A stretch of 64,000 nt of DNA from an uncultured Verrucomicrobiae bacterium (GCA_963755455.1 CAVWJH010000004.1:18076-82075); one strand, 5' to 3'; positions 1-64,000 are shown, numbered from the stretch's first letter. The notes: a model not told the origin generated them from the letters alone. Numbers and translations: made by a program.

Positions 1-1936
1 TGACCTCGACACGCAAATCACCGCCACATTCAACGCGGCGGATGTGCCGAACATGGTCGGCGTGGCGACGCGGCAGGAGTTGCAGACATTGCTGGCGCAG
101 GACGTGCGGAAGGTGCTCATCACCACGATTCACAAATTTGGCGAGGCGGGCGGGAAGTTGAACGAACGGTCGAACATCATCGTGATGGTGGACGAGGCAC
201 ATCGCACGCAGGAAGGCGATCTCGGCCGCAAGATGCGCGAGGCATTGCCTAATGCGTTCTTGTTCGGTCTCACCGGCACACCCATCAATCGCGCAGACAA
301 AAATACGTTCTGGGCGTTCGGCGCGGACGAGGACAGCCACGGTTACATGAGCCGCTACTCGTTCCAGGAATCCATCCGCGACAAGGCTACGTTGCCGCTG
401 CATTTTGAAGCGCCGGAGGTGAAACTGAAAATCAACAAAGCGGCGATTGATGAAGCTTACCGCGCCATCACGGGCGACTTGAGCGAGCAAGACCGGGACG
501 ATCTCGCCAAGCGTGCCGCAAAAATGGCGGTGCTCGTGAAAAACCCGGAGCGCGTTCGCGCCGTGGTCCATCATATCGTCACGCACTTCCAGTCGAAGGT
601 TGAACCAAACGGATTCAAGGCGCAGGTGGTGACGTTCGACCGCGAATGTTGCGTGCTTTACAAAGCCGTGATGGATGAATTGATCGGCCCGGAGGCCAGC
701 GCCATCGTGATTTCCTCCGCGCCCGGCGACCCGGATGAATGGAAAATCCACAGTCGCGACAAGGATGCTGAGGAAAAGCTGCTCGACCGTTTCCGCGACC
801 CGGTTGACCCGCTCAAGTTCGTAATCGTCACAGCCAAGCTGCTGACCGGATTCGACGCGCCGATTTTGCAGGCGATGTATTTGGACAAGCCTTTGCGCGA
901 CCACAATCTGCTCCAAGCCATTTGCCGCACAAACCGCACGTTCGGCCAGGAAAAAACGCATGGCTTGATCGTGGATTACATCGGCATCTTCGACGACGTG
1001 GCGCAGGCGCTGGCATTTGACGAAAAATCCGTGCGGTTGGTGGTATCCAACATTGACGAATTGCGCAAAGTGCTGCCGATGAAAATGCAGAAATGCCTGT
1101 CGTTTTTCCCCGGTGTGGATCGCACCGTGGGCGGCTACGAGGGTTTGATGGCGGCACAACAACACCTGCCCAACAACGAAGTGCGCGACAAGTTCGCGGC
1201 GGAATACACCGTGCTCGCCAACATCTGGGAGGCGCTGTCACCTGATCCGTGCCTGGGTGCTTACCAGAAAGATTATCGCTGGCTGACGCAGGTTTATGAA
1301 TCGGTGAAACCGCCGAGCGGCAACGGAAAATTGCTCTGGCACGCGCTGGGGGCGAAAACGATTCAACTCATCAATGAAAATGTTCACGTCGAATCTGTCC
1401 GCGATGACATAGAGACGTTGGTCATGGACGCACAAGTCATTGAGGATTTTCTCAAGAGCAACGACCCCGCCAAGCGTGGGAAGGAAATCGAAATCACCCT
1501 CATCGCCCGGCTGCGCAAACATTTCGGCAACCCCAAGTTCACCGAGTTGGGCGAGCGGTTGGAAAAAATCAAAGAGCGACATGAGCAGGGCTTGTTGACG
1601 AGTGTGGAGTTTTTGAAACAAATGCTTGAACTGGCGCAGGATACTCTGAAAGCCGAGAAACAAGCCGACCCGGTCGAGGAGCGTGACCGTGCCAAGGAAG
1701 CGCTCACGGAATTATTCAAAGAGGCCAAAAACAAGAACACGCACATCATCGTCGAGCGCATCGTCGCTGATATAGACGACATCGTGAAAAAAGTCCGCTT
1801 CGACGGCTGGAAAAACACATCTCAAGGCGAGCGCGAGGTGCAACAAGCCCTACGTCGCACGCTGCTCAAATACAAATTGCACACGGACCAAGACCTGTTC
1901 GACAAAGCCTACGGCTACATCCGGCAATATTATTGA
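1..1936 (+). CDS. hsdR: Type I restriction enzyme R subunit, 5'-truncated by the window edge
   Basis: SF2 helicase motifs TTIHKF, VDEAHR, GLTGTP, LLTGFDAP and QAICRTNR; the frame is open from position 2 (DLDTQI...). Confidence 0.93.
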   Translation, partial: DLDTQITATFNAADVPNMVGVATRQELQTLLAQDVRKVLITTIHKFGEAGGKLNERSNIIVMVDEAHRTQEGDLGRKMREALPNAFLFGLTGTPINRADKNTFWAFGADEDSHGYMSRYSFQESIRDKATLPLHFEAPEVKLKINKAAIDEAYRAITGDLSEQDRDDLAKRAAKMAVLVKNPERVRAVVHHIVTHFQSKVEPNGFKAQVVTFDRECCVLYKAVMDELIGPEASAIVISSAPGDPDEWKIHSRDKDAEEKLLDRFRDPVDPLKFVIVTAKLLTGFDAPILQAMYLDKPLRDHNLLQAICRTNRTFGQEKTHGLIVDYIGIFDDVAQALAFDEKSVRLVVSNIDELRKVLPMKMQKCLSFFPGVDRTVGGYEGLMAAQQHLPNNEVRDKFAAEYTVLANIWEALSPDPCLGAYQKDYRWLTQVYESVKPPSGNGKLLWHALGAKTIQLINENVHVESVRDDIETLVMDAQVIEDFLKSNDPAKRGKEIEITLIARLRKHFGNPKFTELGERLEKIKERHEQGLLTSVEFLKQMLELAQDTLKAEKQADPVEERDRAKEALTELFKEAKNKNTHIIVERIVADIDDIVKKVRFDGWKNTSQGEREVQQALRRTLLKYKLHTDQDLFDKAYGYIRQYY

Positions 1937-2099
1937 GAACTTTTCAAAATTGCCGTGACAACCATCAATGGCGAAAAGCCAGATTCATTTAGTTCCGGTC
2001 AATCCACCTCGGCTCAATGCCGCATGGATGGGGCGACGAAATGAAATCTGCCAGCCCCCAGCTTGATCTCGCCAGGTTTTATATGGCCGATGCCACCGA

Positions 2100-2633
2100 T
2101 TACTGCTGGACGTATCCAAGGTAGGCCAGACGAAATGCAAATGCGTGTGTGCTTACCTGATATTTTTCAGCGAGTGTTTTGATGGTGTTTTCGTCGGTCA
2201 AATCCACAGCTTGAATATCGGCGACATCCCGGTCAACGAATGCCTTTGGCATTAACAATTCGGCGGCGAAAAGATTCGCCTCCTTTTCGTCAATGTCAGT
2301 CCCTTTGCTGGATTCGTCGCTGCGCAGGCGAACTTCAAAGCCGCGATCAACGTGGACCTTGTCCCCCGTGTGAAGCAGGAAATGCCCCAATTCATGGGCA
2401 ATCGTGAATCGTTGGCGATTTGGATGTTGCCGGCAGTTCACCCCGATAATCGCGGTTGATTTTTCATGGTTGCGGAATAGAAACCCTGAAATATCGCCCT
2501 CCACTTTCTCTTTGCGGACATCAAGGTGCAACGCCTGCGCCAGTTTCTCAACATCAATGGGTGCGGTTACGATGTTGTGTTGCTCTAGCAATTCTGTGGA
2601 CAGCTCTCTTACCAGTTTTCTACGGACGCTCAT
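2100..2633 (-). CDS. ImmA/IrrE-family Zn metallopeptidase (CapP-like)
   Basis: RQRFTIAHELGH (HExxH) and EKEANLFAAELLMP motifs; overlaps the XRE gene. Confidence 0.92.
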   Translation of the reverse strand: MSVRRKLVRELSTELLEQHNIVTAPIDVEKLAQALHLDVRKEKVEGDISGFLFRNHEKSTAIIGVNCRQHPNRQRFTIAHELGHFLLHTGDKVHVDRGFEVRLRSDESSKGTDIDEKEANLFAAELLMPKAFVDRDVADIQAVDLTDENTIKTLAEKYQVSTHAFAFRLAYLGYVQQ

Positions 2634-2988
2634 TTTTTGGTTTTTTTGATGGTTTTGACAATTCCCCTACTATCCATGCTTTTTCTGCTTTTGAAAGCCC
2701 GTTGGTCAGTTGTTGCTCAATGTGGTTCTGATCCTCGCTCGGTTCGGGAATCAATTGGGCAACCGGCACCTTCATCGCAGCGGCCAGTTCGAACAGGGTG
2801 TGCAGCAAAAACTTTTGCCGCCCCTTTTCGATGTTTGTAACAGATGTGCGTGTCATGGTCACGCGCGAAGCCAGGTCTTCTTGAGTCAACTTGGACGCCT
2901 TGCGCGCCAATTTAACCTTTCGCCCGACAATTTGATACAGCTCGCGTCGATTTTTTTTTGCGGAATTCTGTTTTATTTGACTGGGCAC
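2620..2988 (-). CDS. XRE-family HTH regulator (CapH-like)
   Basis: ARKASKLTQEDLASRVTMTRTSVTNIEKG HTH; divergent from the Ubl operon. Confidence 0.9.
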   Translation of the reverse strand: MPSQIKQNSAKKNRRELYQIVGRKVKLARKASKLTQEDLASRVTMTRTSVTNIEKGRQKFLLHTLFELAAAMKVPVAQLIPEPSEDQNHIEQQLTNGLSKAEKAWIVGELSKPSKKPKNERP

Positions 2989-2997
2989 AACGCCTAC

Positions 2998-3106
2998 AAA
3001 ATAAGCGGATTTTCAAAAGATGTCAACAGGACAAACTGTTTGCATCATTGACATATAGTTCCGTATAGTTTCTTGCATTGACATTACGCCGGGGTGCGTC
3101 TAGCTT
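2998..3106. promoter_or_regulatory. Divergent sigma70-like promoters between the XRE gene and the Ubl operon
   Basis: + strand TTGACA(3078-3083)-17 bp-TAGCTT(3101-3106); - strand TTGACA(3026-3021)-17 bp-TATTTT(3003-2998); repeated CATTGACAT and TATAGTT between them. Confidence 0.6.
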
Positions 3107-3149
3107 GCCACCAGGCTGGCAATAACGCCGGCCACAAACATTAACTAAA

Positions 3150-3884
3150 ATGTCTGCAATCAAACTGCACGTGCATACGTGCGAAGAGGTGGAACCGAAG
3201 CTGATTGAAATCGCTTCGGATGCCACGGTTGAGCAACTGCTCAATGAGATGCAAGCGGCCGGTGCCGCTGTCGGCGAATCTGGAGAAGAAGTGATTCTCT
3301 GGGTCGAAAACGAGGAAGTTGCGTGCCGCAAGGAAAACAAGCTTCACGACCATGGCATCAAGCACGGACACCATGTCCATTGCCATCAGTGCCGTCATGT
3401 GGCTGTAGCCGTCACGCACGATTCTCAAACTAAGGAAAAACCGTTTGCGCCATCGGCAACCATTCAAAAGGTGCATCAATGGGCGGTTAAGGAGTTTGGA
3501 TTGAAGCCGGTAGAGGCAGACGAAGTTCTGTATCTGCACGGCGATTTGACTCATAAACTGCCCGAACACGCTCACGTCGGTTCATTCGTGAAGTTTCCAC
3601 ACTGCAAGCTGGCCCTGCGGCTCGCCTGCAAGGAAATCAAGGTGAGCGTGTCTTACACCGGGCATGACCCGTATGAGCACAAATTCACGCCGGAAACAAC
3701 CCTGGGGACGGTTAAAGCCAAGGCGATGGAGTTGTTCAAAATCGAACCGGGTGCTGCGGATAAATACGTCCTCCAGTATGACGGCGCAAGCTACGATGAC
3801 GCCACCAAGATTGGCAAATTCGGGAAGTGCGAGTTGCCACTGGTGCTCCTGCTTAAAAAACCTCAGGAAAAAGGTTATGCCTGA
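3150..3884 (+). CDS. Multi-ubiquitin-like protein with three beta-grasp domains (BilA-like)
   Basis: Three ~80-aa units; units 2 and 3 share V.V....F.P..T...V...A...F; ends ...QEKG-YA; first gene of an E2/JAB/E1 operon. Confidence 0.8.
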   Translation: MSAIKLHVHTCEEVEPKLIEIASDATVEQLLNEMQAAGAAVGESGEEVILWVENEEVACRKENKLHDHGIKHGHHVHCHQCRHVAVAVTHDSQTKEKPFAPSATIQKVHQWAVKEFGLKPVEADEVLYLHGDLTHKLPEHAHVGSFVKFPHCKLALRLACKEIKVSVSYTGHDPYEHKFTPETTLGTVKAKAMELFKIEPGAADKYVLQYDGASYDDATKIGKFGKCELPLVLLLKKPQEKGYA

Positions 3885-4323
3885 TAACTTGGGAGATTTT
3901 TTGGCCAGCCACGAATGGGAACTCCTCAAGACCCTCAAAGGCTGGCAGGTCGAGCGCGATGACAAAGCCACGGATGTCATTCGCTTGACCCTGCCAGCCC
4001 GCGACGGCGAAAAATATATTGTTCGCTTCGTCTGTGACAGCTATCCCGACGAGGCACCGCGCGTGCATTTCATAAATGCCCAAGGGTCTGTCGGCGACCG
4101 CACGGCTTGGCCCAACGGGAATGCTGCGTTTTGCGAGGTGGTAAAACTGCCGCCACATTCATTTTTGTGCACCGACCTCACTCGGGAGGGTTTTGAGCAT
4201 CATCCGGATTGGAAAAGCCGGCCAACGGCATGGAAGGGAACCACTCACACGTTGTTAGATCTATTCAACTATATCCAAGATGATTTACTCAATTCGGTCA
4301 ATTATCAGGGCCGCGCCAAGTAG
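3877..4323 (+). CDS. Prokaryotic E2 ubiquitin-conjugating-like enzyme (BilB-like)
   Basis: ATG 3877 overlaps the Ubl stop; YPDEAPRVHF E2 motif; candidate catalytic Cys98 in FLCTDLTREG. Confidence 0.8.
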   Translation: MPDNLGDFLASHEWELLKTLKGWQVERDDKATDVIRLTLPARDGEKYIVRFVCDSYPDEAPRVHFINAQGSVGDRTAWPNGNAAFCEVVKLPPHSFLCTDLTREGFEHHPDWKSRPTAWKGTTHTLLDLFNYIQDDLLNSVNYQGRAK

Positions 4324-4789
4324 CAAAATTATTTTGCCGGAAAGAATCTGGATTCAAACCTGGCTGGGCTTGCGGGCGCGCGGTCATGGTGAAGTCGAGA
4401 GCGCGGCGATTTGGGGCGGCAAACGCAGTGGCCAAACCGAAACCGTCGAGGCGGTTTATTTTCTGGATGACCTTCCAGGTCATGTTCAGTTTTCGGGATA
4501 CCATCGGCTGCCTGAAAGCGATCTGGCCACGCTTTTTCATCGGCTCCAGCAGGACCAGCGGGTGATTGTCGGGGATGTTCATACCCATCCGGGGCGCTGG
4601 GTTGGATTATCCGGCTTGGACAAGGCCAACCCCATCGAATTTCGGCAGGGGCTTTATGCGTTCGTTTTGCCATCCTACGCCGTTCCAGAACCGTCGCTAG
4701 TTCAGGCTGGCGTCCACGAATATAAAGGCAACGGCCGGTGGAAAATGCTTTCGCAACGCGCCAAAAAAAATGTCATCAACATTGTTTAG
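4280..4789 (+). CDS. JAB/JAMM metallopeptidase (BilC-like deubiquitinase)
   Basis: E(VES)...HTHP...S..D JAMM motif (GDVHTHPGRWVGLSGLD). Confidence 0.88.
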   Translation: MIYSIRSIIRAAPSSKIILPERIWIQTWLGLRARGHGEVESAAIWGGKRSGQTETVEAVYFLDDLPGHVQFSGYHRLPESDLATLFHRLQQDQRVIVGDVHTHPGRWVGLSGLDKANPIEFRQGLYAFVLPSYAVPEPSLVQAGVHEYKGNGRWKMLSQRAKKNVINIV

Positions 4790-6029
4790 TGCCATGAATA
4801 TTTCCCGGATCAGCAAGGCGATAGCGGTGGCCCGCCGCGACCAAAACTTTAAGGACGCTGAAAACGTCAGGGATAAAAGCATTGACCTGTTCTTGTCGCC
4901 GCAGCCAACTGAAACCGATTGTCAAATGGCGCAAGTGGCCACGGCTTTGTTTCTGCGCTGTTTCAAGTGGAAGATTCGGATCCATTCTTCGGGCTCGAGT
5001 CGCCGCCTGCGCGCCTTATTGGAGGCCGAAGGTAAAAAAATGGGCGCGGTCGAACGGCTGGATTTCTCCCCCGGTGAATCTGGGCCGTGGCAGTTGGCCA
5101 TTGGACACCACATCGAAGGTGCGATTTCTGCGGACGCCTCCGGTTGGAGCGCACGAATCAATGGCGTTTTTTCTGAAAAATCGCCCGCCGCCCCTCCGGC
5201 GATCACCTTTGCCATCGCCTGCGCCGTCGCGAAGCTTTTTAACCACGCCATTTTTGACGCGCACCAAAACGCCCATGAATCATGGGATTTTTGTTTGCTG
5301 CGGTTTTTGTCCGGTGCGCATATTCCCATCCAGCTGGATGAAAAAATCAATTTGGGCCGGATCGGGTTGCTTGGGGCTGGAGCCATCGGGTCAGCCCTTG
5401 GATGCGTGCTTTCAATCTCGGATTGGTCCGGGGTGCTCGAAGTGATTGACTACGATACTTATCAGGAACCAAATCTGGAGACCTGCGTGTTTGCTGACAT
5501 TCAGGACGTAAACCGCCCGCTTCGTAAATCCTTGGCGCTGGCCGAATCCTTGAAAGGCAAAAACCTCGATGCCCATGAGCGGCGGTGCAAGGTGGAAGCT
5601 GGGGCAGGACTGCTCACGGAGCCATGGGATGCTTTTGTCTGCGCCGTGGACAATCCTGAAACCAGGCGGATTCTCGACGACGCCAATGCGCGTGTTTTGC
5701 TAAATGCCGGGGTGGGGTCTTCAAAACACGATTTGGGCTGGGTCTTGTGGACACAACATGGCCAAGTAGGTCAGGCAAAATTATCTTCGCTATATCAGGC
5801 TGGTTCGGGAATGGAAACTGCCGGCGGGGAGGATGTCCCCGAGGAATTTCGTGAAGAATGCAGTCGCATCGGTTACCAAGGCGTTTCGCTGGCCCTTCCA
5901 TTTGTCGGGCTTGCCGCCGGTAGTCTTTTGGCTGCCAGTCTGTTTCAACATGCCAATGGGAAACAGACACCACTATCGTTCGTTCAATTAGATTTGTTCG
6001 GCAAACAACAGCGAATGACTGTTCGATAG
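4770..6029 (+). CDS. ThiF/E1-like activating enzyme (BilD-like)
   Basis: GAGAIGS nucleotide-binding loop, DYD, AVDN..TRR, candidate catalytic Cys364 (EECS), PFVGLAAG; the N-terminal half looks like an inactive adenylation domain. Confidence 0.85.
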   Translation: MSSTLFSAMNISRISKAIAVARRDQNFKDAENVRDKSIDLFLSPQPTETDCQMAQVATALFLRCFKWKIRIHSSGSSRRLRALLEAEGKKMGAVERLDFSPGESGPWQLAIGHHIEGAISADASGWSARINGVFSEKSPAAPPAITFAIACAVAKLFNHAIFDAHQNAHESWDFCLLRFLSGAHIPIQLDEKINLGRIGLLGAGAIGSALGCVLSISDWSGVLEVIDYDTYQEPNLETCVFADIQDVNRPLRKSLALAESLKGKNLDAHERRCKVEAGAGLLTEPWDAFVCAVDNPETRRILDDANARVLLNAGVGSSKHDLGWVLWTQHGQVGQAKLSSLYQAGSGMETAGGEDVPEEFREECSRIGYQGVSLALPFVGLAAGSLLAASLFQHANGKQTPLSFVQLDLFGKQQRMTVR

Positions 6030-6073
6030 TCTTGGTTGGAAAATTGGCGAATGCCCGCCGTCCAATAAAACTC

Positions 6074-6949
6074 TCATACCGATTCTGCTGCCGCAATCGT
6101 TTCAAACTCCGAATATATTTCGGAGTGATTGGCGTTTAGATACCGGACAACCTTCGCATTCTTCAGCAGATTCTTGATATAGGTTTGCGCCGTTTGCAGG
6201 GTGAACATGTTTTCCGTGTAATTGTCCGTGACCGCTTTCAGGTCACGTTCGAGTGATTCCATTTCACTTTCCATCCGCGCGATGTCTTCCGGCGACATCC
6301 CGGCCTTTTTCTTCGGCTCGTCCGGGTTCACCAGTTGATGTTGCGGCGTCCCAAGAACCATCGCTTCGGCATAACCGGCCACATAGTTGTTCATCGTGAC
6401 CATCATCTCTGCCATTTCAATCTGCCGATTTCCGTTCACACGCCTGAACAGGCGGAGGGCTTTCGGGCAGATGTTTTTGTCCTTCAATAATTCCGCCGCG
6501 TCGGGATGGATGCCTTTTAGCAGGTTCATGGATGCCTGCACCACCCGCAGCGGCATGTTCAGCACTACCGCCAACCGCTCCGGGCTGACGCCGTTGTTCA
6601 CCGCCTTGACGATCATCTTGTGTTCCTGAATTGGCGGCAACCGGCTGATGCGGGCGTTGTAGGTGTAGCACTCGTCATCCGTGGCGATGAGGCAGTCGGC
6701 TTCCGTTTTGCCCAAATCTTTCAATGCGAAATAACGGAGGTGTCCGTTTTTCAGCATATATTTTCCCGGCGAATCCTTTTGCGGATAAACCACCAGCGGC
6801 TCGACCAGTCCGACTTCCGGGATGGATCCGATAATCGCCTTGAACCGATATGTGGCTTTTTCTTCGGCTTTGACCAGTCGCATCGGCAGAATGTTTTCCA
6901 ACGACAGCCGGATTTTTCGCAGTTCAAATCCAATTTTCATTTCGCTCAT
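6074..6949 (-). CDS. ParB-like / RepB C-terminal domain protein
   Basis: SIPEVGLVEPLVV..NGHLR ParB-N-like motif; third gene of the recombinase triad. Confidence 0.8.
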   Translation of the reverse strand: MSEMKIGFELRKIRLSLENILPMRLVKAEEKATYRFKAIIGSIPEVGLVEPLVVYPQKDSPGKYMLKNGHLRYFALKDLGKTEADCLIATDDECYTYNARISRLPPIQEHKMIVKAVNNGVSPERLAVVLNMPLRVVQASMNLLKGIHPDAAELLKDKNICPKALRLFRRVNGNRQIEMAEMMVTMNNYVAGYAEAMVLGTPQHQLVNPDEPKKKAGMSPEDIARMESEMESLERDLKAVTDNYTENMFTLQTAQTYIKNLLKNAKVVRYLNANHSEIYSEFETIAAAESV

Positions 6950-7833
6950 AATCCGTTTTTCGTTTGCGGTGATAGTTTGGCCGTAAGGTATTTCGGCATC
7001 GTCGGCAGTGCTTCCGCCCGCAGCAGCGTGAAAAAATTCTCATCGGCCAGCAGTTTGTTGAAGGCCGTCACGATGAAGCCCAGCCTGGCGTCGCACACTT
7101 TCGCCTTTTTAATCATCAGCTTTTGGCGCTGGCTCTCCTTGCGGTAGGAGTTGACCATGCTTTCGATGCTGGCTTTTGGTTTTACCCCCGATGACCTGCC
7201 GCCCCGCTGCTTGCCGATCCGCCGTCGGCTCTCCATCAGCCCTTTGACATACTTGAGGGATTTGTAATCAATCTGCTTTTCCTCGTAGGCTTTCAACAGT
7301 TCACGCTGCGTTTCCAGCGTGTCCGTCTTGGCGATGTCCACCGCCACCCACAGCGGAATCTTTCCCATCACAGCGGCTTCCAGCAACCGCTCTTCGCCCG
7401 AGTTTTTCAGGCTCAAATATCCGCGCACCAAAGCGTCGCTCACATCCAGCTTTTTGCTGATTTGATGGACGTTGTTGCCCAGCGTTTTCAACCGTTCAAT
7501 TTCCCGGATTAAATCCATCGGCTTCGGATAACGCCGCGCGATGTTTTCCACGAGGCTGCAAATCAGCAGTTCCTGTCTGGATAGCTCCTTCACTTCGGCA
7601 GGAATTTCTTTGTGCCCCAGCGCCTTGAAGGCTTCCATGCGCCCCTGCCCGCAGATCAGGTCATACTTGAAGGCATCCGTCTCGCCCACCGGCCGGCGGC
7701 TCACTTGGATTGGCACTTTCAGTCCGACGTTCTTGATGTTTTGAACGATAATGGCAAATTTTTTTGGATCCCGGTGGCGCGGGTTCACGACGAAAATCTG
7801 CTCAATCGGTATCAGTTGCACCTCGTCGCTCAT
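6946..7833 (-). CDS. ParB/RepB/Spo0J-family protein
   Basis: NIKNVGLKVPIQV, LICGQGRMEAF and SLVENIAR motifs. Confidence 0.85.
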   Translation of the reverse strand: MSDEVQLIPIEQIFVVNPRHRDPKKFAIIVQNIKNVGLKVPIQVSRRPVGETDAFKYDLICGQGRMEAFKALGHKEIPAEVKELSRQELLICSLVENIARRYPKPMDLIREIERLKTLGNNVHQISKKLDVSDALVRGYLSLKNSGEERLLEAAVMGKIPLWVAVDIAKTDTLETQRELLKAYEEKQIDYKSLKYVKGLMESRRRIGKQRGGRSSGVKPKASIESMVNSYRKESQRQKLMIKKAKVCDARLGFIVTAFNKLLADENFFTLLRAEALPTMPKYLTAKLSPQTKNGL

Positions 7834-9377
7834 GTGAGTTCCTCCAGCTTAACCCGCTCCGCCATGCCGAAAAATACGTCCAAGGTGTCGAAGCGGTAGG
7901 TGTCCAGATGAATGCCGTTGGCTTCCGCCACGCGCAGGTTTTCCCAGGTCATGTCCAGCGCCGGCAATATATAATAGTCGCGGATACCCTCATTCGTGGC
8001 GTCCATCCGCACGGCGATGGTAATGTCCGGCCGCGCGTTCGCGTCCAGTCGAATCAGCCAGCGCGACGAACCCGCGCCGGTTTCCGTGTGCCGGCACAAT
8101 ACGATGGACACGCGCATTTCACCATTCACGTCCAGCAGTTCAGTTTCACGATTCCAGACCGCCGCCGCGCCAAGGTCGGAGATTTTTTTGACGACTTCGC
8201 CGACGATTTCCGGGTGACGTTTTCGCAGCCGCCGGTTTTCCTCGATGAAGCTGTAATCAATGCCGGGGTCATAGCCAATCAGCCGGTAGGCGTTCACCAG
8301 TGTTCCAAAACGATGGCTGAACGCCGTGCTGGATGGCAGTCCTTCGGCTTCGTCAATCAGGATGCCCGAAATTCGACCGTGCATTTGCAGCAGGGTGCGG
8401 AGCTTTTCCAGCATTTCCTCATCCGTCAATTTCTGGCTCCGCGCCAGGATGATTTCCCGTGCCCGTAAGAATAGTTCCGGCTCGACGATTCCCTCAAAGG
8501 CACCGTCCGCCCGAATCCATTTGTCCGGCGGATTGTTGACATGCTTCTTCTTCAGCTTGCAGGACGTGCGGTGATACACGTTGTTGCCGATGTATTTTTC
8601 ATTGGTGAGGATTTGATGCACCGTCGCCCGGTTCCATTCTCGCCCGAAATCCGTCTTCACGCCTTGCGCGTTCAGGATGACCGCGATCTCGGATTCGATT
8701 TTTCCTTCGCCGATGAATGCCTGGAAAATCCAACGGACGATTTTAATCTCATCTTCCGGGCCGCGCACCAGCACCACGCGGTCGGTCTGGATGCTTTTTT
8801 GTTCGCCCATTTTTAGCATCGCCTTGCGCTGTCCGCTCTGGTCAATCAGCATCCGCCGCAGGCCGAACCCCGCCGTCCCGCCTTGCTTGTAGCCGAGTTG
8901 AATTAACCGGCACGCGCCTTGAAACACTTTCGTTGAAAGTTCCCGGCTGTATTCGCCAGCCATCGTCCGCTTCATGGTTTTCATGACCGAGGACATCGGG
9001 CTGCCATCATTCTCGAATTGTTCCGCGCAGTAGTGGACCGATACGCCCGCCCGGCGGCAGATGTATTCGTAATACGCGCTTTCGTCGGCATCTTGGAATC
9101 GGCCCCACCGGCTCACGTCATAAACAAGAATAAACGAGTATTGCGCTTTCCCTTCCTGAACATCGCGGATCATCTGCGCGAGCGAATCACGCCCTTGGAT
9201 GTTCAGCCCGCTTTTGCCTTCATCTGAATACACTTTGACGATGGTGAATCCACGCCGCTTGGCGTATTCGCGGATGATGTCCATCTGGTTGCTGGTCGAA
9301 TACTGCTGATGCTCGGTGGACATGCGCACATACACCGCCGCACAATTCGCCCAGCGTTCTTTATCGGCCCGGCTCAT
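7830..9377 (-). CDS. Large serine recombinase
   Basis: YVRMST catalytic Ser, YSDEGKSG, DVSRWGR; recombinase domain ILTNEKYIG. Confidence 0.93.
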   Translation of the reverse strand: MSRADKERWANCAAVYVRMSTEHQQYSTSNQMDIIREYAKRRGFTIVKVYSDEGKSGLNIQGRDSLAQMIRDVQEGKAQYSFILVYDVSRWGRFQDADESAYYEYICRRAGVSVHYCAEQFENDGSPMSSVMKTMKRTMAGEYSRELSTKVFQGACRLIQLGYKQGGTAGFGLRRMLIDQSGQRKAMLKMGEQKSIQTDRVVLVRGPEDEIKIVRWIFQAFIGEGKIESEIAVILNAQGVKTDFGREWNRATVHQILTNEKYIGNNVYHRTSCKLKKKHVNNPPDKWIRADGAFEGIVEPELFLRAREIILARSQKLTDEEMLEKLRTLLQMHGRISGILIDEAEGLPSSTAFSHRFGTLVNAYRLIGYDPGIDYSFIEENRRLRKRHPEIVGEVVKKISDLGAAAVWNRETELLDVNGEMRVSIVLCRHTETGAGSSRWLIRLDANARPDITIAVRMDATNEGIRDYYILPALDMTWENLRVAEANGIHLDTYRFDTLDVFFGMAERVKLEELT

Positions 9378-9495
9378 GTCATTTGTTTTGGTATTGATTC
9401 AAGTTTTTTGTGATGCCTCCGGCCCGAAGCCGGCAGGCATTATTCCATGATGGCAGATCGGCGTAAGCCGCAGCGATGAAATCTTGTAGCGCAAT

Positions 9496-9744
9496 TTATT
9501 TTCGGCGTCCGGCTCGCTTCCAATAAAAGGGGTGCAACTTGCGCCAGGCCCGGACTCGTTCCACTTCATCCGGGCCGCACCAGTGCCGACGGTTCGCTGG
9601 TTTGGATTGCCAACGCTTTTGGCTTGCTGCCTTGCTGGCCTTTCGGCATTTAATTTTCAGACAGAACCGCTGGTGATGGTGGTTGCGGGGATCGGTGGTA
9701 AACCACTTTTTGCAACAGCGGCATTTACGTTGATGGTGTTTCAT
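9496..9744 (-). CDS. Small basic Cys-rich hypothetical protein
   Basis: MKHHQRKCRCC...RNHHHQRFC...CRKASKAASQKRW; possible Zn ligands. Confidence 0.5.
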   Translation of the reverse strand: MKHHQRKCRCCKKWFTTDPRNHHHQRFCLKIKCRKASKAASQKRWQSKPANRRHWCGPDEVERVRAWRKLHPFYWKRAGRRK

Positions 9745-10215
9745 AAAAAACACCACCGAAAGCCGCCATGTTGGCACAACTAAAAAATTAAAATACAATC
9801 ATCCGTCGCGGAAAATTCGGAACCAGAATACCGGTTGGATTTTGCAGCCGCACACCGAGCGTGCCTCGTGCCCCTATTATATGGCTCGCTCCCGCCGTCA
9901 AGGTTGTGCGCCCTGCACCCGTCGCCTCCACCTTGACCGCGTTCGCTCCGCCATCGGATGGCACTTAGGAATCACGCTCGGAGTCTGCATGTCTGAAGTT
10001 TGAAACATTCTCCTCATTCAACATGTCTTTGGATTACCGACGCGGAAGTGGCCGAGAATTATGCAGTCCGAAATGTTTTTATCAGGTTCGATTCCCAGAT
10101 TCTGTGAATTTTGCGAAGTCAGGAAGACTTGAACGAAAAGTAAGAAATACGTCAAATTGCAAACTTGATTCTCCTGCACTTTTCCTGCACAATTGCGTAA
10201 GCAATTGATAATCAA

Positions 10216-10289
10216 TGGAGCGGGTGAAGGGAATCGAACCCTCGTCTCAGGCTTGGGAAGCCCACATTCTACCATTGAACCACACCCGC
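10216..10289 (-). tRNA. tRNA-Gly(CCC)
   Basis: GCGGGTG acceptor stem, TT-CCC-AA anticodon loop, GGTTCGATTCC T-arm, encoded CCA. Confidence 0.95.
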
Positions 10290-10318
10290 GTGATCCGAAA
10301 AGTTTCAAGTTTCAGCCT

Positions 10319-13106
10319 TCATGTGTCAAGCGCGGCTATTGACTGACGCAACCTGCCTTCAATCACGGCCTGACGCTCCGGAGATTCCACCTTTCTGCCG
10401 TCGAGTTCGCGCACATAAAAACTGTCAATCGCCGCGCCGCGTTCGGTCACGATGCGCGCGCCGGCGATGTCCACCGCCAGTTCGGCGAAGGTCTGCGAAA
10501 TCGCGTAGAGCAGGCCAAGCCGGTCCTCGGTTTCGATTTCGATGAGCGTGCGCGTCTCGGAGGCTTCGTTGTCGAAAGTGGATTTGCGTCGCCATCCGCT
10601 CGCCCGCGTAGGGCTGATAAACCGGCGCGGTACGTGATCTGTCTGGCGATGAGCGCGCGGCAGATCAACCTCCTCGCCGTTCAGAACTTTTTCCAGCAGC
10701 CCGGCGAACTTGTCGTGCTGCTCGCGCGTGGCGAGGTTGCCGGTGCGCGCGTCGTTGACAAAAAAATTGTCGAGCGCAATGCCGTCGGCGCGGGTGAAAA
10801 TCTGCGCGCTCAAGATGTTCAGCCCGGCGGCGCTCAACGAGCCGGCGATTTTGCTGAACAGCCCGGCGCGGTCCCAGGTGCAGATTTTGACGAGGTTGTA
10901 GCCGCGGTCGGGTTCGTCCAGCCACGCGGTCACGGGCGAAAGAGCGCGGTCGTTTTCGAGGATCAGCCGGTGCATGAAACGGTGCGCGAGTTCGAGGTCG
11001 TCGAGAATTTCCTGCGCGGTGTGGATTTCAAAATAACGCGGCGGCAGCGCGGTGAAATGCGCGTCCAGTTCCTCGTCGCTGATTTGTGTTCGGCGCAAGT
11101 TCGCGGACTTCCTGCATGAGCGCTTCGCGCTGTTTCTTCCGACGGCGCGGAGGAATTCCGTGCCGCCGGTGAGCAGCGGCATCGCGCGCGAATGCAACTG
11201 CCAGAGCAGCGAATCCTTGAAGCCGTTCCACAAGCTTGTCGCTCGTGCCCTGCGAATCGGCGAACGTCAGCAGCGTCAGCAGGTTCAAACTCTCCGGCGT
11301 CTGGATCTGCCGCGCAAATTTTCGGATGACCGCCGCGTCGTCGAGGTCGCGCCGCTGCGAAAGGCTGGCCATGAGCAGGTGGTTTTCGATGATGAGCCGC
11401 AGCGTGTGCGACGCGGAGCCGTCCAGATGCAGCCGTTTGGCCGCGCGCATGGCCATTTCCGCGCTGACTTCCGGGATGGCCGCCTTTTTTGTGGTGCTCG
11501 GCTTTGCCGACGTCGTGCAGCAGCAGCGCGAGGTAAAGCAGGCCGGGCCGGTTCAAGCCTTGAAACAGCGGCGCGTAATTTTTATACGGCGGCTCCTGCG
11601 CCTCCCAGATTTTGTCGAGCTGTTCGAGGCAGACCAGCGTGTGTTCGTCGGCGGCGTATTGATGATAAAATTCGTGCTGCACGAGGCAGGTCAGCTTGCC
11701 GAATTCGGGAATGTATTTGCCGAGCAGGTTGACCTCGTGCATCGCGCGCAAAATCGGCGCGACTTCGCCGCGCCGTTCGAGGATGGTCAGGAACGTTTCG
11801 CGGACGTGCTCGTCGTTCAAAAAATCGCGGTCCACGAGCGAGAGCTGGTTGCGGATGAGCTGCGCGAGGTCGGGATGCAACTGCAGCCGCCGCTGCTGCG
11901 CGTGCAGAAAAACGCGCATGAGCCGGCGCGGCGAATCGCGGAAAATGCGGCTGGACGCGGCGTGGATTTCGCCGTCGATGAATTTGAAGCCGTCCACGGG
12001 TTCCGGTTCGCGGCTTTTCGGGCAGCCACGCGCGCAGCGAAAGCCTGCCTGGAGCGGCGCGACGAGCGCCATGCGCTGTTCCAGCGTGCGCGTGATGAGG
12101 AAAATGTTCCGCATGTGCGTGTAAAGGTCGCGCATGAATTTCTCGATGCGCTTGCTCGGCGAACGGTCGCCGTAGCCGAGCGCGTGCGCCACGGCGGGCT
12201 GCAGGTTTTTCCCCAGCACGTCGAGCGGCGCGGTCGACTTCGTAATGCAGTTCCGTCCGCACGCGCAGCAGAAAATCGTAGGCGGCTTCAAGCTGCTTGC
12301 GCTCGGCCTCGCTGACAAATTCCTGCCGTTCTGCAAGTCCGCCAGCGAGCGCGTGCGGTATTTGAAAAACGCCATCCACAACAGATTTTGAAAATCGCGC
12401 AGGCCGCCGCAGCCGTTCTTGATGTTCGGCTCCTGCATGCGTCGCCGAATTGCCGTATTTCGTGCGCCGCGTCGCCTGGTCTTCGAGGCGCATGGCGATG
12501 TATTTTTCCTCGAAGCCCGCGACGCATTTGGCCACGAGCGTCTTCTGGAATTTTTTGAAAAGCGCCTCGTCGCCGACAATCAGCCGCGCCTCGATGAGCG
12601 ACGTTTTGGACTGCATGTCCGTGTTCGCCACCTTCACGCAATCGTCAATGCTCCGCACCGCGTGGCCGACTTTCAGGCCGACATCCCAGAGCGGATACAG
12701 AACGCCGTCAATCAATTTGGACAGATGCGGCAGCGGCTTGTTCGCCGCGATCTGGCCGTCGTGCAGAAACATGAAGTCAATGTCGCTGTGCGGATTCAGT
12801 TCCGCGCGGCCGTAACCGCCGATGGCCACGAGCGCGAGCGGCGGAAATTCCTTTTGCGCCTGCGGTGACAAGGCCGCGTTTTCGACAGTGCCCAAAGATG
12901 CCGCAGCAGCGCGTCAAGCATCGCCGCGCGCGCCGCGCAAATTTCGCGCCCGCCCGCGCCCGCGCGATGCTCCATTTTCAGCCGGTGCGTTTCCACCTTG
13001 AGAAAACGCCTTGTAGCGCGCGAGTTGTTCCGCCGCGTCGCCGGTCGGCGGCAGCGGCAGACGCTCCGCCGCGTCGTTCTTGAATTTTTCTGATCAAATC
13101 CTGCAT
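10319..13106 (-). CDS. glnD: [Protein-PII] uridylyltransferase (several frameshifts in this sequence)
   Basis: AIGGYGRAELNPHSDIDF, EPNIKNGCGGLRD, HQYAADEH, LLHDVGK HD motif and two ACT domains, spread over several frames. Confidence 0.92.
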
Positions 13107-13244
13107 CGGGCGCGCATAAGTTGCGGAGAAAATGATTTGAAGGCAAGCACGCCGGTTAAAATGTTGCGCGAAAAATCCATTTAATTTCTACAGCCCGCAG
13201 CGAAACCTTGTCGCGCGTCCGGCGTTCAATAGACTCTTCAAACG

Positions 13245-13841
13245 ATGGCAGTCCAACCCGACCCGGATGCCGGCCTGATGCTGCGCGTCAAGCGCGGCGA
13301 CCGCGCGGCGTTCACCGAGCTGGTCGAGAAATACAAGCAGCCGGTGATGAATTTTGTCTTCCGCTCGCTGCGCGATGAAACCGAGGCGGAGGACCTGGCG
13401 CAAAATGTTTTCCTGCAAGTCTTCAAATCCCGCGCCCGCTACGAACGCACGGCGAAATTTTCCACCTGGCTTTTCACCATCGCGCGCAATCTGTGCCTGA
13501 ACGAAATCCGCCGCCGCTCGCGCCATCCCGCCGAATCGCTCGAGGAAACGCACGCCGAACACGAAGACCAGCCGCAGCGGCAATACGAGGACAAAAAAGT
13601 TTTTCTGCCGACGGAAAATATGCTGCACGGCGAACTCGCCAAAAAAATTGATGAGGCGCTGGCCGAACTGCCGGAGAACCAGCGCACCGCCATTCTGCTC
13701 TGCCGTCAGGACGAGTTGAGCTACGAGGAAATCGCCGAGGTTCTGGACTGCTCGCTTTCCGCCACGAAATCGCTCATCCATCGCGGACGCGAAACGCTCA
13801 AGGAAAAGCTCAAGCCGTATCTGCAAACCGGCGAGTGGTGA
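13245..13841 (+). CDS. ECF sigma-70 factor (RpoE-like)
   Basis: AEDLAQNVF, FSTWLFTIARN, LSYEEIAEVL..S..KSLIHRGR. Confidence 0.93.
   Translation: MAVQPDPDAGLMLRVKRGDRAAFTELVEKYKQPVMNFVFRSLRDETEAEDLAQNVFLQVFKSRARYERTAKFSTWLFTIARNLCLNEIRRRSRHPAESLEETHAEHEDQPQRQYEDKKVFLPTENMLHGELAKKIDEALAELPENQRTAILLCRQDELSYEEIAEVLDCSLSATKSLIHRGRETLKEKLKPYLQTGEW
13787..13838 (+). repeat. 52-bp direct repeat copy 1 (3' end of the sigma gene); copy 2 at 18898-18949
   Basis: ACGCGAAACGCTCAAGGAAAAGCTCAAGCCGTATCTGCAAACCGGCGAGTGG; 46/52 identical to copy 2. Confidence 0.9.
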
Positions 13842-13927
13842 ACCGCGATGAAATTCCGAAAACCCGCCATTGCGAAACGGCGGGGATTTGCGATAGTGTT
13901 TTGCAATAGTTCAACCAAGGCAAAAGC

Positions 13928-14200
13928 ATGGCACAGGCAATCATGGATCCGGAAAAAGTGCGGCGGTTCGCCGAGGAACTGCAGCGCTTCAACAGCGACA
14001 TCGAGAACCGCATGACGCTGCTGCACGCGCGCTTCGCGGCGCTCGGCGACACATGGTCGGACCAGGAGCACGAGAAATTCGCCGTGGAATTCCGGCAGGC
14101 GATCAAGGCGTTGAAAAAATTTGTCGAGCTTTCCAAGGAACATACGCCTTACCTGATGCGCAAGGTGCAGCGCATTGAGGAATACCTGAACCAGCACTGA
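13928..14200 (+). CDS. WXG100/ESAT-6-like protein
   Basis: 90 aa, MDPEKVRRFAEEL start, central W-S-D turn, helical hairpin. Confidence 0.85.
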   Translation: MAQAIMDPEKVRRFAEELQRFNSDIENRMTLLHARFAALGDTWSDQEHEKFAVEFRQAIKALKKFVELSKEHTPYLMRKVQRIEEYLNQH

Positions 14201-14284
14201 CCTAAAACACTCTTCGTCATCCTCGTCCTCGTCCTCATGAATCAAAAACCGTGACGATGAGAATGAGGATGAGAATGAAAAACC

Positions 14285-14818
14285 ATGCCTGAAAAAGCCC
14301 AGATCACTTCGGTTGAAGCCATCGAGTCCTTCCGGGCGCAGCTCATCGTGTTTCTCGGCCAGGCGCGTCCCGTGCTGGAGGAGGCCGGAAACGAAATGTC
14401 GCGCACGCGGCTCTGGCTGCAGAACGAGCAGCGGATGTTCTGGGAAATTGACCTGCGCCGGCGCGAACGGCGGCTGGAGGAGGCGAAGCAGGAATTGTTC
14501 AACGCCAAGGTCTCCAGCCTGCCGACGGGAACCGCCGCACTTTTGCAGATGACGATGCAGCGGGCGCAGCGCGCCGTCCACGAGGCCGAGGCCAAACTCA
14601 AGCTCTTGAAACGCTGGGACACCGAGCTCGACAATCGCGCCGCGCCATTGATGAAGCAGATCGGCCAACTGCACGGATTCCTCGCCATGGACATGACGCG
14701 AGCCGTGGCCTATCTCGACCAGATTCTCCGGACGCTGGATGCCTACCGGAATGTCGGCACGTCCCGAGGCGAGACGTCCGTCGCCGCCGAACCGGAAAAA
14801 ACGGAGGAGAAAAAATGA
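14285..14818 (+). CDS. Helical coiled-coil protein of the WXG100 locus
   Basis: 177 aa amphipathic helices; its stop overlaps the start of the next gene. Confidence 0.75.
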   Translation: MPEKAQITSVEAIESFRAQLIVFLGQARPVLEEAGNEMSRTRLWLQNEQRMFWEIDLRRRERRLEEAKQELFNAKVSSLPTGTAALLQMTMQRAQRAVHEAEAKLKLLKRWDTELDNRAAPLMKQIGQLHGFLAMDMTRAVAYLDQILRTLDAYRNVGTSRGETSVAAEPEKTEEKK

Positions 14819-15027
14819 GCTTGAGCGGCAACCGGGGACGGCTCATCGGCCTGACGCGCGACATTTCGCTCCAATGGGACGAGACAAAAAATTACTGGCG
14901 CGACGCGAAGAGCGACGAATTCGAGCGCAAGTTCATGGTGGAACTTTCCGCGCACGTCAACCGCGCGACCATGGTTCTGGAACAAATGGAGGAACTTTTG
15001 AAAAAAGTGAGGAGCGACTGTGAATAG
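14815..15027 (+). CDS. Short WXG100-like protein
   Basis: 70 aa with a W-R-D turn (YWRDAKSDEF); overlaps both neighbours. Confidence 0.7.
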   Translation: MSLSGNRGRLIGLTRDISLQWDETKNYWRDAKSDEFERKFMVELSAHVNRATMVLEQMEELLKKVRSDCE

Positions 15028-18000
15028 CCTGCCCGGGGTCAACGAAACACTTGCGCTGCTCGACGCGCTCAAGGGCGTCGTCCGCGATTTCGTGGCTCGT
15101 GAGGAAAAGCTTGAAAGCAGATTCCGCGTTCTTTCTGCCGCAGAAGCGGACGCCTTTTCCACCCGGAGCCAGACGCAGGCCGAAGCCGCCGCCACGCGCG
15201 AAACAAACACGGCTGATGCGCTGGAAATGGAAAGGAAACGCCTCCAGTCCCGGTTTGAAAAACGCAGGGAGCGCATCAACCGCGCCAATGTCGCCGTCAA
15301 CCGGTGGGTGCAGGACGCAATCATACAATGCGACGCCGAATGGAAAGACCGCACGCAGGAAGGCGTGCAGGCGGCGGAACTCCGCCGCGCCGGGGAACTC
15401 ACCAATGCCACGGCAAACTTCAATGATTTCCAGCAAAATCTGACTGCCGCCGGCGAAGAATTGACGAAGTTGGAAATGGCGGCGCTCGGCGCATTTCGCG
15501 GCTACGGAAAATTCCGGCGGATGCTCGCGCCCGGCCGAAAATGGCCGGAGCCGGATTTGACGCCGGATGAAAATGCGCTTTTCAAAGAATTTCAAAAGCT
15601 CCAGTCGAAAATCGCCGGCGACTTGATCCGCTTCGGAAAATTTCCGCTGCCGCTGATTTTCAGATTCCTGCCCGTCTGGCTTTTGTCCGCACTGCTCCTC
15701 GCCGTCGCGGCGGCACATCCGGCCCTCGCACATTTTGGCCGGAACGACATCACGCAATTGGAAGCCAGCCTTGCGCTGGGGGCGTTTGTTCTGGTCGTCA
15801 TCATTTATTTTGCCGGCGGCCAGCTTGCCGCGTCGCTTGCAAAATCCATTGCCGGAGACCTGGCAAAAATGCGGCGGCTGTTTGATGCCTGCGCTGAAAA
15901 ATCCGCAGCGCATCTTCAATCGGAACAGGCGCGGTTTGATGATGAATTTGAAACCACCAGGAACAATTTCAACCAGGAATGGCGGCAGGCCGTCCGCAAC
16001 ATCAGCGAATCGCGCAGCGCCAATTCCACGGTCATCCGGGAGAAAGCCGCGCGGGTCTCGCAGAAAAACGAGCGCTGGTATCGCAAGGAGCTTGAGCAGA
16101 TTCAACCGCGCCACGCCGAAGCTGCGGCGCGATTGAAGGCGGAAGACGCCGCGCAAGTCCGGCAGATCGCCGAGGCGCAAAAGGCCAAAATGGCGCAGAT
16201 TGAAGACGAGCACCGGCGCGAACGGCAGGAATTGGAAACGGACTGGAATAACACCGTCACGCCGCTGTGCGAACAATTGCGCGCCGCAAACGACGCGGCG
16301 GAAAAAGCTTTTCCGGTGTGGAAAGACGCTTCATGGAAAAACTGGACACCGCCGCTGGAATTTCAAAACGCCGCGAAATTTGCGCGGCTGGAATCGCCGT
16401 TGGAAACATTTGCCGGCGCGCTCCCAAAAAACCCGCGCCTGAAATGGCCCGGCCCGGAAATCATTTCCGCGCCGCTGTCGCTGGTGTTTCCGGCGCAAGG
16501 CTCGATCCTTTTTGAAACCGGCAAGAGCAGCGGCGACGAGGCGTTCGGCGCGATCAATAGTGTCATTTTCCGGCTGCTGGCCACCACGCCGCCGGGGAAG
16601 TTGAGCTTTACGATTTTTGACCCGGTCGGCCTCGGCCAGAATTTTTCGTCGCTCATGCACCTCGCGGATTATGAGGAAGGCAGCATCAACAGCCGCATCT
16701 GGACGCAGCAGGCGCAGTTTGAGGAGAAGCTCGCGGAGTTGAACGAGCACATGGAAAAAATCATCCAGATGTATCTCCGCAACGAATACGCGACCATCGC
16801 GGAATACAACGCGCAGGCCGGCAGCATCGCGGAGAAATATCATTTCCTCGTCATCGCGTCCTTCCCGGTCAACTTCAGCGACACGGCGGCAAAGCGGCTC
16901 CGCAACATCGCCGCCAACGGCGCGCGTTGCGGCGTCTTCACGCTCATCCATTGGGACCAGTGGAACGCGGTGCCGCAGGATTTTGTGCCGGATGAATTGC
17001 GGAAAAATTCTGTCTGCCTCGTCCACACCAGCCGCGGTTTTGAACTGGCCGGCCAGCAGCAGCCGGGCGCGCGGCTCCTGCTCGATCCGCCGCCGCCGCC
17101 GGAATTCGCCACGGATTTTCTGCATCGCGTCGGCGAGGGCAGCAAGGACGCCAACCGCGTTGAAGTGCCGTTTGAACAAATTGCGCCGACCGAATTGTGG
17201 CAGGAAGAAACCACCGACCTGTTGCGCGTGCCGATTGGCCGCTCCGGTGCGACGAAATTTCAATATCTCGAAATCGGCGGCGGCACGCGCCAGCACGCTC
17301 TCATCGCGGGCAAAACCGGTTCCGGCAAATCCACTTTGTTCCACGTCATCATCACGAACCTCGCGCTGCGGTGCAGCCCGGAAGAAGTGGAATTTTATCT
17401 GATTGATTTCAAAAAAGGTGTCGAGTTCAAATGTTACGGCAGCCGCAAATTGCCGCACGCAAAAGTCGTCGCCATCGAGAGCGACCGCGAATTCGGCTTG
17501 AGCGTGCTGCAACGGCTGGACGAAGAATTGCGTCGGCGCGGCGATTTGTTCCGCAAGCTCGGCGCGCAGGACCTCGCCGGATACAAACGCGCCGGCGGAA
17601 CTGAACCGGTTCCGCGCACGTTGCTGATGATTGACGAGTTTCAGGAATTTTTCACCGAGGAAGACCGCATTTCGCAGGGCGCGGCGGTTTTGCTCGACAG
17701 AATTGTCCGTCAAGGCCGCGCGTTTGGCATTCACGTCATCCTCGGTTCGCAGACGCTTGGCGGCGCTTACACGCTCGCCCGCGCGACCATCGGGCAGATG
17801 GTCATCCGCATCGCACTCCAATGCAACGAGGCCGATGCGTATTTGATCATGGATCAGGACAATCCCGCGCCGCGCCTGCTCTCGCGTCCCGGCGAAGGCA
17901 TTTACAACGACGCGGCGGGCGCGCTGGAAGGCAACAGCCCGTTTCAAGCCGTCTGGCTGTCCGACAAAACGCGCGATGCTTATCTGGCGAAAATCCGCGA

Positions 18001-18892
18001 ACGCGCGGATCAAAAGGCGAATCAATATCCCGGCCCGCTGGTGTTTGAAGGCAACGCCCCGGCGGACGTGTGCGAAAATCTTCCCTTGCACGAGGCATTG
18101 GAAAAAACTGCAACGCAAATTCCCGTGCAATCGAGCGTCTGGCTCGGCGCGCCCAATTCCATCAAAGGCCCGACCGAGGCGATTTTCCGGCGGCAGAGCG
18201 GCAGCAATCTCCTCGTCGTCGGCCAGAGCGAGGAGCGCACGACGACGATTGTGGCGGTCTCGCTCATTTCGCTGGCGTCGCAGTTTCCGAAGGACGCCGC
18301 GCGGTTTGTTTTGCTCGACAGCACGCCGCAGGGATTTCCGCAGCGGGAATTTTTGGAGCGCATTGTCCGCTCCGTGCCGCACGAGACGGTTCAAGGAAGC
18401 AACAGCAGCCTGGCCGAAGTGATGAACTCGCTGGCGGAGGAATTGAAACGGCGCGCGGAAAATGAATCGTCCGGGCCGGAAATTTTCTTGCTGGTCAACG
18501 GATTGCAAAATTTCAAGAAGCTGCGGGCGGAGGACGAGTTCAGTTTTTCGAGCGGCAGCGGCGATGCGCTGAATCCCGCCGCCATTTTGTCGAGCCTCAT
18601 CACCGAAGGATCGGCGCGCGGAATCCACGTCATCATCACCTGCGACACTTACAACAACATGAGCCGGTTCCTGGGACGGAAGGCGCTGGGCGAATTTGAA
18701 ATGCGCGTGGTCTTTCAGATGAGCGCGAGCGACTCGGCCAGTTTGATTGACACGCCCGCCGCCGGCACGCTTGGGCTGCATCGCGCGCTGTTTTACAACG
18801 ACCGCGAAGGCAGCCTCGAAACTTTCCGTCCCTACGCGCAGCCGGACGGCGAATGGATTGAAAACGTCGCGCGGCAGCCGGCATTTGGGTAA
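15020..18892 (+). CDS. FtsK/SpoIIIE-family membrane ATPase (EccC/EssC-like)
   Basis: Coiled-coil N-terminus, two hydrophobic TM segments, intact AGKTGSGKS/IDEFQ/RQGRAFGIH domain flanked by two degenerate RecA-like domains. Confidence 0.9.
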   Translation: MNSLPGVNETLALLDALKGVVRDFVAREEKLESRFRVLSAAEADAFSTRSQTQAEAAATRETNTADALEMERKRLQSRFEKRRERINRANVAVNRWVQDAIIQCDAEWKDRTQEGVQAAELRRAGELTNATANFNDFQQNLTAAGEELTKLEMAALGAFRGYGKFRRMLAPGRKWPEPDLTPDENALFKEFQKLQSKIAGDLIRFGKFPLPLIFRFLPVWLLSALLLAVAAAHPALAHFGRNDITQLEASLALGAFVLVVIIYFAGGQLAASLAKSIAGDLAKMRRLFDACAEKSAAHLQSEQARFDDEFETTRNNFNQEWRQAVRNISESRSANSTVIREKAARVSQKNERWYRKELEQIQPRHAEAAARLKAEDAAQVRQIAEAQKAKMAQIEDEHRRERQELETDWNNTVTPLCEQLRAANDAAEKAFPVWKDASWKNWTPPLEFQNAAKFARLESPLETFAGALPKNPRLKWPGPEIISAPLSLVFPAQGSILFETGKSSGDEAFGAINSVIFRLLATTPPGKLSFTIFDPVGLGQNFSSLMHLADYEEGSINSRIWTQQAQFEEKLAELNEHMEKIIQMYLRNEYATIAEYNAQAGSIAEKYHFLVIASFPVNFSDTAAKRLRNIAANGARCGVFTLIHWDQWNAVPQDFVPDELRKNSVCLVHTSRGFELAGQQQPGARLLLDPPPPPEFATDFLHRVGEGSKDANRVEVPFEQIAPTELWQEETTDLLRVPIGRSGATKFQYLEIGGGTRQHALIAGKTGSGKSTLFHVIITNLALRCSPEEVEFYLIDFKKGVEFKCYGSRKLPHAKVVAIESDREFGLSVLQRLDEELRRRGDLFRKLGAQDLAGYKRAGGTEPVPRTLLMIDEFQEFFTEEDRISQGAAVLLDRIVRQGRAFGIHVILGSQTLGGAYTLARATIGQMVIRIALQCNEADAYLIMDQDNPAPRLLSRPGEGIYNDAAGALEGNSPFQAVWLSDKTRDAYLAKIRERADQKANQYPGPLVFEGNAPADVCENLPLHEALEKTATQIPVQSSVWLGAPNSIKGPTEAIFRRQSGSNLLVVGQSEERTTTIVAVSLISLASQFPKDAARFVLLDSTPQGFPQREFLERIVRSVPHETVQGSNSSLAEVMNSLAEELKRRAENESSGPEIFLLVNGLQNFKKLRAEDEFSFSSGSGDALNPAAILSSLITEGSARGIHVIITCDTYNNMSRFLGRKALGEFEMRVVFQMSASDSASLIDTPAAGTLGLHRALFYNDREGSLETFRPYAQPDGEWIENVARQPAFG

Positions 18893-18897
18893 TGATC

Positions 18898-18949
18898 ACG
18901 CGAAATGCGCAAGGAAAAACTCAAGCTGTATCTGCAAACTGGCGAGCGG
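18898..18949 (+). repeat. 52-bp direct repeat copy 2 (displaced sigma 3' end)
   Basis: Translates REMRKEKLKLYLQTGER versus sigma RETLKEKLKPYLQTGEW. Confidence 0.9.
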
Positions 18950-18961
18950 AATGAATGAGAA

Positions 18962-19294
18962 TTATCGGCCGGAAAATAAAATTTCGCCGTTTTTGATTTT
19001 ATGCAATTCTGCTTCCAAACTATCAATTATTGAAGGAGGAATGTCGCGTCGAGACCGAAGAAGCGGCAAACACACTTCCAAAATTAATTGCCGTTCCTCT
19101 TCTGAATTTTCTGCAATTGCAGGATTTATTGCAGAGCCGTCGCCACTCAATGTTTTTCCATCAAGCTTTCCAAGTTGAATAACTGTTCTGACAGAATCAG
19201 CTACAATCTCATCATGGTATCGTTTGATGTCGTAAACATAGGCAGTTAATTTTTCTCTGATTTTCGGAACGAGTTGGTTGATTGATGTATTCAT
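18962..19294 (-). CDS. Hypothetical protein, AT-rich
   Basis: 110-aa ORF in a visibly AT-rich segment. Confidence 0.55.
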   Translation of the reverse strand: MNTSINQLVPKIREKLTAYVYDIKRYHDEIVADSVRTVIQLGKLDGKTLSGDGSAINPAIAENSEEERQLILEVCLPLLRSRRDIPPSIIDSLEAELHKIKNGEILFSGR

Positions 19295-19462
19295 AATTTT
19301 TTATTCTTATTGGTTTTATCGTGCTCCACAAACGCGTGGAATGCAGCAAGGCTGGACAAACATATTCTGCTTTTCCTGTCAACTAAAATAATTTTGATTT
19401 TACCCTCGACCAAATTTACTGAATAAGATAAACATGGTAAACGCTGTGGAAATGAAATAGAA

Positions 19463-19960
19463 ATGAAAAAAGCGATTCAAAGTTTTTTATCAGTCGCAGT
19501 TGCCGTGATTTTTTTTACTGGATGCTCACCAGAACCTTCCACTGACGACGGAGAAAAGATTTTTCAAGATGAAATAAACAGCATTATACACCGAGACCAA
19601 ATTAAACTTGTCAGTTTTAAGAAAGTTAACGGCCAAGCAGGACAAATTACAAACCGAGAAGGAATGACCGTTCAATCTTATAGCTTGGAATATAGTGCTG
19701 AAGTTGAAGCTATTCAACGATGTGTAATTTCCATTGATAAAGAATCATTTTACACTTGGGGAGAAACTAATAGTGGCTTTAGCCTTTTCGACGACTTACA
19801 GCCAGAACAAATAGGACACGAATCTTGGGTTGATTGTGCAATAAAAATGAATTCCGGCCAACGATGTATAATTACTGGCACTATTATATTAGAAAAAACT
19901 GAAAAGGGATGGGCATATAATAAATTCAAAGCCGGTTATCTCCAAACAGAAATAAACTAA
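19463..19960 (+). CDS. Hypothetical lipoprotein, AT-rich
   Basis: MKK-hydrophobic-FFTGC lipobox. Confidence 0.7.
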   Translation: MKKAIQSFLSVAVAVIFFTGCSPEPSTDDGEKIFQDEINSIIHRDQIKLVSFKKVNGQAGQITNREGMTVQSYSLEYSAEVEAIQRCVISIDKESFYTWGETNSGFSLFDDLQPEQIGHESWVDCAIKMNSGQRCIITGTIILEKTEKGWAYNKFKAGYLQTEIN

Positions 19961-20123
19961 TATCAATAATTGCAGTAATTTATTTCTCCCGCTTCAAAAG
20001 AAATTCCGCCAGCGCTTCGGACGCGCATTTCATTCACCGTTGGATTTGCAAAGTGTGTTCCCGGCGGCGCGAAAGACCATCAAAAACCGGATTGGCGACG
20101 GCAAAATTTCTCGGCATGGACGA

Positions 20124-21944
20124 TTAACCAAGCCTTTCGCGCAAATAACCAAGCTGCTCGCACAGCGGCATTGGCAGGCGCGTGCCAAACTTGGCGTGAT
20201 AGGCATAGACGTCGTCGGCTTCTTTTTTCCAGCCGGCGGCCGTCCACCGCGAGCAGTTGCGCCAGATTTTCGGCGGGCAGGTTCAGGCCGGACAAATCCA
20301 GCGCGTCGGGCGTCGGCAGATTTCCAATCGGCGTCAGTTGCGCCTTGCCCGTGCCTTCGACGCGTTCGCAAATCCATTTCAGCACGCGGGAATTTTCGCC
20401 GTAGCCGGGCCAGAGGAATTTTCCGTCCGCGCTCTTGCGGAACCAGTTGACGAAATAAATTTTCGGCAGCTTGTTGCGGTCGGTGCGTTGCGCGAACGAC
20501 AGCCAGTGCGCAAAATAATCGGCCATGTTGTAGCCGCAGAACGGCAGCATGGCAAACGGATCGCGCCGCAACACGCCCGCCTGGCCGAGCGCGGCGGCGG
20601 TCGTTTCCGAACCGCAAGCCGAGCCCATGAAACACGCCGTGCTTCCCAATCGAAGGCTTCGTTCACGAGCGGAATTGTGTTCGGGCGGCGTCCGCCAAAA
20701 AGAATCGCCGAGAGCGGCACGCCTTCGGGATTCTGCCAGTCGGGATCAATCACCGGACATTGCGACGCGGGCGCGGTGAAACGCGAATTCGGATGCGCGC
20801 CTTTTTTGCCGCTCGCTGGCGTCCACGCGTTGCCTTCCCAATCAATGCCATTTTCCGGCGCGGGAACGCCCATGCCTTCCCACCACACGTCGCCGTCCGG
20901 CGTCAGCACGACGTTGGTGAAAATGGTGTTCTTCGCGCACGACGTCCAGCGCGTGCGGATTGGATCTGGATTGAGGTGCCGGGCGCGACGCCGAAAAATC
21001 CGGTTTCCGGATTCATCGCGTAAAGCCGTCCGTCCTCGCCGATGCGAATCCACGCGATGTCGTCGCCGAGCGTCGTCACCTTCCAGCCGGGCAACGTCGG
21101 CTGCATCATCGCCAGATTGGTTTTTCCGCACGCGCTCGGAAACGCCGCCGCGAGATAATGTTTTTTCCCGGCGGGCGAAGTCAGGCAAAGGATCAGCATG
21201 TGCTCCGCCATCCAGCCTTCGTGTTCTGGCGACGGACGAAGCGATGCGCAGCGCGAGACATTTTTTGCCGAGCAGCGCGTTGCCGCCGTAGCCGGAACCG
21301 TAGGACCAGATCGAAGGCTCGTCGGGAAAATGGACGATGAATTTTTTCTGCGGATCGGGTTCGCACGGCCACGGAACATCTTTTTGTCCGGGTTGCAGCG
21401 GCGCGCCGACCGAGTGCATGCACGGAATAAAATCTCCCGTCCGCGCCCAGCTTTTCCAAAACGTCCGCGCCCATGTGCGTCATGATTCGCATGTTCACGA
21501 CGACGTAAGGCGAATCGGTGATTTCAATTCCGATTTTGCAGATCGGCGAATCCAGCGGCCCCATCGCAAACGGAATCACATACAGCGTGCGGCCTTTCAT
21601 GCAGCCGTTGAACCGTTCGAGCATCGTCTTTTTCATCTCGGCCGGATCGGCCCAATTGTTCGTCGGCCCGGCTTCGTCTTTCGTCTGCGAGCAGATGAAA
21701 GTCCGGTCTTCCACGCGCGCCACGTCGCTCGGATGCGAGCGCGCGAGAAAGGAGTTCGGGCCGCAATTTTTCGTTCAGCTTGATGAACGTGCCGTGCTCC
21801 ACCATCAAGTCGCAGAGCGATTGGTATTCCGCGTCCGAGCCGTCGCACCAATGCACGCGCTGCCGGCTGGCAAAGTCGCGGCCATTTCCTGAACCCAGGC
21901 GATGAGTTTTGGCTGTTGATGGCGGTTCGATGTTTTGTCGGCAT
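20124..21944 (-). CDS. pckG: GTP-dependent PEP carboxykinase (frameshifted in this sequence; start approximate)
   Basis: [56 protein letters not shown]. Confidence 0.93.
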
Positions 21945-22076
21945 ACATAATTTTCATTCCTTGCACGAAAACTGACGCAGATGTGCCAGGCCGGTTTGAA
22001 CAGTCGCAAAAATTGCATTTCACTGCGTTTCTTTTGCGTGCGCCGCGCCCGGCTGTTATGCTACAGATTTAACGGC

Positions 22077-24445
22077 ATGAATTCATCGCCCGACAAGCGC
22101 ACCGCGCATCACGACGAGGCCGGAGCAATGCCTCGCGCGCTCGCGTGGTGGACACGCTGGCCGAGGAGCCGGCGCTCGAAGCGGTGACGATTGACGCGCG
22201 CACCAGAAAATTTCCGTCGCCACGCTCGGCCGCACGGACGTGGAAAAACTGACGCGAGCGCCTCACGGACAAATTCCAGTCCGCGCAAACCGCCGGTCCG
22301 AACATGCATTGCCGCTTGCTCGAGCGGCAAAAGCGACTGCGCCATCTGCGACTCGCCGCTGTCCGAGACCGAGCGGCAAAAAATCACCATCCAGCACGAC
22401 GGCGACGCCACGACCATCGCGCGCGTGACCTGCCCGACCGCGCCGAAATTCTGGCGCTGGCGCGACCTGCCGTTTCCACAAATCGTCCCGCGCGACAATC
22501 GAAATCCGACGACGACGAGCATCGACGTCGACGAATGGAAAATGCAACTGGCCGCCGCGATTCTCTGCGGCGTGTTCGGCTGCTGGCCGGATATTTTTCG
22601 CCCGCGCCGTTCAAAGTGTTTCTGCGTTTGTCGCCGCCTATCTCGCCGGCGGATTTTTCCCGGCGGAGGAAGTCTGGGAACGCCTGCAAAAACGCGCGAT
22701 TGACGTGCATTTTCTGATGCTCGCCGTCGCCGTCGGCGCGGCCAGCATCGGCGCGTGGGCGGAAGGCGCGACGCTGCTGTTCCTGTTTTCGCTTTCCGGC
22801 GCGCTGGAACATTACGCGCTGGGCCGCACGCAAAAGGAAATCCGCTCGCTGTTCCGCGACGCGCCGAAAATTGCCACCGCGCTTGACGACCGGGGCCGCG
22901 AACGCGAAGTGCCGGTGGAAAAAATCCGCGCCGGCATGCGGCTGCTCATCAAGCCCGGCGCGCAATTTCCCGTGGACGCGGAAATCGCCAAAGGCAGCAC
23001 CGCCGCCGACGAATCCAATCTCACCGGCGAAGCCGCGCCCGTCGAAAAAAACATCGGCGACTCCGCGCTCGCCGGCACCATCAATCTCTGGGGCGCGGTC
23101 GAAGTGCTCGTCACCAGGCCCGCCGCCGAAAGTTCGCTGCAAAAAATCATCACGCTCATCAAGGAAGCGCAGCAGCAAAAAGCGCCCGCGCAAAAATTCA
23201 CCGACAAATTCGGCACCATTTACACCTACGTCGTCCTCGGCGTGTCGCTCGCGATGTTTTTCGTCTGGTGGCTCGGCTTTCATCTTGCGGCCGTTCACGC
23301 GTCCGGCACATCCGGAATCGCACAGCGCCTTTTATCGCGCCATGACGCTGCTCGTCGTCGCGTCGCCGTGCGCGCTGGTGCTTTCGATTCCGTCGGCGGT
23401 GCTGGCGGCGATTGCGTTCGGCGCGCGGCACGGAATTTTGTTTCGCGGCGGCGCGGCGGTGGAAAAACTGGCGGAGGTCAACATCGTCGCGCTCGACAAG
23501 ACCGGCACGCTGACGACCGGCGAATTGCGCGTGGAAAAAGTCGAAAGCTTTCCGCCCGGACGCGAAGACGAAATCGCGCGGCTGGCGTATTCGCTCGAAA
23601 AACTTTCCACGCATCCGCTCGCCCGCGCCATCACGCGCCACGGCAAACAGCAGCGGCTGGAGCTGATCGACTTTTGACAATTACGAATCCGTCACCGGCC
23701 AGGGTTTGCGCGCGAAGCACGACGGCGCGGAAATTTATCTCGGCAAGCGCGAATGGGTCTGGAGTTTCGCATTCAAGCCGCATGAAGATGAATTGCCGGA
23801 TCGCATGAAGGCGGAAATTCAAACTGAAGCCGGCGTCTCGGAAGTCTGGATTGCACACGGCGATTTGCTCGGCCGCGTCATTTTGCGCGACGACATCCGC
23901 CCGCAGGCCGCGTCCGTCATTGACGAATTGCGCCACGAAGGTTTGCGCTCCGTCGTGTTGACCGGCGACCGCAAGGCCGACGGCGGAACAATCGCGCGAC
24001 GAATTGAAACTCGACGACGTGCGCGCCGAATTGAAGCCGGAAGAAAAAGTCGCCGCCATCCGCGAATTGAGCGAACACGGCAAAACGCGTCGCGATGGTC
24101 GGCGACGGCGTGAACGACGCGCCGAGCCTTGCCGCCGCGCACATCGGCGTGGCGATGGGCGCGCGCGGTTCCGACGCCGCGCTGGAACAGGCCGACGTGG
24201 TTTTGATGCACGACCGGCTGGAAAATTTTCTCGCCGCCTTCCGCTTGAGCCAGCGCGCGCGGCGCATCATCCGGCAGAATCTGTTCATTTCGCTCGGCAC
24301 GGTCGTCGTGCTGGTGACGTTTGCGATGCTCGGAAAAATTCCTTTGACGATTGGCGTCGTCGGCCACGAAGGCAGCACCGTCGTCGTGGTGATGAACAGT
24401 TTGCGGCTGCTGTTCGGCGGCGCAGCGGTGAAATCAAAGGCGTGA
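22077..24445 (+). CDS. Heavy-metal P1B-type ATPase, P1B-4-like (frameshifted)
   Basis: LTGE, SPC in [22 protein letters not shown]. Confidence 0.9.
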
Positions 24446-25291
24446 ATCCATTTCAAAAATTTGTTGCCGAATCAGCGCGCGTTTTTCAAAGCGGAAAAAA
24501 ACTTCCGACCGGCCTGAAATCCAAAGCCGTTCGTTTTGCGCAACGCAGTTCGCCCCATGTTTTGATTTTCTCGCCGCATCCGGACGACGAGTGCATCACC
24601 GGCGGGCTGGCGTTGCGGCTTTTGCGCGAGGCGAAATGGAATGTCATCAACGTCGCCGTGACGCTTGGCAGCAAACGCGAAACGGCAGTCGCTCGTTTGC
24701 GCGAATTAAAAAACGCCTGCGATTTTCTCGGCTTTGATTTGATCGTCGCCGGTCTGGAAAAAATCAATCTGGAAACGCGGGAAAAAAATCCGCTGCAATG
24801 GCAATCCGCAGTCGGAACGATTGCGAAAATTCTCGCGGCGCAAAAGCCGCCCGCGATTTTTCTGCCGCATGAAAACGACGGGCATCCCGCGCACATCGGC
24901 ACGCATTTTCTGGTTTTGGACGCGCTGAAAAAGTTGCCGCGCAGATTTCAACTGCTTCGTCGTCGAGACGGAATTTTGGGGGCAGATGGCAAATCCGAAT
25001 CTGCTGGTTGAAATTGGCGCGGGCGATCTGGCGGATTTGATCGCGGCGCTTTCATTTCACGTTGGCGAAGTGAAACGTAATCCCTATCACGCGCGACTGC
25101 CGGCGTGGATGATGGACAACGTGCGGCGCGGCGCGGAAATTGTCGGCGACGCGGGCGCGACATCGCCTGATTTTACATTTGGCGCGATTTACCGTTTGCG
25201 GAAATGGCGCAATGGAAAATTCCAGAAAGTTTTCAGGAACGGAAAATTTTTGGGCGAGAAGGAAAATCCGGCGGGTTTGTTCGGCGTTTGA
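24442..25291 (+). CDS. PIG-L family deacetylase (frameshifted)
   Basis: SPHPDDE and D.HPAH motifs. Confidence 0.8.
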
Positions 25292-25325
25292 AATGACCAA
25301 GTCCAATCGCGCTTAAATTTGTTGA

Positions 25326-25793
25326 ATGAACGAGAAATTCATGCGGGAAGCCATCCGGCTTTCGATTGCAAAGATGCGCGGGAATTGCGGCGGGCCATTC
25401 GGCGCGGTTGTTGTCCGCAAGGGCAGAATCGTCGGTCGCGGCTGGAACTGCGTCACGTCCGCGAACGACCCGACGGCGCACGCCGAAATTCTGGCGATTC
25501 GCGACGCGTGCAAAAAACTGAAGTCATTCCGGCTCGGCGATTGCGAGCTTTACGCAAGTTGCGAGCCTTGTCCGATGTGCCTTGCGGCGATTTACTGGGC
25601 GCGCATCAAAAAAGTGTTCTACGCCGGCACGCGCAAGGACGCCGCGAGAACCGGGTTTGACGACAATTTGATTTACCGCGAACTGGCGCGGCCCGTTGCG
25701 AGCCGCAAAATTCCGATGAAACAATTGCTGCGTGGCGAAGCATTGAAAGTTTTCAAGGAATGGCGGGACAAGCCGGACAAAGTCCGATATTGA
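25326..25793 (+). CDS. Nucleoside/guanine deaminase
   Basis: GGPFGA, HAE and EPCPMC motifs. Confidence 0.9.
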   Translation: MNEKFMREAIRLSIAKMRGNCGGPFGAVVVRKGRIVGRGWNCVTSANDPTAHAEILAIRDACKKLKSFRLGDCELYASCEPCPMCLAAIYWARIKKVFYAGTRKDAARTGFDDNLIYRELARPVASRKIPMKQLLRGEALKVFKEWRDKPDKVRY

Positions 25794-25949
25794 AGCTTGA
25801 GTTAGTCCAAGAATCCGCAGGTTGACACCTTTCACCGGTCTCGCTAGTGTCGTCTGGTGATCCCGAACATTTCAGCGCCAAACACGCGATGCGCAAAACG
25901 CACGCGCCCATCCGTTCTTCAAACAACCGCAATCGCAAACATCGTCCTT

Positions 25950-27453
25950 ATGAAAAAACGAAACCTTCTGCTCACTTGCATCCTACTTTCCGGACTGGTC
26001 GCCGGGAATCTCATGGCACAGCAAACGGCGGTCATTAAAATTGATCTGGACCGCAAAATCGGGACAGTGGACCCCAACATTTACGGCGCCTTTCTTGAAC
26101 CGATACGCTCGGTGGTCTATGGCACCATTTATGATCCTCAATCTTCTTTGGCTGATACGAATGGTTTTAGAAAGGATTTCATCCAACTGATCAAGGGTCT
26201 TCAAATTCCGGTGGTGCGGTGGCCCGGAGGGAATTACGTCTCCGGCTACAACTGGGAGGATGGGATTGGCCCAAAGGACCAGCGTCCGGCCAAACTCGAC
26301 CTGGCGTGGCATCAGATTGACAGCAATCAGATGGGGACGGATGAGTATGCAAAACTCTGCAGCCTGATTGGGGCGGAGAATTTCATCTGCATCAACGCAG
26401 GCCTGGGAACTCTGGATCAGGCCAGGCATTGGATTGAATACTGCAATTATCCGAAAGGAACCTATTATTCGGATCTACGGAGGAAGTATGGCAATGAGCA
26501 ACCATTTGATGTCAAATACTGGTCTCTGGGCAACGAAATGGACGGACCCTGGCAGATGGGGCAGAAGGATGCGGAAGACTACTGCAAGTTTGCGCTGGAA
26601 GCCGCCAAGATCATGCGGCTGGTGGACGGGAACGTCAAATTCATCGCCGACGGGGCTTCCAATTACAAGCCCGAATAACAACTGGATTGATTGGGATGAT
26701 TATGTGTTGCAGCATATGGTGGGCAGTATTGATTACCTCTCTGTGCATCGGTATGCCACGGAGGCGCTCAATGGTGATAGAAGCTTTTCCGGGATGATGT
26801 CTCTGGGTTTGGATGTGGATCAAAAAATCAACATCATAAAGGATTTGATTGAGAAGGCAGAAATAAAATCCGGCTCCAAACGGCCCGTGTATATCTCCTT
26901 TGACGAATGGTCGGCTGGAGGTGCCACGCTGACCGGGTCCCTCATGGTGGCGCAACACCTGAACTCCTTCATCCGTCATGCCGACATCGTCAAAATGGCG
27001 AACATTACGATGCTCTCCAGCCTGGTGGGAAATTCACCGGATGGCGATTACAAGAATGCGCTGTATCAGGCCTTCTATCTGTATTCCAACAACGCTCGCG
27101 GCACCGCTCTGGATGTGTATGTTGACAGTGAAAAATACAGCAACAAAGTATTCAATGAAATACCTTATCTCGATGTTACCGCCGTGTTAAATGACATTAC
27201 CAAAACTCTTGTGGTCAATGTCGTCAACCGGAATGAAACGAGTGCCATCACCTCCGATATACTTTTGCAGAGTGGAGACTACACGGGAAGCGCCACAGTC
27301 AAGGAGGTCAACGGCGATTCGGTCACGGCGGCGAATACAAAGACCAACGAGGCTGTTTCCATCGCCACCAAGCAAATTCAATTTGGCGGCAGCAAAATCA
27401 ATTACAGCTTTCCGGCACATTCATTTACCCAGATGCTGATCCCCGTCAAATAG
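25950..27453 (+). CDS. GH51 alpha-L-arabinofuranosidase (one frameshift near 26670)
   Basis: Signal peptide, RWPGGN, LGNEMDG, FDEW, C-terminal FPAHSF. Confidence 0.9.
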
Positions 27454-27523
27454 TCCAACTGCGTGGCGCAGGGCAGGTGCCGCGCTGCAAAAGAAAACCA
27501 ACCGAACATAGAAAGGAAAGGTC

Positions 27524-29254
27524 ATGTCAAATTCCAATTCTGAAAATCGCAACCAGATCAGCCGCCGCCAGGCACTCCTGCTTTCCGCTGCCGCAGGAAT
27601 GGGAGCCGCGCTGACCGGAACCGCCCGCGCTTCCGACAGCATCAAGACCGCCGCGCATCAGGAGCCGGGAACCTGTTCCACGCCGCGTTAGGCCGTCGCG
27701 GACACACAATACGGCAAGGTGCGCGGCTTTGTGGACGGTGACGTCTTCACGTTCAAAGGCATACCGTATGGCCAGAACACCGGCGGCGAGAACCGCTGGC
27801 TTCCCGCCAAACCGCCCAAGCCCTGGACCGGCGAATATCCCGCGCTGATCTACGGGCCGAATTGCCCGCAGAACCTGCATAGCTGGGATCGCCCCGCCAC
27901 CCAGCAGGGTCAGGGCGACGCCGTGTGGGGTTCGATCGAACAGACGTTCATCCAGGATTGGGACGACGGCTACCAGGGCGAAGATATGCTTAAGCTGAAC
28001 GTCTGGACGCCGAGCCTGACCGGCAAGCGTCCGGTGATGGTCTATTTTCACGGCGGCGGTTTCTTCTTCGGCTCGTCTTACGAACTGCCATCGCAGGAAG
28101 GCGCGCAAATGGCCCGGCATCACGACGTCGTTTCTGTGACGGTCAATCACCGCCTCAATATCCTCGGCTTCTTCGATCTGTCCGAGATTGGCGGACCAGC
28201 CTATGCCGATTCCGTGAACGTCGGCATGACCGACTTGGTGGCGGCTCTGCGCTGGATTCGCGACAACATTGCCAGTTTCGGCGGCGATCCCGACAATGTT
28301 ATGATCTATGGCCAGTCGGGCGGCGGGTCGAAAGTCACCACACTGATGGGTATGCCGTCGGCGGCGGGGCTGTTCCATCGCGCGGCTGTGCAGTCGGGCG
28401 GCGGCGGCAATCCTCCCAGCGCAGAGCAATCGCGGGAGTTTGCAAAATATATCATGGCTCAACTGGGGCTGAGGCCGAACGATATTGACGGCCTGAAAAA
28501 GATGGATTGGGCCGCTTTGAACGCGGCCGCCATGCAAGTTGCAGAAAAGGTCAACGGACCCAGGCAGCCGAGTCTCGGCATGGGTGCGCCGTGGGGTTCC
28601 ACGCCGCACGTTGGCATGGGGCCGACCATGGACGGCCGCATTATCCCGGTGCGTTCATTTTTCGAAGGTGCGCCGGACATTTCCAGGAACGTGCCGATGT
28701 TGATCGGCTCGGTAAGTGAAGAAGGCAACCAAATGTCCTCCAAGCCGACCGAGGCCGAGTGGCATGACAAACTGGCGAAAGTAATCGGCGACACCAAGGC
28801 CAGCGCGCTGATCGCCGCCATGAAGCAGGCGCACCCGGAGAAGAGCATCCGCACGCTGTCCTACGGCGTGAGCGGCCTGCTGGTGCGCAACAATGTCACC
28901 CGCATGGCCAAGATGAAGCACGACCTGAACGCCGCGCCGGTGTTCGCGTATTATTTCACCTGGCAATCGCCGATGCTCGAAGATGCGGGCGCCTGGCACA
29001 CGGCCGAACTGGCTTTCTGCTTTGACAACGCGAAGCGCTGCGAACAGGGCACCGGGAACACGCCGGAGGCGCAGAAGCTGGCCAAGAAGATGGCCACGGC
29101 TTGGGCCAATTTCGCCCGCGCCGGCAATCCCAGCCAGTCCGGCCTGAGCTGGAAGCCGTTCGATCCGGAACAATGTCCGACCATGGTGTTCGACAACAAA
29201 TGCCGCATCGTGGACGACCCCGAAGGAACGGCGCGCAAGATTTTGTTGAGCTAG
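27524..29254 (+). pseudogene. Tat-exported type B carboxylesterase with an in-frame TAG at 27689-27691
   Basis: SRRQALL Tat signal in frame with FKGIPY, HGGG, GQSGGG and WHTAEL. Confidence 0.8.
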
Positions 29255-30470
29255 GGAAGCGCTGAATAAAGCCAATTTTTCAAATTTCGATTTCTGAACA
29301 TTGGGAAGATGGCATTTTCTGGGGAATCTGGCGACCGGATTCTCCGGTTCGGTGGTTGGCTTTGGTTCAGTTGGGGTGGTTTTCCGCCTTTTTCAATCCG
29401 TCTTGGCGGCGCGCGTCCGGTTTTTCATGCCGTGGCCTGCCGCGCGCCAATGATCACGTTGGCCAGTCCAAAGAGCGTGTAAAGTTGATGCCCGTTTTTG
29501 GCCAGCCCCCGATAGCGCACTTTCCGATGCCCGAAAATATTCTTGAGGAGGTGGAAGGGGTGTTCCACGAACGCTCGCACCGCGGCTTTGGCTTTCTCAA
29601 CCGCCTTGAGCGTTTCTTTCTCAGTCCCTTCTTTCATCGCTTTGATCTGGCCGCGTTTGCGCGCAATCTGCCAGTCAATCTTCCGCTCCAACGCCACAAT
29701 CTCGGCGCGCTTTTCCACGCCGGTGTAGCCGGCGTCGGCATGGACTTGCTTCTCCTGCCCATGCAGCAATTCCGCCGTTTTGGTGATGTCCGCCACGTTG
29801 GCGGCGGTGACCACCACGGTGTGAACCAGCTTGCTGTCCCGATCCGCCCCAATATGGGCTTTCATCCCGAAATACCATTGGTTGCCCTTTTTGGTCTGGT
29901 GCATTTCCGGGTCGCGTTTCCTTTCCCGGTTCTTGGTCGAGGGCGGCGCGGCGATCAGCGTGGCGTCCACCAATGTGCCTTCGCGCAGCAGCAGGCCGCG
30001 TGCGGTGAGGTCGGCGTTGATGGCGGCGAAGAGGCCTTTGCACAGGTCATGGGTTTCGAGCAACCGCCGGAATTTCAAGAGCGTGGTGGGGTCGGGCACG
30101 CCCTCGGCGGCCAGATCAATGCGGGCAAAACCCTGAAGGGCCTGACTGTCATAGAGCGCGTCTTCGAGGGCTTCATCGGCCAGGCCATGCCATTGCTGGA
30201 GAAAATAGACCCGTAACATCCGCTCCAACCCGATGGGCGGGCGTCCCCGTTCTCCTTTGGGATAGAACGGTTCGATGACGCCCAGCAGTTTCGACCATGG
30301 AATGAGAGCTTCCATGCGCGCGAGAAACTTCTCGCGGCGGGTGATCTTCTTTTTATCTGCAAACTCGGCCTGGGAAAAACTCGGCTGTTGCGTCATGCCT
30401 CGAAGTTTATAAAACCTCATCTCCGCCGTCTGTATAAAATCGAAGACCAATGGATTAAATCAGCGGTTCC
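29255..30470 (-). mobile_element. IS5-family insertion sequence
   Basis: Imperfect TIRs GGAAGCGCTGAATAA / GGAACCGCTGATTTAA; flanks CTAG and CTAA (YTAR target). Confidence 0.9.
29425..30396 (-). CDS. IS5 transposase
   Basis: VDATLI, KKGNQWYFGMKAHIG, ADAGY, RAFVEHPF. Confidence 0.95.
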   Translation of the reverse strand: MTQQPSFSQAEFADKKKITRREKFLARMEALIPWSKLLGVIEPFYPKGERGRPPIGLERMLRVYFLQQWHGLADEALEDALYDSQALQGFARIDLAAEGVPDPTTLLKFRRLLETHDLCKGLFAAINADLTARGLLLREGTLVDATLIAAPPSTKNRERKRDPEMHQTKKGNQWYFGMKAHIGADRDSKLVHTVVVTAANVADITKTAELLHGQEKQVHADAGYTGVEKRAEIVALERKIDWQIARKRGQIKAMKEGTEKETLKAVEKAKAAVRAFVEHPFHLLKNIFGHRKVRYRGLAKNGHQLYTLFGLANVIIGARQATA

Positions 30471-30540
30471 CTAACGGAAATTCAATAAAAAACAAACATT
30501 AGATTGACCCAATTGGCGAGGCGCAATTACCATGCTGCCC

Positions 30541-31707
30541 ATGAAAACCCATCCGTTTCTTTTCGTCAGTTTTATGAGCTTGGTGGTGGCTTCGGCCGCA
30601 CCCCTGTTCGCGCAGGGCGGGCCAGGGCAACGTCGTGGTCCTGATCTCGGACCCATTCCTGAAATCCACGCTCCCGTCACGAACACGCTGCCCGGCCTGC
30701 TGGGCAAGCCGATTAAATGGGTGTCAACTGGCATACTGGTTGCGCCGCAAAACGACGCCGACCATTTTCTTTACTCGGTCAAAGACCCCACAATCTTTCG
30801 TTACCACGGCAAGTGGGAAATTTACGCCACCGCCTACATGGTCAGCGGCCCTGCGGCGGCGGCATTGCAGAACCCCGGCACCAACCAGCCAAGCGCGGGC
30901 TATCGTCGCGGCGGCGGCGGCGGGTGGAACATGATTCACACGAGCTTTGCCGATTGGAAGGACGCTCCCAATGCCAAGCTTTTTTACATGGATACCGTTC
31001 CGGGCTTCGGCGGTTACAAGTGCGCGCCGGAAGTGTTCTATTTCTCTCCGCAGAAGAAATGGTATTTCACCTTCCAAACCCAGACGCCGGCCTATTCCAC
31101 CAGCGATAATCCGGATGACCCGACTTCCTGGAGCGCGCCCCAGCAGTTCTTCGAGCGCGGCACACCGCTGCCCGGCCTCCCGATTGACTATCATTTCATC
31201 GGCGACGGGGAATATATGTATATGTTTTTCACCGGCGATGACGGAAACTTTTATCGCAGCCGGACAACCTACGCGGATTTCCCCAAGGGCTTCAGCAATC
31301 CCGTGATCGCCATGCACGGCAACCGCAACAACGTGTTCGAAGCCGGCTTCACCTACAAGATCAAGGGCGTGGACAAATACCTCACCTGCGTGGAAGCGCT
31401 GGGAGCCGGACGTTATTACCGCGCCTATGTGGCGGACAAGCTGGATGGCGAATGGTATCCGATCGAAGGATTCGACACGCCGGAACATCCGTTTGCCGGC
31501 AAGGCCAACGTGACCTTTGAAGACGGCGTCACCCCGTGGTCCAGCCAGGTCAGCCATGGTGAAATGTTTCGTGAAGTGAACGACGAACGGCAGGTTCTCG
31601 ACCCCGACAACCTTATGTTCCTTTACCAGGGAATTTCTGACGCCGACAACCACGGCGACTACGGCCATCTGCCCTACAAGCTCGGACTCCTCCGCGCGGT
31701 CAAGTGA
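30541..31707 (+). CDS. GH62-like alpha-L-arabinofuranosidase
   Basis: Signal peptide, SVKDPT..WEIYAT, APEVFYF, FEA, SHGE. Confidence 0.82.
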   Translation: MKTHPFLFVSFMSLVVASAAPLFAQGGPGQRRGPDLGPIPEIHAPVTNTLPGLLGKPIKWVSTGILVAPQNDADHFLYSVKDPTIFRYHGKWEIYATAYMVSGPAAAALQNPGTNQPSAGYRRGGGGGWNMIHTSFADWKDAPNAKLFYMDTVPGFGGYKCAPEVFYFSPQKKWYFTFQTQTPAYSTSDNPDDPTSWSAPQQFFERGTPLPGLPIDYHFIGDGEYMYMFFTGDDGNFYRSRTTYADFPKGFSNPVIAMHGNRNNVFEAGFTYKIKGVDKYLTCVEALGAGRYYRAYVADKLDGEWYPIEGFDTPEHPFAGKANVTFEDGVTPWSSQVSHGEMFREVNDERQVLDPDNLMFLYQGISDADNHGDYGHLPYKLGLLRAVK

Positions 31708-31743
31708 TGAATTTCCGGGCGGCTTGGCTGTAAAATAACGGCA

Positions 31744-32004
31744 ATGAGCGCGCCGAACGATGAATTGCTGAAAGCGGCGGAACTGGCTCTGGCCGGCGAG
31801 TGGGACGCCGCGCATCAAATCGTCCAGCAATACGAAGACGGCAACGCCGCGTGGATTCACGCGGTGCTGCACAAGATGGAAGGCGACCCCGGCAACGCCC
31901 GCTATTGGTATCGCCGCGCCGACCGGATGAACCACGTCGAAGATGAACCGCGCGCGGAACTGGCCGCGATTCGGGATGAATTAACCACGGATGAACACCG
32001 ATGA
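31744..32004 (+). CDS. Conserved hypothetical protein
   Basis: WDAAH..Q...[20 protein letters not shown] motif. Confidence 0.75.
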
Positions 32005-32029
32005 ACACGGATTCAATTTGGTCTCCGGT

Positions 32030-32301
32030 ATGAAAACCGTTTTTCAAAAACAGCATTATGTCTCACAGGTTTTGTTAAGACGCTTTGCAAATGGTGGACG
32101 TTTGCAGGTTTTTACCATCAAGACCGAAAAATGGAAGCCACTGCCACCCAAAAAGATTTTTTGTCAATCTGGCTATACTCAACTGCTGGCCAACGGTCAG
32201 GTTGACAACACCCTTGAAAGAGAATTTGGAAAAGTTGAAACGCAACTGCCCGAAACACTTGCCGCCTTGGATGATGCGGCCAAAAAAACGCAAGTTACGC
32301 T
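32030..32301 (+). pseudogene. Truncated DUF4238-like fragment
   Basis: N-terminal KQHYVSQVLLRRF motif; AT-rich; runs into a repeat arm. Confidence 0.55.
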
Positions 32302-32353
32302 ATCCGTGTTTCATCCGTGGCCAACCTCTGTGCCTCCGCGTCTCTGCGGTTAA

Positions 32354-32405
32354 GAATAATTCTCCATCCCCACGCAGGAGCAAACCGGGTTGCGGACGCC
32401 GAAGA
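32354..32405 (-). repeat. 52-bp displaced copy of the gcvP 3' end (other copy 32985-33036)
   Basis: 46/52 identity; FGVRNPVCSCVGMENYS* versus [18 protein letters not shown]. Confidence 0.9.
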
Positions 32406-32410
32406 AGATT

Positions 32411-32650
32411 TCAAGCGACAAGCACGCGCGCGGAAAGAATTTCATCTTCGCGCAACGGTTCGAGCGACGTTTTGGAAACGGCGGTGACGGCGATGGTGTC
32501 GCCGACCGCATTGAAAACCTCGATGGAATAACCTTCGCTGCCGTCGGGCGCGACGTGATGGTCAACAAGTTTGACGACATCGCCGCGCTTGAGCTTGTGC
32601 TCCGGCACGTCGCAGGTCAGAACCGCGTCTGTGTAGAGTTCAAATTTCAT
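32411..32650 (-). CDS. DUF4926-like small protein
   Basis: D.PEH.LKRGD...V...EGYS.EVFNA.G.TIAV pattern. Confidence 0.75.
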   Translation of the reverse strand: MKFELYTDAVLTCDVPEHKLKRGDVVKLVDHHVAPDGSEGYSIEVFNAVGDTIAVTAVSKTSLEPLREDEILSARVLVA

Positions 32651-32977
32651 GTCGTCTTTGACTTGTCTGGCAACAAGGTAACAAAGCGGACGTTGCCTTG
32701 CAAGTGCTCGCGTATCCAGATGGTTTTCACGCGCAGCGAGACGCCGTTCGGTCCGCGCAAGATTCCGCGTATCTCAAAAAGGTCGCCAAATTTTGTGAAG
32801 CCGGCAGGTGTCGCATCGAGCGGAAGAATTTGAGAACGGATGTCTTCAATCAGACGTTCCGCATCTTCGATGGAATAACCGGCCCGTGAAAGAAATTTGG
32901 ATTTGCCACCTCGCGGAAGTGGAACAAGCAAATACGCGTCAACTTCGGCAAAGCAATTTCGCTGTCGGCGGGAAGTT

Positions 32978-32981
<4 letters not shown>
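32647..32981 (-). CDS. DUF6883-like protein (frameshifted), TA-like pair with DUF4926
   Basis: KLT.YLL....GGKSKF...GY, GPNG...VKTIW, RFVTL; ATG overlaps the gcvP stop. Confidence 0.65.
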
Positions 32982-35871
<2,890 letters not shown>

Positions 35872-35912
35872 TCGCAGAAAATAAAGTTCGCGCGCGGAAA
35901 AAGCGAGTCAAA

Positions 35913-36015
35913 GTAGGGCAGGCGTCCCGCCTGCCTGCGTCGGCGAAGCCGAAGCGGCGTAATTTTTAATGCTCACACTGAAGCGCTCGCTGCGCAGGCG
36001 AGACGCCTGCGCTAC
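35913..36015. repeat. REPIN-like inverted pair of GTAG REP hairpins
   Basis: GTAG-GGCAGGCG-TCC-CGCCTGCC and inverted GTAG-CGCAGGCG-TCT-CGCCTGCG; the latter supplies the recQ TAG stop. Confidence 0.8.
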
Positions 36016-38255
36016 GTTTTTTGCAATGCGGCGCGCACGAGGCGGCATTCGCCATAGCCGTATCTGCCGCCAAGCGATTCGACCACGCCGACGAGATTGC
36101 CAAAGCCGTGTTTTTTGAATGCCGCTGCGATATCGCGCTGCGCGGCGGCGGAAACCAAAGTGTTCACGTCAATGTTTTCGCCCGCGAGCATCGCTTCTTC
36201 GAGATGACTGTAAATCGTGCTGTCTTTGAAACCGCGAATGCGCGCAATTTCAGAAACCGTTTTGCCCTGCCGGAAAAAATGCAGCGTTTCGCGCGTTGTG
36301 TCGGTGAGCCGCGAACGGCGCGGGACAGGCGTCGCGCCTGTTTCACTAAATGAATCGTCCGCGAAAATCTGGCGCGGATTCGATTGCAAATGCGCGGCGA
36401 TTTCGCGCAGGAACATTTCGCCGAACTCGCGCAATTTTTTGTCGCCGACGCCGCTGACGCGCGAAAATTCGGTATCGTTCGCCGGATAAAATCGAGCCAT
36501 TTGCCGCAGCGATACGTCGGAGAAAATAATGTACGGCGGCACGCCGCGTTCGTCGGCAAGTTGTTTGCGCAGCGCGCGCAATTCTTCAAACAACGCCTCG
36601 TCGCAGGCAATTTCGCCCGCGCGATGTCTTTGCGGCTCGGTCGGCGCGACAGGTTTGGTCAACGTGATTTTCTGCCGCGATTTAAGCGCGGCGAGTCCGG
36701 CGTCGGTGATTTCAATGATGCTGAATTTCTCCGTGTTTTGAAAAAGGAAACCGAGCCGGACAAGTTCACGGCCAATTGCGCCCCATTCTGCGCGCGCATG
36801 TTCGCCGCCGATGTTGTAGGTCGAAAGATTTTGGTGTCCGAACTTGCGGATTTTTTCCGTGTCCGCGCCGGTGAGCACTTCGACGACGTGATTGATGCCA
36901 ACGCCAAAACCGCTTTTCTCGCGGATGCGATAGACGCACGAGAGAAATTTTTGCGCGGCGAGCGTGCCGTCGAAAGTTGCGCGCGGCGAAAGGCAATTAT
37001 CGCAGCCGGAGCAATTGATTGAATCGGTAGGGCTGACCTGCTGGTCAGCCTGGACGCGCGGCAGCGCGTCCCTACCAATTTCGTTTGGTGTGAATTTTTC
37101 GCCAAAGTAGCCGAGCAGAAATTCCCGGCGGCAAGTGGCGACTTCGGCGTAATGAATCATCTGCTCCAATTGCGCGCGGGCGATTTCGCGTTCCTGCGGA
37201 TTCGGTTTTTCGTCAATGAACCGCATTTGCTTCACGCGGTCGCCGGGGCTGAACAGCAAAAGACATTCACTTGGCAAACCGTCGCGGCCGGCGCGGCCGG
37301 TTTCCTGATAATAGCCTTCGATGTTTTTCGGCAGATCGTAGTGAATCACGAAACGCACGTTCGGTTTGTTGATGCCCATGCCGAAAGCGATCGTCGCGCA
37401 GACGACGCGCGCTTCGTCGCGGAGAAATTTTTCCTGGTTGCGCGAGCGCCCGTCGCTCTCCATTCCGGCGTGATACGGCAACGCGATGACACCATCCTCG
37501 GAAAGTTTGCGCGCGAGGTCTTCGGTCGTTTTGCGCGCCTGACAATAAATGATTCCGCTTTCGTTTTTGCGCGAGACGATGAACGAAAGAATTTGCTCGT
37601 AAGCGCCGGATTTTGCGGCGACACGATAAGTCAGATTCGGGCGATTGAAACTGGCGACGTAGCACGCGGCGTTTTTCAGATGAAGTTGTTTGACGATGTC
37701 CTCACGCACGCGCTCGGTGGCCGTGGCGGTGAGCGCCATCACGGGACGCCGGGAAATTGTTCGCGCAGAGTTTTGAGCTGCCGATATTCCGGCCGGAAAT
37801 CGTGTCCCCATTCGCTGACGCAATGCGCCTCGTCAATCGCGAAGAGATTCACGTTCCATTTTTTCAAGTCGTCGAGGAATCCGGACAGCATCAACCGCTC
37901 CGGCGCGACGTAGAGCAGACGGAATTCGCCGTTGTGCAACCCGCGCAAACGCGGACGCGACTCGCCGGCGGCGAGCGAAGAATTCAAAAATGTCGCAGCG
38001 ACTCCGGCGGCTTGCAGCGCGTCCACCTGGTCTTTCATCAGCGCGATGAGCGGCGAGACGACGACGGTGAGTCCCGGGCCGCACAAGCGCGGGCAGTTGG
38101 AAACAGAGGGACTTGCCGCCGCCGGTCGGCAGCACGGCGAAAACGTCGTTGCCGGCGAGCGAGTCGCGGATGATTTCCTCCTGCAACGGACGGAACGAAC
38201 TGAAGCCGAAAAATTGTTTCAGCGGCGCGAGCAGTTCTTCGCGTTGAAGTTGCAC
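36012..38255 (-). CDS. recQ: DNA helicase RecQ (frameshifted near the 5' end)
   Basis: [25 protein letters not shown] Zn site, HRDC domain. Confidence 0.95.
37026..37076. repeat. 51-bp REP doublet in-frame inside recQ
   Basis: GGTAG-GGCTGACC-TGCT-GGTCAGCC-T-GGACGCGC-GGCA-GCGCGTCC-CTACC. Confidence 0.85.
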
Positions 38256-38305
38256 GCGCGGAGAATGACAAAAAGAATTGCCGTAAAAAAGTGCAAAGAA
38301 TTTAA

Positions 38306-41115
<2,810 letters not shown>

Positions 41116-41149
41116 AATTTTTTGAACAAAACATTGACAATGTAGTCAC

Positions 41150-41519
41150 ATGAGACTACATTTGCGCATGAAGAAACAAAAACCATTATACAGGCGGCGA
41201 ATGCGGCCTTTGAAAATGAAAGCTGAAACAACAGAACCCATGGTTATGCGCGAAGTTGCGCGTTGCCGGGCATTGGACGAAATCATCAGTGTCCGTGCGG
41301 CAAAAGCTCACTTGTCGGCGCTGCTCGAATTGGTGGCGGGCGGGCGCGAAATCACGATCACGAGCGATGGCAAGCCGAAGGCCAGGCTGATCAAGGCAGA
41401 AAACCCGCGAGCCTGGAAAAGTTTTTCAGGGCATGGGTGATTTCCTGATGAAGCAGCCGATTCATGGCGGGCCGACGGCGGATGAAATCATTCGCGCCGA
41501 ACGGGATTCGCGCCCGTAA
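41150..41519 (+). CDS. Phd/YefM-family antitoxin (frameshifted)
   Basis: ISVRAAKAHLSALLELV..G.EITITSDGKPKARL. Confidence 0.75.
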
Positions 41520-41523
41520 TTTG

Positions 41524-41966
41524 ATGTATCTGGACAGCTGCCATCATCTCAAAATTGCTGGTCCGCGAGGAGGACAGCGAATGGTTCGATACAACCTTGC
41601 GGGCGAGCCAGCTATGGTACGTCCGAACTGTCGCTTGCGGAAGTGCATTCGGCCATTGCTGCATCAAAGAACGAGCCGGACACATTTCCGCGGCTGAACG
41701 AAAGAGCGCCATCGCCCGTATTTCAATGGATGCACGACACCGAACAATTGCGGTTTCATCCGCTGAACCGGCTGTGTTGCCGAACGCGCCGCCGATTTAC
41801 TTGTGAATTGCCATCCGGACGTTGCCGTTGCGTTCGCTGGACGCGATTCATGTGGCGACCGCGCTGCATTATGTGCCGTGGATCCGCTGATGCGCGACCG
41901 ACCGGCGAAATGCGCGCGGCGGCTCAACGCATTGGATTGCCCTGTTTTCCAGACGAACTATTCTGA
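41524..41966 (+). CDS. PIN/VapC toxin (frameshifted)
   Basis: MYLDS start; LRSLDAIHVATA in one frame; AAQRIGL end. Confidence 0.72.
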
Positions 41967-41990
41967 AATGATCCAAACTTCAAATTAAAA

Positions 41991-44630
41991 ATGCCTGACG
42001 AAAACAAATCCAAAGACCCGAACGAATTGCCGGTGAGCAACACGCCGTTGTTCGCCGCGAACGAAAAAATCGCGAAGATCAATGTCGCGGACGAAATCAA
42101 AAATTCGTTCCTCGATTATTCCATGTCCGTGATCATTTCGCGCGCGTTGCCCGATGTGCGCGACGGCTTGAAACCTTCGCAACGCCGCATCCTTTACGCG
42201 ATGCACGAGCTTGTCGCTCTTTCCCGGACGCAAGCCTTACAAGTGCGCGAAAATCTGCGGCGACACTTCAGCGGCAATTACCATCCGCACGGCGAAGCGG
42301 TGATTTATCCGACGCTCGTCCACATGGCGCAGCCGTGGGCGATGCGCGAGCGGCTCGTGGACGGCAAGGGCAATTTCGGCTCCATCGAGGACGATCCGCC
42401 GGCAGCGATGCGTTACACCGAGGCGCGGCTAACGCATCTCGGCGCGGCGCTGATGCAGGACATGGACCGGGACACGGTGGATTTCGTCCCGAACTACGAC
42501 GAGCGCATGACCGAGCCGACGGTTTTTCCGGCGGCGTTTCCGAACCTGCTCGTCAACGGCGGCACCGGCATCGCCGTCGGCATGGCCACGAACATGCCGC
42601 CGCACAATCTTGGCGAAGTGATTGACGGCATTTGCGCGCAGATTGACAACCCGGAGATCACCATCGCGCAGTTGATGAAATTCATCAAAGGCCCGGATTT
42701 TCCGACCGGCGGGATGATTCTCGGCGTCGAGGGAATCAAGAATTATTTCACGACCGGCAAGGGCAGCGTGAAATTGCGCGGGCGCGTCGGCTCGGAGGAA
42801 ATTGAAGCGGCAACCGCGAGCAGCTTGTCATCACGGAAATTCCGTTCAACGTCAACCGCGCGGCGCTTGAGGAAAAAATCGCCGAGTTGGTGAACGAAAA
42901 AGTCATCACGGAAATCTCCGCGATGCGCAACGAGTCCGACGAGAACACGCGGCTCGTGATGGAACTCAAGCGCGACGGCAATCCCAAGGTCGTCATCGCC
43001 AATCTTTACAAGCACACGCAGCTGGAGGTTTCGTTCAGCGTCAACGCGCTCGCGATTGACCACGGCAAGCCGAAGACGCTCACGCTCAAGGAAATGATCC
43101 AGTGCTACATCGAGCATCGCCGCGAAGTCGTTTTGCGCCGCACGCGCTTTGAATTGAAGAAAGCCGAAGAACGCGCCGAGTTGCTCGAAGGTTATCTCAT
43201 CGCGCTGGCGAACCTCGACGAATTCATCGCCATCATCCGCAAATCCAAAACGCGCGAGGAAGCGCGCGTGAAACTGCTCGCGTTCGAGTGGACGCAGAAA
43301 CAGGTCGAGCGCTGGGGCATTTTGATCCGCAGCGAAACGCGGCTCGACGCGGGCCGTTACGCGCTGACCGAGCGGCAGGTGGACGCGATTCTGGAATTGC
43401 GTTTGTATCAACTGACCGCGCTGGAAATTGACAAGGTCGAGGGCGAATACAAGGAACTGCTCGAACGCATCAAGGATTTGCTCGACATTCTCGCGAAAGA
43501 ATCGCGCGTGATGACCATCATCAAAGACGGAGCTGAAAGTCATCAAAGAAAAATACGCCACGCCGCGCAAGAGCCAGATCGTTCCCGACGAAGGCGAGAT
43601 CGCCATCGAAGATTTGATCGTCAACGAAGGCGTCATCATCACGCTCACGCACAACGGACTCATCAAGCGCACGAATGTATCCAGCTACCGCTCGCAACGG
43701 CGCGGCGGCAAGGGCGTCATCGGCATGACCACACGCGAAGCCGCCACCGACGAGGACAAGGATTTCATCGAGCATCTTTTCACCGCGAGCACGCACGATT
43801 ATCTGATGTTCTTCACGAACACCGGGCGCGTCTATGTCGAGCGCGTCCACGAAATTCCCGACATGGGCCGCGCCGCGAAAGGCCGGAGCATCGCAAATCT
43901 GCTCGAATTGAAAGCCGGTGAAAACGTCGCCGCGCTGATTCGCGTTCTTTCAAAAACAAATGCGGACAAGGAAGACATCACCTGGGAACAAGCAGGTTAT
44001 GTTTTCTTCGCGACAAAACAGGGCACGGTGAAGAAAACCGCGCTCGCCGATTTCGCGAACGTCCGCAAAGGCGGCATCATCGCCATCGGCATTGACCAAG
44101 GTGACAACCTGATCGAAGTGAAGCTCACGACCGGCAAGAGCGAAGTCGTGCTCATCACGCGCGACGGCATGAGCATCCGTTTCAACGAGGAAGACGCGCG
44201 CCCGATGGGCCGTCCCGCCGGCGGCGTGCGCGGCATCAATCTTTACAAGGGCGACGCTGTGGTCGCGCTTGCGATTGTCGTTTCCGATGCAAAACTTCTG
44301 GTTGCCGGTGAAAACGGCATCGGCAAGCGCACGGACTTCGAGGAATACCGTATCCAGTCGCGCGGCGGCAAGGGCATCATCACGATGAAGACGAACGAGA
44401 AAACCGGCGCGGTTGTCGGCGCGCTGACGGTTCGCGACAACGACGAAATCATGCTCATCACGTTCAAAGGCCAGATGGTCCGCATTTCCGTGAACGGCAT
44501 CCGCGAAGCCGGCCGCAACACTCAAGGCGTGAAATTGATCAACCTGGAATCCGGCGACAAACTCCAGGCCATCGCGCCCGTCATCGGCGAGGACAAGGAA
44601 GATTCCGCAGTCGAGGAGCCGCCCAAGTAA
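41991..44630 (+). CDS. gyrA: DNA gyrase subunit A (frameshifted)
   Basis: SRALPDVRDGLKP, YHPHG, AAMRYTE, GyrA box QRRGGKG. Confidence 0.95.
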
Positions 44631-44987
44631 ATCCCCGCGCTGGACGATATTGCCCTCTGTCCCTGCGGCGACCCGGCCAACGCCCCGATCCGCGCCGAGT
44701 CCAAGCTGCCGGCGGACCGCTCACTGAAGTAAATTTGAAGGCTACCTTTGGTTCCGCCAACAAGATTTGAGCCGGGACAAGGAATATCCCATGAGTGAAA
44801 CCTCAAACCTCAAGTTGAAATTGATTTGAGTCTTAAACCCACGCCAGCATTTTTCTGAAAAAAAATTCAGAAAGGCAAATGCGGTCTTGGCTTGCCTGTG
44901 AATTTCGTGCTAAACTGAACCCCATTTGTTGCCGGGGTTGTTCATGTTTGACTTCCTCAAGGTGAGATAAATCACAAGTTGGAAACG

Positions 44988-45743
44988 ATGACAAAGCATA
45001 TATTAGCCATATTCGCATCCGCCATTTTTGCCGGAAGCTGTTTCGGCATTGCGGTCGCCCAGACCAATTCGCCCGCCGCCATGGAAACCAACCTGCCGCC
45101 CAAGTGGGAAGGCACCGTTGCGCTCGGCCTCACCGCGACTGCGGGCAACAGCGACAGCGTGATGTTCACCGGAAAGATTCAAGCCCACAGGAAATCGCCG
45201 TTGAACGAGTTCACTTTGGGCGGAGACGCAGCCTACGGCGAAACGGATTCCATAAAAAACAATGAAACCCTGCACGGCTTCGGGCAATACAACCACCTGT
45301 TCAGCGACCGCTGGTATGGTTATGCGCACGCCGAAGCGCTGCACGACGGCATCGCGGACGTGAAATACCGCTTCACCTTCAGCCCCGGCGCGGGATATTA
45401 CTTCATCAAGACACCGCAAACATCGCTCGCGGGCGAGTCCGGCCCCGGCGTCCTGTATGAAAAACTGGACGGCGGATACAACACCTATGCCACGCTGCGC
45501 CTGGCCGAACGCTTTGAACACAAATTCGACGCTCACGCGCGCCTCTGGCAAAACGTGGAAGTTCTTCCCGAAGTTGACCAGCCGGATAATTTTCTGATCA
45601 ACTTTGAAATCGGCGTGGAAACCCCGCTCACACATAAAATCAGCCTGCAAGTTTATGTGGACGATAATTTCGCGAACGAACCCGCACCCGGACACAAGGA
45701 CAACGACGCGAAACTGGTCAGCGGACTGGTCTATAAATTTTAA
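44988..45743 (+). CDS. DUF481/YdiY-like outer-membrane beta-barrel protein
   Basis: Signal peptide, WEG.VALG.T..AGNS, C-terminal LVYKF beta-signal. Confidence 0.78.
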   Translation: MTKHILAIFASAIFAGSCFGIAVAQTNSPAAMETNLPPKWEGTVALGLTATAGNSDSVMFTGKIQAHRKSPLNEFTLGGDAAYGETDSIKNNETLHGFGQYNHLFSDRWYGYAHAEALHDGIADVKYRFTFSPGAGYYFIKTPQTSLAGESGPGVLYEKLDGGYNTYATLRLAERFEHKFDAHARLWQNVEVLPEVDQPDNFLINFEIGVETPLTHKISLQVYVDDNFANEPAPGHKDNDAKLVSGLVYKF

Positions 45744-46444
45744 GGCGCGATCCGTTCCAGTTTCCAGAAATTGTCCGGTTGTTTTGTATATTGAAAACGA
45801 TCGTGCAGCCGGCTGGGACGGCCCTGCCAGAATTCAATCCGCTCCGGCTTCAGCACGAAACCGCCCCAGTTTGGCGGCAACGGAACGTCGTTCGGAAATT
45901 TCCTTTCCATTTCATTCCACTTCGCTTCGAGCGCGGCGCGGTCGGCGGCAACATCGCTTTGATTTGAAGCCCAGGCCGCCAGCCGGCTGCCGCGCGGTCG
46001 CGATTTGAAATACGTTTCCGATTCTTCACGCGAAATTTTTTCAACCGGACCGGCCACGCAAATTTGCCGCTCCAATTCCGGCCAGTAAAATGTCAGCGCG
46101 GCGTTGGGATTTTCTGCAAGTTCATTTCCTTTTCGGCTGTCATAATTTGTAAAGAAAATGAAGCCGCGAGCGTCCACGCCTTTTAGCAAAACATTTCGCG
46201 ATGAAGGCCGCCCGTTTTTGTCCACGGTTGAAAGCACCATCGCGTTCACGTCCGCCGGGGAACGGCCAAGAATAGCCTGCCAGAGTTTGTAAAGTGCGAC
46301 GCCGATTTTCAGCCAGCGGCTGCCCGCCTGCGCCACGGACGCCTGCGCGAACCAGACATCGAACTGCGCCAGCGGATCCGCTTCCAAATCCGTGCGTTCC
46401 AGATGAGCGCGCTGATATTCCCGCCTGATGTCCGCAATCGCCAT
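45740..46444 (-). CDS. pdxH: Pyridoxamine 5'-phosphate oxidase
   Basis: R.VLLK, FFTNYDSRK, EFWQGRPSRLHDR. Confidence 0.95.
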   Translation of the reverse strand: MAIADIRREYQRAHLERTDLEADPLAQFDVWFAQASVAQAGSRWLKIGVALYKLWQAILGRSPADVNAMVLSTVDKNGRPSSRNVLLKGVDARGFIFFTNYDSRKGNELAENPNAALTFYWPELERQICVAGPVEKISREESETYFKSRPRGSRLAAWASNQSDVAADRAALEAKWNEMERKFPNDVPLPPNWGGFVLKPERIEFWQGRPSRLHDRFQYTKQPDNFWKLERIAP

Positions 46445-46462
46445 AACAATTGAATTTGAACC

Positions 46463-47110
46463 TCAAAACTTTCGAATCGGAAATACGGGGTGAAATCGCG
46501 CTAGTTTTTTGCGCGTTCTTGCCAAACTTAACGAATGAGATTCGGCTACCCTTGCGCGCCATGATCCAGAATGCAAAAAATCCGACAGCCGACCATTGTA
46601 ATCCGGCCCAGTTTTTCGATAGTCGCCAGGCAGAGGAACTAAATCGTCACGCAAACTTCGCTTCCGTGATTTTTTTGCGAGGCCTAACAGAAATTCTTTT
46701 GGGTTCGGAATGCTGTCAGTTTGGACGGGAATTTTGCTGACTGCAATGCCCAGAAAAGCTGCGAATGCTTCGCGGTCTGCCATTATCCAAGACTCAACTT
46801 CACGAACCGCAATCTGAAACAATAGGTTTTGAGTTCGATATTTCGGAAAGTCAGCGACCGAACAATTGAACCAATCTTCAATTAAAACCGACGCGCAAGG
46901 TTTGTCGTCAAGGTCGGTGAAAATAAAATAGGCCACACCTTTTGCCGCGTTGTTGAAAGCTAAAAGATTTTTCTTCAAATAGCCGCTGCCTTGTTTTCCA
47001 CGAACAACTCCTATTTGATAACCGCGTCCGCTTTGAGCGAGCAAAACACGGAGCATTTGCTCGCCGAGTTCGTCTTCAACCGCAAGGTTAATGTGAATGC
47101 CATTTGCCAT
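46463..47110 (-). CDS. TOPRIM-like DUF4276-type protein
   Basis: AVED, TDLD and REVESWIMAD acidic motifs; coupled to the ATPase gene. Confidence 0.7.
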   Translation of the reverse strand: MANGIHINLAVEDELGEQMLRVLLAQSGRGYQIGVVRGKQGSGYLKKNLLAFNNAAKGVAYFIFTDLDDKPCASVLIEDWFNCSVADFPKYRTQNLLFQIAVREVESWIMADREAFAAFLGIAVSKIPVQTDSIPNPKEFLLGLAKKSRKRSLRDDLVPLPGDYRKTGPDYNGRLSDFLHSGSWRARVAESHSLSLARTRKKLARFHPVFPIRKF

Positions 47111-48276
47111 TAGAATTGGAGAAGCATTTGATTGGCGTCGCGAGCAAATGTTTTTGGAATGACGGCATCAGCGATGCTCATACCGCTGCTTAAAAGCGCA
47201 TTTATTTCCGCGTCGGTTGAAGCTGGTTCGATTCTGGTGCAACCATCTTTGCTGGGAATAAGCATCAATACTTCCCGCGGATCAATACCGCGGGGCTGCA
47301 ATAAAACTTCACTGTGAGTGCTTAAAATAACTTGCCGTTTGCCGCTTTTAGTTTTCTGCAGACGATGGATCAATTGAGCCAACTGCTCAACAATTCCTTT
47401 ATGCAATGATAATTCCGGTTCTTCCAACAACAAAAGCGAATCTCCGGAAAGCAGTGACCACAACAATCCAATCAGCCGCAAAGTTCCATCAGAAAGTTGA
47501 TCTTCGCGCTGATTGCTTGGAAATCCGCGCCAATGGTTAAATTGCACTTGCAAATGAGGAACACCTGTTGATGCATCTTGTCTGAAACTTAAGTTCTTAA
47601 ATTGAGGAACAACCCTTTCCAAAGCGCGGTCAATTTTGCGAAGTTTGGCATCGCGGCTTCCTCGTGTGGTTTTTGCAACACTTTCCAAAAAGTCCATTCC
47701 GAATGGGTCGCCAGCCAGTTTCTTGCCACGAAACGCTTCTGGAAACCTGATAAGTTGCGGCACTAGATGCAGATACTGCACCTGTTGGAAGAAACTGACT
47801 ATCTCTCGAAATTCCGAATTCGCGCTAACTTGTTCCAGAAAAGTTTGTGTCAAGCGTTTGGGGTCTCTTCGATCATCTGCGTTGGGTCTCGTGAACAGCG
47901 GCTCCGTCTCGCCATCCCTCCAGACAGTCTCATGTATCAAATAAGGCTCGCGAGAACCACGTTGCTCCTTGATGCCAATTGCATATTTCCAAGCAAACCT
48001 TTTTGCGCCAGGCGACTTCAATTCAACCATTATGCCAATATCCGTTTCCTTGCGTGCCGAAAGACATCGGATTTTGGGAACGCCGCCACGTTGATTGATG
48101 GCTTCTTGAAGCCCGCCACGCGGCAATGCGAGATCGCGCAAAAATTTGAAAACGTCGAGAAAGTTTGATTTGCCGGCGGCGTTTGGCCCGACCACAAAAA
48201 CTCTTTCGGTTAAATCAATATCTTTGACCGTTTCAAAATTTCTCCAATTTTTTAGGCTGAACTTTGAAATAATCAC
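47110..48276 (-). CDS. ABC-type (AAA_21/AAA_15) ATPase
   Basis: GPNAAGKS, LSDGT, LLLEEPE, STHS. Confidence 0.88.
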   Translation of the reverse strand: MIISKFSLKNWRNFETVKDIDLTERVFVVGPNAAGKSNFLDVFKFLRDLALPRGGLQEAINQRGGVPKIRCLSARKETDIGIMVELKSPGAKRFAWKYAIGIKEQRGSREPYLIHETVWRDGETEPLFTRPNADDRRDPKRLTQTFLEQVSANSEFREIVSFFQQVQYLHLVPQLIRFPEAFRGKKLAGDPFGMDFLESVAKTTRGSRDAKLRKIDRALERVVPQFKNLSFRQDASTGVPHLQVQFNHWRGFPSNQREDQLSDGTLRLIGLLWSLLSGDSLLLLEEPELSLHKGIVEQLAQLIHRLQKTKSGKRQVILSTHSEVLLQPRGIDPREVLMLIPSKDGCTRIEPASTDAEINALLSSGMSIADAVIPKTFARDANQMLLQF

Positions 48277-48317
48277 GAGTTGAGAATACTTGTCTTAACC
48301 GGACGCCGCAATTGGAT

Positions 48318-49414
48318 TCAAAGCACCAATTTCAAGACATTCAAGCTCCGCTCGTTTTCCTGCGGCGTGCCGACGGAAATGCGGATCCATTCCGGCAATT
48401 GATAGCCGCCCATCGGACGCGACAATCACGCCCTGCTTTTGCATCGCCTCAAAAACTTTCTGCCCTTCGCCGACGCGCACCAGAATGAAATTGGCGGACG
48501 ACGGGACGTATTCCAATTTCAAATCGCGGAACGCGCGGCTGAAAAATTCCAGCCCGGCGAAATTGTTCTGCGCGCGTTTTGCGGACGTGCTCGTCGTCGT
48601 CCAGCGCGGCGAGCGCGGCGGTTTGCGCGAGCAGGTTGACGTTGAACGGCTGGCGGATTTTTTCCAGCGCGGAAATCAAGTTCAGGATTTGCAATGCCGT
48701 AGCCGATGCGCAAACCGGCCAGGCCGTAAATTTTTGAGAACGTCCGCATCAAAATCAGATTCTTCCGCGCGCCGAGCCGGATGAGCGGAACCAAATCCAC
48801 CGCGTCGTCCAGAAATTCGATGTAAGCCTCGTCCATCACCAGCAGCACGTCGTCGGGAACTTCGATTCACGAATTGAATGACTTCCTCGCGCGGCGCGAG
48901 CGTGCCGGTGGGATTGTTCGGGTTCGCCACGAAAACAATCCGCGTGTTCGGCGTGATGGCGCTGCAGCATCGCGGGCAGATCGTGTCCGTGATTTTTTGC
49001 CGGAACGGTGATGACGTTCGCGCCGAACATTTTTGCGACGATGGGATAAATGGCGAAGCAGAATTGCGAAACGACAACGTCGTCGCCCGGCGCAAGCAGC
49101 GCGTGCGCGACGAACTCGATGATTTCGTTCGAGCCGTTGCCGAGAACCAGATTCGCCGGCTCGACGCCAAGTTTCGCCGCGAGTTTTTGTTTCAGATAAA
49201 ACGCGTTGCCGTCGGGATAAAGATTCACGCCGGCAATCGCCTTTTGCATCGCGGCGAGCGCGAGCGGCGACGGGCCGAACGGATTTTCGTTCGACGCGAC
49301 TTTGATGATCGAATCCGGCGGGCAGATCCGAGTTCGCGCGCGACTTCTTCAATCGGCCGTCCCGGTTGATAAGTCGGCAAAGTTTTCAAAAATGGAGTTA
49401 ATCGGCAGAGACAT
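48318..49414 (-). CDS. hisC: Histidinol-phosphate aminotransferase (frameshifted)
   Basis: [33 protein letters not shown]. Confidence 0.92.
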
Positions 49415-49416
49415 TT

Positions 49417-50511
49417 TCAGAGTGAATCAATTATTTTTTTGACGTTGACGTTTTTGGCGACGATGTCGCGGATGAGCGAAATTTTTTCGGCGTCGGTCGG
49501 GCCGCGTTTTGACGGTGAGATTGTGGACTTTGGACGCGACTTGGTAGCTGTCCGCCTTCGCCAGCAGCACGGGAATCGGCAAGGTTTGCATGGCTTTGAG
49601 CACGCCTGCGCCGGGCGCAGGCCGCCGGTCAGGACGATGCCGGCCATTTTTTCGTCGCTGTGCGGACTGGTCATCGCGCCGGCGGCGAGCAGAATGTCCT
49701 CGCGGTCGCCGGGCGTGATGAGCAGCACGCCGCGCTTGAAAAATTGCATGGCGTTCTGCGCGCCCATCGCGCCGACCACGACGTCGTCCACCAGCGTGTG
49801 CAGCGTCGGCGGCGCGTTCAGCAGTTCGGCGTGCAGTTCCTCGCGGATCAAATCCACGGACGGATTGCAAAGGATTTGTTCGTGCGGCAGAACGCCGAGC
49901 AGATCCAGGCCTTTGCGCTTGAGTCCGCGCCGCGCGAAGTCGGAGACGTAATCCACTTTTTCGCCCAGCACCTTGTTCAGGATGACGCCGATGATTTCGA
50001 CGCCTTCTTTTTCAAACAACGCCTGGTTGAGCGCGACTTCGTCAATCGGCTTGCCGATGCCGCCCTGCGAAACGATGATGACTTTTGCGCCGAGAATTTT
50101 CGCGACCTGCGCGTTGGACAAATCGAAAACCGAGCCGACGCCCGCGTGGCCGCTGCCTTCGCACAGGACAAAATCCTTTTCCCACGAAACGCGGTCGAAG
50201 GCATTCTGGATTTTTTTGACGAGCGCCTCGTTGTTGGACGACTGGAGATATTTGCGCGTGAAATCCGGCTCGACGGCAATCGGGCTCATGTCCACGAGCG
50301 GGCAGTTCATGCGATACACCGCATCCATCAGCACGGAGTCCTCGTCAATTTTTTGCTCCTCGATTTCGACGAAGCGCTGGCCGACGGGCTTGATGTAGCC
50401 GATGCGCGGAAAATGTTTTTGCAGCGCGGCGATGAGGCCGAGCGACGTGGTGGTCTTGCCGTCGTTCTGGCGCGTGGCGGCGATGAAAACTCGGGGCGTT
50501 GAATCGTTCAT
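49417..50511 (-). CDS. BioD-like/DRTGG phosphotransacetylase N-terminal family protein
   Basis: QNDGKTT, GYIKPVG, EGSGH, ITPGDRED. Confidence 0.85.
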   Translation of the reverse strand: MNDSTPRVFIAATRQNDGKTTTSLGLIAALQKHFPRIGYIKPVGQRFVEIEEQKIDEDSVLMDAVYRMNCPLVDMSPIAVEPDFTRKYLQSSNNEALVKKIQNAFDRVSWEKDFVLCEGSGHAGVGSVFDLSNAQVAKILGAKVIIVSQGGIGKPIDEVALNQALFEKEGVEIIGVILNKVLGEKVDYVSDFARRGLKRKGLDLLGVLPHEQILCNPSVDLIREELHAELLNAPPTLHTLVDDVVVGAMGAQNAMQFFKRGVLLITPGDREDILLAAGAMTSPHSDEKMAGIVLTGGLRPAQACSKPCKPCRFPCCWRRRTATKSRPKSTISPSKRGPTDAEKISLIRDIVAKNVNVKKIIDSL

Positions 50512-50547
50512 TCGTCAAATCATTGAATCGCGAACCGATCAACGAAT

Positions 50548-51602
50548 TTATTCGCCCGGCAGATGCGCGTCCGCGCCCGGATAAAGTTTTTGGTAATCGG
50601 TGGCCTGCACGCCGATGATCGCGGCGACGCCGAGAATGTCGTGCGCGCTCGAACCGCGCGAAACATCCGCCGCCGGGCGGTTGAGGCCGAGCAAAATCTG
50701 GCCGTAGGCGTTCGCGCGGCTGACGATGCGGACGAGCTTGCTGGCGATGTTGCCGGAATTCAGGTCGGGGAAAATCAGCACGTTCGCGCGGCCGGCCACC
50801 TGGCTGTCGTGCAATTTGCGTTCGGCAATTTCCGGCACGAGCGCGGCGTCCACCTGCAATTCGCCGTCGAAATCCGCCTCCAAAAACAATTGTTCCGCCT
50901 TGCGTTTGGCCATCGCGGTCGCGGCCTGCACTTTGCCGACGGACGGATGCGACGCGCTGCCCTTGGTGGAAAACGACAGCAACGCCACGCGCGGTTTCAC
51001 GCCGAGCATATGCCGCGCGAGCCGCGCGGTGGAAACGGCGATGTCCGCGAGCTGATCCACCGTCGGGTCGGGAATGACGCCGCAATCGGCCATGAACAGA
51101 ACGCCTTCTTCGCCGATGCGCGTGTCCTCGACTTCCATCACCATGCAGCTCGAAGCCGTCGCTGATGTCCGGCGCGGCCTTGATGATCTGGAACAGCGGG
51201 CGCAGCACGCTGCCGGTGATGTGCGACGCGCCGGAAACCAGGCCGTCCGCCTGGTGCATCGCCAGCATCATCGTGCCGTAATAATTCGGCTGCAACATCG
51301 CCTCGCGCGCCTCCGTCTGCGCGCAGTCCTTTTTCGCGGCGCACGCGGTAAAAGCGGTTTGCAAAATTTTCCAGGTCCTCGCTCGTGGCGGGATTGATGA
51401 TGCGGATGCCGTCGAGCGGAATGTTCAAACCTTCCGCGACCTCTTTGATTTTTGCGGCGTCGCCGAGCACGATGGGCGCGCCGAGCCGCAGCGCGTGAAA
51501 CTGCCGCGCCGCCTGCAAAATGCGCGGCTCCTCGCCTTCGGGAAACACGACCCGCTTGGGATGCCGCTGCAATTTTTCGATGACATTGCCGATGAAACGC
51601 AT
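50548..51602 (-). CDS. pta: Phosphate acetyltransferase (frameshifted)
   Basis: VFPEGEEPR, ALLSFSTKGSA, DGELQVDAA, DVSRG. Confidence 0.9.
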
Positions 51603-51770
51603 GGCCACAGGTTAGCCGTGAAACCTGAAACTGCAAAATGAATTTGCCACGGAGACGCAGAGCGCACAGAGAACGAAAAATTCTTTCCGATTCGCTCTGT
51701 GTTCTCTGTGGCTCTGTGGCCAAAACATTTTTTGACTTGGATTGAAATGGCCGCTACGCTTTCAATTTCA

Positions 51771-52499
51771 ATGCTGGAAACTATCGAGAAACTTCTCATT
51801 TTGCAGGATCGCGACCGCAAAATCCATCGCGTGCAACAGGAACTCGCCCAGATCGCGCCCGAACGCGAAACCCTCCGCGCCAGGGCCGCCGCGACGCAAA
51901 CGCAGCTCGACGCCGCGAAAAACCGCGTCAAGCAGATCGAGTCCGAACGCAAGCAGCGCGACCTCGAAGTCGAGGCCAAGAAATCGCAGATCGAGAAATA
52001 CGCCAACCAGCAGTTGCAGACGCGCAAGAACGAGGAATACAAGGCGCTCGCCCACGAAATCGAGATGGCGAAGGAGGCGATTTTCAAGATCGAGGACGCG
52101 GAAATTGTTTTGATGGAACAGGCCGAGGCCGCGCAAAAAGAAGTCGTCCGCGCGACCGCCGAGGCGAACGAGGCGAAAAAACTGGCCGACAGCCAGATCG
52201 CCGAACTCGGCCAGCGCGAGGAAAATTTCAAGAAGGAACTCGCCGCGTTGCAGCAGGGCCGCGCGGAACTGGCGGCGGCGGTGGACGAATCCGCGCGCAA
52301 CCGTTACGACCGGCTGCTCAAGAGCAAGGGCGACAACGCGGTGGTGGGCATTGACCACGGCGTGTGCGGCGGCTGCCACATGAAATTGCAGGCGCAGTTG
52401 ATCGTGTCGTGCCAGGCGCAGAAGGAGATTGTGACCTGCTCAAGCTGCGGCCGGATTTTGTATTACACTCGCGACATGGAACTGGCCGGCGGGGAATAA
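51771..52499 (+). CDS. Coiled-coil C4 zinc-ribbon protein (DUF164)
   Basis: Long coiled coil, CGGCH...CSSCGRIL. Confidence 0.88.
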   Translation: MLETIEKLLILQDRDRKIHRVQQELAQIAPERETLRARAAATQTQLDAAKNRVKQIESERKQRDLEVEAKKSQIEKYANQQLQTRKNEEYKALAHEIEMAKEAIFKIEDAEIVLMEQAEAAQKEVVRATAEANEAKKLADSQIAELGQREENFKKELAALQQGRAELAAAVDESARNRYDRLLKSKGDNAVVGIDHGVCGGCHMKLQAQLIVSCQAQKEIVTCSSCGRILYYTRDMELAGGE

Positions 52500-52620
52500 A
52501 TATCTACGCGGAACATCCGTCAGTGCGCAAGCCAGGGCGATTGGGGCGAGCAGAAGCCGCAAGGTTGTGAGCGCGAATGGAGCGTGCGTTTCAACGCTGT
52601 TTGCTAAAATATTTACTGTA

Positions 52621-54225
52621 TTAGGGCAGCTTGTGTCCGGGGACGCTGCACGTGGGCGGCTCGCCCACGGCGTTGATGCTGTAAGTGCCGCCGGACGGGC
52701 AGACCGGCCAGCTTCGGAGATAGTGCAGAAGGTCTTCCTGGGTCGGAACGTCGCCGGCCTTTTTGCCTTTTTCCAAAGCCCATTCGTTTTTGGCGGCGTC
52801 AAGTTGGCGGAGATTATTGATGCAGGCGTTTTCCTGCGAGACGGTCCGGGCTTTCACAAAATTGGGAATGGCGATTGCGGAAAGCATCCCGACAGTAAAA
52901 ACGGGAGCCAGCAGCGCCACGTTGGCGTAACTCTGGCTGCTGTTGGCGACGGTCATGCAGCCGTCCGGCGTGTTGACGCCGACGGAATAGGCGAACGCCA
53001 CGCGGTTGAATTGAAAGAGCGATTGCATCCATTTTGACTGCGCCTGCGATGCGCCGGATGCGGTGGACGCTTTCATGGCCTGTGATTGGATCTGGAGCAT
53101 GGTCTTGCCGAACCGTTCGCTCAAAAATGTGAACTGATTTCCCGTGTCGGGAATATTTTGTGAAAGCCGCTTGAATTCGTCCGTTGATTTCAAGCCGGGT
53201 TTTTGTCCGTTCCTCACGGCCAGCGCCTCTTCAACGAGTGCGTCGGACGAGGCGATGAGCAGATAGCCGCCGCTGCTGGCTTCAGTCGGGCGAAGATTGA
53301 TCGGGAGCGGGAGCGGCACGGGCATCGTCCGCATTTTGAGTCCGGTCTTGTCAACGCTGATGACCTGCGGATTCTTTTTCAACTGCCGGTCAATGCTGTC
53401 GAAAATCGTGTCGTCGTTGATCCTAACGACGATGAGCAGACCCGGTTCGGGAATTTGAGCCAGTCCGGACGGCAGCGGAATCGAAATGTTTTTTGAATCG
53501 TCCAGCGTCAACGCAAAACCGAATTCACCGCCGAGCGAATTCAGGAATTGATCCCATTTGACCTGCGTGGCTTTTTCAAACTGCTCCGGCAGTTGTTTCA
53601 ACATTTTCTGCGCCTGCGGAAAACCGGAGCTTGAGGCTTCATCTTTTATGACCGACCACACCAGCGGCACGTCCGCGTCCGAAAAGAACGCCAGCGCCGT
53701 GTCCGACGGCAGCAAATCAAGTCCCGTGAGCGGATGCGGTTCCCCGCCCAAAAATTTCCACAGGAAGCCGTCTCCCTTGCCCGGATAATGGTGCAGCAGC
53801 GCCTTGTTGCGATACAATCCCTTCTCGATCTGAATCGAACTGGCGCCCAGACCGCTGACGTCCTCGACGCCGCTGTCCTTGATCAAACGGGTGATGACGT
53901 TGAAGGCCTTGTCAACATTGGCGCGGTCTTCGTCCTTGATGTCCGGAATGGACTCGAAAACCTGCCGGAGACCCGCAACTTTTGTTGAAAGGCCCTCGAG
54001 CCATTGCGCGGTGCCGAGAAACAGGTAAAAATCGCCGCCCGCGTCGAGTTGCGACGTGACTTCGTTGAAACTGGTCTTTTCCGCCGGGACGATCGCGGAA
54101 ACGGTTTGCTGGCCGGGATTGCGTCCGGCGGAAGGCGGCTCCTGTTTTTTGCAGCCAAAATTCAGCGTGACAATCAGGCCGGTTAAAACAATTGACGAGC
54201 AGACGAGGAGGCGCGGATTTTTCAT
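52621..54225 (-). CDS. Lipoprotein with a C-terminal pilin-like domain
   Basis: LNFGC lipobox; C-terminal GMLSAIAIPNFVKAR...CINNLRQLD...CPSGG.Y. Confidence 0.75.
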   Translation of the reverse strand: MKNPRLLVCSSIVLTGLIVTLNFGCKKQEPPSAGRNPGQQTVSAIVPAEKTSFNEVTSQLDAGGDFYLFLGTAQWLEGLSTKVAGLRQVFESIPDIKDEDRANVDKAFNVITRLIKDSGVEDVSGLGASSIQIEKGLYRNKALLHHYPGKGDGFLWKFLGGEPHPLTGLDLLPSDTALAFFSDADVPLVWSVIKDEASSSGFPQAQKMLKQLPEQFEKATQVKWDQFLNSLGGEFGFALTLDDSKNISIPLPSGLAQIPEPGLLIVVRINDDTIFDSIDRQLKKNPQVISVDKTGLKMRTMPVPLPLPINLRPTEASSGGYLLIASSDALVEEALAVRNGQKPGLKSTDEFKRLSQNIPDTGNQFTFLSERFGKTMLQIQSQAMKASTASGASQAQSKWMQSLFQFNRVAFAYSVGVNTPDGCMTVANSSQSYANVALLAPVFTVGMLSAIAIPNFVKARTVSQENACINNLRQLDAAKNEWALEKGKKAGDVPTQEDLLHYLRSWPVCPSGGTYSINAVGEPPTCSVPGHKLP

Positions 54226-54472
54226 AAAGTTTTTTAATTTTTGGATGACACTGATTCTATGGAAGCCAAACAGCTTTTCAAAAAAGGTAAAGGCAAAAAA
54301 ACAAAATTCTTTGCTCGAACGCGGCCGTCCAGCAAACCAAAAATTGCCCGCCGCCGGACAATCCGATTTGTCGCGCAAAAAGCTTTTGAAATCCGGCGGA
54401 TTTCCGGCCACAATCCGAGTTCACTTTGGATTCTGAATTCAGCAATCTGAATTCCGCAATCCGCACTTTTAC

Positions 54473-56293
54473 ATGAAACGCACGCATCATTGCAACGAAC
54501 TGCGCCCGGCACACATCGGGCAAACCGTCACGCTCTCCGGCTGGGTTCACTCCCGCCGCGATCTCGGCGGCCTCATCTTCATTGACATCCGCGACCGCGA
54601 AGGCCGCACGCAAACGGTTTTCGATCCGTCGGATTTGACGCCGGAACTTTTTGCGCAGGCCGCCGCGCTCCGCAGCGAATGCGTCGTCAGCGTCACCGGC
54701 AAAGTCCGCCATCGACCCGCCGGCACGAACAATGCAAAAATTCCCACCGGCGAAGTCGAAGTCGGCGTCACCGCGCTCGAAGTCTTGAACATGGCGGAAG
54801 TCCTGCCGTTTCCCGTGGACGATCCCGAAATCGCGAACAAAGTGAACGAGGAATTGCGCCTGCAATACCGTTATCTCGATTTGCGCCGTCCCGAAATGGC
54901 GCGCAATTTGAAAGTGCGCAGCAAAGTCGCCATCGCCACGCGCAGCTACATGGACGAACAGGGTTTCCTCGAAGTCGAGACGCCGACGCTCTTCAAGTCC
55001 ACGCCCGAAGGCGCGCGCGAATTTCTCGTGCCGAACCGCCGCGAGCCGGGCACGTTTTACGCGCTGCCGCAATCGCCGCAGCAGTTCAAACAGATCCTCA
55101 TGGTCGCCGGCGTGGAAAAGTATTTCCAGCTCGCCCGCTGCTATCGCGACGAGGATTTGCGCGCCGACCGCCAGCCGGAGTTCACGCAGGTGGACATCGA
55201 GATGAGCTTCATTGACCGCGAAGACATTTACACACTCATCGAAGGCTTGCTGAAACGAGTCTGGAAAACCGCGCTGAACATTGACGTGCCGACGCCGTTC
55301 AAGCGCATCACATTTGAAGAGGCGCTGAACCGCTACGGCATTGACAAGCCCGACACGCGCTTCGCGATGGAACTCGTGGACATGACGGAAGATTTTCGCG
55401 CGAGCACGTTCAAAGTGTTTTCCGGCACGATTGCCAATGGCGGCGTCGTGAAAGCGCTCAATGCCAAAGGCCTGGCGGGCGCGACGCAAGGCCAGATTGA
55501 GACGATGACCGAATACGCCAAGAGCTTCGGCGCGAAAGGTCTCGCCTTCATCAAGGTCGAAAACGGCGAATGGAAATCGCCCATCGTGAAATTTTTCAGC
55601 GAGGCGGAAAAAGCCGCGCTCACTACGAAACTGAAAATTGAGGAAGGCGATTTGATTCTCTTCGCCGCCGACCAATGGCTGAACGCCTGCGAAATCCTCG
55701 GCAAAATCCGTTTGTATTGCGCCGACGTTTTGAAAGCGCAGGGCAAGCTGACGATTGATCCGCCGATCAATTTAATTTTCTCTGGGTCATCGAATTTCCG
55801 CTGCTCGGTTTCGACCGCGAGCAGAACCGCTGGTATTCCAGCCATCATCCGTTCACCGCGCCGGTGGCCGAAGACATTCCGCTGCTCAAGACCGATCCGA
55901 AAAAAGTTCGCGGCCAGCATTACGACGTCGTCGTGAACGGCGTGGAACTCGGCGGCGGCTCGATTCGTATCCATCAGCCCGACGTGCAGAAAACCATTTT
56001 CGAGGAACTGCTCGCAGATTCCGCCGGAAGAAACCAAACTGCGTTTCGGCTATATGCTCGACGCCTTCAAATACGGCGCGCCGCCGCACGGCGGCATCGC
56101 GCTCGGCTTCGACCGGCTCATCGCGATTCTTTGCGGCACGCCGAGCATCCGCGACGTCATCGCTTTCCCGAAAACCGCGAAAGGCACGGACTTGATGACG
56201 GATTCGCCTTCAACGGTTTCGCCGAAGCAACTGCGCGAGCTTTATCTTGAAGTGAAGGGCAAACCAGCCCCACAATCTCCGGCCAAAACCTGA
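54473..56293 (+). CDS. aspS: Aspartate-tRNA ligase (frameshifted)
   Basis: [41 protein letters not shown]. Confidence 0.95.
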
Positions 56294-56304
56294 TCCGCCC
56301 GAAC

Positions 56305-57136
56305 ATGGCCGACTGGAAAAAATCAAGCCGACGCCTTTTGATCACCGCAGCCATCGCCTACATTTTTTTCTGCGCCTGCGGCTGTGCGTTGCAGCGGAAG
56401 CTGCTTTATTTCCCGGCCAAAATCCCGGCGGCGGCCGTGGTTCAAGCGGGCGGCGGAGCATGGTTTTGTTCCGTGGAAAAACAGTTCCGGCCAGATCATC
56501 GGCTGGAAAATTCCCGCAAGCGGCGCGGCGACCGGCAGCGTCCTGATTGTCCACGGCAACGCCGGTTGCGCCATTGACCGCGGCTATCTCGCGCAGCCAA
56601 TCCACGACGCGGCGTCCGTGGATGTTTTTGTTTTGGAATATCCCGGCTATGGCGCGCGTGCCGGTTCGCCGAGCAAGGCAAGTTTCGACGCGGCGGCGGA
56701 GGAGGCGTTTCAATTGTTGCCGGACGACCTGCCGAAATATGTCGTCAGCGAATCCATCGGCACGGGCGTGGCGTGCGATCTGGCGAAAGACCATCCGCGC
56801 GAAGTCGCGGGCATGGCGTTGTTCGTGCCTTACAATAATCTCGCGTCGGTCGCGCAGCGGAAAATGTGGTTTCTGCCGGCTTATTTTTTGCTGCTCGACC
56901 GTTTTGATCCGGAGGAATGTTTGAAGAGCTATCACGGCCCGGTGAAATTTGTCATTGCCGGTTCGGATGAAATTGTCGGCCCGGCTTCCGGCCTCCGCCT
57001 GGCGAACGGCTATGACGGACCAAAGGAATTGCAGGTCGTCGCCGGGGCGCACCACAATGATGTTTCCGGCCAGCCTGCGGTTTGGTGGCAGGAAGTTTTT
57101 TCGTTCTGGCAGCAAAATGAAATGCCGACAAAATGA
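56305..57136 (+). CDS. Alpha/beta hydrolase (frameshifted)
   Basis: HGNAG, EYPGYG, ESIGTG, DEIV, GAHHND. Confidence 0.85.
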
Positions 57137-57139
57137 TTT

Positions 57140-57772
57140 CTATTCCTGCGTGAAGTAGCTCAAGTTTTCCAGTTCGATGGCGAGGTTCACGTTGTTGACC
57201 ATGACTTCCTCCGGCACGGAAAGCACGATGGGCGAAAAATTCAAAATGCCCGTGATGCCCGCCCCGATCAGGCGGTTCGCGACTTCCTGCGCGGCAATCG
57301 CCGGCACGGTGAGGATCGCCATCTTGACGTTTTGCTTTTGCACGAACTCCGGCAGTTCGTCCATGCCGAAAATCGGCTGCTTGATTTCCTTGTCGCGCTT
57401 GCGGCCCGGCTCGGCGTCGAACGCGGCGACGATCTCGAACCCTTCCTTTTCAAATCCGCGATACGAAACCAGCGCGAGGCCGAGATGCCCGACGCCGACG
57501 AGGATGACCGGCTGCAACCGCGACGTGCCGAGTTCCTCGGAAATTTTCTTGAAAAGGTCGGTGACATCGTAGCCAAGGCCGCGCGTGCCGAACGTGCCGA
57601 AATACGCGAGGTCTTTGCGAAGTTGCGTGGGCTTGACGCCGGCGGCCTTCGCGAGCGCCTCGCTGGAAACCGTGCCGATGCCGTTCTCGCGCAGCCGCGC
57701 GAGGCAGCGCAGATAAATCGAAAGACGGTAAATCGTCTTGCGCGGGATTTCGGGTCGTCCGTTCTTTTTCAA
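57140..57772 (-). CDS. rex: Redox-sensing repressor Rex
   Basis: RLSIYLR, QLRKDLAYFG.FG.RG.GY, GVGHLG, ILNFSP. Confidence 0.93.
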   Translation of the reverse strand: MKKNGRPEIPRKTIYRLSIYLRCLARLRENGIGTVSSEALAKAAGVKPTQLRKDLAYFGTFGTRGLGYDVTDLFKKISEELGTSRLQPVILVGVGHLGLALVSYRGFEKEGFEIVAAFDAEPGRKRDKEIKQPIFGMDELPEFVQKQNVKMAILTVPAIAAQEVANRLIGAGITGILNFSPIVLSVPEEVMVNNVNLAIELENLSYFTQE

Positions 57773-57981
57773 AGCGCGGGAAAATTAAGCAACGTCGCGG
57801 CGCGGCGCAAGTCTTGCATGATTTCGCGCGAAGACCGCGAAGGTGGCGAAGGGAGGCCTGTTTTCCTCCTTCGTTGTTCTTTGCGCCCTTCGCGCGACAT
57901 TTTCTCCCGGCCTTATGCGTCTGTCCAATTGTGGGAAACGATGGATTACGATCAGGATTACAATTACGATGACGAAGGAAG

Positions 57982-58434
57982 ATGAACCGCTTCTTCGACA
58001 TTGACGGCGACGTTTCCACCGAGCTTGCGCCGTGGAAATTGCGGGCATTGAACCAGCCGGTCAAAACCGCGCTGTTTCAACTGCAAATCCCGTTGCGCTT
58101 TCGCAGCGACATCGCGAAGGGCGTCATCGTCGTGCCGCAAAATTATCTTTCCGACCTCGCCTCGATTCCGCAATTCGCGTGGACGATTTTCATGGCCGAC
58201 GACGACCCGCGCATCGAACTCGGCGCGTGGGTTCACGATCTGCTGTATCAAAATCACGGCGTCGTCACGCTCGAAGACGGGAGCAAAACGAATTTGTCGC
58301 GCCAGGACGCCGACGCGATTCTCGCGCGCGAGGCGATGCCGGAACTTTCCGCGACGGGTCTTCAATGCGCCGCCGTTTATCGCGCGCTGCGGATGTTCGG
58401 CCGGCGCTGGCCGGGCGAACCGTTTTGGAAATGA
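57982..58434 (+). CDS. DUF1353-like protein
   Basis: VP..Y.SDLASIP, HD.LY, R..AD, Y.A.R.FG. Confidence 0.75.
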   Translation: MNRFFDIDGDVSTELAPWKLRALNQPVKTALFQLQIPLRFRSDIAKGVIVVPQNYLSDLASIPQFAWTIFMADDDPRIELGAWVHDLLYQNHGVVTLEDGSKTNLSRQDADAILAREAMPELSATGLQCAAVYRALRMFGRRWPGEPFWK

Positions 58435-58468
58435 TACATTTCGCCTGCCGAACAGCTTTAGTCCCTTC

Positions 58469-58683
58469 GTGCGGGCAAAAATCGTTTCCCGCAGCCTCGA
58501 AACCGGTCTGTGCGGAACAATTCCAATTCCGTGCGCTGAAAAGTCGTTCCGTGCGGCCATTTTCCGGTCTGTGCGGCCAAAATTCAATCCGTGCGGGCAA
58601 TTGGCCGTTCCGTGCGGAACAACTTCTCTGACGTGCGGGCAAAAATCCATCTGTGCCGCCATTTTTCGATCTGTGCGGGCAAA
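58469..58683 (+). repeat. Degenerate tandem array, ~11 units of 20-21 bp with a GTGCGG core
   Basis: Cores at about 58469, 58510, 58531, 58551, 58571, 58591, 58612, 58633, 58653 and 58673. Confidence 0.8.
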
Positions 58684-58759
58684 AAACCCAATTTTTGACG
58701 ATTTTTAGAAATTCTGATGGTCAAAAAAAACAGTTTTGCCCCATTTGCCCCGCCAGAAA

Positions 58760-58916
58760 CAGCGCCGTAGCGCGACATATTTGTAGAAGACCCGATCAAC
58801 CTAATTCCAAGCTCCACAGGAGCGGCATGGTCCGGTGAACGGTCTGAATATGTCGCTATGGAGCTTGAAAATGTTTTGGAATGTGATTCTACAAAAATGC
58901 CGCGCCTACAGCGCTG
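58760..58916. repeat. ~157-bp palindromic element with ~30-bp imperfect TIRs
   Basis: CAGCGCCGTAGCGCGACATATTTGTAGAA ... TTCTACAAAAATGCCGCGCCTACAGCGCTG. Confidence 0.7.
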
Positions 58917-58961
58917 AAAAACTCCCGCCATCGCTCCTCTCTTTCTCTGTGTCTCTGTGTC

Positions 58962-59164
58962 GGGTGCATCTGGACATTGTTCTTATTTCTGAACCAGTAG
59001 CGCAGATTTGCAATCTGCTGTATCGCGGATTTTCAATCCGCAAGGCGTCGGCGGTTCAATGGGCTTGGGCTTGGCGGCGCGCTGCCGAATGCAATTCGGC
59101 GATACGGCAGATTTCAAATCTGCGCTACCTCTGCTGGCCGCAAGAACAGTGTCCAGATGCACCC
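58962..59164. mobile_element. 203-bp MITE with 23-bp TIRs and a 9-bp target duplication, carrying a REPIN
   Basis: TIR GGGTGCATCTGGACA(T/C)TGTTCTT; CTCTGTGTC on both sides; internal GTAGCGCAGATTT...AAATCTGCGCTAC at 58997-59128. Confidence 0.82.
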
Positions 59165-59257
59165 CTCTGTGTCTCGGTGGCAAAAATAAACTTGCGCCGA
59201 TAATTGATGGGCGGATAATCGCCAGAACAATTCCCAAAATCAAAAGCGTATAAAATT

Positions 59258-59935
59258 ATGAACCACCAAGTCACCAGCCTTACCGCCGCCTTCAAAACCG
59301 TGGACGCCTTTGGCATCGCCAACGCCGCCGACTTTCTGCCCGCCAGCATGGGCGGACAGCAATTCGCCCTCATCCACGCCGCCGTGCCGCAGACCGCCAC
59401 GCTCGGAGCCGCGCAAGTCTCCGGCGAATCCTCCGCGCACGCCGGAGTCATGTCCAAGGTCGCCGGACGATTTCATCTGCACGACGATTTGCACCACATC
59501 GCCGATACCGCGCATTCTCCCGCGCTGCTCGGCACGGCGGGACTCGATGGGAAATTTCTCATGCCCCGCAGCGGCGGCGACCAGGCATTGCTCAATGCCG
59601 CCCGCGCATTTCAGACCGACGCGCCCGCCTTCTCCGAGCAACTTATCGACCTCGGACTCGATGCCAATTTCGTCGTGAATCTTGGAACGGACATCACAAA
59701 TTTTGAAGCCGCCATTTCCGCCAAGGGCGCGGGCGCGGGCGCGCAATCCGGCGCGACCGGCGGATTGGAAGATGCCGCGCACAAAGCCGCGATTGCCCTG
59801 CACGTCCTCAAAACCATCGTGCCCAACATCTACAAAAACAATCCGGCAAAACTCGCCGAATGGGCGACCGCCAGCCACGTCGAAAAACACACGCCCGTCC
59901 CGCACGCAAAACCGGCGGCGGCTCCGGCGAAGTGA
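59258..59935 (+). CDS. Hypothetical helical protein
   Basis: 225-aa Ala-rich ORF with host-like codon use. Confidence 0.7.
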   Translation: MNHQVTSLTAAFKTVDAFGIANAADFLPASMGGQQFALIHAAVPQTATLGAAQVSGESSAHAGVMSKVAGRFHLHDDLHHIADTAHSPALLGTAGLDGKFLMPRSGGDQALLNAARAFQTDAPAFSEQLIDLGLDANFVVNLGTDITNFEAAISAKGAGAGAQSGATGGLEDAAHKAAIALHVLKTIVPNIYKNNPAKLAEWATASHVEKHTPVPHAKPAAAPAK

Positions 59936-60043
59936 AAATAAGGACTGACCCCTTATTAACGTAAAAAGCATGAGCCATGCCTTCCTCGCGGCGTGAACCG
60001 CGACAGCGGAACGGCAAGCGCCAACGGCGGTTGGCTCCGGCGA

Positions 60044-61703
60044 GAGGCTGTGTGAAAACGCTGACATTGTTGAAACCTTTACGCCGGTGGATGGTCTTAA
60101 TCAAGCATGAAACATCGCGCCGGCCTGGATCGCTCTCAAACACTGCTCTTCCCGGAACGGCTTGAGGATTACATCGGGCCTGAAAATCCCGTGCGCTTCC
60201 TCGACGCCTTCGTCGGGTCGCTGGATATGCACGCGCTGGGTTTTGACAAGGCCCGTTGCGCGGACACCGGGCGTCCGCCTTATGATCCGGGGGCGCTGCT
60301 CAAACTTTATCTCTACGGGTATCTGCATCGCGTCCGCTCGTCCCGGTCACTGGAAGCCGAGTGCCACCGCAACGTGGAGGTGATCTGGCTCACCGGCAAA
60401 CAGACGCCCGACTTCAAGACCATTGCCGACTTCCGCAAAGACAATCTCCAGCCGCTCAAGGCCGTGGCGCGGCAGTTCACCTTGTTGTGCCGCAAGCTGG
60501 AACTTTTTGGCGGGGAGCTGCTGGCCGTTGACGGCAGCAAGTTCGCGGCGGTCAATGCGCGCGACCAGAACTTCAATGCGGACAAGCTTCAGGATTTGAT
60601 TGCCCGCGCCGATGCCCGGCTGTCCGGGTATTTGAAAGAACTGGACACGGCGGACGCGGCGGAACCGGGCGGCGTGGCCCCCAGCAAAGGTGATCTGACT
60701 GCCAAGATTGCCGCGCTCCAAGACCGGCAGGACTGGCACAAGGAACTGCTGGCGCAACTGGATGCGGAGCACAAGCAGATCAGCGTGACCGACCCGGACA
60801 CGCGCAAGATGCCCGCGGCGCACGGGACAATCGTGGGCTACAACGCGCAGATGGCCGTGGATGCCAAACACAAGCTCATCGCGGCGGCGGACGTGACCAA
60901 CGAGGGGACGGACTGCCAGCAACTGGCCAATGTCGCTTTGGAGGCCAAGGCCAATCTGGAACTGGCCAAAATGGAAGTGGTGGCGGATGCGGGTTATTAC
61001 AACACGGCGGAAGTGGGCCGGTGCGTGGAACAGGGAATCACGCCTTACCTTCCGAAAGCGGACACCAGCGCGAACACGGCGTGCGGCCTGTATGGCAAAA
61101 GCCGGTTCCAGTATGACGCCACCAAGGATGTCTATGTCTGTCCGGCGGGCGACACACTAACCTATCGTTTTCCCACCTTTGAAAAAGGCCGGGAGATCAG
61201 ATACTACCGCACCAATGCCTGCAACACCTGCGCGTTGAAAAGCCGCTGCACCCGGAACAAAGGCAGCCGGACGATCACGCGGGAGGAGAACGAACATTTG
61301 ATGGAAGCGATGGCCGCACGGATGAAACAACAGCCGGGGAAGTTCAAATTGCGCAAGACGCTGGCCGAACATCCTTTTGGGACGATCAAGCGGTGGTTTG
61401 GCTACACCCACTTCCTGCTCAAGGGACTGGAGAAGGTGCGGTGCGAATGGAGCCTGACCACGCTGGCCTACAACCTCAAACGCGTGCTGAACCTCGTGAG
61501 GTTCGAGACATTGATGGCGGCGGTGGCTTAAAAAGCCCGGCGGAGACGCCTGCCCTCGAAAAAAGCGGCCCGTTCCATCCCATACACCGGATCATTCACC
61601 TTATTGCCCGATGCCCGCCTTCAACCCGCCGGGTTAAATAACCCCACTTTCCAACCTGCCAACTTACTTCACAACTCCGGCCCAATAGTTTTAACACAGC
61701 CTC
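60044..61703 (+). mobile_element. IS1182-family insertion sequence
   Basis: TIRs GAGGCTGTGT(G/T)AAAAC; 4-bp TSD GCGA at 60040-60043 and 61704-61707. Confidence 0.92.
60107..61531 (+). CDS. IS1182 transposase
   Basis: GRPPYDP, PDFKTIADFR, VDGSK, ADAGY, EHPFG.IK. Confidence 0.93.
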   Translation: MKHRAGLDRSQTLLFPERLEDYIGPENPVRFLDAFVGSLDMHALGFDKARCADTGRPPYDPGALLKLYLYGYLHRVRSSRSLEAECHRNVEVIWLTGKQTPDFKTIADFRKDNLQPLKAVARQFTLLCRKLELFGGELLAVDGSKFAAVNARDQNFNADKLQDLIARADARLSGYLKELDTADAAEPGGVAPSKGDLTAKIAALQDRQDWHKELLAQLDAEHKQISVTDPDTRKMPAAHGTIVGYNAQMAVDAKHKLIAAADVTNEGTDCQQLANVALEAKANLELAKMEVVADAGYYNTAEVGRCVEQGITPYLPKADTSANTACGLYGKSRFQYDATKDVYVCPAGDTLTYRFPTFEKGREIRYYRTNACNTCALKSRCTRNKGSRTITREENEHLMEAMAARMKQQPGKFKLRKTLAEHPFGTIKRWFGYTHFLLKGLEKVRCEWSLTTLAYNLKRVLNLVRFETLMAAVA

Positions 61704-61742
61704 GCGACTGGTTAGGCCACATGTTAATAGTAATGACGTGCT

Positions 61743-62297
61743 TTAACTCCACAGCAAAGGTTCCTCTAGCATCCGCACGACGCCAGCAACGGCAAAGAAA
61801 ACCAAAATGACCGTTATGCACAACTTCCGCAGGTTTTCATCGTCAGCCCATGCGGGGAGATTAAGCATACGAACTGCAAACGGCGAGGCCAGCAACAATG
61901 CTAGTCCGCCGTGGATGAAAGCTCCAAGCACGATGTATGGCACATCAAAGCTAATTTCGCTTCTGTAAAACAAAACATCTTCGTTAATGATTGGTGGCAC
62001 CAAACGGAAGACCGCCGCTGCCCAAAGCCCAAAGCGGAGGCAAAGATGTATGTCCGTCCAGCGCTTCAATGCACCTTCGTGCAAGGCAAATCCTAATGCC
62101 ACCAACGCCGCCAGCAGTGCATCCACCACTAATACTCCCGGACTGCGGAGGTCGTTTGGACTGTGGTAATGAATGCTCCGATACGAGTCAATCGCTGCAA
62201 ACACGAACGCTGCGGCAGCCAATACCCAGCCGGTAGCAATCCATGACGGCTCATTATCGCCGAATCGCTTCCAGAATTGTGCGCGTAAAAGTGACAT
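61743..62297 (-). CDS. Hypothetical membrane protein (cassette gene)
   Basis: About five hydrophobic segments; ends just before the attC. Confidence 0.65.
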   Translation of the reverse strand: MSLLRAQFWKRFGDNEPSWIATGWVLAAAAFVFAAIDSYRSIHYHSPNDLRSPGVLVVDALLAALVALGFALHEGALKRWTDIHLCLRFGLWAAAVFRLVPPIINEDVLFYRSEISFDVPYIVLGAFIHGGLALLLASPFAVRMLNLPAWADDENLRKLCITVILVFFAVAGVVRMLEEPLLWS

Positions 62298-62311
62298 GAC
62301 GCGAGGGCAAG

Positions 62312-62770
62312 CTATTGGCCAACGCGGTCAGCCTCCCAATCTTTGGTGCCGAATTGTCTGTCGCCTACGGCAGTTTCCACTGTGCCCTTGATTGTATCGC
62401 CACTGATTTTGCCGCTGTATGTGTTTATGGCCTGTCCTGCTTTGCCTTCACGGATTGTCTGAAATGAGACTCCATCGCCTCTAACTACGCCGTTAGTGAT
62501 GGCATCCGTGGTGTTTTTCATGTTGACCGTGCCCGTCACCGTCTCCCCTTGGAGATTCAGAGTAAAGGTTATGTCCGGGGTCTTGCCGTCCGGGTTTGTG
62601 GGCGCTATCCATTTCCAAGTCCCGGTGAAGTTGGCGGCTTTCGCCGCTGATTCTGCGTTGCTCTGCTCGTTTGCTGGCGATAAAGCTGTGCCAGACGAGC
62701 CGCTCTGTTTGCCGCAACCCACTAAAAGAATAGTGGCTGCCGTGACTATGCTGATGGTTTGTATTTTCAT
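62312..62770 (-). CDS. Hypothetical lipoprotein (cassette gene)
   Basis: LVGC lipobox; NFTGTWKW beta-rich domain. Confidence 0.75.
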   Translation of the reverse strand: MKIQTISIVTAATILLVGCGKQSGSSGTALSPANEQSNAESAAKAANFTGTWKWIAPTNPDGKTPDITFTLNLQGETVTGTVNMKNTTDAITNGVVRGDGVSFQTIREGKAGQAINTYSGKISGDTIKGTVETAVGDRQFGTKDWEADRVGQ

Positions 62771-62973
62771 GAAACAGTAAACGGTAATGTGGCCTAAAAC
62801 TGAATGGACACCGCGTTTTGCAGCCTATCCAATTTCATCCATCATTAAATTTTTGAAGTGACTGTTTGTCAAGCATAAAGATTTCCTAATTATGACGCCC
62901 AATATGCCGCCAGCAAAGCCTGCAAAAATCCTTCTCGCCAAACCGCCTTGTTTTTCCGATGCTATGGCGGTTT

Positions 62974-63853
62974 ATGTTCACGGGAACTTATACTGCAATT
63001 GTCACGCCGTTCAGAAGCGGCGCGATGGACGAAGCCGCGCTCGAACGGCTGATCAAATTTCAGATCAAGGGCGGCGTGGACGGCATCGTGCCCGTCGGCA
63101 CCACCGGCGAATCGCCCACGGTGGATTGCGAGGAGCACATCCGCATCATCGAACTGTCGGTGAAATTTGCCGCCGGCAAAATCAAGGTGCTCGCCGGCAC
63201 GGGCGCCAACGCGACGAGCGAGGCCATTGAACTGACGCAGGCCGCCGAGAAAGCCGGCGCGGACGGCTCGCTGCAAGTCGCGCCGTATTACAACAAGCCC
63301 ACGCAGGAAGGTTTGTATCAGCATTTCAAGGCCATCGCCCGCGCGACGAAACTGCCCATCGTGCTTTACAGCATTCCGGGCCGTTGCGGCGTGGAAATCG
63401 GCGTGGACACGGTGAAACGGCTCGCGACGGACTGCAAAAACATCGTCGGCATCAAGGAAGCGGGCGGAAGCTGCGACCGCGTTTCGCAATTGCGCGCGGC
63501 GCTCGGCCCGAAATTCACGATTTTGTCCGGCGACGATTCGCTGACGCTGCCGTTCATGTCCGTCGGCGCCAACGGCGTCATCAGCGTGGCGTCCAATGTG
63601 ATTCCGAAAGAAGTTTCGCAGATGGTGAAGGCGTTCGCGCGCGGCAACGCGAAGAAGGCGCATGCAGTTGCACGCGAAATTTTATCCGCTGTTCAAGGAT
63701 TTGTTCATCGAGACGAACCCGACGCCGGTGAAAGCCGCGCTGGCGATGATGAAATTGATCGAGGAAGAATACCGCCTGCCGCTCGTGCCGATGAACCCGA
63801 AAAATTGGGACGCGCTGCGCACGACGCTGAAGCGCTGCGGCGTGCTGGAATAA
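62974..63853 (+). CDS. dapA: 4-hydroxy-tetrahydrodipicolinate synthase (frameshift near 63660)
   Basis: GTTGESPT, PYYNKP, GIKEA, ETNP.PVK. Confidence 0.95.
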
Positions 63854-63941
63854 TTTTTGCCACAGAGGTGCAGAGAACTGAATTTTAGTTTTTGAAAAAC
63901 TCTGTGTCTCTGTGTCTCTGTGACTCTGTGGCTGATTTCAA

Positions 63942-64000
63942 ATGACAAAGTTATCATCACCGGCTCGAAAGGCCGCATGGGCCAGGCGCTCGTCTCGTGC
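63942..64000 (+). CDS. dapB: 4-hydroxy-tetrahydrodipicolinate reductase, 5' fragment
   Basis: MTKVIITGSKGRMG directly after dapA. Confidence 0.75.
   Translation, partial: MTKLSSPARKAAWARRSSR

Follow-up and report, generated by a model that had tools for sequence, protein, structure and literature searches.

We found that a soil Verrucomicrobium carries a self-contained cassette of four genes, which is the Verrucomicrobiota form of a known class of systems that combine a solo WXG gene with a three-domain YueA/EccC-like ATPase. On balance, the module is probably a minimal and mobile relative of type VII secretion systems (T7SS) in diderms, in which the ATPase moves helical proteins across the inner membrane. 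Its most likely role would be to export helical hairpins across the inner membrane at the expense of ATP.

The window analysed is a single stretch of 64,000 nucleotides, and the module occupies 13928-18892 as four co-oriented genes on the + strand (Table 1). The 90-aa gene is separated from the 177-aa gene by a gap of 84 nt, and the last three genes overlap by 4 nt (177-aa/70-aa) and 8 nt (70-aa/ATPase). The ORFs of this block proposed in the initial annotation were borne out together with their overlaps, as was an outer-membrane barrel gene in the same window, since 44979-45743 matches DUF481 (E 1.6e-41). Broken genes are numerous nearby in the assembly; glnD and pckG, for example, are each spread across several reading frames.

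Table 1. Features of the four-gene module and of its insertion site (coordinates counted from the first nucleotide of the window).
Feature	Coordinates	Strand	Basis
ECF sigma-70 factor gene, insertion target, outside the module	13245..13841	+	Pfam Sigma70_r2 4.7e-20, Sigma70_r4_2 1.9e-18
Left copy of the 52-nt direct repeat, present 3' end of the sigma gene	13787..13838	+	88% identical to 18898-18949
90-aa WXG100-family protein, HP0062-like subtype	13928..14200	+	Pfam WXG100 37.3 bits (cut-off 27.3)
W-S-D motif, residues 43-45 of the 90-aa protein	14054-14062	+	
177-aa protein, long antiparallel two-helix hairpin (predicted), no family	14285..14818	+	AlphaFold2 pLDDT 92.8
70-aa protein, no family; overlaps both neighbours at its start and stop	14815..15027	+	ORF and alignment of homologues
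1290-aa membrane-anchored EccC/EssC-like FtsK/SpoIIIE ATPase, GTG start	15020..18892	+	PF01580 6.6e-33
Transmembrane hairpin of the ATPase, residues about 208-275	15641..15844	+	Kyte-Doolittle maxima 2.25 and 2.29
First P-loop-like domain, residues 450-710, degenerate (ETGKSS; FLVIAS)	16367..17149	+	PF01580 E 0.0015, below cut-off
Middle P-loop domain, residues 735-960, intact Walker A and B	17222..17899	+	Invariant motif residues
Walker A of the middle domain	17309-17332	+	GKTGSGKS, residues 764-771
Walker B of the middle domain	17627-17644	+	MIDEFQ, residues 870-875
Third P-loop-like domain, residues 1000-1290, degenerate (VVGQSEER; FLLVNG)	18017..18889	+	EccC/EssC D2/D3-like structure
Right copy of the repeat, displaced native 3' end of the sigma gene	18898..18949	+	Repeat and synteny with relatives

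The four genes constitute a cassette that entered a core ECF sigma gene at its 3' end and left a 52-nt duplication there. The direct repeat that flanks the block scored 37 against a control maximum of 20, and a native-like sigma tail with its stop codon extends beyond the right copy to 18958. Among 60 other genomes of the genus, 54 have the sigma gene as a single-copy core gene and, because the 11 closest relatives examined all carry it without the block (an empty site in 11/11), we consider the block an inserted cassette. Synteny with the same 11 relatives breaks off at 13838, and DNA similarity to 85 other loci is limited to 13847-18894, within an insert of 5.1 kb. The repeat, the empty site and the limits of similarity agree with the discrete, horizontally moved cassette that had been proposed.

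The module recurs in Verrucomicrobiota, and its neighbours are not conserved. In a survey of 80 related loci, in 3 of which the contig breaks off upstream of the ATPase gene, the 90-aa gene was present in 72, the 177-aa gene in 73 and the 70-aa gene in 74. The co-occurrence of the four genes is far beyond chance. No other family of flanking ORFs was found in more than 15 of the 80 loci, in line with the stand-alone character attributed to the module. Another class has all four genes too, overlapping in the same way, at 53, 24, 27 and 40% identity, and distant relatives are found on 5 plasmids. Within the genus 14 of 18 genomes are carriers; of 12 other families in the order 4 have the module, and the phylum-wide figure is 11 of 400. 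In a few related loci the ATPase lies apart from the small genes or carries stop codons. These loci, together with the broken genes close to the block, could suggest a decaying and no longer working remnant of a larger T7SS or island, but we consider this very improbable: here and in most relatives none of the four ORFs is broken, their order is retained across classes, and the motifs are invariant in 8 aligned ATPase homologues.

Among the three small proteins, the 90-aa one is, by sequence comparison, the only one that is demonstrably a WXG100 member. It surpasses the cut-off of Pfam PF06013 (Table 1) and reaches 23.4 bits with NCBIfam TIGR03930, below the cut-off of 44.85. The best match of its profile in the PDB is HP0062 of Helicobacter pylori (3fx7, 6e-9, residues 1-89), followed by EsxB and EsxA. 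The W-x-G turn is absent and W43-S-D45 stands in its place, invariant in 36/36 aligned homologues. This gene, a solo WXG gene, is the sole PF06013 match in the genome (E<=0.1), and no WXG-toxin fusion was found at that threshold. As had been noticed at the outset, the 70-aa protein also has a W-x-D motif; this is W28-R-D30, invariant in 41/41 homologues; W21 and C69 are invariant too, and the C-terminus reads ...DCE. Its alignment with the 90-aa profile spans the W-x-D motifs and is not significant (hhalign E 0.073), 1 of its 41 homologues matches PF06013 weakly (E 0.079), and its nearest named Atlas cluster is a WXG100 family (0.83, a lead only).

The 177-aa protein was modelled by AlphaFold2 with helices at residues 3-77 and 81-160 and a variable C-terminal tail, and the predicted hairpin would be about twice as long as that of a WXG100 protein. 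Homologues comprise 2408 representative clusters at E<=1e-3. Its comparison with the 90-aa profile was not significant (hhalign E 0.094), Foldseek on the model retrieved generic long hairpins only, none at E<=1e-3, and its profile gave no relevant match in the PDB to WXG100, LXG, EspB or PE/PPE proteins. In this sense, the initial annotation of three WXG100-like proteins is supported for the 90-aa protein, by its Pfam and PDB profile matches, and not for the 70-aa and 177-aa proteins, which showed no significant similarity to the 90-aa protein or to any family in sequence and profile searches. A Kyte-Doolittle scan found no hydrophobic segments in any of the three.

The fourth protein is an EccC-like ATPase, as had been proposed, and sequence, fold and domain alignments agree on this. 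EccC (4nh0) was matched in the PDB at 4.4e-35 by sequence, with EccC5 and YukB also among the matches, and at E 2.2e-30 by Foldseek with the model; VIA paired 704 residues of the ATPase with EccC D1-D3. The third domain resembles EccCb1 D2/D3 (Z 20-22; 6j19, E 0.013) and EssC D3 (Z 17.7). Walker A and Walker B are confined to the middle domain, where G764-T772, D872 and E873 are invariant in 8 homologues of 50-74% identity, and the flanking domains are alpha/beta and P-loop-like in the AlphaFold2 model and lack the lysine and the acidic pair. The one intact and two degenerate domains described earlier were thus recovered, and so were the two transmembrane helices, as two hydrophobic segments in the Kyte-Doolittle scan. 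These segments, at about residues 208-239 and 243-275 with a short loop between them and K/R-rich flanks, are the only ones in the module, and the same hairpin is seen in an ATPase homologue from another class. Residues 1-205 and 280-445 probably form long coiled coils, as we infer from their A/E/R/L/Q-rich composition and from a match to the ZorA tail model.

The ATPase is an FtsK/SpoIIIE family member whose domains, taken one at a time, match the FtsK motor, the TcpA coupling protein and EccC equally well (Z 22-23.6), and the cassette is mobile with no recombinase of its own found. A DNA translocase of a mobile element, pumping double-stranded DNA between cells like actinomycete TraB with the helical proteins as accessory factors and promoting the transfer of the cassette itself, would accommodate these observations. 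Even so, we regard it as improbable. Three tandem P-loops with one active, beside a WXG100 gene, are the arrangement of EccC/EssC; the best matches over the whole length are to EccC, and EccC, EssC and YukB outrank FtsK both by sequence and by fold when all three domains are considered. Moreover, the 5.1-kb insert has no relaxase, replication or integrase gene, and Pfam detected no DNA-binding domain in the module proteins.

Regarding the rest of a T7SS, the genome gave 0 matches at E<=0.1 to EccB (PF05108), EccE (PF11203), the YukD/EccD ubiquitin-like domain (PF08817), YukC/EssB (PF10140) and EsaA (TIGR03929). The lack of accessory genes stated at first for this locus is thus supported across the genome for the five families searched, in an assembly scored only 65.6% complete, so that accessory genes could have been missed. 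Some features count against export: the module encodes no periplasmic or outer-membrane part and no toxin or other evident payload, and the 70-aa and 177-aa proteins have no detectable WXG100 similarity. Additionally, two plasmid-borne proteobacterial relatives have collinear ATPases, with 28% identity over the three domains, in which the same Kyte-Doolittle scan found no hydrophobic segment, so a role as membrane translocase may not hold for the whole class.

These plasmid relatives, from Caballeronia and Helicobacter, deserve comparison with the module. WxG-FtsK genes associated with the TerY-P triad were described by Anantharaman et al. 2012, as cited in PMC4978471, and the Caballeronia plasmid relative, in a VWA/PP2C/kinase/CARF neighbourhood, serves for comparison with them. 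Its WXG100 gene matches the 90-aa profile (hhalign 99.5%), its ATPase is collinear with that of the module, and, like the 70-aa gene of the module, a 76-aa ORF runs into the start of the ATPase gene. It differs in that its ATPase has no transmembrane segment, its 76-aa and 436-aa proteins have no similarity to the 70-aa and 177-aa families, and its VWA/TerY, PP2C, kinase and CARF genes are not conserved beside the Verrucomicrobial module. In the Helicobacter plasmid relative, genes for an HNH endonuclease and an SMI1/KNR4 protein lie between the WXG and ATPase genes, and the ATPase again lacks a transmembrane segment.

Such neighbourhoods, taken from deposited annotation, and the plasmid ATPases without transmembrane segments raise the alternative of a non-secreting machine for conflict or defence. 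Its ATPase would work with its helical partners in the cytoplasm, or at or within the cytoplasmic membrane, for example by sensing an invader and perturbing the membrane, and the 177-aa hairpin would perhaps be a stalk or regulator of the ATPase ring and not cargo. The mobility of the cassette and its patchy distribution fit this alternative. For the stalk there are weak matches of the 177-aa family to the T3SS stalk protein YscO (11/126 homologues, best E 6e-4) and to V-ATPase subunit D (E 0.26-1.1), which may reflect coiled-coil composition only. Nevertheless, we hold it unlikely, because at some 75 loci the directly adjacent genes are mostly housekeeping ones and PADLOC matched only 9 of 140 such neighbours, all of them protein kinases, which leaves the antiphage function suggested in the initial annotation without contextual support. 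On the module proteins themselves, PADLOC recognized only the P-loop of the SspH, mad8 and HerA models and a ZorA tail segment, with no antiphage-system match beyond these generic domains. Furthermore, the 90-aa protein is strongly conserved (68-92% identity in 72 of 80 loci), unlike fast-evolving sensors, and no effector domain is present in the module.

Implicit in the initial annotation was that such a module is novel; however, Sutcliffe 2011 (cited in PMC10765036 and PMC6471051) had noted the class, and Zhang et al. 2012 (PMC3482391) described it. Footnote 6 to Table 1 of the latter presents solo WXG genes whose distinct ATPase has three domains, "only the middle one active"; planctomycetes and verrucomicrobia are among the hosts, and the term used is "mobile versions of T7SS". 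Our module resembles this class in its single WXG100 gene with no WXG-toxin fusion, in its three P-loop domains of which the middle one alone is intact, in its mobility and in its occurrence in verrucomicrobia and planctomycetes. The footnote is silent on the two further conserved small proteins, on the N-terminal coiled-coil and transmembrane extension of the ATPase and on the insertion mechanism. According to PMC10765036, such systems exist in Gram-negative bacteria without functional confirmation. Among solved structures, the one most closely related to the 90-aa protein is HP0062 (PDB 3fx7, 2gts; PMC3397514, PMC4978471), described with a W-R-D motif and a clustered FtsK/SpoIIIE gene, HP0066. 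The two proteins share the W-x-D motif, a length of about 90 aa and the lack of a signal peptide, and both WXG genes are clustered with an FtsK/SpoIIIE gene in a diderm, although the host of HP0062 belongs to another phylum.

With T7SSa (ESX) the module shares a WXG100 gene adjoining an ATPase that is membrane-bound and has FtsK-like domains in tandem; in both sequence and fold this ATPase is matched best by EccC, and its C-terminal domain is like EccCb1 D2/D3. It differs from T7SSa in that searches of the genome returned no EccB, EccE or YukD-like match, in that the active domain is the middle of three, and in the long regions, predicted as coiled coils, before and after the transmembrane hairpin. 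The Y-x-x-x-D/E motif is a feature of T7SSa, and none was seen on reading the three small proteins. Likeness to T7SSb (Ess/Yuk) lies in the structural matches to EssC D2-D3 and D3, the sequence match to YukB and the homodimer-type WXG100 protein; by analogy, one long and two small helical proteins may recall LXG domains with their Lap partners. In contrast to T7SSb, the genome has no YukC/EssB, YukD/EsaB or EsaA match, the module has neither FHA domains nor a toxin domain, and no likeness of the 177-aa protein to LXG or WXG proteins was detected.

Returning to export across the inner membrane, the ATPase, like its FtsK/EccC relatives, would form a ring in this membrane through its two-helix hairpin, and ATP would be hydrolysed by the middle P-loop domain only, as its motifs suggest. 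The degenerate C-terminal domain, similar to EccC D3, may recognise a helical-hairpin client, and the signal-less helical proteins would be moved over the inner membrane into the periplasm. The clients may be the HP0062-like WXG100 protein, probably as a dimer, together with the translationally coupled 177-aa and 70-aa proteins. More tentatively, and with more doubt than belief, we propose that the PVC form is the simplest self-sufficient type VII-like translocase. Four proteins would then be enough, the twelve transmembrane helices per ATPase ring would be the whole channel, the three hairpins would make up one client or plug complex recognised by the degenerate C-terminal domain, and the system would spread as a cassette lacking a recombinase and duplicating about 50 nt at the end of the gene it targets. 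If this is true, an export step of T7SS type could be reconstituted from one ATPase, and the role of such machines in diderm cells would be revealed.

The four co-oriented genes described in the initial annotation were found in place, the last three overlapping by 4 and 8 nt (see the table). The annotation had also taken all three small proteins to be WXG100-like, and this part of its interpretation was only partly borne out. The 90-aa protein belongs to the Pfam WXG100 family (37.3 bits against a cut-off of 27.3), its homologues carry the public annotation 'WXG100 family type VII secretion target' or 'YukE', and the best match of its family profile among PDB sequences is H. pylori HP0062 (3fx7, 6e-9, residues 1-89), followed by EsxB entries (8e-6 and weaker) and then by S. 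aureus EsxA (0.009). In HP0062 W-x-G is replaced by W-R-D, and the dimer of that protein is a four-helix bundle (PMC3397514). For the 70-aa and 177-aa proteins no family was matched in Pfam or NCBIfam, their profiles gave no relevant match among PDB sequences, and every profile-profile comparison between the three small-protein families was insignificant. As neither protein resembles the 90-aa family, or any PDB or Pfam entry, at a significant level, WXG100 likeness is established for one protein alone.

Coordinates of the cassette and of the features around it
Feature	Position	Strand	Method
tRNA-Gly (CCC)	10216-10289	-	
glnD-like gene	10319-12895	-	
ECF sigma-70 factor gene	13245-13841	+	
52-nt direct repeat (88% identity), left copy	13787-13838		
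90-aa protein gene	13928-14200	+	ORF scan
177-aa protein gene	14285-14818	+	ORF scan
70-aa protein gene	14815-15027	+	ORF scan
1290-aa ATPase gene	15020-18892	+	ORF scan
52-nt direct repeat (88% identity), right copy	18898-18949		
Low-GC stretch	18950-20050		
Orphan ORF, 110 aa	18962-19294	-	
Orphan ORF, 165 aa	19463-19960	+	
PEP-carboxykinase-like gene	20080-22018	-	

The 177-aa protein was modelled as two helices (residues 3-77 and 81-160, pLDDT 92.8) forming a hairpin about twice the length of a WXG100 protein, for which Foldseek returned generic hairpins alone and nothing at E<=1e-3. Its family is large: the number of representative clusters is 2408 at E<=1e-3, falling to 1637 at <=1e-10 and to 223 at <=1e-30. 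Among order-level relatives of the 70-aa protein, W21, W28, D30 and C69 are invariant and the C-terminus reads ...DCE. A complex prediction of the 90-aa and 70-aa proteins with the 177-aa protein as partner scored 0.71, below the 0.74 of a control in which chain 1 was replaced, and so speaks neither for nor against a complex. Between the sigma gene stop and the first module gene no promoter-like site was detected, and the total counts of the promoter and terminator scan were close to shuffle expectation. The 20 runs listed with sequence words of the locus included no RNA run, and the shares were small (0.07-0.10 of sampled words).

The 1290-aa protein is an FtsK_SpoIIIE ATPase (Pfam, 6.6e-33) that matches the NCBIfam EccCa, EccCb and EssC models partially, far under their whole-protein cut-offs. 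Its closest solved sequences are T. curvata EccC (4nh0, 4.4e-35), EccC5 and YukB, with FtsK behind them. Residues 450-1290, modelled from 30 homologues (pLDDT 82.5), form three alpha/beta domains, for which Foldseek ranked EccC first (4nh0, 2.2e-30), then EccC and EssC ATPases 2-3 and then the FtsK motor. The proposed EccC-like identity is thus upheld by EccC being first both in PDB sequence matches and in Foldseek; a DNA pump, to which the FtsK matches would be congenial, seems quite improbable to us. In VIA-align, 704 residues were superposed on EccC 445-1315, and the last domain aligned with EccCb1 D2/D3 (Z 20-22) and EssC D3 (Z 17.7). Walker A (GKTGSGKS, 764-771) and Walker B (D872, E873) are retained by the middle domain alone, where they are invariant across 8 homologues of 50-74% identity, while the first (ETGKSS, FLVIAS) and third (VVGQSEER, FLLVNG) domains are degenerate. 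Judged from sequence, then, two components of the module are homologous to T7SS core parts, and the ATPase has a single catalytic domain. Its residues 1-205 and 280-445 are rich in A/E/R/L/Q, and a Kyte-Doolittle scan gave two hydrophobic segments (about 208-239 and 243-275), a predicted membrane hairpin whose short loop and K/R-rich flanks fit an in-in arrangement that would expose hardly any residues to the periplasm.

Distant relatives of the ATPase (27-31% identity) were found on five plasmids. On Caballeronia pSBC2-5 the order is VWA, WXG100, 436-aa, 113-aa, 76-aa and ATPase (927 aa) genes, then CARF, VWA, PP2C and kinase; on a Helicobacter plasmid, an 89-aa gene, HNH endonuclease, SMI1/KNR4, a 77-aa gene and the ATPase (823 aa). 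The 89-aa proteins of both plasmids are clearly related to the 90-aa family (99.5% and 98.4% in hhalign), with W-Q-D and W-G-D, and the 70-aa and 177-aa profiles had no match among the small proteins of these two loci. The Caballeronia ATPase is collinear with that of the window across the three domains. In the same scan both plasmid ATPases lack any hydrophobic segment, whereas the Verrucomicrobial ones have two, so the PVC form is marked, with respect to the plasmid relatives of Proteobacteria, by its membrane anchor and long N-terminal region. These relatives without transmembrane segments also weaken the assumption of a translocase role for the whole class. A conflict machine that secretes nothing is the reading to which they lend some room; we hold it to be unlikely for this locus.

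The four genes were acquired as an inserted cassette of 5.1 kb (13839-18897), as had been proposed. A direct repeat flanks them, and its left copy is the 3' end of the sigma gene, which is core (present in 54/60 other genomes of the genus, a count that takes in, as one row, one unpublished genome, G469). In a flank-repeat test of 75 loci the window scored 37, against a mean of 9.5 (sd 1.3, maximum 20) for 295 mismatched flank pairs. Each of the 11 nearest sigma loci examined is syntenic with the window at the DNA level up to 13838, where synteny ends, and none has a module gene after that point; against 85 other module loci, DNA similarity is limited to 13847-18894. Past the right copy the sequence continues, as in the relatives, through a native-like tail to a stop codon, hence this copy is the displaced original end of the sigma gene. 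The GC content of the insert (0.59) is close to that of its surroundings (0.58). No recombinase was found within the insert and no integrase in the window, the nearest PF00589 match of the contig being at C4:91698, outside the window.

One other locus of the 75, L049, has a flank repeat (score 22.5): a piece of the folP-like 5' coding region is duplicated, as an imperfect 45-nt repeat at 4694-4739 and right behind the ATPase stop. Additionally, in a close relative (locus L119, genome G453) the sigma 3' end is repeated nearly identically, at 2038-2094 and 2514-2570, 419 nt past the gene, and a TIR-like gene and a pentapeptide-repeat gene come after the second copy. It seems that insertions recur at the 3' flank of the sigma gene, as at a hot spot. 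Directly right of the cassette, GC drops to 0.37 (0.56 in the window) over a stretch with two orphan ORFs, the longer with a lipoprotein-like N-terminus; both lack a Pfam or PADLOC match and are absent from related module loci. The sole tRNA gene of the window is not adjacent to the cassette but 3.6 kb to its left.

The module appears to stand alone, in line with the initial annotation. Module genes and their antisense ORFs aside, each flanking ORF family is confined to at most 15 of 80 loci. The Pfam families met most often in the 140 ORFs directly next to the module were protein kinase (9), Pterin_bind (7) and DUF2167 (6), with phage integrase in 2. The commonest neighbour is thus a Ser/Thr protein kinase (flanks of loci L031-L110), and all PADLOC matches among the 140 came from these nine. 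Across the genome there is a single WXG100 match, and a single EccC-like gene apart from the true ftsK; none of the five accessory families searched (EccB, YukC/EssB, YukD, EccE and EsaA) was matched at E<=0.1, in an assembly of 4 contigs and 3.79 Mb rated 65.6% complete, which limits these negatives. Frameshifts in many genes probably account for so low a completeness in an assembly of only 4 contigs. The glnD-like and PEP-carboxykinase-like genes of the window are each broken into several overlapping frames; together with the completeness value, this suggests many indel errors, as with long-read assembly, or pseudogenes.

The ATPase is present in 14/18 other genomes of the genus, in 4/12 other families of the order and in 11/400 other genomes sampled from the whole phylum, including members of other classes (40-51% identity). 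In one genome of the genus (G018:C7:126728-130425) its gene is in three pieces, one with 5 in-frame TGA, and is likely a pseudogene. Relatives are encoded on 551 stretches of the genome contigs searched. In the best 80 of these loci the 90-aa gene accompanies the ATPase in 72, the 177-aa gene in 73 and the 70-aa gene in 74. Eight loci lack at least one small gene: three are truncated by the end of a contig, in four the ATPase gene is preceded by unrelated sequence (one keeps the 70-aa gene about 6 kb off), and the eighth misses the 90-aa gene alone. In another class, one genome (locus L111) repeats this set of four genes, overlaps included, with identities of 53, 24, 27 and 40%. The four genes are therefore strictly co-inherited; a decaying remnant, which the incomplete loci might recall, is very hard to credit beside so widely kept a set. 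In two further loci of another class, L112 (G319) and L117 (G199), the ATPase gene (40% identity) has no recognisable small genes upstream, and sulfate adenylyltransferase-like genes take their place in L117. The nearest ESM Atlas clusters to the 177-aa and 70-aa proteins are mostly from Planctomycetota, a lead, from Atlas taxa alone, that the family may reach that phylum. Viral contigs held no module, only one weak partial ATPase relative (27% identity over residues 704-911).

Overall, the observation of the initial annotation is confirmed and its interpretation upheld in part. We lean, with some reserve, towards export: the ATPase would assemble as a ring, its D3-like domain would recognise the client, and the hairpin proteins, which have no signal, would be exported to the periplasm.

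Exactly this class, a solo WXG protein with a three-domain ATPase, was set out by Zhang et al. 2012 (PMC3482391, Table 1 footnote 6), so the locus belongs to a kind already in print. Gram-negative species are described as having a few WXG100 sequences, with an adjoining FtsK/SpoIIIE protein, 'not yet confirmed functionally' (PMC10765036, citing Sutcliffe 2011 and Unnikrishnan 2017), and Verrucomicrobiae are among the taxa listed for such genes (PMC6471051). In the portions of the literature covered, that footnote and these general remarks were all that was found on the PVC module.

The class is experimentally untouched so far, and the locus adds another member to it without overturning anything known. 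Research on T7SS has been built on two phyla, Actinomycetota and Bacillota, whose ATPases depend on several phylum-specific membrane partners, and the role of a WXG100 and EccC-like pair in diderm bacteria has been a question since such pairs were first noted. The present locus is a clean, intact instance with borders fixed within a few bases, a gene set retained from genus up to phylum level, two additional, obligatory-looking partners and, in the membrane anchor, one feature that sets the PVC form apart, and it is for these reasons a good candidate for the first bench test of the class.
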